Position numbers and translations under genes: made by a program. Shown here in pieces: positions 1 through 64,000 of a DNA stretch of 64,000 bases. The DNA comes from Rhodosorus marinus CCMP1338. Lineage: Eukaryota > Plantae > Rhodophyta. The notes beneath the pieces were generated by a model, which made no database searches, had not been told where the DNA came from, and saw only the letters and a program-made list of their open reading frames with translations. How positions within the stretch are numbered: position 1 is the stretch's first letter; the number at the start of each line of letters is the position of its first letter. The DNA lies in assembly GCA_029953675.1 (NCBI GenBank), contig JAMWBK010000005.1, positions 310,001-374,000 of the forward strand, given 5' to 3'.

Positions 1-954
1 TTGGAAGAAGAAATGCAAACCGTCTACTCCTTCAGGTATGGAAAACTCCTGTTGACCAACACTGACGCCCTGGCGCTAATGTGCGGGAGAGCTCAATCAT
101 GCCTGCTCCTTGGTTTTTCTAGAGTTAAACATTGGAACCAGCCTCGAGAAAGCTGACGTAATAGCTAATGGGGTTGTAGCGAAGGAGTTCAACATAGAAT
201 ATGAATCTGGGCTGTCTTTCAAGAAGTCTCATTACCGAATAGACCTGTTCCGCCACAACCAGAAGTTCTACGTCTCCAACCAGGACAACGAAATCAACAT
301 CCATGAGGTTATTATCGAAACTAAAGACAACTCGATCTTGGAGGTTCAGGTAGTAGTTCCAAAACGTGGTGCGGCGGATTACATACGAGAGGATGAGGTA
401 AGGAAACAAACTTTTTGGCAAAGGCTCGATTGAGAACACCCCTGCTCGTCATCGTCGTGCATGGATTAGGGTTGCTAAGCGCAGATGCTGAACGTCTTAT
501 TTGCCCAATGTTTAGACCCAGATAGGGGCCGGTCAAAGGAAGATACTCAATCTTCGGTTTATCTGCTTCCTGGAGGGCGAGACATCTGTTCTGGTGACAC
601 TTTCAACAGCAAAGCATGGACCGATTGAGTTTGGATTCGTAAAGGCTTGCTATGCTGGTGTAAAGGTAGGTCAAGAACTGAATGAGCGTATGGGAGTCGC
701 AGCCGTGCTGGGCGTTCGGTATGCGCGTGTGGCCTGCGGAGGTTTTCTGACCAACTATTTTGGCTCAATTTTGCGCGCAGGTAATCGGGAGCGGCTTCCT
801 CCGCACCAGCGGGAGCCTTTTTTACATTTTCATTGCAGTTGGCGTTGTAGTTGCTGTGTCTATGCTATGGGGAATGCGAAAGTACGCGGGAAGTCTTCTC
901 GCGTCCCGGAGGTCTTATGCTCCAGTTGCTCAAGCACGACCTGGAGGCTACTAG
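1..954 (+). CDS. 3' part of a single-pass (type I-like) membrane protein of unknown function; 5' end lies outside the window
   Basis: Three GT-AG introns (36-122, 398-515, 666-780) join four exons in frame: WKKKCKPSTPSELNIG...IREDE/TQIGAGQRK...YAGVK/VIGSGFLRTSGSLFYIFIAVGVVVAVSMLWGMRKY...PGGY*. There is a hydrophobic helix followed by a short basic tail. Confidence 0.55.
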
Positions 955-1669
955 AGCGAGTTCCTCTTTTTAGAGACGATTTTACCACAACAATAGTTCG
1001 GGATTGAAAACTGCTAGAACGACCAGTGCGGCTATGACTTTGCAGAATACAGAGCGATATTTAGTTCAACGCTTTCGACGCACTCGACGTCCATAGGATC
1101 CCCGAAAACCAAGAACAAGGCAGAGGGAGATCAAGAACATCTAAGAAAAACTGATTTCTTTTGAGCAGCGAGCCAACCCCTGCAAGGAATCCGTTAACCG
1201 AACCCATTGGACCACCTAAAATGTCTCCCCGTCACTGTATTTTGATACCGCGCTCGTCCGAAACGCTTCTCTTGAGGACCACACGAAAAGGAACACAGCT
1301 GCATTGATTTTAAATCGCCAACGCTCAAATTCATAGAGAGCGCGAGCGAGACCAAAAATTACAGATATTCAAGAAACAATCTCCAAAGCTGACAGTACAA
1401 TATTGGTTAGTACCAGCATGGCACTATTCGTACGAAAGATAGTACATGTTTCTCGGGAGGAAGCTGTTTGTGGTCATAATTGATGACTTTTACAAAACCT
1501 CACAACTGATTCTAAAAATGGATTTTAGTAGGAGACACACGGTTTGGAGATGACCCTGTCCCATGCTGACGGGTGCGCTGCACCACGATCTTGTTGCTGT
1601 TGATAGAAAAAGGGTTTTGTCATGGGTGACCATCCGTAATTTTTTTTTCATGGATAGGCTATTGGAAAC

Positions 1670-2201
1670 AACTAGGAAACAAGGCTTGTCTGATTGAGAT
1701 TCTCGCAAAAGACAACGTCCCATTTTCTCGTCTGATAAACGGTCCGTCCGATGAACACAAAAACGCCTCTTATTCAATCGAGTAAAAGTCAATTCCTTGT
1801 TCAATCAGCGATTGTCTAAGAATCAATCGTCTCCTGTGTAGGAATTGATCCCTATTGCTTCATGATTGCTTCTCATCACGATAAGCTGTCACTCTCATGT
1901 AATGAATAACGATTATGTTCGCCTTCTGAAATCGAAACTAGGAAACAAGGCTTGTCTGATTGAGATTCTCGCAAAAGACAACGTCCCATTTTCTCGTCTG
2001 ATAAACGGTCCGTCCGATGAACACAAAAACGCCTCTTATTCAATCGAGTAAAAGTCAATTCCTTGTTCAATCAGCGATTGTCTAAGAATCAATCGTCTCC
2101 TGTGTAGGAATTGATCCCTATTGCTTCATGATTGCTTCTCATCACGATAAGCTGTCACTCTCATGTAATGAATAACGATTATGTTCGCCTTCTGAAATCG
2201 A
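1670..2201. repeat. Perfect tandem duplication, 2 x 266 bp
   Basis: 1670-1935 and 1936-2201 read identically (aactaggaaac...tctgaaatcga). This explains the duplicated ORFs 1490-1804 and 1876-2070. Confidence 0.95.
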
Positions 2202-2906
2202 CAGGCTGTCATTTACAGTCTCTCTCCTCCTCGAGGTTTTCTCCCTCTTTGGTTTTCTGGAGACTAGCTCCGGGGTGAGTGTCCTACGAGAGTGAGAGGG
2301 GAGTCAGAAGTGTGAGACTACTAACTCGTCAGTAAACACTAACTGCTCGCGACCTGTCCAGGGTGAAAGGTGCCCGAACTCGCCATCATAGTCGGATCAA
2401 CCGTCTTCTACGTCGGACTTTCCGACCGCCCATTCGAGCTCGAAGGGCGGAGATTGCCATGAAACAGCCCCCTCCCTCTGAATCAACTCATCGACACCCG
2501 TGTTGACGCTGGAGTCGCGTCTAGGCACGTAGCGATGTGTTCCAAAACATCCTTTCTTGGGCCAGTATGAGCCAAGGATTTGTGGGTTAGTACCTAAACG
2601 AAACATTCCCCATTATCAGGGCCAACAGGAGTCTCTCACTCTGCCTCTTTCTTTCGAGAGGGGACATCCTCCTGCAGACCAGGCTCTTCCTCTCCCAATC
2701 TTCTACAAAGAATTCAACTACAGCTCGTGAACGACTACTTCCCCCTGCTACCCTGGTCGATCTCGAGAAAACAGTAACAACCCTAAGCCTTCGGAATCTG
2801 CTAGCCTTGTAATCGTGGATTAGTACCTGGCGGAGGAAACTTAGTCAGCAATATGTGGTTGTAGAGTGCTTCTTGTCAAAATCATAGGGAGAGAGCACCC
2901 TCCTCT

Positions 2907-2934
2907 CACCTCCCACCTCCCACCTCCCACCTCC
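2907..2934. repeat. (CACCTCC)4 short tandem repeat
   Basis: Read directly from the sequence. Confidence 0.85.
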
Positions 2935-3448
2935 CCCCATCGGTAAATCAAATCGTTGTACCATCTACAAAAAAATTGAGAGCTAAAAACCAAAGCGAAA
3001 ACCACCTTTTGTAATCCCGCCAAAAAAGACAATATTCCTTTGCGCATTAAAAAGAAACCAAACCTTTAATAGAGACAAATCTGTCTGAGAAACAACGGGA
3101 GACAAACTAAGGGTATGCGGGAGGGGCCAGATCTCTATAAAGAGAAGTGCGCTCCAGCCCCAGACAACGAAGCATGAGCTCCGTAAGCAGCTTGTCTAGC
3201 CCTTGCGTTGGTGCGGGAAGACGTCAACCATCCGCACGGCAGCGGAACCAAAACGATATCCCAAACAGCAAGGAGCAAGCGAGGCGATATGCCCGGGCAG
3301 AACCGGTAGGCATTGAAACTCCTGGATGTTCGGAAGGACTTAATCCCTATTAGACTCAAAAGTTCCTTTGCAGTTTAGTGCTCATACTTTCAAACACCCC
3401 TCTCAAGATGGTTGACCACTGCTTTCTCTCCTTCTACTGAGAAGTCTA

Positions 3449-3563
3449 TATCGGACACGAGCCCCAGACAAAGTCGGTTCATTACTACGAAATTCAGGTC
3501 AGATAAACATATATCGGACTGTCGGTAGTTTATCGGACACAAATGGCAAAAGCTATATCGGAC
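3449..3563 (+). promoter_or_regulatory. Cluster of four TATCGGAC octamers upstream of NUP62
   Basis: Copies at 3449, 3512, 3531 and 3556, all in the same orientation. A regulatory role is inferred only from position. Confidence 0.45.
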
Positions 3564-3750
3564 GGAAATGACACCAAGCAAACGATGTTGGGGATTGGCG
3601 AGTGGGGGGAAGATTTGGGGAGGATAGGGATGGGATAGGTGCAGTAGGGAGATGGATCTTCTCAGGCATTTCGTTTTGATCGTGGTTTGATTATTTAGGG
3701 GTGTTTTTGGGGGTTGTTTTGTTCGGTCGCGGATCTGAAGGGACAAGAAC

Positions 3751-6366
3751 ATGTCTTTCTCGTTTGGTGGAGGATCGTCCAGCAGTAGCTCCGGAGGACA
3801 ATTCTCCTTTGGAGCTTCGTCAGCGCAGTCAGCGGGTGGAGGGTTTAGCTTTGGGAGCTCCACGCCGCAGTCCACAGGTGGTGGCTTGAGTTTTGGTGCG
3901 AGTTCGGCCCAATCGGCATCGGGCGGGTTTAGTTTCGGAGGTTCTTCTGCACAATCTGCAAGAGGAGGATTCAGCTTTGGCTCCCAAAAGTACGCTAAAT
4001 CGTTTCCATATTGCCGATCTGAGTTGATGCGAAAAACGCAACCGACTTAACGTTAGCTTACCATTCGCGTTCTCCAACTGCAACAGTGCTGCAGCCTCAA
4101 CAACAGCTCAGTCGACAGGGTTCGGTGAATCATCGGCAGGATTCGGATCTTCAGGAAGGTAGGATATCACTTTCTCGCCTATGGATTTCAATTTTATTTC
4201 GCAGGTCGCTTCCGTGTTACGTTTGCGTAATGAAGCGCGTTGAGTTGCGTTTGTTCCTTTGGCCTCAAGTCTCCCGCAACCCCATGCACGTCTAGTTTTT
4301 CACATTGCAAACTAAACCGCTTGAATCTGCTCTGTTCGTAGCTCCCTCTCGTTTGGTGCAGGACCTCAGTCACAGCCCTCCGGATTTGCGACTCCCCCAG
4401 CGGCGAACTCTGGTGGATTTCTGTTTTCTTCCAGGTAGGATGTTAGCGCTATTTCACAAGCTCAGAAATAGGCTCCCCCGGTGTACCTAATAGAAGACAA
4501 ATTGTTTCGGAAACACACTAGCAGCAGCGCAAGCAAGCCGTCCACACTGCAGTTTGGTGCTGCGCAGTCCAGTGCGATTCCTTCTCAAAGTGAGTTTCTC
4601 TGAAGTCTGTTTGCCCTGTAGAATGCGCTATAAGTTTATGTTTCCATGACCTCTACACAAAACGCTCGGGAATTGAGAACGAGTTGTTTTTGCTCCTCAC
4701 CTCAGCGGCCGCTGCTGCTCAGAGCAGCAGCAATACAGGATTTGGATTCTCGGGAGGCTTAAGTTTTGGGGGCCAAGGTACGGGTCTTGCTCAGAGCACA
4801 TCCTCAACTGCCACGAAACCGGCTGAGGCACCGGCTGGATCCGCCCCAACCCAGAGTACATTGGGTGGTGCTGCGAACGGTGCAGCCGCACCGGCTGCGG
4901 GAAATCTTTTCGGTGGTCTGAAGCAAGCATCTGCCGCGCCCACAGCGGCGACGGGAACTGGCTTGAGCATACCGTCTGCGACCGGAGCGAACACGAGTTC
5001 GGCAAGCACCCCGTCGATCTCCTTCGGCAATACAGCCGCAGCCGGGGCATCCACCAGTGCACCGTCTTCTGCGACTACTAGCGGGCCGTCAGGGTTTACG
5101 TTTACCACGTCGACGAGTGCCGCATCTGCACCTTCAACTGCAGCTTCATCAACACCATCCGCGAAATTTTCTTTTGGAGCTACAGCCGCAAGCACGGCTC
5201 AGCCACAAACAGCAGCGTCGTCGGCAGCACCCGGCGCTCCTGGGTTTTCATTTGGAGCCGCGCCGACCACGAGCGCGGCAGCGTCCGTGTCTGGCACAAC
5301 GTCCTCCACTGGAGCCCCCGCCCAGGGTTTCTCGTTCGGAGCTGCTGCGGGGTCGAGCTCTGCAGCGCCAAGCCAGCCGACCGCCGCTGCCGGGACCTCT
5401 ACAAGCACGTCGGGCCCATCGCTTAACTTAAGTGCAGCTGCTCCAGCCCAGTCTTCCCCGGCTGCGCTCAGCACCGCTCAGGCCCCTGCGAAACCTCCAG
5501 AAGTCCCATCAGAGATTAAGGAGCTCAAGCTTGATGAAATCATAAACAAATGGAGCGAACAGGTAGAAGAGCTTGTGGAGCAGTTCAGAAAGCAGGCGGT
5601 TCAGGTTGGGAGATGGGACAGACAGATTGTAACTAACGAGGACAGGTAAGGGATCCTTCAAAATCCAAGGGGTTCAAACGAGTGCGAGGCTCATGCTGGC
5701 GACTAACGGGGATTCATGCCGACTGCCAGAATACTTGCATTGAATCAGGATCTACAAACACTGCAAGGTTCCCACCGCGAGCTCGAAATGAATCTTGACA
5801 CAGTTCTGGCGCAGCAGACGGAGCTCCATAACCTGCTGAACGCGCTTGAAAAAGAGGTGGATGCTACGTTTGGCACGAGTAAGTACGGCGCAAGGACCAG
5901 AGCTTCTCGGCTAGGGCTAAAGCGAGGCTCTTGTGATCACCCGCAAAGGCGGATCTCCAGGCCTGGCTCCGAGAACAAACGCGGACAAGGAGAGGGCGCA
6001 AACACATGAACTGGGGTTGGGAATCATGCGAGAACTGGACTCGATGGCTCTGACTCTAAGAGACGTCGTCCAGGAGATAAACCAAAGCCAGGTAAGCAAG
6101 CGGCCTCCAGGAATCAAGATAAGCCTTATAGTACGGAGCGACTTTCGTCTGATCATATCATTGGTTTGCAATTCTTGCAGGCTCCAGAAAGCTGGGACGT
6201 GCTTGGACAGATTGTCAGCGTTCTGAATTCTCACATGAACGCTTTGCAATACCTTGACGAAAGTACGGGAAGCGTGCAGAAGCAGATCCATCAAGTTGCG
6301 AGACTTGCCGAATCTACGAAGAGGGAGGCCGATGCACTGCGGGGCCGTCGCTACGGGCATACATAG
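3751..6366 (+). CDS. NUP62: FG-nucleoporin Nup62/Nsp1, multi-exon
   Basis: N-terminal FSFG repeats, an Ala/Ser/Thr-rich linker, then Nsp1_C coiled coils (LDEIINKWSEQV..FRKQAVQVGRWDRQI; LELNLDTV-like LEMNLDTVLAQQTELHNLLNALE; VLNSHMNALQYLD). GT-AG introns link the ORF fragments. Confidence 0.93.
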
Positions 6367-6800
6367 CTTGCGGAAAAGTTCTAGGCATATTAGCCGGCTT
6401 GAATGAGGCGTTAATTTGGTAATTCGTGCACAGGGACGCCACTGAATTCTGCGTGTTGTCGGGTACCCAGGAACAAACACGTGCTCGCTTCAACCCGAGC
6501 TTGCACTGGTGGACCAGCCTGATGGAGAGCAATAACCCACTGGTTGCGGTCCCCCTGTGTACTCGCGACCTTTAATTGTCCACTAACATACTGATTTTCG
6601 TTGCTTTACTACTTCACAACTATGGTGTGAAATTTCCTGAAAAGATGTCTTAAACTTCTATGCACCGTCCCAAGCAGCGAGTTCAACTGCGTTAGTTGAA
6701 ATCCCGAACAGCGCTCGCCAGAATTCTCCAACCACTTGCAGTTCAAATGTGATCAGCAGTTGTTGAGGCAAGAGTTCACGCGGCCTGAGTCTTTTTCACT

Positions 6801-7822
6801 TCAAAGTTTCTGCGTCCTCTGATCAGCAAGCATATCCGCGTACGATTTGAATCCAGTGACAGGCTCCACGACCCTTTTCCATTCAGCGTCCATTTGTGCT
6901 CGGTGTTCAGCCGAAACAGAGGGCCTCTTCTTACCTGCCGGGGCGACTTTTGCGCCTGACCCCTTCGACCAGTTTGCAATTGCACCATCGGGGCCCTTGG
7001 TAGCAAGAATGTCTCGAACTCGGTTTTCCTCGAATTTGTTCACATGCTCTAGCATGAATTCTCTGGATGACATCCTTACGGCAGTTTGTATTCGCTCTTC
7101 GTCCTCAGGGAGCCCTATGAAAGAGCTGATCTTTTTAACCTCTTTGACTGGGTCCAACAGAATGTCCTCGTAGAAGAGGAACAGATAGTTCGGGTTGCCT
7201 CGCTGCATTAGCCATGATTCATAGAACCTGAAGATTGAGGGATACTGCAGAATTGATTGGGGAACATCACGTGACAGGACATGCCATTTCATCCAGTCGT
7301 CAATTGTAACGTCGTCACCCTCAAACATCCAGTCTTTGAAAAAGTTGTAGAACGAGACGGAAGCATCCAGGGGATCTCGAAGTACGACAATATAGCGAGC
7401 ACCTTTAGGAATGTGATCGTGCCATGCATGCGTTTTGAAGAGGCGCGGCTCTGCAATTTGCTCGTCGTTTGGATCGATTTGAATGTCGTAGCTCAGCTCA
7501 AGCCAGGGAATTACCTAAGTATTTAAAGCAAGCATGAAAAAGAGCTCAGCATTTCGTCGCATCCTTAAACACGCGGTTCAAGTAATCTGACCTCGTAAAC
7601 GTCTTCAAAGTCCATGTGCCCACCAGTTCTCAGCTGATGGCAGATCTGCATCACCAAAGTCGTTCCGCACTTCGAAGATGTTGCAATAAACACATCAGAA
7701 GGCCTCGGCTTGAATGAAAAAGCCTTGATTCTGTTCTCCATTGACGATCGGAACAAACTGTCCGCAGTCGCCCTCATTCTCAGCACAGCCTCAGGGGGCT
7801 CTTCTCCCTCATTTATTGCCAT
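6801..7822 (-). CDS. Soluble PAPS-dependent sulfotransferase (Sulfotransfer_1-like), 2 exons
   Basis: 5'-PSB loop FIATSSKCGTTLV, PRLFKTH catalytic-His motif, 3'-PB motif RDPLDASVSFY, and FYEDILLDPVKEVKKISSFIG. One intron at ~7516-7591. Confidence 0.88.
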
Positions 7823-8173
7823 CACGCTCAAATTATTAGTGCAACAAAAAAAGTTGCTTTCACCGTACCATTCAAAGTCTTCAGATGTGCGTGAAGATTC
7901 TGAATCAATCTTTAAGAGCGCTTCCTTCTACACCCCACTCGCTTACTATCCAATCCATCCCCTCTCAAAGATTGTTTCGATCTCAACTTGTCGGCACTCT
8001 CGTGTGTCATGGACAGATTGTACATTTATTTTTAGCAGTAGTTGGTTCCTTTCGATCGTTGGGGGCGATAGACGGTTGTCGCGAGTCAAAAGCATCCCGC
8101 AGGATTCTGATCGAGTAATTTAAGCTTAACTATGTAGAAAAAACGGATTCTGCTGCTTGAATTTTTTTGGTTT

Positions 8174-9169
8174 TCAGTTTCGCAGTGGTTCGAGGTGTCC
8201 ATCATCACCCCATGCATCCTGCCAATCTCTGAGCTGAGCCTGATAGAGGGTACGAGCTACGGGACCAACTTTCCCGTCCCCTATTATGTCTGAATCCCAC
8301 AATACAATCGGCACAGTGAGGGATGCACCACCGAAGGCAAAAGCTTCGGAGGCCTGTTTCGCTTCTGAAAGGGAGATATCCCTCTGTTCGACCTTCATGC
8401 CCAGGTGATGTTCAGCAATATACATGATTCGTTTCACCGATATGCCGGCGAGAGTCCTGCGAAAAGGTGGGATCGAAAGCGTTTGAGAACCCTTCTCCAG
8501 TACGAACCCTATGTTCGCCGTCCCAAGCTCAGCTACGTTGCCGTTCTCATCAACCCAAACTCCCTGCCAAGCCGACTGCGCTTCAGCCTCCATAACGAGC
8601 ATCACGTTCGGCAAATAGTTCGTAGTTTTCGCGTTTGCGAAGTGGCTCGGTTTCATCGCGATGGTCGAGGTCACAACCTTGATACCATGAGTGTAGTTCT
8701 CCTCTGGTATCTTCTTCGGCTTCGTCGCTACGCAATAGAAGCTAGCTCCAGTGCACTCTTTTGGAGATATGCCAAAGCCGCCAGGACCTGCACCAAGCCA
8801 AAACCTCAAACTTTGGTTTTCGTGCGTAGTTGCGCGGGCAACCGCGAAGACGGCTTTCCTGAACTTCTCTCTACTGAGACCGCTCTTCTTCCAGTCAATC
8901 TGTGTCTTGTCTGCAGAGGTCAAGAGCCTGTCTAAATGTTGCTCTAGCTGGTAGATTTGGCCGTGAACGACGGTCGCTGTGTCAAAAACAGAGTGACCCC
9001 TATGAACAATATGATCGTCCATCGCTATTAAGAACAGATGCGGATCCGTGGCCACACCGTCCAACTCAGAGCTATAAAACGCCAAGTACGTTTCACTAGC
9101 TTTGCTCATCGCCGAATTCTCCTTAAGTTTCGACAGCACATCATTCTCGCTCAAGAGCGGAATCTCCAT
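8174..9169 (-). CDS. Class IV PLP aminotransferase (D-amino-acid transaminase / aminodeoxychorismate-lyase-like, plant DAAT type)
   Basis: Intronless 331-aa ORF with DDHIVHRGHSVFDT, HLDRL, PLP-Lys motif AKTTNYLPN, AELGTANIGFV and LAGISVKR. Confidence 0.88.
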   Translation of the reverse strand: MEIPLLSENDVLSKLKENSAMSKASETYLAFYSSELDGVATDPHLFLIAMDDHIVHRGHSVFDTATVVHGQIYQLEQHLDRLLTSADKTQIDWKKSGLSREKFRKAVFAVARATTHENQSLRFWLGAGPGGFGISPKECTGASFYCVATKPKKIPEENYTHGIKVVTSTIAMKPSHFANAKTTNYLPNVMLVMEAEAQSAWQGVWVDENGNVAELGTANIGFVLEKGSQTLSIPPFRRTLAGISVKRIMYIAEHHLGMKVEQRDISLSEAKQASEAFAFGGASLTVPIVLWDSDIIGDGKVGPVARTLYQAQLRDWQDAWGDDGHLEPLRN

Positions 9170-9560
9170 AATCCAAACGGAATAATCTTGGCTCTACGTC
9201 TGGCCAGGCACTAGCCCAAGATCCAAAATTCTCCCCAAAAAACCCACCGAAATAGTGGCGAAAAGCTCACCGGAGATCCTCTTGTTCAACCAGAAAATTC
9301 CATAAAACCCTTCCAAGAGCTCCACAACGTCACCAGCAGTCATACAGTTGTGGTTCCCCTTCCCTTCTCCGTGCACACCCACACGGGTTTGTTATAAAGT
9401 TCCAGCAAAACCATAACCCTCTACACCTACGCCGCCGGAGCAATCGTGCTGCCCCTCCATACGCAACTTGGTCAGGCCCTTCCCACAGCATCGCTCGGGC
9501 GGAACTTTTCGCCATCACGTGAACAATATATAGATTTAATTAATTTTGCAAAGTAGTAAA

Positions 9561-9585
9561 CTGTCCAATAAAAATTATTGGACAG
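9561..9585. repeat. Perfect 11-bp inverted repeat with 3-nt spacer, containing TATTGGAC
   Basis: ctgtccaataa-aaa-ttattggacag. Confidence 0.85.
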
Positions 9586-10039
9586 CATCGAACTCCTTTT
9601 TGTATTACTAATTCAGGTACAATATTTTTATATTATTGATATTGGACGAGAGCCGAGAGATAAATCATCTAATTATTACGTGATTCAGCTATGACGAACT
9701 TCTTGTATCGGGATGTAATTAGACGTCTTATTCGGTCGCAGTATGACAAACCCTATTTTTTTTAACTTGTGGATTTAATAGGAGAAACGTATCTAAATAT
9801 AGCATCCAATGAGTCAAAAGTGGATAGCTGTTTCCGGGCATATGTTTTTGTTGACCCACTACTGCTCCGAGTTTGAAGAAATTGAATTTGATGCGCGCTT
9901 ATTTTTTTTCGCCTCGGAAACTCCGTCCTGCTTTGTTTCAAACTACCCCAAACAGCAAGGGTTTAATAGCTGTTTGCTATTGCTACTTGTGGAAGCAAGG
10001 TTTCTGATCTATAGGGGAACCCTCCCTTCTTCCCTTGTC

Positions 10040-10510
10040 CCATCCCGCGGGTCGACAGGCAACTTTCTACTTGGCTCACCAGCCTGAAGAATTTCTTCAA
10101 ACTTGCGGGACTTGGCGAGAAAGACGGCACATATAAGATACTATTAGCAGAGGGATGCCTCAAGGGTGACGCTCACAATGAATTTGCTGTCGGTGCCACC
10201 TCGTACTGGTATTCCTTGATGCCAGAGGATAAACACCCCAACTACATTCGACGAGTTTGAGACAGTTCTTCAAAGGCAATTTTATCTTGCAGACGCGAAG
10301 ATACGGGCCAAATAACAATTAGCGCGAGCGCAAACAGCACACCTTAACGCCGCCTATTTCAATAAGTATCTGATCCTCGTTGGAACTACGTCCGACTCTC
10401 AGAAATTCGATCGGTTCGTAGAGGGCCATGAACCTGAGATCCAGGTGTACGTCGACATCCAAGGGATCGAGAACTTCGAGGAGCCCCAGGCTCTGGCCTT
10501 GGAAAGATAG
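10040..10510 (+). mobile_element. Decayed LTR-retrotransposon (Ty3/gypsy-type) gag relic
   Basis: Translation gives STWLTSLKNFFKLAGLGEKDGTYKILLAEGCLKGDA..YWYSL, a +1 frameshift near 10240, then PTTFDEFETVLQRQFY..RAK*QLARAQ..YFNKYLILV..SQKFDRFVEGHEPEIQVYVDIQGIENFEEPQALALER*. This follows the Retrotrans_gag pattern, with internal stops. Confidence 0.7.
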
Positions 10511-10664
10511 AACCTGCAGAATGTCACAGTCGGCACTAGAAACCTAAGACGAGAAGTAATCACAATTCATGATATGAAGTGTGCTTCACAAACACAAGAA
10601 GGAATCATCATTCAATAGCTGAGGCGGAAATGATTGATTGATTATAAGACTAACGTTGATTGAA

Positions 10665-10802
10665 TATCGGACGAGCTTATCGGACACGCAATCAGACCTG
10701 TTTCGTTAAATAATTTTAATCATATAACCCCTATTTTTCTACCTTTTTTATTATCTATCCACTAGAAAATTTATCGGACGCGTCTGATAAACGTTATCGG
10801 AC
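10665..10802 (+). repeat. Second cluster of four TATCGGAC octamers
   Basis: Copies at 10665, 10678, 10772 and 10795. The last copy (tatcggacggaatatgaca) parallels the one at 3556 (tatcggacggaaatgaca). Confidence 0.8.
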
Positions 10803-11302
10803 GGAATATGACAATCCTAGACTAGGCCCCTAGTGCCTTTCTCCAGGTTGTCTAGGAATGCTATTCCTTAAATTATTATTATTCAATGCACGCAAAATAC
10901 AAAAATTGTACTGTAAGCAACAAGATATAGATCATCTTGTCGTAATTTAAGAGTTCTTATCCATTATCCCAAATCGAGCTCAGACACATTTGCCGGTACA
11001 GCTGTGGACGCAAAATAGTAAGCAAAAAACTTGAAACTCCGGAATTGCAGATTGAGGATTGTCCGGTGATAGAGGAGGGAGAGGGAGAGAGGGAGGTGGG
11101 GATTGATTTGAGTGACTGTTATTGTCTTGGAAGGATCTGACAGCATTGAAAGGATTTGAGTAGTTTCTGTTTGTTCTGCTGTGATTTGTTGGGAATGACT
11201 TGGTAAAGCAAGCACATGTTGGAGAGAAGGTTTGGTGCGACGCGACTCGTAGGTTGGTGGGTTTGTACTTCCAGCTGAGCTCGTGTTCTTTGGAAGTTGG
11301 AC

Positions 11303-12611
11303 ATGGGAATTCCAGCTGGATTCGTCTTCGGAACTGTGATTTTGAATGGAAGGCGTCGATCTGATGTTTCAAGGAGGAGGCACAGACCGGCTAGATCCAG
11401 AGTGGTTTCCGCTATTGTGAAGGACCAGAATGAGAGTTTTGATGCTGATGCAATTTTTGCCGACGAGTTTTCGACGGAAAAGAAGCTGCCCTATCAAGAA
11501 CTTGTAAGTTCTCCCAACTTTTAGTCTTCAATAGTGCCCACAGAGCATTCATCTGAATCCGAGTGTCGTCACGCTGGGCTACAGATTGGCAATATTGTGA
11601 ATGCACCAGCCACGGATGCCTTCGTTTCAATGTTAGTGCTTGCTCAATGCGTCTGTTTCGCTGTAGCGTCCATCCCTATCGACGTCTTTCTGCGACAAGC
11701 CCTTGAAGTACTTGATGTTTCGATCACTGGCGTTTTTGTTTTTGAGTACTTCCTGAGGTGGTACAGTGGTGGCGGACTGCGGCCAAGGTGCATCGTCTCA
11801 TCCCATCCTTAGCGTGCCCGTTCGTGGCATGGTCCTGACGGCTCTGCGTGCTTCTCTTGTGCAGATACCTAGCCAAGAAGATTATGATCATAGACCTCCT
11901 CGCTATTTTGCCACCATTTCTTAGTATGGCGACAGACTACAACCTGCAGTTTGTACGGCTGCTGCGAGTTGTTAGAATATTCCGGCTTCAACGGGTTCTT
12001 CAGAAGAAGGAATTCTACAGGCTGTTCGGGATAAAGTCCGCGGTATGAACACGCTCGATTTATCCTCCGGCTGGCGGGCATGCGTTAATGGTTTGTGTGC
12101 CGTTGAGGTTACTGTTCCAGGTTTCAGAGACGAATTTGAGGATTGCAGAGGTGATGGTGACAGTGTTTTCAATCCTGTACGTGTCAAGTGGCTTCCTCTA
12201 CGAGGCAGAGGTAGGATGGCGAGAGCATTCTAAATTCGAAGGCATTTGTTGTGTCTCAACCGTCAGCGTGACTCTGGCTTGCAGGTTGAGGTTAATGGGG
12301 CGATAGACAACTTTTTCGATGCTTTCTATTTCATGGTGGTCACTCTGACGACTGTTGGATTCGGTGACATTACACCAGTGACACCACTCGGCAAGCTTGT
12401 GGTCAGCTGCTCCATAATTACAGGAATCCTGTACATCCCTTATCAATTCGGGCGGTTGGCAGAGGCGGTGCTTGGAGATATGGGTATGATAGAGATGATG
12501 GGAAAGGCACGCAACACGGAGAAGATTGAATGCTTGTCGTGTGGCACAAAGATACATCCCTCAGATTCATCGTACTGCCGGATCTGCGGCAGTAGACTCC
12601 GCTCCAGCTGA
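11303..12611 (+). CDS. 6TM voltage-gated-type K+ channel (bacterial/cyanobacterial-like) with C-terminal zinc ribbon, probable plastid transit peptide, multi-exon
   Basis: S4 FVRLLRVVRIFRLQRV, pore DAFYFMVVTLTTVGFGDITP, C-terminal CLSCG..YCRICG. N-terminus MGIPAGFVFGTV followed by an Arg/Ser-rich stretch. Confidence 0.88.
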
Positions 12612-13075
12612 TCGGCGCATCGTATTTTTCGTGCTATAGAATTTTTTTTCGGTGGACCTAACTGCGCTCCAGCGCTTGGATTGTCATTATTTTGTGCGCG
12701 AACGATGAACTGGATGGCTTTGTAGATTATTCTCTATTTTGTGGGTTTGCGTTTGACAATCCTCAAAACATTACAATTTTTAACTGATACTGATACAAAA
12801 GATACAAAACACACCAAAAGAACTCGACGGAGTGCCCAGAGAGGCGCAATTGACTGGTTTTAACCCGCTTTCGCTCCTGCGGAAAGCTCGTGCGTAAACT
12901 CCTGTCCAAGGGGTCAACGTTTACGTTGCCCAGAGACAGTAAGCTTGAGCGATCAGAGGTATTCACCCCCACCCGCTCCCCCAGACTGGGCCGTGGTGCC
13001 AAAGACGTTTCAAAACCAGTGGTCACGATCAGCTGCATCTCACAACCGGGAGCGCAGTGCGATAATAACAAGTAC

Positions 13076-14921
13076 TCACGACCGGCTTCTGTTCAAGCTC
13101 ATCGTGCTCCTCTTCCGTAACTCACGAGCCCAGTCTCCTGTGTCAACGTTCGAGTCAAACACACCCAGCCGATATCTCAGCTTCGCTTTGCGGCTGATGA
13201 AGCTTGTTCGACTGTCCCAGACACAGCTATAAGATCCGCAAGTCAAATTCAACAGGAGACCCTCTATCATCTGCCCGTTCGCGGAGGACGTCTCTGGCCC
13301 ATATACAACCTCTCCCGAATTGGCTCGAATCTGAAATGTTACGTCACGGTTGACAGCTTCAAACTGAAAGGCAAGGACTGACGTCTCCGAGTCTACTTCA
13401 ATCATTTTCTTAAAACCGTTAGCCTTTGGGATCTCAACCTGCGTTACAGAGCGAGTGCCCAGGAAGAAAAGGTCAGGCGGGACCTCATCAAATCTCCTAG
13501 CCTGCGGATGCCAGGAGGTCCAACACTTTGCGAACAGTGCCCACCTCCTCCAGGGACGTTTCCGCAGAATTCCCGCTAACCGACTTCTGTGCTTCCGCAG
13601 CCGTGACGAAGAACGGTGATTGCGTCGTAACGTTGATCATAAAATCAATATACTTTTTGGACTCCCGTGCGTAAATTTCCATGCCTCTCTTCAACTGGGC
13701 TACCGCGGTCGCAATCGTGTTCTGCTTTGCACAATCATCATCTTTCTCTTGCAGGATCTAATTTCAAACAGAACAAAGATGGCTCAGCGAGAAGCGAAGC
13801 AATACCCTAATTTCCTGGCTCCAATGGAGTTGAGATCCTACGTGTAAGATACATGCCACTAGCAAATGTGCTTGATTCGCAAACGCGGTTTGTCGGTATA
13901 AATTAGGACCATACTTCAGTCGGAGTTCTTCAGTAGGCCCGTTCTTGGAGTTTATCTCTCTAGCAAAGTCCAGCAACACCTGCGTTCCAGGGGAATACAT
14001 TAGAGCTTGTCCTAGTCTGAGGGTTGTGGTAGAACGCGTGCGCGGTTAAAGGCGACTTACCTCAGGGCATCCACTGATCATTCTGATCGCAAATTTTTTC
14101 ACACCGCTTTCCGTACTAAGGGCTGCAAGACTGGCTCGTCGCTCGAACTGTTGTTTCCAGTACAGATCGTATTTTTCCGCCAAAGTACCCCCATTGCTCA
14201 GTAGTGTCTCCACTGCTGCTTTGTACTGAAGGTGCACAAGAGGGACGGGATCAATGTCCGCAATACGATCCAAATGTGTTTGAAGACAGCGACGGATCCC
14301 CCAACAGGTGGATTCCAACGCCATTCAGGAGATTCAATACCTTTGTTTCCTTTCTTTCGCGCAAGGAGTTGATGACTTTCTTTCTCCAGTCATCGGGCAG
14401 AAACTCGTCCAGAATTCCGTTGACCTTGTCAGCCTGAAATTTCTGAAAACGTTCATAGCTATCATACGATTCGATGGCGAGAGATATGATAATGGACAGA
14501 TGGTCTGTACAAGTCCAAAAAAGATATGGAAAACAAAATAACGACGCGAAACGCAAGTTTAACTTCCCGGTTTACATTGGTACACAAGCGCACTGCTCCA
14601 AGGATTCCGATCACCTTTCAAATCAGTTGGAGCAAGGGCCTTTGCTATTTCAGCCTTCGACGCAACCTCCTCACATTGCCATCTGTTATAATACATGTTC
14701 AGATCAATATGCTTGGGCAACTCCACAACGAGCTTGTCCCGATCCACCGCGTCCCAAACATCCAGCTTCTCGCACATACCCTCCATCCCCTTCCTCGCCT
14801 CACCAAACTCATCAGGAAGTTCATCAATTGGAAAATCCTTATAAAACTCCCTCAAGTACTCTCTTGTTATAGGTACCAGAGTCGAGTTGGTCTCACCAGC
14901 GCTACTACTCCTCAACGCCAT
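13076..14921 (-). CDS. Conserved protein with C-terminal GOLD domain (similar to the plant At5g01010-type family), multi-exon
   Basis: LVPITREYLREFYKDFP, KHIDLNMYYNRWQCEEV, GGTLAEKYDLYWKQQFERRASLA, QVLLDFAREINSKNGPTEELRLKYGPNLY, SPFFVTA and GSYSCVWDSRTSFISRK match my recollection of that family. Confidence 0.75.
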
Positions 14922-15939
14922 CTCCACTCAAACCTCACTCCCAAACAAAGTCCCCCTCCCCCCAAAACCCAGCAAAAAAATCAAACTAACGAACTTCTAA
15001 AGCTACCTCTTTCCAAACTTCATCCTCAGGATCCACAATTCATCCAACACTGCACCGGTACAAAGACATAAAATTCATAAACCATTTCCCACAAGTATAT
15101 AGCCAACGGCCTCTTCTATCTTCTCTGCACACAGCCAGAAGAGCCTCTCCACCCCGACGGTTAATCTTTTTTGCACAGCCTGACAGCTTGCAGTTCGTAC
15201 TCTAGCATTCCTAAACCAGCTGCCGAGCAAAAAGTCAGATACTGGCGTTTTAGCGTCACAAATAAAATTCAGTCAATATATATATTTCTCTCAAAATATA
15301 TTGTTTCCAAGACAATAATCAATCAATTATTCGATGACACTAAACCAGTCGGAAAAGGAATCCCTCCAACACGACAGAAGAGGACAAAAAAAACTTCCAA
15401 AAAACTCCAATCCATCCGATTCCGTCAGGAATCGCAAAACTATTGATAGTGTCACCATCTAGTGCTCATCTAAACAAAAAATATTTCCCGATGTTGGTTG
15501 CAATTATCTCAAAATCAAAGGTGACACTGTAATCCGATTATCAAGAGATTTCCTTATCAATCAAAAAAGAATACGATGATTTGATTGGTTGAGAATCCCG
15601 CCCCCAGAGTGTACACTAAAGCTGTTCAGTCGCTGGAACCCTCGAACCCCTATATAAAATGTATTTTTGATGAAATTGCGAGCAATGTCCGACGAGAGCA
15701 AATTTTAGGACAAAAATTCTTATATTTGGGGCCTTGATGACTAGAAAAATGAGAATTTGTCTTGCTGATATATATATTTCCAAATATTCGTTTTTCACCG
15801 GAATTCTGGTTCTGTTGAATAGGATAAAGTTTGGCTAGAGTTGTTGGCCCCCGAGAGGGAGCCAGGTTCGTATTGGCGGTGCTTGCACACCGCTGGAGCG
15901 GCCGCAGCGTTGGATGTTGATATGAGCCCATGTTCGTTT

Positions 15940-16171
15940 CCAGCTACCCTCTCCCGGAAATAACATCGATGCAGCCATCGTAGTTCAGATACGTGAGCAT
16001 CTGGAGCGTCCATCTCCCGAATGTTGACCTGTTCAACAAAAGCTTTTCGCATCCCCAATTCCTGCGGCAAGGCAGGGAACAGGTCGGCATTCGGGAGATG
16101 GACGCTCCAGATGCTCACTTATCTGAACTACGATGACTACATCGAGGTTCTTTCCGGGAGTAGATAGCTGG
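15940..16171. repeat. Long inverted repeat / fold-back: 95-bp arms (15940-16034, 16077-16171), 42-nt loop
   Basis: Base-by-base alignment gives 85/95 matching positions, no indels and a 31-bp perfect core (15993-16023). Confidence 0.95.
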
Positions 16172-17330
16172 GCCCCAGCACTTGTTATCCAAAATAGTAG
16201 CCCGGATTGTGAGAGATGATAGCATGCGACAAGTGATTGTTTTCGACTGCATGGTGTTCTCGTATAATTGATTGATTATCGTGGTGGAAACAAGGAGTTT
16301 TCAGGAAAACAAAACATATTGCCATATATAGCACTCCCCAACGAACATTCGGCAATGGCTTTGGAGGGTCTTAGAGTACCGAGGTGGGTTGAGCTTGGGT
16401 GCCTTGGTCCGTGCAACGTACCAATGATTGGAAGTGGTTGCGGCTGAGAATGAAGTCCATTACTCAACTTACGTAGCGCAAGAGCAAGCAGGGCCTCTCG
16501 GGTGTTGTCCGTTTGTACGAATCTGGGCGATTAAAGCCACCCAGAACCTTGCTTGCAGTGCTCTGCAAGATATCCAAAAAAGAGCCGAATAGGTCTGGAT
16601 ATCGACAACTGAACGCGCGCCTACCCGCTGATAATTAAATAACTTCGAAAACTTACGACCAAGCATAGAGCTTACTTCTCCACGGGATTCGTTTAAAACC
16701 TCTCCCAGGCCGTTGGAAACCTAAAGCTATCTTCCCCCGTGGATCGTTACAATCTAGGAAGACTTTAACAACAAACACAAATCCAAACACTCCCTCCTAC
16801 CGCTTCACAATTATCCCCACAACCACAGCAGCATATACGAGGATCACCGGAAAACCTTATATTCCAGTTTAGCAAGATCGTTAGCAAAACGTTCAATTCT
16901 TTTTAAAAACTAGACAGCAAAATGCAGATTGGAAAATACTATCTGCCTCTTGATGAAAACACGTTTCCGTAATCTAATTCAATACAGAACCGCCGGTTAT
17001 TGAAAACGCTGCGGTTTGATCAGAATCAGAAGTTTTTGTACCTGCTGCAAAAGTATTTATTAAGTTAGAATACAATAACTAATAATTCCGAATCTCAATT
17101 GGCTGGCTTACTGTGCATACTTTCTGTTTAGGACACCACGGTAAATATACAAAATTGCTCGAATGCAGAGTGTTCTTTGGCCACTGGAGCAGTTCATTCG
17201 CAAGACTATCACAGGAGAACGCTGCAGGATCGGAAGACTATCTAGTTGAAGGAGTACTGAAGTACACGCAACGTTGATGAGGCTCCACATCGATATGGCA
17301 TTTGTGGATTGGTGAACTAGGGTTGATGCC

Positions 17331-17681
17331 CTAGAACGGGAGCTCAGTGTTTCTGGAACCAAATGCTGGATGATCGGAATCTAATCGCACGTTAAGGGAC
17401 ATTTTCGAGGAGTAAACGCTTAATAAGAAGCTCCAAGACGACTTGGCTCTTCGAACAGCGGACTCTCTGTCTATGACTTTGCTCACCCTGGCCGGTCTAT
17501 CCAGATCTAGACTCTTAAACCGTCCATGAGACTTCACTGGAAACCTCTGGCCAAGTCCGTCTAACCGCCGAACTTTGCTGAAGTCCCAAAAAAACCTTCT
17601 CATGGGCTCTCCATTCCACTGCAAACCTGTCCTCCACAGAGTTGCCGTCGATGACCACACCAGAGGAAGAGAAACGTCCAT
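17331..17681 (-). CDS. Hypothetical protein (possible, ~116 aa from the first ATG)
   Basis: Open frame in otherwise gene-free space, oriented away from the AT-rich spacer shared with CtpA. No recognisable motif. Confidence 0.2.
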   Translation of the reverse strand: MDVSLPLVWSSTATLWRTGLQWNGEPMRRFFWDFSKVRRLDGLGQRFPVKSHGRFKSLDLDRPARVSKVIDRESAVRRAKSSWSFLLSVYSSKMSLNVRLDSDHPAFGSRNTELPF

Positions 17682-18029
17682 CAAATAGTTCCCTAATAGT
17701 CCCACATCCCAGATTCAACATACATCCATTAACTTATTTTCGAAATTCTTATACTAAGATCCCAAACCAAAACATCATCACCAAATCCCTCTTGAAAATC
17801 CTATATTTTGACCCCAAAGTTTTGCTCAACTGATGAATTTGTTTTGAAAAAGCCTATTTGATGAATCGCGTCAAAAAGGGGTAAAAACAATCATCGGTTA
17901 AATTTGTTTTGAAAATGGTGATGATTTTGATATGAATCACATTGGGCGATAGGAGAGCATCGTCATCTCACCATCTCAGCAAGGAATATATACATTTTGG
18001 TTTTGCTTATGATTTATAAATGGATGGAA

Positions 18030-18063
18030 GATGGAGATGGAGATGGAGATGGAGATGGAGATG
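18030..18063. repeat. (GATGGA)5+ microsatellite upstream of CtpA
   Basis: Read directly; it gives the DGDGDG run in ORF 17997-18401. Confidence 0.9.
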
Positions 18064-18149
18064 TAGGGCGTAGTGGGATGAGCCAATTTTTGTGTGTGAG
18101 TGAAGACGGGATTATTAGAATCCGTGATTGGAGCTGTCGAAAGGTTTCA

Positions 18150-20173
18150 ATGTTTTGTTACATAAGTGGATGGAGCAATATACAACGTGTGCGTCGACGT
18201 GGTGGTATCGTGTGCGTTTATGGAGAGCGCCGTACGTGGCGGAATGTGGCGAGCGGTTTGGCGCTTGGGGTAGCGCTCTTGAGCATGCCTCCCGGTCTCG
18301 CTGATCAAGTGGCATCAGCACGGGAAAGTCCGGTTGAAGTTGCGCAGGCTATGAAGGAGATGGATATTAAGCTGAACAAGTCTATTTTCGAGGAGGCGTA
18401 AGGTTTTCTTTCATGTGACTCCACCCCGGATGCACTCTGCGATTCTCATCATGTCGTTGCTGTCTGACGTTTAGGTGGGGTGCCGTGTATACTATGTATT
18501 ATGATACTACTGCTGGAGAGCGATGGTCAGCTGACGACTGGATAGATGCTCGGAGTCATGTATTTGATTCGGGAAAGCTTGTTTTCTCTTCAAGGGAGAG
18601 AACACATGACGCAATAAGGGACATCGTCTCCGCTATTGGAGACCCTTACACGAGATTTTTGACTCCTGAAGAATACAGATATGAGCTTGAAGCTCGATCT
18701 GATAAAGTTTTGAACAATGCTGGCATCGGCCTGCAGGTACGAAGGGATGAACAACAAGCCCCTGTTCCTCTAACTTGGAGCTGGTCGTCTTCTCATTATG
18801 AGAGGTCGGGTCTCTAAGCTCCACCTTTTCTGTTTCATCGATTCACGCCGATTATACATAACAGTTGGTGGATCCTTTTGACGGTGTGGATGACTTGCAG
18901 ATCCTGGCTCCTCTCCCCGAGTCTCCCGCGGAACGAGCAGGTATCCATCCTGGTGATTATTTAGAAGCTATTGACGACATCGACATAGCCTATGCGCATA
19001 TGACCCCCGACGAAGCGATAGCCGTTCTTCGAGGACCTGAGGGAACTCCCGTGTCGCTCACATTGCGCACGGATGCCAGCGACCGTAAGGAGATTCTTCT
19101 CAACCGAAGACCGCTCTCAATGAAAGCAGTGCGATCCGAAGTCGTCGAAAATGAGCTCGGGAAAACAGGCTACGTCAGAATTCATTTGTTCACCTCCAGA
19201 GCGAGAGAGGAACTGGTACGTCACTGAAACCCTACAGGAAGTCCTCGGTGACGACAGGGATTGCGGCTCTGACCCGATGATATCTGAACAGGTGGACAAT
19301 ATACGAAGTATGATCGTAGATGGTGTGGATGCAATAGTAATAGACGTGCGAAACTGCTTGGGTGGTGTCTTCCAGGAGGCTCTCGTAATTGCTTCAGCGT
19401 TTATCGATTGTCCAGATTGCGTTTTAGTGCAAACTCTGGATGGAAACGGTATGATCAAGACCTGAGCTTTTAGAATCAATCTTTATGGCGTCCATATTGC
19501 ATGGCCACGTTCGATAAGATTACCCAAACGCGAGCGTCTACCATAATCTTAATCATCGCTCTTCGATTCTCGCCATCGAAAAAAAGGAATCGAGAGAAAC
19601 CATATCGTTGAGAAACAGCGCTGTGTTTTGCCCGGAGTAATTGTACCAACGAATATTCCCATGGCAGTGCTGGTGAACGGCGGAAGCGCGAGGTAAAGAG
19701 TAGCCGTGTTGGTCATACTTTTGCGCAGTGTTTCGATCACGACGAGCTGTTGGGTGCAGGGCCGAAAAGCACAACCATCTTTCCAATTGTGCCGAACTCC
19801 CTGGCCCTGCATGTATCAGCTTTTTTGCTGAGATAAGAAACTAAGTCAAGTCTTCGTTTCGACCTCTTCCTTCTACAGTTCCAGCGAGGTGCTCGCAGTT
19901 GCTCTCAAAGAGAATGGTCGGGCGACGCTGATTGGGGAGAGGACGTTTGGGAAGGGGCTCATTCAGCATTCGTTTGTTCTTCGTGATGGAAGCGCAGTTA
20001 CTATGACCGTAGCAGAATATGTAACGCCGCGACGTCATCAGCATCTACAGAATAAAGGAGCCAGACCGGATATCGCTTGCAGAGCAGCACCTGCAAAGTC
20101 GGCAACGGAGGACCTGTGCGTAGATCGGGCGAGTAGGGCGCTTCTACTACCCAGACAAACAGGAGTCTTGTAG
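18150..20173 (+). CDS. ctpA: Plastid C-terminal processing peptidase (S41A, CtpA family) with PDZ domain, multi-exon; start codon uncertain
   Basis: GDPYTRFLTPEEY, PDZ (PESPAERAGIHPGDYL), GYVRIHLF, IVIDVRNCLGG, catalytic VLVNGGSAS/SSEVLA (spliced) and TFGKG, AEYVTP. N-terminus resembles a bipartite transit peptide. Confidence 0.9.
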
Positions 20174-20403
20174 GAAACCAAACTTGAACTTTTTGAAACC
20201 AGCGGTGATCCTTCGCTGGCACAGCTGAGGAACAACAGCGCCAGTGATAATCACGGGTGTACCGAGCGGCGGTTCCTATATGAGAATGTGTGAGGAAAAA
20301 ATCATAAGACGGATGCCGCAGTGGTCCAGGACGTAGGATCTTGTGGTCCACGGAGTAGTAGGAGTTGCCAGACATGTTTTGGAAGTCAATTGTTGTACGA
20401 TTT

Positions 20404-20834
20404 TCAATTAATATTTGTACCACGAAAATTTCGAAAAATCAGATTATCCATGAACGCGAGAATGCCGCCTAGCTGCGACTCTACTCCAACGCCTATCCCA
20501 ACACCTAGACAGAGGAGAATGTACCGAAAACAACACTTAGTGCTCGCAAAAACTACACCACAAGAAACGCGAATTCTCCCGGCCGGTTGGTATGCGGAGA
20601 TCACATTCAGATTGGGGGGAAACACATACCTGCGCAAATCCCAGCGCCCACTGACGCGCCAATATTAATCCTCGGGTTCGGTAGCCCAAGGCCAAAGACC
20701 CGTCCATTCCCTACCGAGACGCCCAAGCAAAGTCCACCCCCACCAGCAATCCTCATCGACATTATCCGATCCAGGACCGTAGGGTCAGAAAACCTCGAGT
20801 TTCCTCTCCTAGCGGCAACCTCAATCCCATCCAT
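20404..20834 (-). CDS. Small glycine-rich putative membrane protein (~101 aa, 2 exons)
   Basis: Intron 20505-20629 (GTATGT...TCTAG) joins ...IAGGGGLCLGVSVGNGRVFGLGLPNPRINIGASVGAGICAG to VGIGVGVESQLGGILAFMDNLIFRNFRGTNIN*. Confidence 0.5.
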
Positions 20835-21622
20835 CTTCGAAGGGCCAAGTCTAGTATCCCCGCCTATCCCAGCCCATGGTAACCTCATCCTCGTTCACCC
20901 TAGTCCCAACACCCACCCCCCCCTTAAAAAACCAAATACCCAACTATCTAATTTAACACTAAACAGCTCCACTCCACAGTCCACAACTATTCCTCATCCA
21001 ACAAAAAATTCTACAACTAGAAAACAACAATTTCCTTGCCAGAATCTTGAAAATGCAGCCCACAAATACTCAAAAGCTCATCATACCATCAAGCCGAACG
21101 AAAGCGATCCTTCTCCTCATCTTCATCAACACCCAAAAAAAATTTCACCACTGGCAGAAACTCCATCTCAAGAAAATCGATCGGATCTTCGTTTTTTATA
21201 AACTTTTCACCGCGATGAATACGAACCCCTTAAAACGGATCCAAAATCCAAGCCCTTCATAGTTCGTTGATTTTATATCAGTTTTCAATATATGGCGACG
21301 ACCCTAGCTTATATTGTTTTACAATCAAATTTAATCCATTAAACAAATACGTTGGCTGCGTTTACTATATATTGACTAGAGAATTCTAAATGTACGTTTT
21401 CAACGTTCATATACTATTTTTGAAAAATAATAGTAATACTTTTGAGCTGTATATTACAGATATGAAATCATAATTATGTGTCTGGGGATAAATGAAATAT
21501 TTATAAAATTTAACCGCATGAGTCCGAATCTTGTATTGAATGGCAGGATCAATCGAAAAACATTTGAAAACATTTTATGGTGTTGATCAGGATAAGGGTG
21601 ACGGACAGGAAGGCACGCACGC

Positions 21623-21652
21623 GAATCGGGTTCGTAGTTACGAACCCGGTTC
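21623..21652. repeat. 30-bp near-perfect palindrome
   Basis: gaatcgggttcgta-gt-tacgaacccggttc: 14-bp arms with one T:G pair. Confidence 0.85.
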
Positions 21653-22629
21653 GAGCTTAACCTCGTCCACGCAAACCGGGTACTTTCCGGGATACGGTAA
21701 TCTATCTGGATTTTTCCTTTTTGCATAGGATAGCTAGCCAGGAATTGGCGTGTGCATCGCCATAGCTGGGGTCAGAGTTGAAGCAGTAGCGGGGTTGACG
21801 TTCTCACGGACTGCGTGAGCGGAGTTAGATTCCTCCATGCCTACACAGCCATTCTTTTGATACCGTGAAAAAATTCCGAGAGTCGTTATGAGGTCTCCAC
21901 TCTTGCCCCCCAGACGGTCTAGCGCTTGTGGGCCGATAAGTTAGGGCAGCCGTAGTACTTTACTCGCTGAACAGTTCGCAACGCCAGTGTGAAAGTCCGA
22001 AAGCTCACGAACTCTGATCACAGCGCAATTCACTACGCTCAACGACAGCGATAGGCCTGCAGCACTACAAGCAGATTTTCCCCCCAGATGACATCAAGGA
22101 TACTAGTCAACTTCGGTGTGCAAAAGTTTACTGAGAAGAAGATAGAAAGCGAGCAAGGAGTAAAACAGTGTTTCCTTGGGTTTCAAGCTTTGACAGTGAA
22201 TTTTATCCCTGCAACTGGCTTGTAATGCCTTTGTCATATGCTAGTGCGTCTTCTCCCGCTCTATTTCAAGTTCCTGTTCATTGGGCTGTGGAGAGATGCG
22301 TGTTTACAGTCAGTTTGGCTGTTGCGCGAGCAGCAGCCCCCCGCCAGCAGCTCCCTCCCTTCTGTTACTCGCCTATTCTAGGTGATTTTGGCCTATTATT
22401 TAGAGAAGTAGCCTGAGTAACCGAGACCAAAACCGTCAGTTGGTTCTAATTTTGAAATTTTTGGTATACGCCGGCTGGCTAAATACAAAAAAATTACTCT
22501 CACAACTTAAGCATTATGGTCGTAACGGGAAGTGTCCGTTTCTGTCCTTGGGAGTTGTTGCTAGGAGGCTGGCAGATGGACAGGGTCGGGCTCACATCAA
22601 GCTGAAGGAGCTGAGGGTACAGGAAACAA

Positions 22630-23692
22630 ATGGTCTTAACAAAGAAGCAAATGGAATCTGGAATGAATGATGCAGCGGAGGATGAGCGCTCGGGTACGGA
22701 TTCGCGAGCTACGATCGATGCTTCATTTGGTTGGAAAACGAATGGAGCTGCCGTGGAGACGACCGGTTTGATTCCAAGAGATGTTGCGTGGATTTGGGCT
22801 TGTGAGGAACAGCTTATATGTCTCTGAAAGATCGCATTCTTTGATGCAGATGTGCTAATTGTTAGCCGGCCGGTTTGATTTCGAATTCTACGAATTCAGG
22901 TTATGCGCTGTCTGCATGGGTGGTTGCATGTAGTAGTCTATCTTTGTGGCCACTGGATCCAGGGGAGCTGCGTAGATTTCATCTCAGTGAGGGTATCTCA
23001 GAGCTTGCTGCGTGGGGATGGTTTTGCTCCCTGATCGTCACGCGGCTTACTTACTGGATCAATCCGTGCCATGGTATAAGACCCACCTGAATCCAGATTG
23101 ACTTTGACTTGGCAGAGTGACCGAACACTGAATCTGACAAGACTCGCTGCCCTAAACAGGAAAGGGTTTGCAATCCAGTCTCGAGGCAGTCTTCACGCTA
23201 AGCTTCACCAGCTTTTCCTTTGCTTACATGGCAGTTGCTCCCGAAATGGTCATCCCAGCGACATCAACAGCACTTTTGTTCTTGACTTCATCCTGGACCT
23301 TTATGATCACATCTTTTAAAGTTAAAAGAATGCCACCCAGCTTTATCACTTCACCACCTGGTAAGGAGAACTATGGAGTTTTCGAATATCCCAACACTTG
23401 CCGTATTCGTTCTAAATTGATTCTTCTGACCGTCCCAGGCAGGTTGATACGCTTGGTTCGTAGAACTCCGATCGCAGGTGGCGTTTTATTCGGATCCAGC
23501 GAACTTTGCATTCTGATGAAGTACCTGCATGCGCTGCCACAGTCCTCCATGAATCTAGGAGACTTTTCGTCGACATTACTTGGTTGTGTCCTCTCCGTGC
23601 GAATAGCTTATGCTATCGTTGAGCTCCTCGCAGGGCTATATGCACTGTCTACTCTTGCGGGACGAGACAACCAAGCTAGGAAGACCAGCTAG
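22630..23692 (+). CDS. Hypothetical multi-pass membrane protein, multi-exon; exon structure and start unresolved
   Basis: Successive hydrophobic exon-sized ORFs (YALSAWVVACSSLSLW; VFTLSFTSFSFAYMAV; LLFLTSSWTFMI; LLGCVLSVRIAYAIVELLAGLY) with a donor-like site near 23320. Confidence 0.4.
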
Positions 23693-24161
23693 CGACAGAC
23701 AAATCCGTCAACGGCTGACTCGCGACATATTATCTAAAATACAAAACGATGATTAACAAACAACCGGCAGAACACAAACAAGGCTCATCGGTCTGGGAAT
23801 ACCAACGTGCTTAGGACGACTATATTTAAAACGGTAAAGCTTCGTGGATCCCCACGCTCCAACATTCAACGCGAGCCCTGCGCACGATGAGCCATTCTGC
23901 GGATATTGCTCAGTGGCCTTTTTCCTCAGCAGAGCCCGGCCGTTGTTCATTCCCAAATCTCCGGAGTCTCTCTGTTCTTGTCATCCTTACTGGTTCTCCT
24001 GTGTTGGTGTCGTGGTTCACGCTGAACCTGAGTTTCTAGGGATACCCGTCATATTGTTCAAGGAGCGATCCGACCCTCAAGCCAGGATAGTGTATCGCTG
24101 AACCTGCACTATCCATAAGCGTATCCACGGCCGTCCTTTAACAAGTTCCAATAAACGTTTT

Positions 24162-24370
24162 CAGCAGCCGAACTGGCTGTTCTTCATAAAAAGTCGGTTG
24201 CATCCTCATCAACCGGGGTGAAACTAGCCCACAGTTCTGCGATGTTTTGTATCGTGGTCCATGCTGAACAATGATAATTGAGGTCTTCAGCAGCCGAACT
24301 AATTGTCCACGATCGACTTCGGTTGCATCCATCAACTGGGCGCCAAACTGCCCCACGCGATCCGGTGAAT
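24162..24370. repeat. Degenerate direct repeat, ~126-bp period
   Basis: cagcagccgaact at 24162 and 24288, each followed by tcggttgcatcc..atcaac.ggg. Confidence 0.6.
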
Positions 24371-24537
24371 GTGAGTTTTGTCGTGAGCGACTCTTTAACA
24401 ACGATAGTGCTTGTCAAGGTTTGTGGACATGAGCTGTTTGGATCGGAAGTTCATCAGGATTAACTTTGGTTGATCTGGTCTGCAAAAACGAGCCTTTTAG
24501 CGTTTCCTTTTGAGGGTTTCAATTTTAAGAGGAGAAG

Positions 24538-25261
24538 ATGGCGTTTGTTAGTGTTGGAGTTGGTCTTGGTTCACCAAGTGGTTCTATGGTTAGGAATCGC
24601 TGCCAAGTCCGATGTGAGAGCTCTGGCGCCGTGTCTAGGAGGCGTGTTCTTGAGCTGGTAGGGTCTATTGGGTTGGCTGCCTTTTCTGACCCTGCGCTTG
24701 TTCTCGCAGACGTGGCGTCCGAGTTTATCCAGACCCAGTCAGGGTTGAGGTATCAGGACGGTGAGTTGCTTCAACTGTGTTGCATTTTTGGGGATTTCTC
24801 CGTTGGGTTTCTGAAATAAGAGTGTTGGATAATTCCAGTTAAGATCGGAGAAGGCGCCAAGCCTCAAGCTGGCCAGAACGTTAGGGTCCACTATACAGGC
24901 ACCCTGGACGGCTTTGAAGGTCCCTGGTTTGACTCGTCCAGAAGGAGGAATAGGCCTTTCACTTTCAAAGTTGGCGTCGGTCAAGTCATAAAAGGATGGT
25001 AAGGTCGTCAGGATGAAGATCTTCGAGCACGTGGTTTGTAAGGGAGCCTGAACCAAGTTTTCCTAACCCGCCAACAATACCTTGCCGCCTTCCTACGTAT
25101 CTCCATGGAATAGGGATGAGACGCTTCTGAACATGCAGGTAGGAGGTCGTAGGAAAGTTATTATTCCTCCAAGTCTTGGATACGGAGACAGAGGAGCCGG
25201 TGGTGTAATCCCGCCAGGAGCAACCCTCTACTTTGACGTGGAATTACTGGCGATTCTCTAG
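24538..25261 (+). CDS. Thylakoid-lumen FKBP-type peptidyl-prolyl isomerase, 3 exons
   Basis: MAFV transit peptide, Tat-like SRRRVLELV, then [42 protein letters not shown] and [14 protein letters not shown]. Confidence 0.93.
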
Positions 25262-25821
25262 ATTCAAAACGCACAAACAGGCTGTTGCCGATCTTGGTCA
25301 CAGTCATTCTAAAATGTTTGATACGATCCATACCAACCAGAACCGATTGCCAGAACTAGTCGCGGAGGGGGTATCGATCCTTTCAGATACGATGCAAAGG
25401 CACACCTATTCCCAGATTGGCGCTTCTGCCACTTTTAATGAATCCAAAATAAAAGTCCTATCACGTCGGTCATTAACATTCTAGCTGCCTTTGCAACTTA
25501 ACACATTGATGGTATTCATCATACGGAGCACGCCAACATGACGAGACGCCATTCGGCCAAGAATGCATTTAACAGTCACAATACCATGTTGCGTATTACT
25601 TTTAAATAGCAATGGTAGCTCATATATTAAGAAATATTTCGATACGAGAAAAGTATGACGCTTAAACAACTCTTCTATTTTATATATATATATTTTTTTC
25701 TCTCTCTCTCTATGTGGAACCAATCACTGGCGGTGTGAAGGTGGGCTTCGGGCTGGTGCCGGTAGATGATTGCGTCCTCTGAAGACTTCTGTGGGCGATT
25801 GGACAGATTTTCGAAGTTAGG

Positions 25822-27026
25822 ATGGTGAATATAAAGGGTATAAAGGGTAATCTTCATCTGTTGATGATCTTAGGAGCATGGTATATCTCAAATGGGACCA
25901 CGATTCTGCTGAACAAGTATATCTTCCAGGCCATGCTGTTCCAGTTTCCGATAACGTTGACTTTTATACATATGACTATGCAGTCTGGATTGGCGTTTGT
26001 TACTATTGTCATATTTGGGTTGATCGAAAAGACACCGATTCCAACCGACGTGTACTTTAAGAGAATGATTCCGATATCTTTCTTCTTCTGTGCGAATATT
26101 CTTCTGGGCAACGTTTCCTTGAGATACGTACCGGTGTCCTTCATGCAGACTCTGAAGAGCCTAACGCCGGTCTTCGCTGCAGTGCTGCAGTATCTGTGTT
26201 TCGGTTCTCGATTGTCGGCGCAAGCGGCAGTCTCATTACTTCCGGCGACTTTAGGGGTCGCTCTTTCGGCATATACGGAGTTGAGCTTCAACCTAATCGG
26301 GTTCGTCTCTGCGATTCTGTCGTGTTTGTTCACTGGTAAGCTTTGAAACACGACAGCCGAAATTTTTTTTTGTCCACGGGCGCTTGTCCCATCCAGCTGC
26401 ACGGTCGAACTGAGATTTTCGCTCTTCTACATGTGATCTATCCCAGGTCTGAAGTTTGTCCTTTCATTCGCGCTGCTGCGAGGACAGTACAACTTGGATG
26501 CAATCAACATGCTCTTGTACATGGCTCCACCGAGTGTTCTGATTCTCTTCCCCAGCGCGTTTTGGTTCGAGAGCACTGGAGTAATGGCCTGGCTCAAAGC
26601 CCCGGATCGCACCGAGAAAGACCTGGCGGTTTTGCTCTTCAGTGCAATCGTTTCTTTCTCGCTTAACGCCACACTGTTCATGGTCATCAAGGCAACCAGC
26701 TCCGTTACAGCTACAATCGCTGGTAATCTGAAGACTTTGGTTGTTATTATCATCTCCATCATCATCTTCAAGTACGTATCTTGCTACTCCTGTGACCACA
26801 CTCTCTCTGTTGTTCTTGAACGCAAAGCTGAAGCTCGCTTTGTCATACGTCCCGTGAATGCAGAAACCCAGTCCAATTCTGGAACTACGTCGGAATGATT
26901 GCGGCGCTTGCAGGCATCACCTGGTACGGAATGATCAAGAACAAATGGCAGACTACAGGCACTTCTGAGATCAGTGAGGGATCCCAAACTGAATCTGAAC
27001 AGATTAAGCGTGAAGCTGCTGCGTGA
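25822..27026 (+). CDS. Nucleotide-sugar / triose-phosphate transporter (TPT/DMT) family, UDP-galactose-transporter-like, 3 exons
   Basis: LLNKYIFQ..FQFPITLTFIHM, NILLGNVSLRYVPVSFMQTLKSLTPVF, ELSFNLIGF, LDAINMLLYMAP and TSSVTATIAGNLK. Confidence 0.9.
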
Positions 27027-28049
27027 ACAAAGCGTCGGCCAAGCATTAGCTCAGTGGTATATATATCACGCGGCTCGCACAAGTCTAGCATTCAAATTTT
27101 AATATCTCCGCTCCTGTGGGAAAGGAGAGGAGATCTGTACATAAGCTGGCTTCTTCCATGCCTGCTTCTGACTCTGAGGCTTGAGATTCGCGGTGTTTTG
27201 TGCCTCTCTTTGTGTGAGTACGTCTGCGTGCTCATGTGCTATATATTGACGATTATTCGAACGCAATATTTGCATCTGCACTTTGTCCTGCTGGATTTTG
27301 TAGCATCAACGAGCTTCCAGCTAGGCTCCACGACAGGCTAGAAGCAGCTGGGCAAAAACTTAGTCTACATGTTGATGGTAGATAGCGAAGCCGGCCCGGA
27401 AATGGATTTTGGTCCCAAACGAACTCCGGCGGACAAATTACGGGATTCGAGCTCGAACGCCGGGACTGCAACTCCGATGACGTCCATATGACCAGGCCCC
27501 CGACGATCTGTGAAAGCTACTCGGATTCAGATCCAAGCCTCGATCCATTGCCTCTCGATAGAAACTTAACCAACCCGCCCAGCTCGCAACAACGACACCC
27601 GACCCGATCCGGAGCGCTCAACCACGGCCACCGAGAACAATCGTACTTGGTGAACTTTCAAATGGGAACATCGAGAGTCTTCTACTTCTACAAACGAATA
27701 CACTACGTTTCTTAAACCTAGTGAATAAGTCCCAACCATCAGCTTGAGGAAACCTTCTGCAAGCAAAGGAAGCTTCTTCCGCTCCTTACCGCCGACGACC
27801 AAATGGAAGATTTGCAGATGAAATGAAGCCTTACGGTCATCGACGAGGAGTTGAGGGAGAAGAGACGTCCGCGTGTGTCGAGCTCTTTTTTCGTTTTTGT
27901 TGGGGGTTTTAGAGGCTGGAAAGATTCCATCTTTCAGTTTTAGGAACCTGTAGGAATTGAAGAAGGTGGCAATATCAATTGATCTTTGATCTGCATTTGG
28001 TTTTTGTGGTGACAAACTTGGTTAAGCTCGTTGCTGGATCTTTTTAAGT

Positions 28050-28529
28050 ATGGCTGGATTTGGCATGGCTGGGTTTCCCGCTGGTGGTGGAGGCACCCAA
28101 GCGGAGCAACAGATGATGCAGATGATGCATGAAATGCAGGTTCAAGATTCGTTGAGGATGTACAACGAGCTAGTGCATCGATGCTTTGGAGATTGTGTTG
28201 ATGGTTTCAGATCGAAGAAGTTGGACGGCAAAGAGGTGCGGTTTGAGAGGAAAGCTCGCATCTGCGTGGTTATGGCGGATTCCAGATCCCCTCCGTCCTC
28301 ACAAATACTAAAAGGAAAAAGTCGGCTCTAAACCGCTGCTGATGTGCTATTTCCTATTTCCATTCGCTAATCAATCTTACAGGAGGCCTGCGTTACGAAA
28401 TGTGCAGATAAGTTTATAAAAACAGCTGCCAGAGCTGGAATGAGATTTGCAGAAGAGCAACAAGCGATGCTGCAGGATGCGCAAAACGCTGGAGTGGCCG
28501 GATCGCTCCCAAAGATGCCTGGAAGATAA
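28050..28529 (+). CDS. TIM9: Mitochondrial intermembrane-space chaperone Tim9, 2 exons
   Basis: LRMYNELVHRCFGDCV..LDGKE/EACVTKCADKF..GMRFAE: twin CX3C motif. Confidence 0.9.
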
Positions 28530-28855
28530 AACTGAACGATCAACTCTCCCTGACAAAATCCTTTTCGATGCTTTTGGTCATCCTTAGTTGCGACAATCCT
28601 CCAAGGAATATAAACCCTTTCCACGCTCCGGATGTCCATAAACTAAAAGATCTTCTTTCTCCTGTCTTGCGTGCTCCAACATATATACTATGGGATCATC
28701 GAACTCGCCCCACGGAACTCACAACTTCAGCACGACCGTTCTTAGGGTTGCCGTTATCCCAGACTATCCCCTCGGGATCTCCCTCCATATCTCTCTATAT
28801 ACGATTTTCACGCACAAGCAAGCTCTTCGAACATGAGATGTTGAACCGTCCGTAC

Positions 28856-29819
28856 CTAGGTTCTCTCTGGTCTGATAAGCTTCCCCGTGGTTGGATCTCG
28901 ACTCAACTTTGGTGGATACTCTCGCTTTCCTTGACAGAGTACTGGAGGAAGTTCAGTGCCGACTGGGAAGGCAACGACGTCGTCCTGCTGATTGGATAGT
29001 ATTCTACGATTGAGAAAAAGCAAGAAGCGTCTGTGAACGGCCTAGGCGAGAGAATCCAGATGATTTATGCATTACGTTTCGGAGGAAAGTCTACCTGACA
29101 CTGTTGGCCTTGGCCATGTGCTTCTGCTCAAGTTCAACTGCGGCCTGTACTGCCTCCAGATTCTGCTTTTTTCTTTTCCCGGTCACACCCCTTAACACCT
29201 TCTCAATTGTCGCCGCCCGTTTCTCTTCTTTTCTCTTCTCGTGTGTTATCCTACGGAGACGCGCCTGCTGCTGCCGCTTCAGATCCCTTGCTTCTTTCGC
29301 CAACACCTTCTCCTGATCTTCTTCGTCTTCCCGTTCCGCATCCTCCAGTAGCACAGCCTAGAAGCGGACGAAAAAGAAGTTTGGTGGTACCAAATCAGAT
29401 TTTGGAAGAGTGTTTAGAAACTTCCAGGCTGGACGGGTCAGTGGAAGACCATTCATGGTCCGCTCGCAAAGGTGATTCGATCGTACCTGTCCGGTTCCTC
29501 CATCTCTTATCGCTCTCTGTCTGCTCGTAAGCCTCATTTCAGCCTCGACTGGATCCGGACTGCTGTTTTCAGATCCGAACCCAATGCTATCCTCTCCCAG
29601 ACCATCATCTTCTTCCTCTTCCTCCACGTCTTTATCATCCTCGTCTGCGCGACCTCGATCAACCTCCTCCTCCTCCTCCTCCTCCTCTTCCTCCTCACGA
29701 TCATCAATCACTGCCTCATCCTCGCTATCATCGTCATATACCTCAATCTTCCTCTTCAACCGCCTCTCCTTCCTCTCAGATCCTCCCCTCCCACTCCTTC
29801 TCTCCGTCCTCCTCTTCAT
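28856..29819 (-). CDS. INO80B: INO80 complex subunit B / Ies2-like (PAPA-1 domain), multi-exon
   Basis: Acidic N-terminus, LTSRQRA, coiled coil EARDLKRQQQARLRR..KRAATIEKVLRG, then SVR/ILSNQQDDVVAFPVGTELPP..EYPPKLSRDPTTG. Confidence 0.68.
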
Positions 29820-29899
29820 CCTCCAAATCCCCCTAAGGCTTCCCCAAATCACCACAAGAAAGTATCCAAAGCTCCAAAAAAAAATGCAAATCCTAACCC

Positions 29900-30643
29900 T
29901 AACCTCTTCCTCTCAACTACAAGTCTTCCTCGATACCTCTAACGAACCTTCACAACGAGCTTATTCGAACGAGAACTGCTCCTTGTTACCGCTTCAACAA
30001 GATCCTCGCGCAGTCTAGAGACACTTTCCTCTACGCCTTGAGAGAGGACCTGCTCAGAAAGTTTAAGGCAGGCAGCAAGGGAGAAGACGGCCGGCTTAGG
30101 TCATGAGGGACAATTGTTCAATGAAGTGTGTCGTATACGGAATTGCTTCACTTCTCCTTCAAGATCATCATAGCGATATCTACACCTTTCCTTGACGACT
30201 TGTCAAGATGACCCGCGGGAGGGTGAAGCACTCAATGCTAAATACTTCGCTATTGAGGGACCACTTTTCGTGGCCTGGGAAGACAATCCTGGCAAGACGA
30301 TACCTCCGCTCCAGGGCTGTAGTAGAAGATCTGTTGTAGAAGAAACCAGTTGGTTTGGCACTGCGTTTGTTGATCAAGGCGGTCTGGGGAGGGCGAAATT
30401 CTCATGTTTTGCTGGTCTGGTTCTAATCCCTGCACGATAATAGTTCCACTCTCCAGCACCGAATCAGAAGACCACCTGATGTACGGATGGCAGTTACAAG
30501 ATTGTCCCTGTGACGGGCTTGTTGAGGATGACAGTGAGGAGGAACTTGTGCCCCTTATTGCTACTGAAACCAGGATTCCCAAGTCAATACGGATCGATAC
30601 TCATGTTATTTACGAAACCTCAAGGCCAAAAAAACAAACATAA
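29900..30643 (+). CDS. Possible hypothetical gene between INO80B and ACY1; boundaries unresolved
   Basis: Protein-like open frames (HNELIRTRTAPCYRFNKILAQSRD...; ...HLMYGWQLQDCPCDGLVEDDSEEELVPL...) that I could not join with confidence. Confidence 0.2.
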
Positions 30644-30748
30644 ACAGCTTTATGCCGGAAATCAGCGGCACTCCCTCTCCGCCACTTTAGCGAGAGGCGC
30701 ACCTTCCTCCCCCTCGGTGTACGGAAACTGTCCAAAAGAGGAACACAT

Positions 30749-32436
30749 TTACAGATCCTTCTCTTCCTCCTCATCGAGGTCCGCAGCCTGCTTCCCCAAC
30801 GTAGTAAGATCATTGATCAATGCTTTGTATATTTCAATTCCTTTTTGATAGATGTCAACACCGATGGACTCATTGTACTCATGCAGGAGTACCGCCGAAG
30901 CGTTGATGGGGCTGAACCCAATGGCCTCGATTCCCTTGTACCTCAAGAAACGACTGTCTGTTCCACCTGGGAAGATCTGCTCATTTGTCTCCACGTTCAA
31001 GCGGCTTAGTGCTGAGCGGAAAGTTTTGTAGAAAGGACTCTTCCCTTCGTCCACTGTAGAGAGGGGTCCGGCGTCGATTCTCAAACCAACTTCCCAAATC
31101 GTGTCTTCGCAGTGCTCATCACAGGCAACCTGATTCCACAGCAGAGCAACACAAGAGTAGATTCAGAATCGGCGACTGTTCTCGAGAGGTCAACGCTTTT
31201 CTCCTTCCTCAAAGGTTTGCCTGCCTACCCAATCCTTTATTACTTGATTCACATCGTCTGACTTCATTCCGGGAGGAATTCGAAGATCCAAACCCGCTCT
31301 TGCGCTGGATGGGATGACGTTCATGGTGAATCCATGTGCATTCTTCTCGCTCTCAACGCCTGCTTTCAGGTAGATTATATTGACTCCAAACGCTCTGCCT
31401 TCTCCACCGTTCAGACCAGCTCCAGTTGGTTTCTCGGACGCCAAGCCAAAGCGATCCCGGTCAGCCAGGATCTTGCCAAGAATGTCATGCAGTCTCATGA
31501 TCGCAGTTTGATGCGGAAGAGTTGCTCCGTGGCCAGTCTTGGAGTTGACTGTAATGTGAAGCTTCCATGTTCCTCGCTCTCCATAGTACACGGCCATATC
31601 ATTACCCTCTGTCGGTAAACCTGTTGGATCGTGAGCGTATGAAACGAAAGCCGTATCAGATCTCCGAAGATTGGAAGCGTGCGGATGAAACATTCCATCA
31701 GATCGTACCCTCGTCCAGAGAAAACCCAATATTTAGGGGCTTGAAATCTTCGGAGTTCACGAAAGACTCCATCCCCGACCCGTTGGTCTCCTCCTCCGGT
31801 ACAAACGTAACGTGTATCGATCGTTCAGGTTTCCATCCGTCCTTGAAAAGCGCCTTGATCGCGAAAAGGTACATCATCCCGATACTTTTCATATCCTGCG
31901 CGCCTCTGCCGATAATTTTGTTGTCCACGATTTCTGCACCATAAGGATCCGTCTTCCATCGAGACGTATCCCTGGCTCAGTGCCGACCCATGTAAGAAAA
32001 CTGTTAGGATCCACTAGACACTGGAGGCCGCGAAAAGCCGGGCGCAATCTTACACGTGTGAAACAACATCCATATGGGAATTGACCATGACCGCTTGCAA
32101 ACTCGGGTCCTGTCCAGCGATCGAGCAAATCACGACAGGTTCATCCATAGTGTACTCGGCAATTTTCACGGTCAAACCGATACCCTCACATGTCTTCTCA
32201 AGCCATCGCGCAGCCTCCCAGTACTTGGGATTCGGATGGTCAGTCCGCACTGAACCAAACACAAAAAAAAAACAATCAAACTAGTCTCAATATCAAACCA
32301 AAAAAAGGAAAAAAAGGAGAAAACAGCACAACTCACATCGGAGATACTCCTGCAAAGCAGACACACTCTCATCGTACTCGGCCAAAACAAAACCCGTTAT
32401 CAGAACACCAATCGTGCAATGTAAAGAAAACTTCAT
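30749..32436 (-). CDS. ACY1: Aminoacylase-1 (M20A zinc peptidase family) with N-terminal signal peptide, multi-exon
   Basis: NSHMDVV, GRGAQDMKSIG, FVPEEE, SLDEG, YGERGTWKL, GHGA, NVIPSSA, FPGGTDSRFLR, GFSP..LLHEYNE. N-terminus MKFSLHCTIGVLITGFVLA-EYD. Confidence 0.92.
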
Positions 32437-32471
32437 TGATCTCTTCTTAAATTCAATCCTAGTCTCACTCT

Positions 32472-32514
32472 CCTTCGTCTAACAATCTCTTCGCCTTCGT
32501 CTAACAATCTCTTC
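32472..32514. repeat. 22-bp-period tandem repeat (2 copies) just upstream of ACY1
   Basis: ccttcgtctaacaatctcttc occurs twice. Confidence 0.85.
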
Positions 32515-33622
32515 TCCAACCTATCCTCCTCCTACCCGTTCCCAAACCTCTCCTTGTAAACAAGGCCAAGCCCATCAACAGTCACCGTCACCCCCCGAGC
32601 GATCTATATTAGGATCCTTCACATCGAATCCCACTCAGTATATCAAAATCTAATCATATTAATGTATAAAAACTATTACAAATCAATATTTTACTGGAAA
32701 GTTGGGATGAGCGGACTCGATATATTTTTTTTTTGTTTGGTCTGAGTGAGAGATGGGACAGTTTGATATGGAGGTATGAGCTATTTTTGTTTGGTTAGTA
32801 GTTGGTAAAGGAGTCTCTGCAGAGCATTCTGGATCTTACTAAGGGTTTTAAGGACAATCAAAAAGACATCTACCCGTTCATTTTTTATGTGGAGGCCGAT
32901 CGCAACCATCTGGATGAGCTTGATGGATTTTTGGGGGGATGATTAGTAATGTTTCACCACTGAAAGGAGTGGTTGAGGAGTATCCCCAGAATAATTTAGA
33001 ATGTAATTAGAGTTGTCAGCGGAGCCCACAAGAGGTTTCTGTTTTATTGCATCTGACTGCGATTGGAAGCGGACGCCAAGACCCGGTTGAGTGGCAAGCA
33101 GTTTGCTGCGTAGGAATGGTTTCGGCGGATGATCTTCGGAGATCAGTACTGTCTAAGTAGGGACGAGCTGTACCGAGAGAAGTTGCGATCAACATCGACT
33201 CGATAATGCGACAGCTTCGCAAGAAAGGGCTATTCCAACCCCATCATCGCCGGTGTGTTTTTCGGCTGGCACCAGTGCGCCTTGGTATTGAGGTTGGGGT
33301 CCGCAGCAGGTTGTTCGGATCGTAGGCTTGTGCGCTGGCTGGTTATTATTTGTTGTCCACGAGAGGGTAGAACTGTGTACTAGGTGTGTTGCAAAAACGG
33401 TTGCCCTCCTTTTATTGTCAGTAGAATAGTCAGACGGGGGCAAACGTTCCACAAGTCCGGTCGAGCGCGGGCACAACGCCGACGGAGGAGGATGGTCGAG
33501 AGCCAGAATCTGATGGCATAGTTAATAACTGAATGAGCTCCGGCGCTTCCACATGTTCGGGCTCAATCGGAGCGATTGCTTTGGGAATCAACGATGAGAG
33601 CAGGGAAGTGGGCGACCTGGAT

Positions 33623-34333
33623 TCATTTCGCAGTATTCTTCAACTTGGTTTTCAATTCGTCGGTTTCATCAGCGTACTTGAGGAGCTTTGCGACAGTTTT
33701 TCTTCTACGATGTCGTATTAGATGATTGTTGCCCGCCTCGACACTGTCCACCTTGAGCAACGCCTGCGTGATCATCTCGCTCATGGCAATCAGCTTGGTC
33801 TGCACTTCTTTATGTTCTTGCGAATTTGCAGAACCGTTTTTCAGTGAGTCCATCCCCTCACTCAGCTTTTCAATGTCATACGTTTTCCGAAGCTCATCGA
33901 TTCCTTTTAGAGCTTTTGAAAAGTTCTCGAGCTGTCGAGTGATAAGATAGGTTCTGACTACAGCCGCAATTCTTGCAACTGCCTTAGCTGCTGAGGCTTT
34001 TCTCTTTGCGCTCTTCGGCATGGGTGACAACCACCTCGACTTGCCAGTTTTGGAGTTGTAAGCGTAGATTCTCCCCTCCTTGTTAGTGTATACTTCCTCA
34101 TGCTCGGTCAGCTTGTGCTTTTTGCGAAGCTCATCTTCTTTCTGGCTAGTCAGCTTCCCCCCAACTTGATCCTCAGGTTTGATATCTCCGGTCAACGCAT
34201 TCCTAAAAACTACATCCCCCGTTTTTTCATCCTTGCTCTTGCTCCAAAGCCACTTGGTTTCTCCTGACGAGGTATTAAAAATATACGTTTGACCAGTTTT
34301 CTCATCCAAAGCGCTCACCCACTCCTCGCTCAT
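33623..34333 (-). CDS. Intronless protein with tandem WW-like domains, an IQ-like motif and a C-terminal BAG domain (Hsp70 co-chaperone)
   Basis: EWVSALDEKTGQTYIFNTSSGETKW; LWSKSKDEKTGDVVFRNALTG; YTNKEGRIYAYNSKTGKSRW; AVARIAAVVRTYLITRQ; MSEMITQALLKVDSVEAGNNHLIRHRRRKTVAKLL. Confidence 0.85.
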   Translation of the reverse strand: MSEEWVSALDEKTGQTYIFNTSSGETKWLWSKSKDEKTGDVVFRNALTGDIKPEDQVGGKLTSQKEDELRKKHKLTEHEEVYTNKEGRIYAYNSKTGKSRWLSPMPKSAKRKASAAKAVARIAAVVRTYLITRQLENFSKALKGIDELRKTYDIEKLSEGMDSLKNGSANSQEHKEVQTKLIAMSEMITQALLKVDSVEAGNNHLIRHRRRKTVAKLLKYADETDELKTKLKNTAK

Positions 34334-34724
34334 TCTGGCTTCTAATCAACTAAGATTCAACAACTAAACGATCCTCTTCAATACACCACCACAACTATCG
34401 TCCCTCTCCCATAAGAACCTCGAACGAAGCTCCGTTCCAATCCTAGATCCAAAAATGCTCCCAGGGATCTATTCAGTGTATTTCCAAAGGATCACTAAAC
34501 CCTGAGCGAGCGAGCTCAGGTCACCATTCTCGTCTTCGCTTAGATGAAGAGTAGCTCTCCTCCACCCCAAAGCTTTCGATATCCACCACCCAAAAACAAG
34601 TCCATTGAGAATGGAGCCTTCTGCATGGTTTCGCCGATCGTGGTGCGAACTGATCTCCGTGTGCAGTAATCGATGCTAATCGATCTCACTGTACAGTAAG
34701 AGTTGCCGTTGGATGTCACTTTGA

Positions 34725-37246
34725 TCAGAGCTGAGTCTGTTGAGTGCCTCTTGGGGCTGTTGGAGATGATGCTGAGCTAATATTGTTCGTGGCATCCTTT
34801 GACCAGAGGAACACTCGCTGCAAATCATCAGTGCTTCTTTGTCCCGAGGGTACAAACGAGCATCGGTACAGATTGGGTGCCGGTGAGGATAGGAAGCTAG
34901 AGTTTTGTCTTACATTGACCCACATATACGAATCGGCGTATGGTGCAGTGCAGAAGTTGCTGATAGTGGCGTGAGCACCATCCTTCAGGGTAGAGCTATG
35001 AGGTAGCTCTTGGTCTTCCGGTTGCCATGCCCTTGGAAACAGCGTACTGGGAATTGGGGCTTGTCAACTTCCAGTGCTGGCACAGCAGAAAACCTGCGTT
35101 TTCCTTTGTGCTGCAGTTGCGAATTTGAATCCGTGGGATTGTTCTTGTAAGTTTACTTAGCAGATTTTCGTTCGCTGCCAAGATCGCATGAAGGGCTTGA
35201 GAACTGGCATCAGAAGCACGGCGGCTTTGGATGAACGCTCTGGACCTTGCTCTCTGACGGCCGAAGTTCTTGAAGAATTTGAAAAGTTGAGGGTATGAGA
35301 AATTTCTCAGCTTGGAATTTATATTGACCTTGATTAAATACTGGACTCTCTGATGAAGTTAACCTAAAACATGGAAGCAGTTGAACTGGTTAGGACCTAG
35401 GATTCCGATAACCTAGAGTCTCCTCCTTGTGGACGCGGTCAGTCATTCGTTTTATGTCTTCCGCACATTGATTCTCATCGTGCCTAAACGAGTCTGCGAC
35501 GACAACGTCCTTCTTCTTAAAAGGCGTCGTAGCCACGAGCCGATTCCTTGATAAGGAGAGCTCGTGCTCCAAGCCCATTATCTTTGTCGCAGTTTTCTTC
35601 CTCTCGGAGGAACGCACAACTTTAAGCCTCTCTCGAATTTCATCTATGCTTCTCTCTCTGGGCAGCATCTGCTTCAGGAGGAAAGGCTGATCCTTGTACC
35701 GTTTCGCACCTGCAATGAGCCTGTGTGTTTGTGGGAAGTTGTGATGAGCACTTCGGTTTGTCACTGCAGCCGCTGTCGAAACGGCAGGGGAGAAGTGGAT
35801 AAGGCTCTCACATAATATCTTCCCGCTCTGTCCACGGCGTACCAGTTTTCACAGTTTTCTTCTCCACATCTCCAAGCAAAACGCTCAGGTTCTGGGTGCC
35901 GGACTCGAAACCAGAATGTCTGAACAGTTTCTCCAAGGCCAAAACGCTCTGATCATTCTTGTTTTCCTTAAGCCGAGCTTCGAGCTGCAAGTTGAAAACG
36001 GTGGCGAGGTCAGGGGCCGCTTCAATGTGATCCTGCCAAATCGCACGAATTTCGAAGCTTAGCAGTTTCCACAAGCGCATGGGTGAACATTTGATCGCGC
36101 GGTTGCCACAGGGAAGTCCTACCACAAGAGTCCACAGGTAACGTGCCTTGGCCTTATAGCCATCCTTAGTTGATAATTTCAAGATGGCTGTGGTTTCTTC
36201 TGTCTTTGAACTATTTTTGCAAAGGAACGAACGACGATTCAGTTTTAGCCGTTGACGACCGTCAGAAACTACTGACGAATGCCCATTTTGCTGCGCGTTC
36301 GTACTCAACGTCCTGCCACTCCTCATTGCCCGCGAAAGATTCTCCATGGTACTCCTCATCAAGTTCCTGATGACAACGTCCAGTCTTCAGTTCCTCATCA
36401 GAGTTCAGCAAATAGCACGGCTAGTGCTTACCTCCCCTTGGAGGGAATCATCTTCATCAAAGAGGAGCTGCTCTGAAACATCTTCCCAAGAGGAGTTCCT
36501 GGTACCGGGTAATACGATGCCTTCTTTACTCGCCATCTCCTCGAGTGATTCGGATGGGTCCCCGATCGCGCCCTTACCCCTTGACATATCAAGCGCTGCT
36601 GAGTAGTTCACAACTAGCTTCTGGCCAGCACTCTTGAGATCCTCATCCTCCGAAAGCGCTGTGTCGTCGTCCTCTTCCAAGATTTCGTACTGGCTGGCAA
36701 AGGTTTCTTCGTCAAAATCTGGCCTGCGTTCTTCGGTTTCATCCTCGTTCGCTTCCGATTAAGAATTCGACTTGGGTTAGCCTACTGCTGTCCGCGAAGG
36801 ACAAGAATGCGTCGTAACCTACCAGCTGTTGACCTGCTCTCCATCGACTGTCGCGCACATCCAACGTCAATCATTTCATCCTCTCCGACGTCATCTTCAG
36901 CATGCATCAAAGAAGAAGAGAAATCCCGAGGTGAACACAAATTATGGCAAATCCTTTGTTCGTTGCGGTGGCCGACCCTCGAAACCCCGTGTGAGGTGGC
37001 CGTACCATTCTTGCTATTCTTCGTCATCAAAGTTTCAGTTTTGCTGCTAGATTTTCTCGTTTTGGAAGAGCTGGACTGTTTCAAAATTTTACCTTCGACC
37101 CTGTCACCTTGAGGAGCTTCGCGATCCTTGCTCGTACTGGTCTCAGCCGCCTTCGGACTAGCCCTCGCTCCTGTCTTCCTCTTAGCCGTAATACCACTGT
37201 TCCTCGCCGAAGCTGAGAGCGACCTTGCTCGTACGCCCTGCGCCAT
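34725..37246 (-). CDS. SANT/Myb-like domain nuclear protein, possibly DUO3/GON4L-related; multi-exon, 3' exons uncertain
   Basis: Basic then acidic N-terminus. Removing the intron after ...EDI restores PWTEREDIMLIAGAKRYKDQPFLLKQMLPRERSIDEIRERLK. Also IWQDHI and PSTLFPRAW segments. Confidence 0.5.
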
Positions 37247-38448
37247 TTCAAGTCGGAGCCAGCAATCAGCGAAATAATAATTCCGGATGGGTAGTCTCTG
37301 CAACGTGCCGCAAGTCCCAGAACGAAACGAGGACTGGAGCATTGATCACGTCATTAGATCGGTGGCAAATTCACCTACCGGTGCATGCAAGAATCGGTTG
37401 ACACAATTCATTGATCCAGGAACATAGTGAAAAGATCTAAGAATCCACATCTTGGATTACTCTAAACCCAAGATCCTCAACTGAGCAAAAAATTCCGGCT
37501 GCACCCTCCCCCCCCGGCCAACAAAACTAGAAAATAAACAGATCTCACCTAGAAATATCAACTCTCGATAAAGATCGAAATCTTTTTCCTTTATCCTTCT
37601 TTCCAACCATCCCACTCATTTAGCAGGTACCTCCTACAATTCCCTCAACCTCACCAAAGTCTCCTCCCACCCTCAACAACTTCTCCCGCCTGCTACCATC
37701 GCGTTTACCAGTCAAAGAAGCACCTCCGCAATGACGTAGTACTCCAGAATCCTCGGAGGCCATCAACAATCATAAATAGTATTTATTTTCAACAACCCTC
37801 CCATTTCCTTCCGAAAAGAAAGAAAAAAAGAAGAGAGAATAGTAACGTATCTTTCTATTCCTTAAGCAATCTCAACATTCATAATTATTCTTTAATTAAA
37901 AATTATTCAGAGTATTACGATATGTATTTCAATGTTTAGACGTTATCGAAAACACGAATGTTTCGTTAAAATAGTTTTGACAAATTGATAAACGGCATCA
38001 ACTGAAACAAGGGTATTTCGAGTATATTGACTGATATGATATTTTATTAAAATTATAAAGTATTTTTTTGTTCGTATGACGCAGGGGCTTTGCAGATCGT
38101 AAACTGCACTTTTTTATTCTTAATATGTATTTAGTTTCACGTTCGAGGGTGGGTTGGGGGTTTTTACTTGTGTACATTTGTTTATTTTGATTGATATCTT
38201 GTTAGTTTTCATTGGCTCCGAACGGTTTTTATTTGGAGTAATTTGGACATAAGTTCTTATTTGTCTAAGTGTCGCTTGGGAGGGTTTTGGGGGGCAGAGG
38301 AGGACTTGGGCCGGGGCTGCTGGCATCGGGAACGAGTTGCATTTGTGGTAGGCCTAGAACCTGGAGATGAGGTTTTGAATAGCGGAAGGAGTGGAAACTC
38401 AGCAGTGAACAGTATATATTTATTGCTGAAGGTGTTAATGAAGGTATA

Positions 38449-40134
38449 ATGGCTCCTGCGTCAGTGAAAGACAGTTCTGAGTCTGCTGTTGTGAAAAAGG
38501 AGGAGTTTGCTGTTCCAGAATTGCCACGAAGGCTGCGGCCAGTTGTAAAGCGACCGAGAGCCCGGAATGTGCTGCCTGAGGAGGACTATGTGGACTCCTT
38601 GGAGCAGGTACGCTGTATTCCAGATTGAAATCGTAGTTGAACGGTCCGCCCGCGTTCTCAGTCCTGTATTCTCAATGGATCTTCTTTTTTTTAATCTTTG
38701 ATAAGATTATCACGCGGGACTTTTTCCCGGAACTCCCGAAGATGAAGCTTCAGAATGCTTATGATGAAGCTTTGAGGGCAAGTGATTTTCAGGCTGCTGC
38801 TGAGATTGATTCGCGTATAAAAAACGCAGGAGTAATCTTGCAATCCCCATCGGCAACACCGGGGACGGCTTCCGAAGTATCCAGTCTTCACGGAGCACCT
38901 GGACCCTCCGAGTGGAGTGCAACCCCGTCAAGCTGTAAGATGACGTCACCTCTAAGCGCTGTAGAGTCTGCTCGCTAAACAAAGATGTCCCTGACCGGTT
39001 CGTGTTGTTTGTTTGTCATGCAGATGCTGGCTCAGTGTCGGGTAGAACACGACCCCCTGCTGAACACCTGTCCCTGGATGGTTTTCATGCGCAGTGCACT
39101 TCCGAGGACAACGAATCCTTCTCTAGAGTGCTTGAAGGGGACGAGGAAAAGAGGAGAGGGAAGGCTTGGTGGCTCTACGAAACAGAGGAGGAGCACAAGA
39201 AGGGGAAGCATTTGCGGCTAGAGGCGGCGAAAAAGAATGAGGAGGCTGGTCTTCAAAACATTGTTACAGCCGCCGGCGACGGGCGAAAGGCTCCAGAACA
39301 CGAATGGCGATATGAAGCAAGGAACAAGCTTATGTACTATCCTCCAGATGCTCCCAGAACTGTTGAAGAACACGAAAATATTGCGGCGCTGCCGAGAAAG
39401 CGGATTAACCATGCGAACACACGATTTCAGGCAGACCGAAACCCTGCAAGCGGGAGTCCTCGTTCCAGCTTATACCCGACGCCGCTTTATGGAACTCGAA
39501 CAAGTACGTGCGCGCTTAAGATTACCTTTGGGTTCACCCTCTCCACTATCGAAATCCAGTTTTCCTGTGGTCCCGTCAGCGTTTCTAGTTTCATCAGAAG
39601 GACAATAGGTTTGCGACTGACAAGGCTTTTTCTATTTTTGGCTACTGAATCCTAGTCAGCGAAAAGTCATCAGATATTGGAGATCCGGAGCAAAGCGGAG
39701 TTGATGCGTCGAAAAACAGCTACGAAATGGTCCCAAGCTCGCCGAGCCCTTCAGATGTGAATGCGTCGCCGATCGTCACATGGGGGAGCGTTGCGGCTAC
39801 CCCAAAGCTGTTGCATGGACGTGAATCGAACGCCTACAAAATATTTAAACCACGAAAACGCGAAGAAGTCGCTTTGAAACTAGAACGGAAAACGAAAAAT
39901 AAGAAGGTAGGAATTCGACTAAGCCTCCCTGCCGGCGGAATCGATGTCAGGACTAAGCAGTGGCTTCTCTTCCTTGGTTGTCTTCAGCATCATGACTCCA
40001 TCTACCATGGAACTCCAAAATCAACTCCCGGTACAGCCGTTCGCTCCACTCGGGGATCTGCGACACCGTTAACTCCAGCCGGAACGAGACTAGCCTCTCG
40101 AATGAAAAAATCTTATGCGAACTCGAGGAGATAG
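38449..40134 (+). CDS. ESS2: Splicing factor ESS2 / DGCR14, multi-exon
   Basis: VLPEEDYVDSLEQ/IITRDFFPEL, LSLDGFHAQCTSEDNESFSRVL, WRYEARNKLMYYP, INHANTRF, SPIVTWG and KREEVALKL. Confidence 0.9.
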
Positions 40135-41132
40135 GTTTTGTCAGCCTGCTGCAATTTTTGGCCTGTGGATGACGATAGTAGTCTTGGCTTGAATGGGAAA
40201 TGAACGAGAATAGACAAAGCCCTGTTCTGTCCAAGGATCGGATTCCTAGTAAAATGGAGCTATTCCGCAAAACGTGCCGAGAGCTGGATAGATAACGGTT
40301 TGAGGCCGCCTGGTACGAGTTTTTAGAGGTAGCAGCTTATGGCTGACTCTCTTGAAGACCGAAAGTCCAAGACGTCGTACACCCAGGTCACGTTAGCTGA
40401 TAAGATTCCGAAGAGACCAATGGCATCCGATATTTGCATAAAATCGAGGATACTCCTATATGATTCTCTACCCCCCCTCTACTTCGGTACAGAGATCACA
40501 CCTTTCAAAACTACGCCCCAACCATCGTTCGCCATCGTCTACATCCCGTTGTCATCGTGTGCCCTCCTGGAAACTATCTTCCATCCAATCCTATTGCCAA
40601 CCAGGCTAACACCTACAAAAAAAAAAGAAAACAAGGTAACAGCCAACTCGAAAATATATATATGAAAAATAAAACCCCAGAACATGGTCAAAAAGACCAG
40701 AATCGAGGGATCCATTTAAACCAATTAAATATAGACACATGTCCTTATTGTCAAGTTGTATTGGTTTTTTTGGAAAAATGAATGTATGACATAGAACGCG
40801 GCGGTCGTCATGGATTCTTTCGTTTTGGTGACGTTCTGGGAAGGAAGGCGAAAGCTGGAGAATATTTTTGTTCTTGGGAGGATGGAGAGGAGACTGTTTG
40901 CTTTTGTGGGACAGGGTTCGGTATATTAGGGGTTTGGCTATTGAGCTGAAAGGTGTTAGGGAGGAGCGGTTGGGATTGTCAGGTGAGGTGTTTAGTCTGG
41001 ATGGTCATCGTGTAAGGTTTTGGCGGTTTTTTGGGGAGGGGGGGGTTCTGTGTGTGTGTTGGGTTTGGTAGGCGTGAGGTGTAGGTTTTTCGTTTGGATC
41101 GTAGTACTTGGGATTGATTTGGGTAGCGGAAG

Positions 41133-42819
41133 ATGGCGCCTGAGGAGGTTGAGGATGCTGGTATGATGGTTGAGGAGCAATCGGAGGATAAGTCGCTTTA
41201 CGAGGCTCTCGTAGCCGCGCTTAGTTTTTTATCGAAGAGATCTGGGCAGGAGGATCTCTTGGCGAGTGTTGAACAGGCGCAGCAGGCTGAGGATTTCATG
41301 TATTTGATGTCCCTGATTGCTAACGGCTACGTTGCTGCATTGAATGCTCCGGTGAAGGAAGATGATGATGAGGTCGTCGTATCAGAGAATTTTGAGGGTT
41401 GCATACAGGTCATTGTGGGAGTTTTCAGAATGGTAGGTTTTCAGCGCACAAGAGCACGTCTCCCCGGTCTTGAACGTCATTAAGTGATGCCTTGGGACCG
41501 TCTCTAAACAGGTTTGCAATATGGAGACGGACTTGGTAGTTGATATAGCGGCGGGGCTATGTGCGAACGAGAATCTAGGGGACATGCGGATGCGGTCACT
41601 AGCTTTTCTCTATAATTCACTGCCTACGGCCGATGCTGCGCGGAGATTCAAGTTCTTGGTGATGTTGATTGAATTAAGCGCAAAGCTTCAGGCAGTTGAC
41701 AAGCTGGATTCTGTCTTTTCGAGGGTGCCGGACTACGTGAAGGTAAGAAGAAGGTCTTCACTGCATGTTCAACCTGATTTGGGGGGATTTTGTGGCGGAG
41801 TATGCAGGTGTTTCCGACTGCTTAGTGTGAATTTCCAGCAGAGCTGAACGGGGCAAACTTGTGACCGTGGATTGCGGGTTCGATTTTCTATAATTTTAGG
41901 GATACGACCTGAACGTGGAGGACAAGAGAATGCTCTATTCGAGATGCTCAGAGGCACTGAAATCAACAGAGGCGCTAGAGAAGGCGCTTGACTTCAACGT
42001 CCAGCTGCTAGAAACTTACAACGGATGCGCGGATGAAGAATTGGATTCTATCTCCGATGTTGCAAAGAGCTCAGTAGTTGACGCAATAGCTCTACCAAAG
42101 CTCTTCAAGTTGGATATGCTGCTTGAGATGAGCGCCGTGGTTCGTTTGAAGGACAAGGGCAATGGTGAGCAATGAGTGAAGCGAACCCCAACCAGCTGCT
42201 CGATCAAGACCATCAGCTTATCATGTGGAAAGAATTTTCGTCTGCCGTATTCTTGAGATTGGCATCTAACAGTCGGTTTCTGTTGCCCTCGCGATAGCAA
42301 ATTTGTACCGCCTCCTGGAGATATTTGTGAAGGACGACCTCACGGTTTACAAACAGTTTTACGCTGAGAACGGAGGCCTTGTCGACTCGCTTGGTTTGAG
42401 CAACGAAAGTTTAACGGACAAGATGCGCTTGCTGACATTCGCAACGTTGGGAAACAAAAGCAATGAATTAGGGGTATGTGCGGCTTAAGCGGAGCGGGAG
42501 GTGAACGTCACCCCGAGAAATGCCCGATCTCATATGTGCTTACTATGATCTGTCTCATGTTCCTCAGTACCAAGCCATTGAGACCGCTCTAGATATTCCC
42601 GAGGAAGAGGTTGAGGAGTGGGTTATTCGGGCAATTTCGTCTGGACTCATCGTAGCAAAGATGAACCAAGTCACCCGAACCGTTCATGTGCATAGATCTA
42701 CCAGTCGGTCCTTCTCACCAGATCAATGGCAGCCACTGGGTGAAAGAATTCGACTGTGGACGAGAAACGTCGAGGAGCTTCTCAGCGTTCTTCGTTCGTC
42801 CAAGACTAGTGCATATTAG
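41133..42819 (+). CDS. EIF3M: Eukaryotic translation initiation factor 3 subunit M (PCI domain), multi-exon
   Basis: LAFLYNSL, ALDFNVQLLETY, VVDAIALPKLFKLDMLL, LLEIFVKDDL, KMRLLTFATL and EEVEEWVIRAISSGLIVAKMNQ. Confidence 0.88.
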
Positions 42820-42931
42820 GGGGCGTCGTTTTTCGTAGTTATACTTTTTAACTTTTGCTGAGATGAGCTCGAAACGAGACCCGGAAATTGGGGCGAAGAT
42901 TACGAACAGCCAGCTTTGACGCTTCGTTGGA

Positions 42932-43275
42932 TTACCAATCAAGCCGAGGAAATCTATGCAAATGTAGCTTGTCATCAATAGGCATCCGAGCAAAAGAAAT
43001 AATTAATGAGAATGCGATTAAAGCCAGAGTGGTGGAACCGAACGAGCAACCCGGTGCTCGGCGTTCATTCAGGTTTGCTGACAATACCGGTCACTCTTCT
43101 TCTTCACTCTCTCATCAACCTGTTGCTCTTCGTTAAGCTCGCGCTTCGCCTTCCTTAGCGCTCTCTCCCGCTCCTTCTTCACATTTTTCAGCTTCAACTT
43201 CCCGCCAACTACCCCAAGCTTCCGACCACCGTTCTTCTCGCTCCCCCGTTCCCCCTTCCCACCTTCTGATGGCAT
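42932..43275 (-). CDS. Small basic (Lys/Arg-rich) hypothetical protein, probably 2 exons
   Basis: MPSEGGKG..VVGGKLKLKNVKKERERALRKAKRE.. with a GTATTG donor and a CATAG acceptor. The GGKLKLK motif resembles FAM32A-like N-termini, but the conserved C-terminus was not found. Confidence 0.3.
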
Positions 43276-43451
43276 GCCTCCAAAACTTCAGTTCAGAGAC
43301 CTACATCCACACTCAGAATAACTCTCACCGCAAAATCAATAGACACCTTTCGCAAAAACCCCATCCCCTATGACAACCGAAAAGTCTATACGACTTTCTC
43401 ACCAACAGCCCCAACTTCCCCCCACATCGCCGCCAATATGAATAGCTGAAA

Positions 43452-43599
43452 TTATCAGATTCTTGTATATGGTCGTTTATAAGAATCTGGTAACCAACCT
43501 TGTCCTTCGCTCACTATCGTGAAAGTGGATTATCAGATTCTTATATTAATTATATCACATACAATATTTTGGATAGGGTCGTTTATAGGAATCTGATAA
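43452..43599. repeat. Four copies of a 16-bp motif (TTATCAGATTCTTATA consensus) in alternating orientation, forming two tandem inverted-repeat units
   Basis: Arms at 43452-67 (+), 43478-93 (-), 43530-45 (+) and 43584-99 (-), each 0-1 mismatch to the consensus. Both reverse arms are preceded by ggtcgtt. Confidence 0.85.
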
Positions 43600-46500
43600 A
43601 TTGTTTAGATTCATACGACGTCGGCCGGATGGATTTTAGTAATCCTTTGAAGCGTTGGATACTGTTGACTGTGTGGAGGGCTTTTTTCGAGGAGTTTGGA
43701 TGTGAGAAGGCAATTGCATTGGACGTGCGTTGGACGAGCGTTGTTACTGGATTGGGAGGCTGAGTGTGCGTGTGTGCGTATTGAGAGGGATAAGCATGAT
43801 ATACGACGTACATACACAATATTTTCAGACTTTTTTGTCTCAGTCTGGAGTACAATCGTAAGTGTTTTCTTTTGTTCCCATGGAAAGGGATCTGTTTTAT
43901 CGCTTGTCGTGCGGAGAAGGTTGGTGGTCTTTTGCTGACTGGAGCTCCCTAATTGTTTTCGTCTTCTTTGTTGCGGCTTGCTTTGGCTTGTTTTGCGCAT
44001 GGCGCAGAGGAGCTGATCCAGTGGCCAGAATAGCGGCGTTGAAGAACTCCGGAAACAAGGTGGAGGACTCAATGGACACCGCATCTTAAACTTCCCCACT
44101 GCAAATTTCCACATGATTGTGGCTCGCTTGTGAAGTTGCACAAGTCCGGAGAGCGACCCAATGTACAATTAGTACCTTAGGCGATTCACAACCTCGATTA
44201 GGATCCGTGAATCTGGTTTTGTCGGAGTGCCTGTGAAAAGGTTACCCCGTTTATATTTGGTGGAAGTTGTTTTTCATTGAATCAACTGTTTCAAAAGAAA
44301 AAATTTGTCATGATCGCTTTCCCCTCGACGAGAGCTGAGCTTCGCCGCTTTTGGGCGAAGGCGAGTGCTTCCCCATGGCAACCAGGCCGAGAGCACGCGA
44401 GGGAAAAAATCACCCGCAGCCGCGGGGCAGCCGGCGTCCGGTCTCCGGCTGCTTTTTCTGCTGTGTAGCACGCTGGGGATAGTCTGCTGGCCTAGCTTCC
44501 ACTCAGTCCGTTGGTGAATCACACTCAAAGCGGTGGGAAGGTGCCCTGTTTCCGTTTGGTAGAGACTACGGAGGACATTGTCTTGAAACCTCGATCACTT
44601 TGCGCTTCCGACTGAGCTTTCCGCAGCTGACAGAATGGTGTCGAGATTTCGATCTGATGCGAATCTGGAGTGCGCTTCGAGAGGCACGTCTGTTGGGACC
44701 CTTCCAAGACCAGAAACGCCAACTCAATGGGTGGAGATCCGCACCAACACACCAGTTCAGGTTAGATTGAAACGGCCTAGCAAGACCCAGAACGGGCTAC
44801 CAAATTCAAAAGGACAGAGCCGAAGGTAAAGCTACGTCCATGCTACACCCTATCCTGCCCGAATACTGCTCTACGACTCCGCTGAAATCTAACATGGTCA
44901 GAATTTGCTGAGGAAGAAAGTCACCACATTTCACATGTACGGCGCTGTCTTTTTTAATGTCGGAAAACTCCCCAACTCCAATGGACACAGAACGTCAGCA
45001 CCACCTTCCCGTAGCGCTGATGGTCTTTCTGAAATTCGTTCCTTGATGGAATAATGAGGAGAGACAAAATACACCAAAGCGAAAACGAAGGGGATGTTCT
45101 GCTTCCCAATTTTTGCTCGAACAGGATATTTGCTTAGAGCAAAAGCCCACCATATATCAGTTCAGCACCTCCGTGCACGACAACTATTGAACGATTTCGA
45201 ATGGTTTCGAATGCCAAAAAAACACTGGCATTCATAAGCTACCCCCCCCCCACCCCCTCCCACCTCTCTCTCGAAAAAGCAAACAAACGAGATGAAACAA
45301 ATCAAGACGTACAATTGTAAAAAGAAGAGAGATTCTTGTTGATCGAATATCCCTTCAAACGTTTGCAATTGAGAAAGATTTTCCATTTTGTTTGGTGTTT
45401 TGGAAGGGGTTGAAGGTTCTAGAGGTTTCACTTCTACAAGAATTTAACCCCTCCTGAGTTCCCCCTCTCCGGTTGGCAAGAACTAACCCAGAACTTCCAG
45501 GGGTTGAATGTCCTCAATACTAAGGACCCAAAACCTTTTGTTTTATTTTGAAATAACTTTTGTCCGGAATGCATCAAACAATATTTGATAAACCTCACAT
45601 TCTCTAAAAACCCTGAAGAGATTCTTTATGAAAGTCGCTTTTTGATACGTTCACAGAATGTAAAAACGATATCGTTCAAGACTTTTATAAATTATAGTAC
45701 TAGCTATCTCACTATAAAACTAGTATATTTACCGTATAGAATCTTGTCAATTTGAAGCTAGTTTCTTTGATAGAAGATTACCCCCTCTCAAAACGACAAG
45801 TTGTGAAATTGATGCTTTGCAAAAATTACAAAATAAAAATAAAAACGCCAACACTGGCATATTGATTCACGGGTCAGCTCCCAAGTCATATTGCCTGTCA
45901 TATTGCCTGACACGGAAGTAGGAAGTGACCCCGTAATGTTGCTTACTAGCCATGCAAGGACCGCTTAAATTTTATTCCGCAGTTCACTTAAACAAGGTTC
46001 CATCGCGCCCAAAACACACACTTTACCCCCCCTCTTTTCTACTCCATCCGAACTATTGTAAAACACAAACAAAACATTGAGACTGTCTTATAAAGTGACA
46101 TTCTTGGCAACAACCCCAGCGGATGATCCGAGATATTTTGAAAAGATTGTATTTTGTTGAACATGATGATTCGCGAAAAAGGCGTGTTGCCGTAAAAGCG
46201 GAGAGTTTTTATTATATTAAGCTAGTTTTTGTGCTGAATGTCTTTTATGAACGAGTTTTGCAACCTGTTGCTTTTGGGGCGGGGGAAGGGGGCCCGCTCT
46301 TTGGATTTTCTTTAATTTTTGATATGAAAATACTAAATTTTTTTTGGTTTTTGGTTTGGATTTTTAAGAATCTGTGTTTGGGGAGGTTGCGGTACCAGTT
46401 GGACAGGTCTCTGGGTGACTAGTTAGCTACTAGCCGAGTTGTGTGTGGGTGTGTAGGTTGGGAAGGAAGGGAAAGGTCTTCACCAAGAAGGTAAGAGCTT

Positions 46501-46838
46501 TGAAGAAGAATTTTTTATTATGGTTTGAGGGTGAGGAAAGAGTTTAAAGGAACCGAAAATCTTGCATTTGCTTGTTTTGATAAGGTGTTTTGGGGGTTTT
46601 TGAAGGGGGGGTTGGGCAAGGGGGAGGAGGGGATGAAGTGTCTTGGTTAGATTTTTTGTGGAGTTGTACGATTTTAGTCTGTATTGTGTTGCTAGCAATA
46701 GGGAGGAAAGACATTTGGGATAGTGATCGTGCAAGGTGGTTGGTACCGGTAGAGTAATATTCTCTGCGGTTTGTATTAAAGGTGCGGAGCGTTGCCGAAC
46801 TGGAGGAGAAAACTAAACGGAGAAAGTTGGAGCACGGC

Positions 46839-47665
46839 ATGGCGTCGCAGCCTATGAATTCAGCGAAGCTCCGTCTGATGACCGACCTGAAGATGATGAA
46901 GAATGAGCCACCTGAGGTAAAGATCGATGGTGGAAGGGTTATCCTCCCCTCGGAATTTGTTCCAACCACACCCCCAGTGCTAATCGCGCGATTTGATTTT
47001 CTTGTACCGACCTCGCAGGGGTGTAGTGCAAGTCCTCAGACGGATGAGAATTTGTTTGTTTGGTGCGCAACTGTTTTCGGGCCACCTGAAACTCCATGGG
47101 AAGGTACGTTCTTAGTAAATACTTTTCTTCTTCGTTCAAGGGAAGCGCATCTGAAAGAGAGTTCTTTTGATCGTAGGAGGTATCTATTCACTCAGACTTC
47201 AGTTTAATGAGAATTATCCAGAAAAACCTCCACGCGTGAGGTTCACATCCGAAGTCTTCCATCCGAATGGTATGACTCAAGCTCCTCTGCAAAGCGATTT
47301 ATTGGTCCAAGTTGCTGATCTGAATGATCTCCTCATGTGTCTGTTCCGACCTATCTTTGTTTCCCCAGTCTACGCTGATGGGAACCTGTGCTTGGACATT
47401 ATAGGGGAGAAGTGGTCCCCGATTTATACTGTTTGTTCCATTCTGACTTCGATTCAGGTAGGGCTTCCTCTCAGCTTTACTCTTAATAATTCTTCCGTTT
47501 CATCGCCGTCCGCTAACTAGTTTTAAATCTCCTCTCGTCCAGTCTTTCCTCACTGACCCGAACCCAGCAAGTCCGGCAAATCCGGAGGCAGCTCATTTGT
47601 ACAACACGGACAGAGAGTCGTACAAGAAAAGGGTCCGCCTGTGTGCAGAGAAGAGTTTGATCTAA
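46839..47665 (+). CDS. Ubiquitin-conjugating enzyme E2, Rad6/UBC2-like, 5 exons
   Basis: [53 protein letters not shown] and [15 protein letters not shown]. Confidence 0.92.
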
Positions 47666-47998
47666 GCCATTTCCAGCGCGAAGTGGCGAACTAAGGAAGG
47701 ACAAAATTAGCGCAGAGCACTCTGTCATGTACATGCAATCGAGCTTGGATAACAAGCGTGGATTAACATTACTGGAAAAAAAGGAATACCAGGAGTAGGC
47801 GAATTCGGAGTCGTTAGAAGGCATAGGAGGCCTTGAGGTGAAAAATAGAAATCAAGAACAAAAAAACTCGTATGTTAAGGAATGAATAAAACATGGATGA
47901 GACATATTACCACTACCCTTAGGAACCCGCGGAGGATGAGCAGGACGATCGAGCGCTGGATTTCAGCCTGCGGCGAGCTAGCATGAGCTTTGCAAAAA

Positions 47999-50900
47999 TC
48001 ATAGCTTTGAACTCCTTATCTCCAATTTCGCTGTCGTCTCTGCATGAACTTCATCTGGCCCGTCCGCGATCCTCAGGCTCCTCGCCTGAACCCACAAACG
48101 AGGCAAAACCTTGACATTGATTGCGCAGGCAGAGGAAACAGGTCATCAGGGAAACTTGAAAATCCGCATGGGTCATATGCGACCTAGGAGCAGTACCGTA
48201 TCTTGGCAAACCCCCATCCCTCCATGAGCCTGGATTGCTCCATCAATAACTTCACAAGCCATTCGTGGAGCAGCAAGCTTTATCATCGCAATCCATTTTC
48301 TCGCAGTCTTCGAGTCGTTCGCACCGCCGCTATTGTCTAGCTTCCTTGAAGCCTCAAGGCACAACAACCGCACCTGCAGCAAGACAGGACTCAATGAGAG
48401 AGCGGCTCTAAAGGGAACTTTCGGATAGCATCGTAGCGCAAACCTGTTCAATTTTCACGCGCGCGTCCGCAATGCTGTTGAGCATCATTCCATGCTTTGC
48501 GAGCTCTTTTCCGAATACTTTTCGCCCCTCTGCACGTTTAACCTGGAGCTCTAGGGCCCTTTCCGCCATTCCTATAAGTCTCATGCAATGATGAATCCGC
48601 CCAGGACCTAGGCGCCGCTGTGCCGCTTCAAAACCCTTTCCTGTTCCAGGTGCCCAAAGAGCAATGTGAGCTGCCACGCAGGTTCGAGTCCAACGAGTCC
48701 AACATACCTTGACCCAGGAGAAAGCTGTCCTTCAAGGGAATGTGAACATTTCTAAAGACCATTTCTGCGTGGCCATGTGGAGCGTCATCAAATCCGTAAA
48801 CGCTTAAGGGACGTTCCACTTTAACTCCTTCTGCGTCCATCGGAATTAGTACGATACTGTGGCGCCTGTGCCTCTCTGCTGCCGGGTCTGAAACTCCGAG
48901 AAACAGGCACAAGCGACATCTCGGGTCCATGGCACCCGACGTCCACCACTTACGACCGTCAATCTTCAACTGAGCTCCCGCAATCGTGATCGTACTCTCC
49001 AGATTTGTTGCATCAGATGAAGCAACTGAGAAAAGAACAGAGCAGACTCCTCAGCAATACAATGCAATGCTACCGTGAAAACTACGCGACCGCGGAATCA
49101 ATCAGACCTGATGGTAAACCTTGTAACCTTACCTTCAGGTTCGGTCATACCGAAACAAGACCGAATCGTGCCGTCAAGGAGGGGATCCAACCACAGTCGT
49201 TTCTGTTCTTCCGTTCCAAAACGTAGCAGGAGTTCCATGTTCCCCGTATCTGGAGCACTGCAGTTGAAGACCTGCGGTTGCAGCGACCAAAAAAAAAAAC
49301 GTTAGCGCGTGGTACAACCGCGTGCACAAGTTCAAGACCGGCGGGGGATGGAGTCGCCGACCTCTGGGCCTATCACTGACCGACCCATCACTGCTGCCAT
49401 TGGCGCGTATTCAGAATTTGTAAACTGTCCGCCAATTTCTTTTGGTATCCAAAGGTTCCAAAGTCCCGAGCCTTTTGCTTTCTCCTTCAGCTCCTCCATG
49501 GGTGGCCAAACTTCCCACCGCTGGTCAGAAGAAGCGTGAGCGAAGAATGATGCCTCCATGGGATAGACCTGGAAAGGAGACAACGACTAATCGCTAAGAA
49601 TGGCTTACGGGCCAAGCGCTTTTCACGTAGACAAGCGAGAAGTGGACCCACCTCTTCCGCCATGAAAGCTTCAACCTTGTTCAGGGTCAATTGCGCTTCG
49701 CTGAGGCTTGCTTCGTCGGCGATGCGCATGCCAAGATCGGCAAACAACTTGACCAAGTTTTGAGTATCCAATGCGTTCTCCGATGCTGCGTTCCCATTCA
49801 ACGCTCTCCTGTACACGCCTTGAAGGATTGACGCGTTCCGGAAGGCGCAGAAAGCAAGGAATACTGGCCACACAGTTCTCGCGTCAACCATGGCGAGTTC
49901 TTCGTACTGCGCTACAAGTTCGTCCTCGGATGGTATTCCGTGGCCTCTCAAGTCACCTCGCACGGGTGATGAAAAACCTGATGAAAGATGGGCTGCAGTC
50001 CTCAGTACGAGGATTCGAGCGGCCGGTCCAGTTTCCTCTTCCTGAAGAGTTGACTGACCTGGAACAACCCCACTAGCCTCAGCAGGTATCCGATAGCAGA
50101 GTAACGACGTTGCAAGATCGGCGATGGGATTGCCAATCGTTGCCAACTCCCAGTCAATAACTGCTAGCACTCTGGGTTCCCATGGATGAAAAATAAGGTT
50201 GTCCAGTCGATAGTCACCATGAACAAGGCACGATTGGTTGTTATCTCCAAGACTTGCATTGGCCTCCAACCACTTTGAAAGGCTGAGTAGAACAAGAGCA
50301 AACTATATGCATTAAATTCACGCAACAGACAAGCAGCTATGTTGCGAGAAAATCTCGGAGGTGCACGATCGAAGGGCGAGTTTCGAATTGCGCACTTACC
50401 TTTCAACTCTTGGAAGTTCTGTTGTCTTGGATGCCTCATACTGTCGTCCCCATCGGCTAACCTGCCTTGATAGATAATTTTCACGGTAACGAGAGATTGA
50501 ATCCAAGCCGAGTGCGTGCAAGTCAACAGCGTGAAGTTCGGTCAGGACTCGAATCATTTCACGGTAAATTGCTGAGCGCTCCTTGACACTGATGCCTGGA
50601 AGATCCGGATCGCTCAGAACTCTTCCCTCGACGTATTCCATGATGAAGAATTTGGATCCAATTACAGAATCATCTTCACAGAACGCGTACATGATTGGAA
50701 CCGGTACCTTTCATCGAACGTGATGGAGATGCGCGGGTTAAGCTTTTCAACTACTGAGGAGTACACATCGAACGCGAAAACTTCCGTGATTCGTCAAGGA
50801 TTTTTCGTGTTTAACCCACCCTCGTGTAACGCAAAGCGTTCATAATCTTGTACTCCCTACCGATATCGTGAGCAGACGGTAGTAACTGACCAGGAGGCTG

Positions 50901-51122
50901 TCTCCTCAAAACCAGAGCATTTTTTAAACCAACGTGCCGAATGAGATATGTAGGATTCGATTGTCCATGAGCAAACGTCTTCACTTCAGCGCCTTCAAAC
51001 TCTACCGGGGGAAGAGACGAGACTCCAATTTGATCCGAACATCTCTGCCCTTGCAGCCAGTGAAAAACACTGGATACATCCAGGGTCGCCCAGGAACCAG
51101 CTCTTATGGACGTTACTTCCAT
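47999..51122 (-). CDS. ACAD11: Acyl-CoA dehydrogenase 10/11 (APH kinase-like + ACAD; plant IBR3 type), multi-exon
   Basis: [97 protein letters not shown] and [11 protein letters not shown]-terminus SSKL* ends in a PTS1 signal. Confidence 0.92.
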
Positions 51123-51319
51123 AATTCCGGTTTTCTAGTTCTAGATTCTATCCATTTCGGTTCATCCACGAGCCCCAAATCTCCCCAATCACACAGTCCA
51201 TTCTCATCCGCATCTCCCCGACGCTCCTCAGCCTGAGCTTTTCATCCGATGTACACCAAATCTCGTCAGAATTTTCCTCGTCTAATGGTACTCGGTTCAA
51301 TTCCAGATGATGGCTGCGC

Positions 51320-51873
51320 ATGCACTACTTTTCTTTACTGTTTGGTAATGTCGACGTGAAGAATCTGGCATCTTATCACGACTTGCTGTCTCAATTTGTT
51401 CACCTATTTGGGTAGATAAGTAATTATCTTCTATCGATTGCTTCTTTGCTGTGCACAGACAACGCCCAACGGCGCAATGCAGTATCCTTTCCAGTCAGAT
51501 TCACGGTGCTTGCAAAGAGTCATCACGTTCTAGCTCCCATGATATGCTAGGTTGGAAAAAGCTTGTCAGATCTCTCTTACATCTAAGCTTGTATAATGTA
51601 TTGCGGGGTCTTGGAGACGAACTTGATCGTACGCCCGACCTCGCCCTATCCGAAGTGACCTGGTGAGGGATTTGTCCCGAACCGTGCAGAAGAGATTGAT
51701 GGATTTCCTCTGCTGTTGGAGCAAGGCAAACCAACAGCGTAGGATAGGTGTGATGTTGGATGCGACTGCTAGTATTTGTTCTACAAACTCATACTCTGAG
51801 GTGGAAGGATTCCGCACATCTGCGGAGAGGAGAGCGAGGATTACGAATTCGATCAGATTGCTTTGAAGCGTGA
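51320..51873 (+). CDS. Possible 3-exon hypothetical protein divergent from ACAD
   Basis: MHYFSLLFGN..FVHLFG joins in phase through GT-AG to the open exon QRPTAQ..LSEVTW, which ends at a GTGAGG donor. No homology recognised. Confidence 0.25.
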
Positions 51874-51949
51874 GTGGATTCTGGCTTCATTCAAACAGAA
51901 GAGGACTGTGTTGGATTTGGGGATGTGTGTTAAGGAAAAGTCCCACCAG

Positions 51950-52198
51950 ATGAGTTCTTTCGGTCCGTCGCATCGGCAAAACATTCTGATTTTGTACAGA
52001 CGTTTCCTCAGAGAGGTTCGGAGCAAAGAAACCTATGACGCTAAGAAAATGCGAGAGTATGTCAAAGGGGAGTTCAAGGACAAGATGGGATCAACGGATC
52101 CTACGTTCGTTGACTTGGAGGTAAACTTAGCTCTGCGCACATTGGAAAGCCTGAGGTCTAGCCATGCACACGGGTTTAACGTCTTCCTGGTGAAGTAG
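51950..52198 (+). CDS. LYR-motif mitochondrial protein, SDHAF1/Sdh6-like
   Basis: RQNILILYRRFLREVR..MREYVKGEFK: LYR motif plus the downstream Phe, ~82 aa. Confidence 0.72.
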   Translation: MSSFGPSHRQNILILYRRFLREVRSKETYDAKKMREYVKGEFKDKMGSTDPTFVDLEVNLALRTLESLRSSHAHGFNVFLVK

Positions 52199-53776
52199 AT
52201 GAGTTCGATTTTGGGGGCGAGCAGATCCCGCTCAGATTGTTCATTGTAGTATAAATCGTGGATTCCTACCACTTGAACTCGCGGAAAACAAAAGATCAAC
52301 AACTCGCAACTCGTAGGAGACGTTCATGGGTTTTTGAGATGTCGTTCCTGGCATGTGTGCGCTTGGATGCGAGTGAATATCTCGTTAGACATCTATGTAA
52401 ATAGCTCAAGTACTGCTTCTATTAGAGGTTAGCTGTACCTATCTGGTAAAATTGTCATGCCAATCTCACCACTTTCTTCAGAATACTTTTAGAAGAGAAG
52501 TCATCGCGAGCCACAATAGACGTTTTGCGGTATGACATGTGCGGCTCTCGCGCAGTAGATCTGTACCTACTGGAGGGGTTGGGTTGCGTTCACATCAAGT
52601 AGCCCTATGACATTTTCACAACTGCCTGCCCATTAGGTGAAGCCCGATGCTTATCTATCTGACCCAAAGGGGGACGGGGGACTCCATTTTTATGTTGTAC
52701 CCTGTGAGTTCCAAACAGAAGCACATGACAGTCTGTCCTTACAAGAATAGCATGTACTCTATTCATCCAATAATCATTCCGTAAATCGTCATAAGGCGCT
52801 CTTATTCCCCCTAATACTTTTTAATTGGTTAGATTATCGATCCAAGCGCTAATCAGATATATAATTGGCCAAACGCTGGTCACGAAAACACCACAAAAAA
52901 AAACATCACCAAGGCATTTCACAGGAGATAATTTCTGCTATGTTGTACACCAAGCTAAAAATAAGAACCAAACGACATCAACTTGTTGTTCATTATTGAC
53001 CTATCCCATCGATAATATCCTTATAACTCAATCAAATAATATAGTTCAATTTTTATGAAATATCATATCACGACAATAATGATTGAAAAATACCGTAATA
53101 TATGTTGATCATACTGCTTATCTTTATCCATTATTTGCGGTTCCCGCAATAACGTTCAGGTGAGAGTCATTTCTCCATTGACCGTTTTGGTTTGTAAATG
53201 CATTTGGTTGTCCTCGTCAAGTTGTTAGAGAGCAGGGTGATGTCACGCTGCTGATTCTATAAGCAGAGGCTGAGTTCGGAGTCTTTCCATAGTGAAGACG
53301 ATCAATACTAGCTTTACTGCTAAACGAAAAGGCGGGATTGCGTATACAACATGAAGCATAGATCCTTAGTTACCCTCACCCAATTTTAGAGCCACAGCAG
53401 CTTCGGGTAAAGGGGACCAACTGGTCCCCTGCCAGGGGATCTCCGGCTCCCGGAAAGGACTGTCTTTAGGGGAGAGAGAATTATAAACATTACGATCTCC
53501 ACTGAGAATCAAGTTCATCCGCTACTAGAGCCTAGCGGACTCTGTTCGAGAGCTGTCCTCAGTTGTTTCCGCGCTCTGAACGCATGCTCGATCGGTCTGT
53601 ACGCCCGCGGGTTGAAATTTGCATGCGAGTTCCCTACTACTTAGCTGACAGGTCCGCAGCTTACGCTGGTTGAGGAGGGGAAGGGGAAGTGACAGGAGAT
53701 CACTGGATCAGGGTGTTTGGAAGATGGAATAACGGATAATGTTTGTTGAAGTCCAAAAGGAGGCTTGTAGAAGAGA

Positions 53777-56533
53777 ATGAACGCGATGGACGGTAGTTCA
53801 ATGGCTAGCGTGGATACAAGCCAAGTAGAGTCTGAGAAGCTGGGTGGGGCGGTGGTGGATTTGAGCCGTGACAGCGGCAATGCAGACAATGGAAAAGATG
53901 ATTCAAGTGACGAGGACGGTTGGGATGACATCGGGCAGCTTTATCAGAAAGTGGATGTTCATAGTTTTGACCTACGAAGTCTAAACCTATCTTTTAAGGT
54001 AGGCCACGGATGATGAATGTATAGCAGTCCATTAGTTGGGCCAGCAACTTTCGCGCCCGGGAGTTCGAAATTTAACACTGTTTGTTTATTTGTCTCCTGT
54101 TACTCAGGATGCAGCTTTCGAGGTTAAGCAGAGAGGGGTGCTACTCAAACCCATCTCCGGGGTCTTCCGCGGAGGTCAGCTAGTAGCTATGATGGGCCCC
54201 AGTGGATCTGGAAAGACCACTCTGCTTACCATGCTCGCACACAAGAAGACGACGCCGTACACTGGAGAGTTTCATTTGAATGGTCGTGAAATTGATCCCA
54301 AACTATTTCCCAGGTTCACTGGATATGTTCCCCAGGAGGAGCATTTAGATGGTGACATGACTGTTCGGGAGGCGCTTTACTTTTACGTCATGCTGAAGAA
54401 GTAAGCAATAGAGGTCCCCAAACTTGACTTTTCTTTGCAAGGCTCTGAGCAAGTCACCGTGCTGTACGTGATCAAATCCTTAGCACGAAAATGACTCCAG
54501 AAGATGGACACCAGCGAGTGGAAATCCTGCTGAAGCAAATGCAGTTGGAAGCAGCTGCCGACACTTGCATTGGAACTGAGAATCGAAGGGGAATCTCCGG
54601 AGGCCAAAAAAGGCGCGTCAACATCGCGAAGTCCTTTGCCAACATTCCTCCCATCCTCTTCCTCGATGGTGAGTTACTCGCACCTCTTCGCTTCGCTTGG
54701 GCTGATTCTTCAACTGAGTCCTTTGCGCTCGTGGGGATCTTGTACGATGAACTTACTTTTCCTCCTCTTGCGTCAAACCCAGAACCTACTAGTGGTCTCT
54801 CATCCACTGACTCGATGACCGTCGTGCAGTGCCTTCGAAACTTTGCGAACAGGCTCAACATTCTCATCGTCTGTGTAATCCATCAGCCGAGGCACTCCGT
54901 TTTCCAGCTCTTCGACCTCCTGCTGCTTTTGAGTAGCAACGGGCGATGCGTTTATCAAGGTCCCGTAAACGAAGTAGTCGACTACTTTGCGAAAATGGGC
55001 AGACCGATACCGGCTTTTGAAAACCCTCCAGGTAATGCACTTTGGCCAATCGTTTCTGGGGACGCATGAGTTCCACTCTTGGTTTGCGAATGAGGTCGCC
55101 CCGTGCTCGTTAATCCCTGAGCAATCGGAAACTTTTCGGAATGCGCTCAACTCGATACTTCAACGAAGGGCCGATGCCCTCTCATGCTCAATTTGTGAAC
55201 TGATTTCGAAATTACTATTGCTTGTTTCTTGGCTTATATAGATTTCATGCTGGATGTTGTTACCAGCACGAGTTTACAAGATGTGGAAGAGGGGAAAGAC
55301 GATGCCGCACACTTCGCCGATGAGTACGATGAAGCGGTCAAGCCGCTTATTGAGAAGGAGATCTCAGAAATCCCGAAAGGACCGACTTTAGATCAAGTTT
55401 TCCACATCCGGGAGAAGAAACTTTTCCAAAGGGAGGCCTTCAGCAGAAGCATGGGCTTCCAGACACAGCTTCTGCTTAGTTTCCAACTCAAGCTGCGATT
55501 GAGAAACTGGACTGAAATTGTGAGGCGGCTGGTTTTATACGTCATTATCGGATTGCTTCTGGGTGCCGTCTTCTTCCGCACGAATGCATCACAGCAGCTT
55601 TCCTTCAACCGAATTTTGTCCATGTGGGTAGTCATCGGATTTGCTGCAATCTTTACGATGGAGGCACTTCCAAAACTAATGGTATGTTGACCAACACTGC
55701 GATACCGTTCGTGTTTTGTTCGTTTTCTGAAGAGTGGACTTCACTTTCCCTCTGTAGGCTGACAGGACCATATACAAATACGACCGCAAGGATGGGATTT
55801 ACTCGACTCTGCCGTATCTGACGGCGCTGTCTGTTACTCTGTTCATTGAGAACTCTATTTTAACTGTAGTCATGGGCTCAATTTCGTACTGGATGATCGG
55901 ATTCAGCGACAACGTCGGCGATTTCTTCTTCTTTCTTCTGTTTTTGGTAGCTGTTTACTGGGTCACAGAGGGTGTTATGCTGCTCCTCGCGAGTTCATGC
56001 GCGGATGCTGCTCAAGCCAATGGGTATTGCTCGTCGATTTAATGGAGGCTGTAGCTCATAATGAGTTTGATTTTCCCAAATAGTGGCTCAGCGTCTGCTT
56101 TGTTTTTACGTTTATGATTTGCGGCAGGCTTACGGTCGCCGTGCTAGGAGTCCTCTTGGTCTTCTCCGGTCTCGTTGTCAACCCCGGCTCATCGCCTGCC
56201 TGGTTGAGTTGGCTGTGCTGGATTTCTCCGTACTGGTATGCATTCCAGTCCATTATGGTCATTCTTTTTAAGCCGCCATACGAGTTCCCCCCAGAAGACA
56301 ACTTCGAATCTGCGGAGGAAGTCTGGGCCGCTTACGGAGTTAATACGGAGCTCCTGTGGTGGAATTTGTTGATCGTCAGTAAGCCTCCTACCAAGCTCCC
56401 TATCTCGCCGCTTTCGCTGTTGCCTCGAAAATATAGCTAATCGAAGCGTTCAACACTTTCAGTCGCTTGGGCGATTCTTTACAGAGCTTGCGTCGTTGCT
56501 CTGCTTCGATACGCGCATAACCCAAAGATCTAG
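53777..56533 (+). CDS. ABCG (White-like) half transporter, multi-exon
   Basis: Walker A GPSGSGKTTLL, Q-loop GYVPQEE, signature ISGGQKRRVNIA, Walker B ILFLD/E, H-loop VIHQPR, followed by an ABC2 membrane domain. Confidence 0.93.
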
Positions 56534-57648
56534 GAATGCAGCTTTTCTTATGTGCTCGTGAGACTGGATATCTCCGAACCTCACCAGAGCTAGTCCTGTG
56601 ACAGTGCTGGTCTCCACGTACAGGATCGAAAGTCTTTCGTAAGGAGAGACTGAAGGTATACGGGATAGATCATTGTACGCGGGGAAGCTCCTGCCAAACG
56701 AGAAATCCGCGTGACCAGTAAAAACGTTTGGACTATTTGATACGCGAAAAAGCTTGGTTCTTAGCCCGCTTAGTCTTGAGGCCCGCATGGGGCGTGTTTT
56801 ATTTGATCACGCGTTCAGGGTAATACGGAGTTCAGGACCTTGGTGGACGTGAAGGAGATCAGAAAAAATGCAAGCATAGCAGTGTTGCGTTCTACAGCCA
56901 TGTTGAAGTCACTCGCCAGGTAGAGATTGAGAATCGGAATTACAGCGCCGCAGCCTGCCCTATTCTCCGCCACCTCTCCCCCGCTCTGAACACGATGCTT
57001 ACAAGCTCCCTGGACCTACTGTTAGAAGGGAACAAACGTTCGAGGATCACCTGCACTGTGCACCAAGCAAAGAACGTGCCTCCAGCACAAGCGCGGCGTT
57101 ACAACGCCAAAGAGTTAGGCTCGAGGAAGCGAAAAGTTAAGAAAGTGCCTTCAGGGCGTTCTCGGAAGCACTCACACAGCTAAACAACCCAGGTACTCCG
57201 AAGACTCCACTCACTAACACACAGTAAACCGAAAACGGAAAAGCCGATAGAGTATTGGCCAGAATTGAAGCTTCAGGGTTAGTTAACGACTCTTCGAAGA
57301 TCATTTCGTACTAAAGTACTTTAGTACGAAACTTTCCATTATCGTCGATTCCATGCATTTTAAGCTGGAAAATGTAAAATGAATTGTGTATTAATTTAGA
57401 TGATTTTGTTTTCGGGCTTTGCTCAAGAACAGAACGGCTCTGGACATTGAGGGTGAAGAAGGCGTGGGGGATGGGAGTATTGGTGGTTTGTATAAGAGGA
57501 ATGGTATGGTTTGTATAGTAGTAGAAGAACCGATAGATATATATACATTACAACAAGGAAAGGAACAGAAATTTGAATCAGCCTGGATCCTCCTAAACGA
57601 GTACGTGAGGAGGTTCTTCGCGAGGTTGCCGGATTGCAGAGACGGAAG

Positions 57649-60088
57649 ATGACGGGGATAGATTCTGAGGATACAAAGACAGACGATGAAGACGGGTTTC
57701 TCAATGTTTCAAAGACTAAAGCATTGGAGGAGGAGGAGAGGAGGAGGGAGTTTGATGTGATTTTGAAGAAGCCCCTCTCTCACTGGTGGGTGGCTTTTAT
57801 ACGGGTAGTTTGCTTCGATTGCACGGTTTGATACTCATCTTGGAGTCCCGTTGTTTGTTCCAGGAGTGGGGTTGATAGTGGAGTAGAACTGAAGGAAGCA
57901 TTATCTGCGCTGCTGTTTGGATTGAGATCCTCAACCCCTGATTCATTGGGCGATGGTACACCAGGAAAGCAAGCTCCCGACAGGTCATCACGACCATTGT
58001 CCGCAGTCAGCATTTCGTATCAAAACTTTGCTGCTCCCGAAGATGATCAGCAGTATGAGAGACGATCTGAATTCATACCGCTTCGTATATCGGACGAAGA
58101 GAGATCGCTCCTAGCAACTGTGGAGGCAGCACTCGACGTCAGCGATTACACTGACAAGGTCGATATCCTGATCTTTTCCAATGCAAAGGTGGGGGGTCAA
58201 ACCAGTTTCCACACTTTGATGATTCATTTTGACCGGAAACGACAGCAACATCGTCCTAAAAGAGAGAATTCAAAGTTACGGCACTCTGTTCCGAGTTCTG
58301 AAGGGGAACTTCTCTTTTCCGTCGTAACGCTCGTTGAAACAGATGCGAGAGATCATTCGGACTCAGATCATGGACTTCTTGTCCATAGTATCAGGACTAC
58401 TGATCTCCAACAACTTTGCAAAAGGGAAGAAGGTGCTTTCATCCGGAGACTTTGCCGACCATGCTGAGCTTTTTCAGGTGGGTAGCAGCAGCTGTCGTTG
58501 CGAGAGGACAGTCGTTCGGACCCACAAGTCTGTACATCTTGAGCACAGATATGTTTCTTGGGCTAAACTGTCGTAACCCGTTTGATGCGTTTAGACAGTA
58601 TTTGAGCTCGCAAGGAGACAAAAGATCTCGAATCCAGAGAAACTGAGAACAGAGTACGGGAAGATGATCTATCTTCTTCAGGATTCTCAGAATCGCGATA
58701 TGGTCAAGGAGCTCAAGTTTTCTCTGATGAAGCCTCTTGAGACCGTGCGCACGTTCCTGGAGGAAAGAGGGTGCTTGGAACTGCTTGGAGATCCGGAGCT
58801 AGAAATGGCCACCCGGGACATTTCCACGGTTTCTAAGAATCGCGAGAATATTGCCTGGGAGTTGGGTCAGAAGGCAAGATGCAGGGATGCCATTGTTAAG
58901 AGGTGGGCCGGAAAGGGTAGCGCTACTCCTGCGCTCTCGGAAAGCGAAATTGTCCGAGTCCTCGAGTCTATCGGAGACAGTAACAGCTTCCTGCGAAGCG
59001 TGAGGGACCCATGTGACGAAATGATAGCGTGAGAAATTTTTCTGAGTCAGATTGCAAACAATCGTCTGCACAGGCGTTCGAGTCGAACTTAGTCGGCTTC
59101 CTTTGCCCTCTGTCAACAGGTACTTGAAAAAGTACTTCAAGAAAGACGAAGCGCCGGAGAAACCCTGCAGTTTGTCGATTGCGTATGGCCGAGGCGGGGC
59201 CCGACTTACGCACACGCACAAACAGCAGTACAACTATGTTCTGCAGAGTCTTTTAATGTGGCGAGAGGTTGCCAGCGATATGTAAGTTCTGCTCAGCGCG
59301 TGAATCAGAGCAACAGGACCGCATTGGGCAAACTCTGAAGAACAAATCGTACCGGAAAACCTGTGCGTTTCTGCCCGCAGGTATAAGCTATGGTATTTGG
59401 CGGAGAAGGATCTGCTGAGCGCAGATCATCAATACTCCCTTCGGAGTTCGCTACAGGGTCTGTGTAGGATTCAATCAGCTCCCAACGTATCCAAGGCAAT
59501 GAAGGAGATCCTCTCCAGGGTGAAGACTAAGACATCCTCATGGGTGGGCTCGTGGGTTGTGCACCTTGGCGATCACAACGTTCCGAATGCGTTCATATTT
59601 ATTGACAAGTACAATCAAGTGCGTCAAATTCAGCACAAAGCTTACAAAAGCATGAAGCAATGCTTTGAGCTAACGTTCAAGGGGCTTTCTCACTGAATGC
59701 GAAAATAGATTGGGAGAATATTAACTCCTATTGTCCATACAATTCGAAAGCTCGACGAGATCGGCCACGACGACGATAATCTTCGCGCTTACATTAAGGA
59801 CAACTACCGTGATACTGAGACGGCTAAAAGGTAGGTATATATGACTTTTCGCGACGAAGGAATCGAAACATGTGTTGACCGGATATGTCGTCATCATCCA
59901 GGTTGATCCTGAAAGACTTTTTCCGTCACGGCTTTGATGGGTCCGGCGCTGACAACTTTTACGATGCCGGAAGCTGTATTGATGGCCGGCTAACGAGCGC
60001 CTGGAATTGGTGCAGCTTGATAGAAAAGAAATCCTACTTCAGTCTTTTCCTGCTAACCGGGTTTACCGGCTTCGACGGTCGATTCTAA
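57649..60088 (+). CDS. UPF0652 / DUF2009 family protein, multi-exon; start approximate
   Basis: FIPLRISDEER..EAALDVSDYTDKVD, KLRTEYGKMIYLLQD, YNYVLQSL..WRE, VHLGDHNVPNAFIFIDKYNQV and FDGSGADNFYDAGSCIDGRLTSAWNWCS. Confidence 0.88.
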
Positions 60089-60454
60089 ATGAACCAAGGA
60101 AGTCGTCCTCACATAAGTGCGCGGTAGCAGATGTGCGGAACCTTCCTAGGCCGCCTTTGGGGAATGCCGTCTCGGTCCATCGTTTGGGTTCGGTTTTTCG
60201 CTTGGTTCTCTTGATGTGCTCCCGCGCTTGGTTCGATAAACTTGATTTAAAAGGTTTATGTCTAATCTGCACTAGTTAGTTCACAATCGTTGCGCCACCT
60301 TTTGGAGGCCTAGCTAAAGCGCTTTGATCGAATTTTAGGCTGTCAGTAGTCGCATACGCATCTCTCCCTCACCGGACAATATGAGAACACTGTGCAAGTA
60401 TCCGCGAAGTAGTCGGCCTCCAGAGAGGCAGCATGAGAGGAGATGCGAGATGCG

Positions 60455-60988
60455 CTAGCGTTTGTTGAAGCCATATTTCTTCCTCTCATAGAAGAGGTCT
60501 GTCTTTGCGCTTCCCAGATTAATGATCTTCGGACAACCATCTCGATCCTTTTCAAGAATCGTACATTCAGTGCAGTAAAAGGCGTCAGAGATACCGCTAC
60601 CTCCACAAATAACGCATCGCCCCTAGACAAACGAGAATGAACATCGACAAAACGCCGGTCGTTAGCTGTGCACCAGTGCGTAACTCTCCGCTCTGGTGAG
60701 CGGTTCTTACCTGATACGATCCATAGTTACATTCATCACATATTCTGACCTTTGTCTTTGGTCGTACCAAAGAATCGCAGATCACGCATTTACCGTCACC
60801 TAGGAAATACGTAAGGGAAGCAGAGAAATCAAACAAAAACCGTTGGTTAGCATTTTCATCCAGTCCGCCATACTCGCTCGTTTCACATCCCATTCCCGAG
60901 AACCCCACTTACATTTCTCACACAACCTGCCTATCGCAATACCAGGCTGCTTACGGCACATGATCAAATCGGGATGATGCTTGGCCAT
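60455..60988 (-). CDS. PHF5A: PHD-finger-like SF3b subunit PHF5A / Rds3, 3 exons
   Basis: [72 protein letters not shown]. Confidence 0.97.
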
Positions 60989-61990
60989 CCCCGATCAACG
61001 CGACCGCAAAAAAATAACTAAACCCCAAAACCCGAAACGCACAAAATCCCAGCGACAACCAAAGTAAACCAACCCAACCAGATAAATACAAACAAGACGA
61101 AACAATTAACACAGTAAATAAGCACCTCCAAATTAAAAAAAAAACACGAGGTCTCAAGAAGTTCACAGCATCTTTAACAGCACAGGTCCTCCTCCCCTCC
61201 CAATGCTCCCGCTCGATGTCCCACGCGTTGCTCTCCTTATATACCCCGCTTAGGGCAATAAGGACAGTCTGTCCTTAGGGTTTCTTTATTTAGTTCTCAA
61301 CCTAACCAAATTATATCCCTTAGTATTTAATTGTGTACTGCTCCCCTTGTTTCGTTCAATATTTCATGTTTCGAAGGTTCTGGCAGCACCTTCTAGAACT
61401 GAGTTTTCAAAGAAATATTGACGAAGCGCGATGTAGTTGGAGGAGACCGAACATATGCGGATATATTTACTTTATTTTGAAGTGAAAACATATAATAATG
61501 AGTAATTTTGGGGCCGCTATGAGTTTTTTATTCCTTGAAACGAACAGGATTGTATTTGAAATTTAAAATAAAATTAGATGACACTAGGAAAAGGACTAAT
61601 ATGTTCTTTTTCTTGGGAGCTCATTGTCTTAAATGGGAAGTTTATAGAGTGCCAGGTCCAGCCAGCTTTTTCCTCATGAAGGCCGGCTCTACTTATGTAA
61701 AGAGTCGTTAGAAAGGTGACCAGGTCATTCACAGGCGGAAGAAAATCTGAGCGAAAAAGAGCACGTCTGAAAGCATAAAAAGACGCCGTTGGTCAAAACC
61801 CCTTTCCCCCAATCGCTCAGGAGTTCTGAGGCTTTAGTGTAATCATTGAGTTGAGTTTCTCGTCTTTTTCTTGGGTAGATTGTATCGCGATCATCTTCCT
61901 TCTCGCAGGTTCCTATCGATGGAGAACAGCATCTGTACTTTTAGATTTTCAGATGCCCTTGGATGGTAAACTCAATGGAGGCTCCAAGTT

Positions 61991-64000
61991 TTAGCTTACG
62001 AATCGCGCTTTTTTCCATTGCTTTCTTCGTTCTTCGTTCTTGGTCATCGCCTCTCTGTCTGCTGCACGGATTGCGTCCTGGTCGTGCTTTCTTCTTCCCT
62101 CGTTGGTCTGTCTGAGCTTATACGTATGTTCAAGCATCAGGTTCTCAATCGCTTCAAATTCCCCGAAGTCTCGAATCTGCAAGCAATCGCTGGATGAAAA
62201 CAGGCCGTGTCGCAGGCGCTTGAGGTATACGACGTGCCCTACACTTTTCTGAAACGGATAAAAGTCGACCCATTCAGCTTGGGCGTACGATGGGAGTTGA
62301 AAATCAACCCCTATTAGAACGGTACCATGGTTTCTGCAATCCTCGGAGCTAACTCCAGTACTGATCCTGGTGATGACGTCTGGAATTCAATCGCAATCGA
62401 TTTCTGATCTTGGTCTGTGACTTCGAGGCTAATCAACTTTGGCTATTGGTTCAAGTAGTGAATACGATAAGGATTAGCGGGGTCACTTGTTTTACAACCA
62501 TTTCCACAATTAGTTCTGGGGACGTAGTTGTTTGTTCCACAACGTACCGAAGACAGATCATAGTCCACCCTTCGTGAAATTTCATCCGAGACTAGATTGT
62601 CGAACTTCGCCAGACCAGGATATCTCCTCGCTACTAGTGCTTTGGTATGACTTGCTGATGATGCCGTTGGGAACTACGCCCAGCACAAGAAAACTTGTGA
62701 TTTAGGAATCGTGAAGCATGCGCTGACTGTCACAGGAGGTTCCATTTGAGTTCTCTACGTACTCTGTTCCAGCTTTCGTTGTACATGCGGATGATCTCCT
62801 CTGGCGTCGGGAGATCAACTAGTTGATCGCTGCCATATCCTTCGCTCGTTATACGCTTCGGTGGCCAGGTCTGAATAGATCGCGTAACCAGAAATGAGAA
62901 TGATGAAAAGGTTTCGCTGATGAGTTTAACCGGGACGCGTACGTTTGTCTTGGTTCCCTTGCCCAGGCTGATTGTGCAAGAATATTCACACGTGTTATCC
63001 ACATCCGCTAGATGCGTCTCGGGCTCGTTTATTGAGACAATGAGGGTCCCTGAAGCCACCTGGTCAAGAAAGCCAAGGTGTTTGACTGAAATAAAGGATG
63101 TGAAAAGATCTCTTTAGTGCTGCTATTCGAAATCTGTTCGATGACACGCGATTATACCTTCCACGCTCTCAGGCCATCCGCACTTGACCAACTGCTGGCT
63201 GCCCATGGAAGCCGAGCGCTTCCTGAATGTGTCTCTTATTCTGACGAGGACATCTTCTATCGTCCACTCTTCAGGCTTGTCAACAGCAACAAATCCTGAA
63301 GGCAACTGATACTTTGGACCAGGGTTGCCAACCAAGTAGGGATAGCAGAACCGCCGATTTGCTCGTATGGATAGTCCACGTTTGATTGTCAGTCTATGAC
63401 TCCACAATGATCGTCGAGAGACTACGGTTTCCATCCTAAGCTTTCCAAACCCCGAACCTGCGTGCTCATCAATGCATCAACTCAGCCATCAATAGCGCAA
63501 GCACAATGCTTGTCTCAGAACTCGGGTCACTCCCTCCTGGCCGCTGAACTCAACGACTTCCCGAAGCCCGTGCGTCGATGACTCTGCAATTCGCAGTTGC
63601 TTCTGGAAGAAATAATCTACTCTAGATGATGCTCAGTCACCTTTCCTACCAGCCGGGGAGGACATAGTGTCGGTTTGAACGACCAGGAACTTGTCCCATC
63701 CTTGTAAGATAAGAGCTCTTCTTGAATTCTAAAGCAGTCCAGCGTTGTGGTGTATTTGGAACGACTGACACTCCTCTGTACACGGTGTTCATCGTCGATT
63801 GTTGGTTTCTGCCTAAGTGCGTTTTTATTTATCTCATCCGCTTCACTATTCTTCAACCTTTGCATAGTACTTCCTTTTCTTCGTTCCATTTTCGGGGAGC
63901 GGGAAAGAAGCTAATCGATCTTGACGGAAGAGAACATTTTCGAGACGAACAAGAACGCCGACTCAAACCCGATAAACCCTGCGAGCATTGAAAAGGTCAA
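61991..64000 (-). CDS. Large multi-exon hypothetical protein; probably begins beyond the window end, boundaries approximate
   Basis: Chain of exon-sized open frames flanked by AG/GT (63617-63889, 63123-63434, 62730-63059, FPTASS..YDLSS, PKLISLEV..IAETM, IRDFGEFEAIENLMLEH..). No family recognised. Confidence 0.5.

Follow-up and report, generated by a model that had tools for sequence, protein, structure and literature searches.

A 232-nt imperfect palindrome in a divergent intergenic spacer of the red alga Rhodosorus marinus: a non-coding orphan hairpin and its possible origin by inverted duplication

According to a model reportedly put forward by Allen et al. in 2004, young MIRNA and hpRNA loci of plants are born by inverted duplication. 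Loci of this kind include MIR161, MIR163 and IR71 of Arabidopsis, and miRNA precursors in the form of long hairpins are also found in Chlamydomonas; for the plant and Chlamydomonas loci small RNAs, a dependence upon Dicer and, usually, a homologous target have been documented. The criteria by which such loci are recognized, said to have been formulated by Axtell and Meyers in 2018, call for a foldback of no more than ~300 nt containing a 20-24-nt duplex with no more than 5 mismatches, no more than 3 of them in asymmetric bulges. Imperfect palindromes and fold-back duplications also arise spontaneously, by template switching during replication or by the repair of hairpin-capped breaks, and imperfect palindromes in intergenic DNA are common in eukaryotic genomes. 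The one described below is to be regarded as ordinary until shown otherwise.

The structure described here, a 232-nt imperfect palindrome in the nuclear genome of the red alga Rhodosorus marinus CCMP1338, shares characteristics with each of these systems, as well as with MITEs and foldback transposons. As in young plant MIRNA and hpRNA loci and the Chlamydomonas precursors, its stem of ~95 bp is ~90% paired, free of bulges and closed by a small loop within a total length of 232 nt, and it is intergenic and folds from both strands; unlike those loci, it is known from sequence alone, and a search for a source or target gene was negative. Like MITEs and foldback transposons, among them Stowaway, Tourist and hAT-derived MITEs, the hairpin is small and non-coding, its inverted repeats span nearly the whole unit, and it forms a discrete intergenic block inside another unit bounded by inverted repeats. 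In contrast to these elements, it has no TSD, no second copy in 64 kb and a GC-rich rather than AT-rich composition, and the R. marinus genome is almost without classified DNA transposons. Resemblance to spontaneous fold-back duplications lies in its single copy within the window, its unique spacer, the lack of a TSD, its non-coding nature and the divergence of its arms by point substitutions; such duplications normally copy local sequence, however, whereas the composition of the hairpin block differs from that of its flanks, and no junction microhomology was recognized at its ends.

Rhodosorus marinus, a red alga as the original prediction had presumed the source to be, belongs to the Stylonematophyceae, and the nuclear assembly of strain CCMP1338 (GCA_029953675.1) comprises 31.2 Mb with 8,392 genes and 15% repeats (PMC10250338). 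The assembly was produced from ONT reads with NextDenovo and polished three times by Pilon with Illumina reads, and genes were annotated by BRAKER trained on RNA-seq (PMC10250338). The window, which here denotes the whole 64-kb stretch that was analyzed, is taken from contig JAMWBK010000005.1 (3.19 Mb), positions 310,001-374,000; the hairpin lies 326 kb inward in that contig (325,940-326,171), and all coordinates below are those of the window. A protein encoded by a single exon near the hairpin, when looked up exactly, was found on this contig only, and the protein collection contained no ORF of the locus derived from a different assembly. The FASTA files contain no soft-masking by which annotated repeats would show. 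The hairpin and its neighboring genes are as follows.

14921, minus strand: CDS start of a 449-aa gene (public annotation)
15940-16034, no strand: left arm of the hairpin, 85/95 complementary to 16077-16171, GC 52.6%
16035-16076, no strand: loop of 42 nt, non-palindromic, with a CCTGC/GCAGG mini-stem and the palindrome AAAAGCTTTT
16077-16171, no strand: right arm of the hairpin, 95 nt, pairing with the left arm
18285, plus strand: CDS start of an S41/PDZ peptidase gene (public annotation)

Because the annotated coding sequences begin at 14921 (minus) and 18285 (plus) and none is annotated between these starts, the hairpin (15940-16171) falls within a non-coding spacer of 3.36 kb that separates two divergently oriented genes, their start codons being 1.0 kb away on one side and 2.1 kb away on the other. 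Analysis of the spacer for coding content yielded a uniformly negative picture. When all six frames of 15780-16360 were compared with 5.8 billion proteins, the R. marinus annotation included, no match was obtained at E <= 10, and all stretches elsewhere in the spacer that stay open for 45 codons or more gave no match at E <= 1 in the same collection. As a test for a source gene, this search sees near-identical coding matches only, sources in UTRs or introns lying outside its reach. Likewise, a codon-usage scan trained on the clear coding ORFs of the window returned log-odds of 0.10-0.34 per codon in most windows of the flanking exons and of no more than 0.08 over 14950-18250. The lack of protein matches and the flat codon scan therefore argue against a hidden conserved gene, a remnant of a transposon protein or a near-identical coding source of the arms, and a coding origin of the hairpin was rejected on these grounds. 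The original prediction had placed the fold-back in a gene-poor interval and had found no recognizable gene to explain its arms; both statements hold, the former in that the spacer contains no annotated gene, coding signal or protein homologue and the latter by protein search, codon scan and annotation alike.

Base-by-base comparison of the two arms, each of 95 nt and separated by 42 nt, reveals 85 matches, 10 substitutions and no indels (89% complementarity), with a perfect core of 31 bp at 15993-16023 and a longest near-perfect stretch of 48 bp that contains one mismatch; the stem has no bulges. When a 47-mer of the left arm was searched against the 64 kb, its sole other match was the right arm, with 1 mismatch. 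Folded as RNA, a 252-nt region containing the hairpin attains -171.3 kcal/mol on the plus strand and -177.0 kcal/mol on the minus strand, while dinucleotide shuffles fold at -72 and -79 kcal/mol, respectively (SD 5; z = -20.0 and -20.2), and none of 200 shuffles folds as well as the native RNA. The energy of the hairpin folded as DNA is -98.5 kcal/mol (z = -20.7). Given z-scores of about -20 and the finding that, nested repeats aside, no other inverted repeat of the 64 kb exceeds 24-25 nt, the hairpin is not a product of chance. The original prediction is thus upheld in its description of 95-bp arms with 85 matches and no indels, a 31-bp perfect core and small loop stems (cctgc/gcagg and AAAAGCTTTT), and in its judgment that the structure is far beyond chance.

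The hairpin also stands apart from its surroundings. Specifically, the GC content of the 232-nt unit, loop included, is 52% versus 43% in the rest of the spacer, the coding sequences of the window ranging from 46 to 53%, and it is sharply bounded: inverted similarity is lacking between the 104-112 nt next to the two arms (z = -1.1), and when the halves on either side of the centre are aligned globally, the 95-bp arms are all that is recovered. These two results led to rejection of one large decayed palindrome as a simple model of the locus. The only activity that the hairpin sequence predicts is a physical one, in that it could form an RNA stem of ~95 bp from either strand or a DNA cruciform.

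The ten differences between the arms (10.5% divergence) consist of 6 transitions and 4 transversions. As originally predicted, and now confirmed by direct comparison, four of the mismatches become G:U pairs if the minus strand is transcribed and two if the plus strand is. This 4:2 split is uninformative, however, because each transition yields a G:U pair on exactly one strand, such that six transitions amount to a coin toss. Similarly, random placement of 10 mismatches over 95 positions leaves 31 or more consecutive matches in 16% of trials (P = 0.16) and 48 nt or more with a single mismatch in 6% (P = 0.06). The perfect run accordingly gives no sign of a protected duplex, and conservation of a duplex core is not significant, clustering at P = 0.06-0.16 being in keeping with random placement. 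Each strand has one reading frame that runs open through the arms; read in the plus-strand frame of the left arm, all arm differences alter the amino acid, and in the open frame of the other strand most do so. In this pattern the mismatches look neutral.

Searches for relatives of the hairpin among known RNAs and in other sequence collections were likewise unproductive. At a permissive E-value, the central 94-114 nt align to the Rfam families MIR1444 (RF00956) and MIR162_2 (RF04303), with scores of 34.1 and 29.5 bits on the two strands versus a gathering score of 80 for the former and of 27.9 bits versus 103 for the latter. Since these scores are sub-threshold and MIR1444 is matched on both strands, the similarity is that of generic hairpins and does not indicate family membership, and a known RNA family for the hairpin was rejected. 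Over the whole 64-kb window no Rfam family reached its gathering score and no tRNA genes were found. A 24-mer from the core of the hairpin is absent from JGI metagenome contigs and from IMG/VR contigs. The hairpin is thus a real, non-coding orphan, matchless in the window and in the Rfam, protein, JGI metagenome and IMG/VR collections, and within the 64-kb window it is apparently single-copy.

The hairpin is in turn enclosed by a second inverted repeat, the elements of which, together with a candidate third copy of the repeated unit, are listed here.

15274-15355, no strand: left arm of the outer repeat, 83 nt aligned at 73.5% identity with 16240-16321 in reverse complement
15771-15827, no strand: weak candidate for a third copy of the outer-repeat unit, matching 16276-16330 in reverse complement at 61% identity
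16240-16321, no strand: right arm of the outer repeat, 68 nt from the hairpin, the left outer arm being 584 nt away

The outer repeat scores 52.5 bits, versus 20.1 +/- 2.3 and a maximum of 32.6 for 200 dinucleotide shuffles, and has the core GTTTCCA..ATAATCAATCAATTAT; no further copies exist in the 64-kb window. Judged by sequence, the outer inverted repeat is older than the hairpin. The outer pair is positioned off-centre with respect to the hairpin, and the 584-nt and 68-nt spacers cannot be aligned with one another. A 9-bp TA-rich candidate TSD of the outer repeat (CAATATATA / CCATATATA) was rejected, as it does not fit the register in which the repeat is aligned and candidates of this kind turn up at 6% of random pairs. 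The segment at 15771-15827 lies nearly on the symmetry axis of the hairpin; its status as a third copy of the unit is doubtful, its similarity (BLAST E = 3.2; z = 4.8 versus shuffles) having been picked post hoc. The history of the locus is thus a compound one, involving either inverted duplication or nested insertion.

Several further analyses bear upon whether the hairpin gives rise to small RNAs. When 21-mers of the hairpin were compared with both strands of the window, allowing up to 4 mismatches, 3 matches were obtained, all at 4 mismatches, where ~3 are expected by chance (an estimate made by hand). Two TATA-like motifs were located outside the ends of the hairpin.

15771-15779, plus strand: TATA-like motif TATATATTT (motif match only)
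16323-16331, minus strand: TATA-like motif CTATATATG (motif match only)

With respect to the silencing machinery, Chondrus crispus is reported in a review to encode both DCL and AGO (PMC12026948), at least one class of red algae, the Cyanidiophyceae, has lost RNAi and lacks both Dicer and Argonaute (PMC12770821), and red algae are not among the miRNA-bearing lineages listed in stringent surveys (PMC5381526). In the literature searched, Rhodosorus is nowhere mentioned in connection with Argonaute, Dicer or RNA silencing.

Taking these data into consideration, the reading that we favor, tentatively and at somewhat less than even likelihood, is that the hairpin represents an orphan, non-coding inverted duplication of ~95 bp around a 42-bp spacer, decaying neutrally and without demonstrated function. 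Such a unit would have been born at the DNA level, through a fold-back or template switch during replication or break repair, or through insertion of a fold-back fragment, and subsequent neutral drift would have brought the 10 substitutions, ~5% per arm; the case for neutral decay is built on only 10 differences in a single strain. Consistent with an inverted duplication are the structure itself and its significance, the restriction of arm differences to substitutions and a placement of mismatches compatible with random, as well as the empty protein search, the flat codon scan and the lack of an annotated gene, and finally the absence of a TSD and of any other copy in 64 kb in a genome of which classified DNA transposons make up 0.03%. 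Against it, the sharp edges and a GC content of 52% in a spacer of 43% make the unit resemble an inserted block more than a duplication of local sequence; moreover, the second inverted repeat that encloses the hairpin could signify a nested mobile element, and the 4% of the genome that consists of unclassified short repeats could hold the family of the unit. The main rival on the question of origin, considered less likely, is a non-autonomous DNA transposon, MITE-like or of the foldback type, of which the hairpin would be one copy; its TIRs would make up nearly the whole element, and it may nest in an older ~1.05-kb element delimited by the outer repeat. A size of 232 bp and a hairpin that occupies the entire element are typical of MITEs, and the discrete, sharply bounded block, which differs from its flanks in GC content and lies within a second inverted repeat that is itself significant, would fit such an insertion; terminal inverted repeats are present, but trivially so, the arms reaching both ends of the unit. 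The repeat content of the genome can be cited on either side. Unclassified repeats number 6,757 pieces (4.0%, mean 186 bp), so a short unclassified family may include the hairpin unit, and some hAT fragments are present; those fragments, however, 35 pieces or 0.03%, are the only DNA transposon class in the RepeatMasker table, in a genome that carries 9% CRE/SLACS-class LINEs and 1.3% LTR elements (PMC10250338). The unit is also not AT-rich, and its 24-mer core is missing from the metagenome and IMG/VR contigs noted above. Neither the hairpin nor the outer repeat has a second copy in the 64 kb searched, which, at 0.2% of the genome, excludes only families of more than ~1,500 copies. Lastly, the hairpin ends read CAG...CTG and lack the 8-bp TSD of hAT type and, in keeping with the original prediction, which had seen no TSD, a systematic search at both pairs of ends (boundary offsets of +/-12 nt, lengths of 3-10 bp) returned no candidate exceeding what 300 random pairs of positions yield.

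Compatible with either origin, yet improbable, is the proposal that the hairpin is an expressed hpRNA or proto-miRNA gene, the Pol II transcript of which would fold into the 95-bp stem, be cut into 20-24-nt duplexes by a Dicer-like enzyme and be loaded into Argonaute. The plant-type pri-miRNA/hpRNA geometry seen in the original prediction is indeed present: the stem agrees with the structural criteria for plant miRNA and hpRNA loci (232 nt in total, 31-bp core, 48 bp with one mismatch, no bulges), although any young inverted repeat would pass the foldback criterion. Additionally, both strands fold equally well, the TATA-like motifs point inward from ~160 nt outside each end (as motif matches only), and at least one red alga, Chondrus crispus, has DCL and AGO (PMC12026948). 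Weighing against small-RNA production are the RNA-seq-trained annotation, which calls no gene at the hairpin but reports no non-coding transcripts; the lack of a near-identical source or target gene in the protein collection and of a target in the window; the lack of a strand-biased G:U excess and of a significantly conserved duplex core; the generic nature, on both strands, of the Rfam scores (34 and 28 bits versus 80 and 103); the loss of RNAi in Cyanidiophyceae (PMC12770821); and the stringent surveys, which accept no red algal miRNA (PMC5381526). Because the tests of RNA function gave no positive support, the case for small RNAs is a purely geometric one; nothing in these tests refutes an RNA function of the hairpin, nor do they support one. 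The alternatives weighed in the original prediction, namely hpRNA, foldback element and MITE, are the appropriate ones. Were the hairpin transcribed and diced, it would constitute the first stringently supportable hairpin-derived small-RNA gene (hpRNA or proto-miRNA) in a stylonematophycean red alga, an outcome to which we assign a rather low likelihood, and an RNAi pathway would operate in a deep red-algal lineage. If processed, the hairpin would provide a concrete site at which to ask whether small RNAs are genuinely produced from hairpins in red algae, an unsettled question, and in practice it offers a cheap, well-defined target for read mapping in existing data sets (PRJNA778797). Far less probable than any of these is an artefact of Nanopore assembly or polishing, such as a fold-back chimeric read. 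Fold-back chimeras are known in long-read libraries, ONT reads were the input to the NextDenovo assembly, and the contig is evidently not free of odd local duplications, since the window contains at another site a perfect tandem duplication of 2 x 266 nt. Such artefacts, however, have identical arms and are usually of kilobase scale or situated at contig ends, and ONT errors are mostly indels, whereas the arms here are just 95 bp long and differ by 10 substitutions and 0 indels; it is because the arms are short, their differences are substitutions only and the site lies deep (326 kb inside 3.19 Mb) in a contig polished three times with Illumina reads that an artefact is considered highly unlikely. 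Nearly as implausible is the idea that the hairpin is a pair of inverted pieces derived from a protein-coding gene or from organelle DNA (NUMT/NUPT). A GC content of 52% resembles that of the coding sequences of the window, one frame per strand is open through the arms, and NUMTs are reported to be abundant in the R. marinus genome; conversely, no protein is matched at E <= 10 in any frame, no arm difference is silent in the plus-strand frame that stays open in the left arm, and the mitochondrial minicircles of R. marinus are reported to be without inverted repeats, for which reason a NUMT derived from minicircles was set aside.

Beyond the hairpin, inspection of the window disclosed a small number of other features. 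No ORF longer than 331 aa is present in the 64 kb, and LINEs (9% of the genome) therefore appear to be absent from it. The perfect tandem duplication mentioned above occupies 1670-2201 (2 x 266 nt, 100% identity) and is either a very recent duplication or an artefact of long-read assembly or polishing; a second perfect tandem repeat, of 2 x 22 nt, is found at 32472-32514. A 321-aa ORF on the plus strand at 4684-5649 is rich in Ala, Ser, Thr and Gly and contains FG/FSFG-type repeats followed by a charged, coiled-coil-like tail, a combination that resembles an FG nucleoporin of the Nup62/Nsp1 type. At the plus-strand border of the spacer, the ORF at 17997-18401, in which the start (18285) of the S41/PDZ C-terminal-processing peptidase is annotated, is open in frame from 17997 and contains at 18023-18063 a (GATGGA)x6.7 microsatellite that would encode a GD repeat; since a targeting presequence is expected, the annotated N-terminus of the peptidase may be too short.
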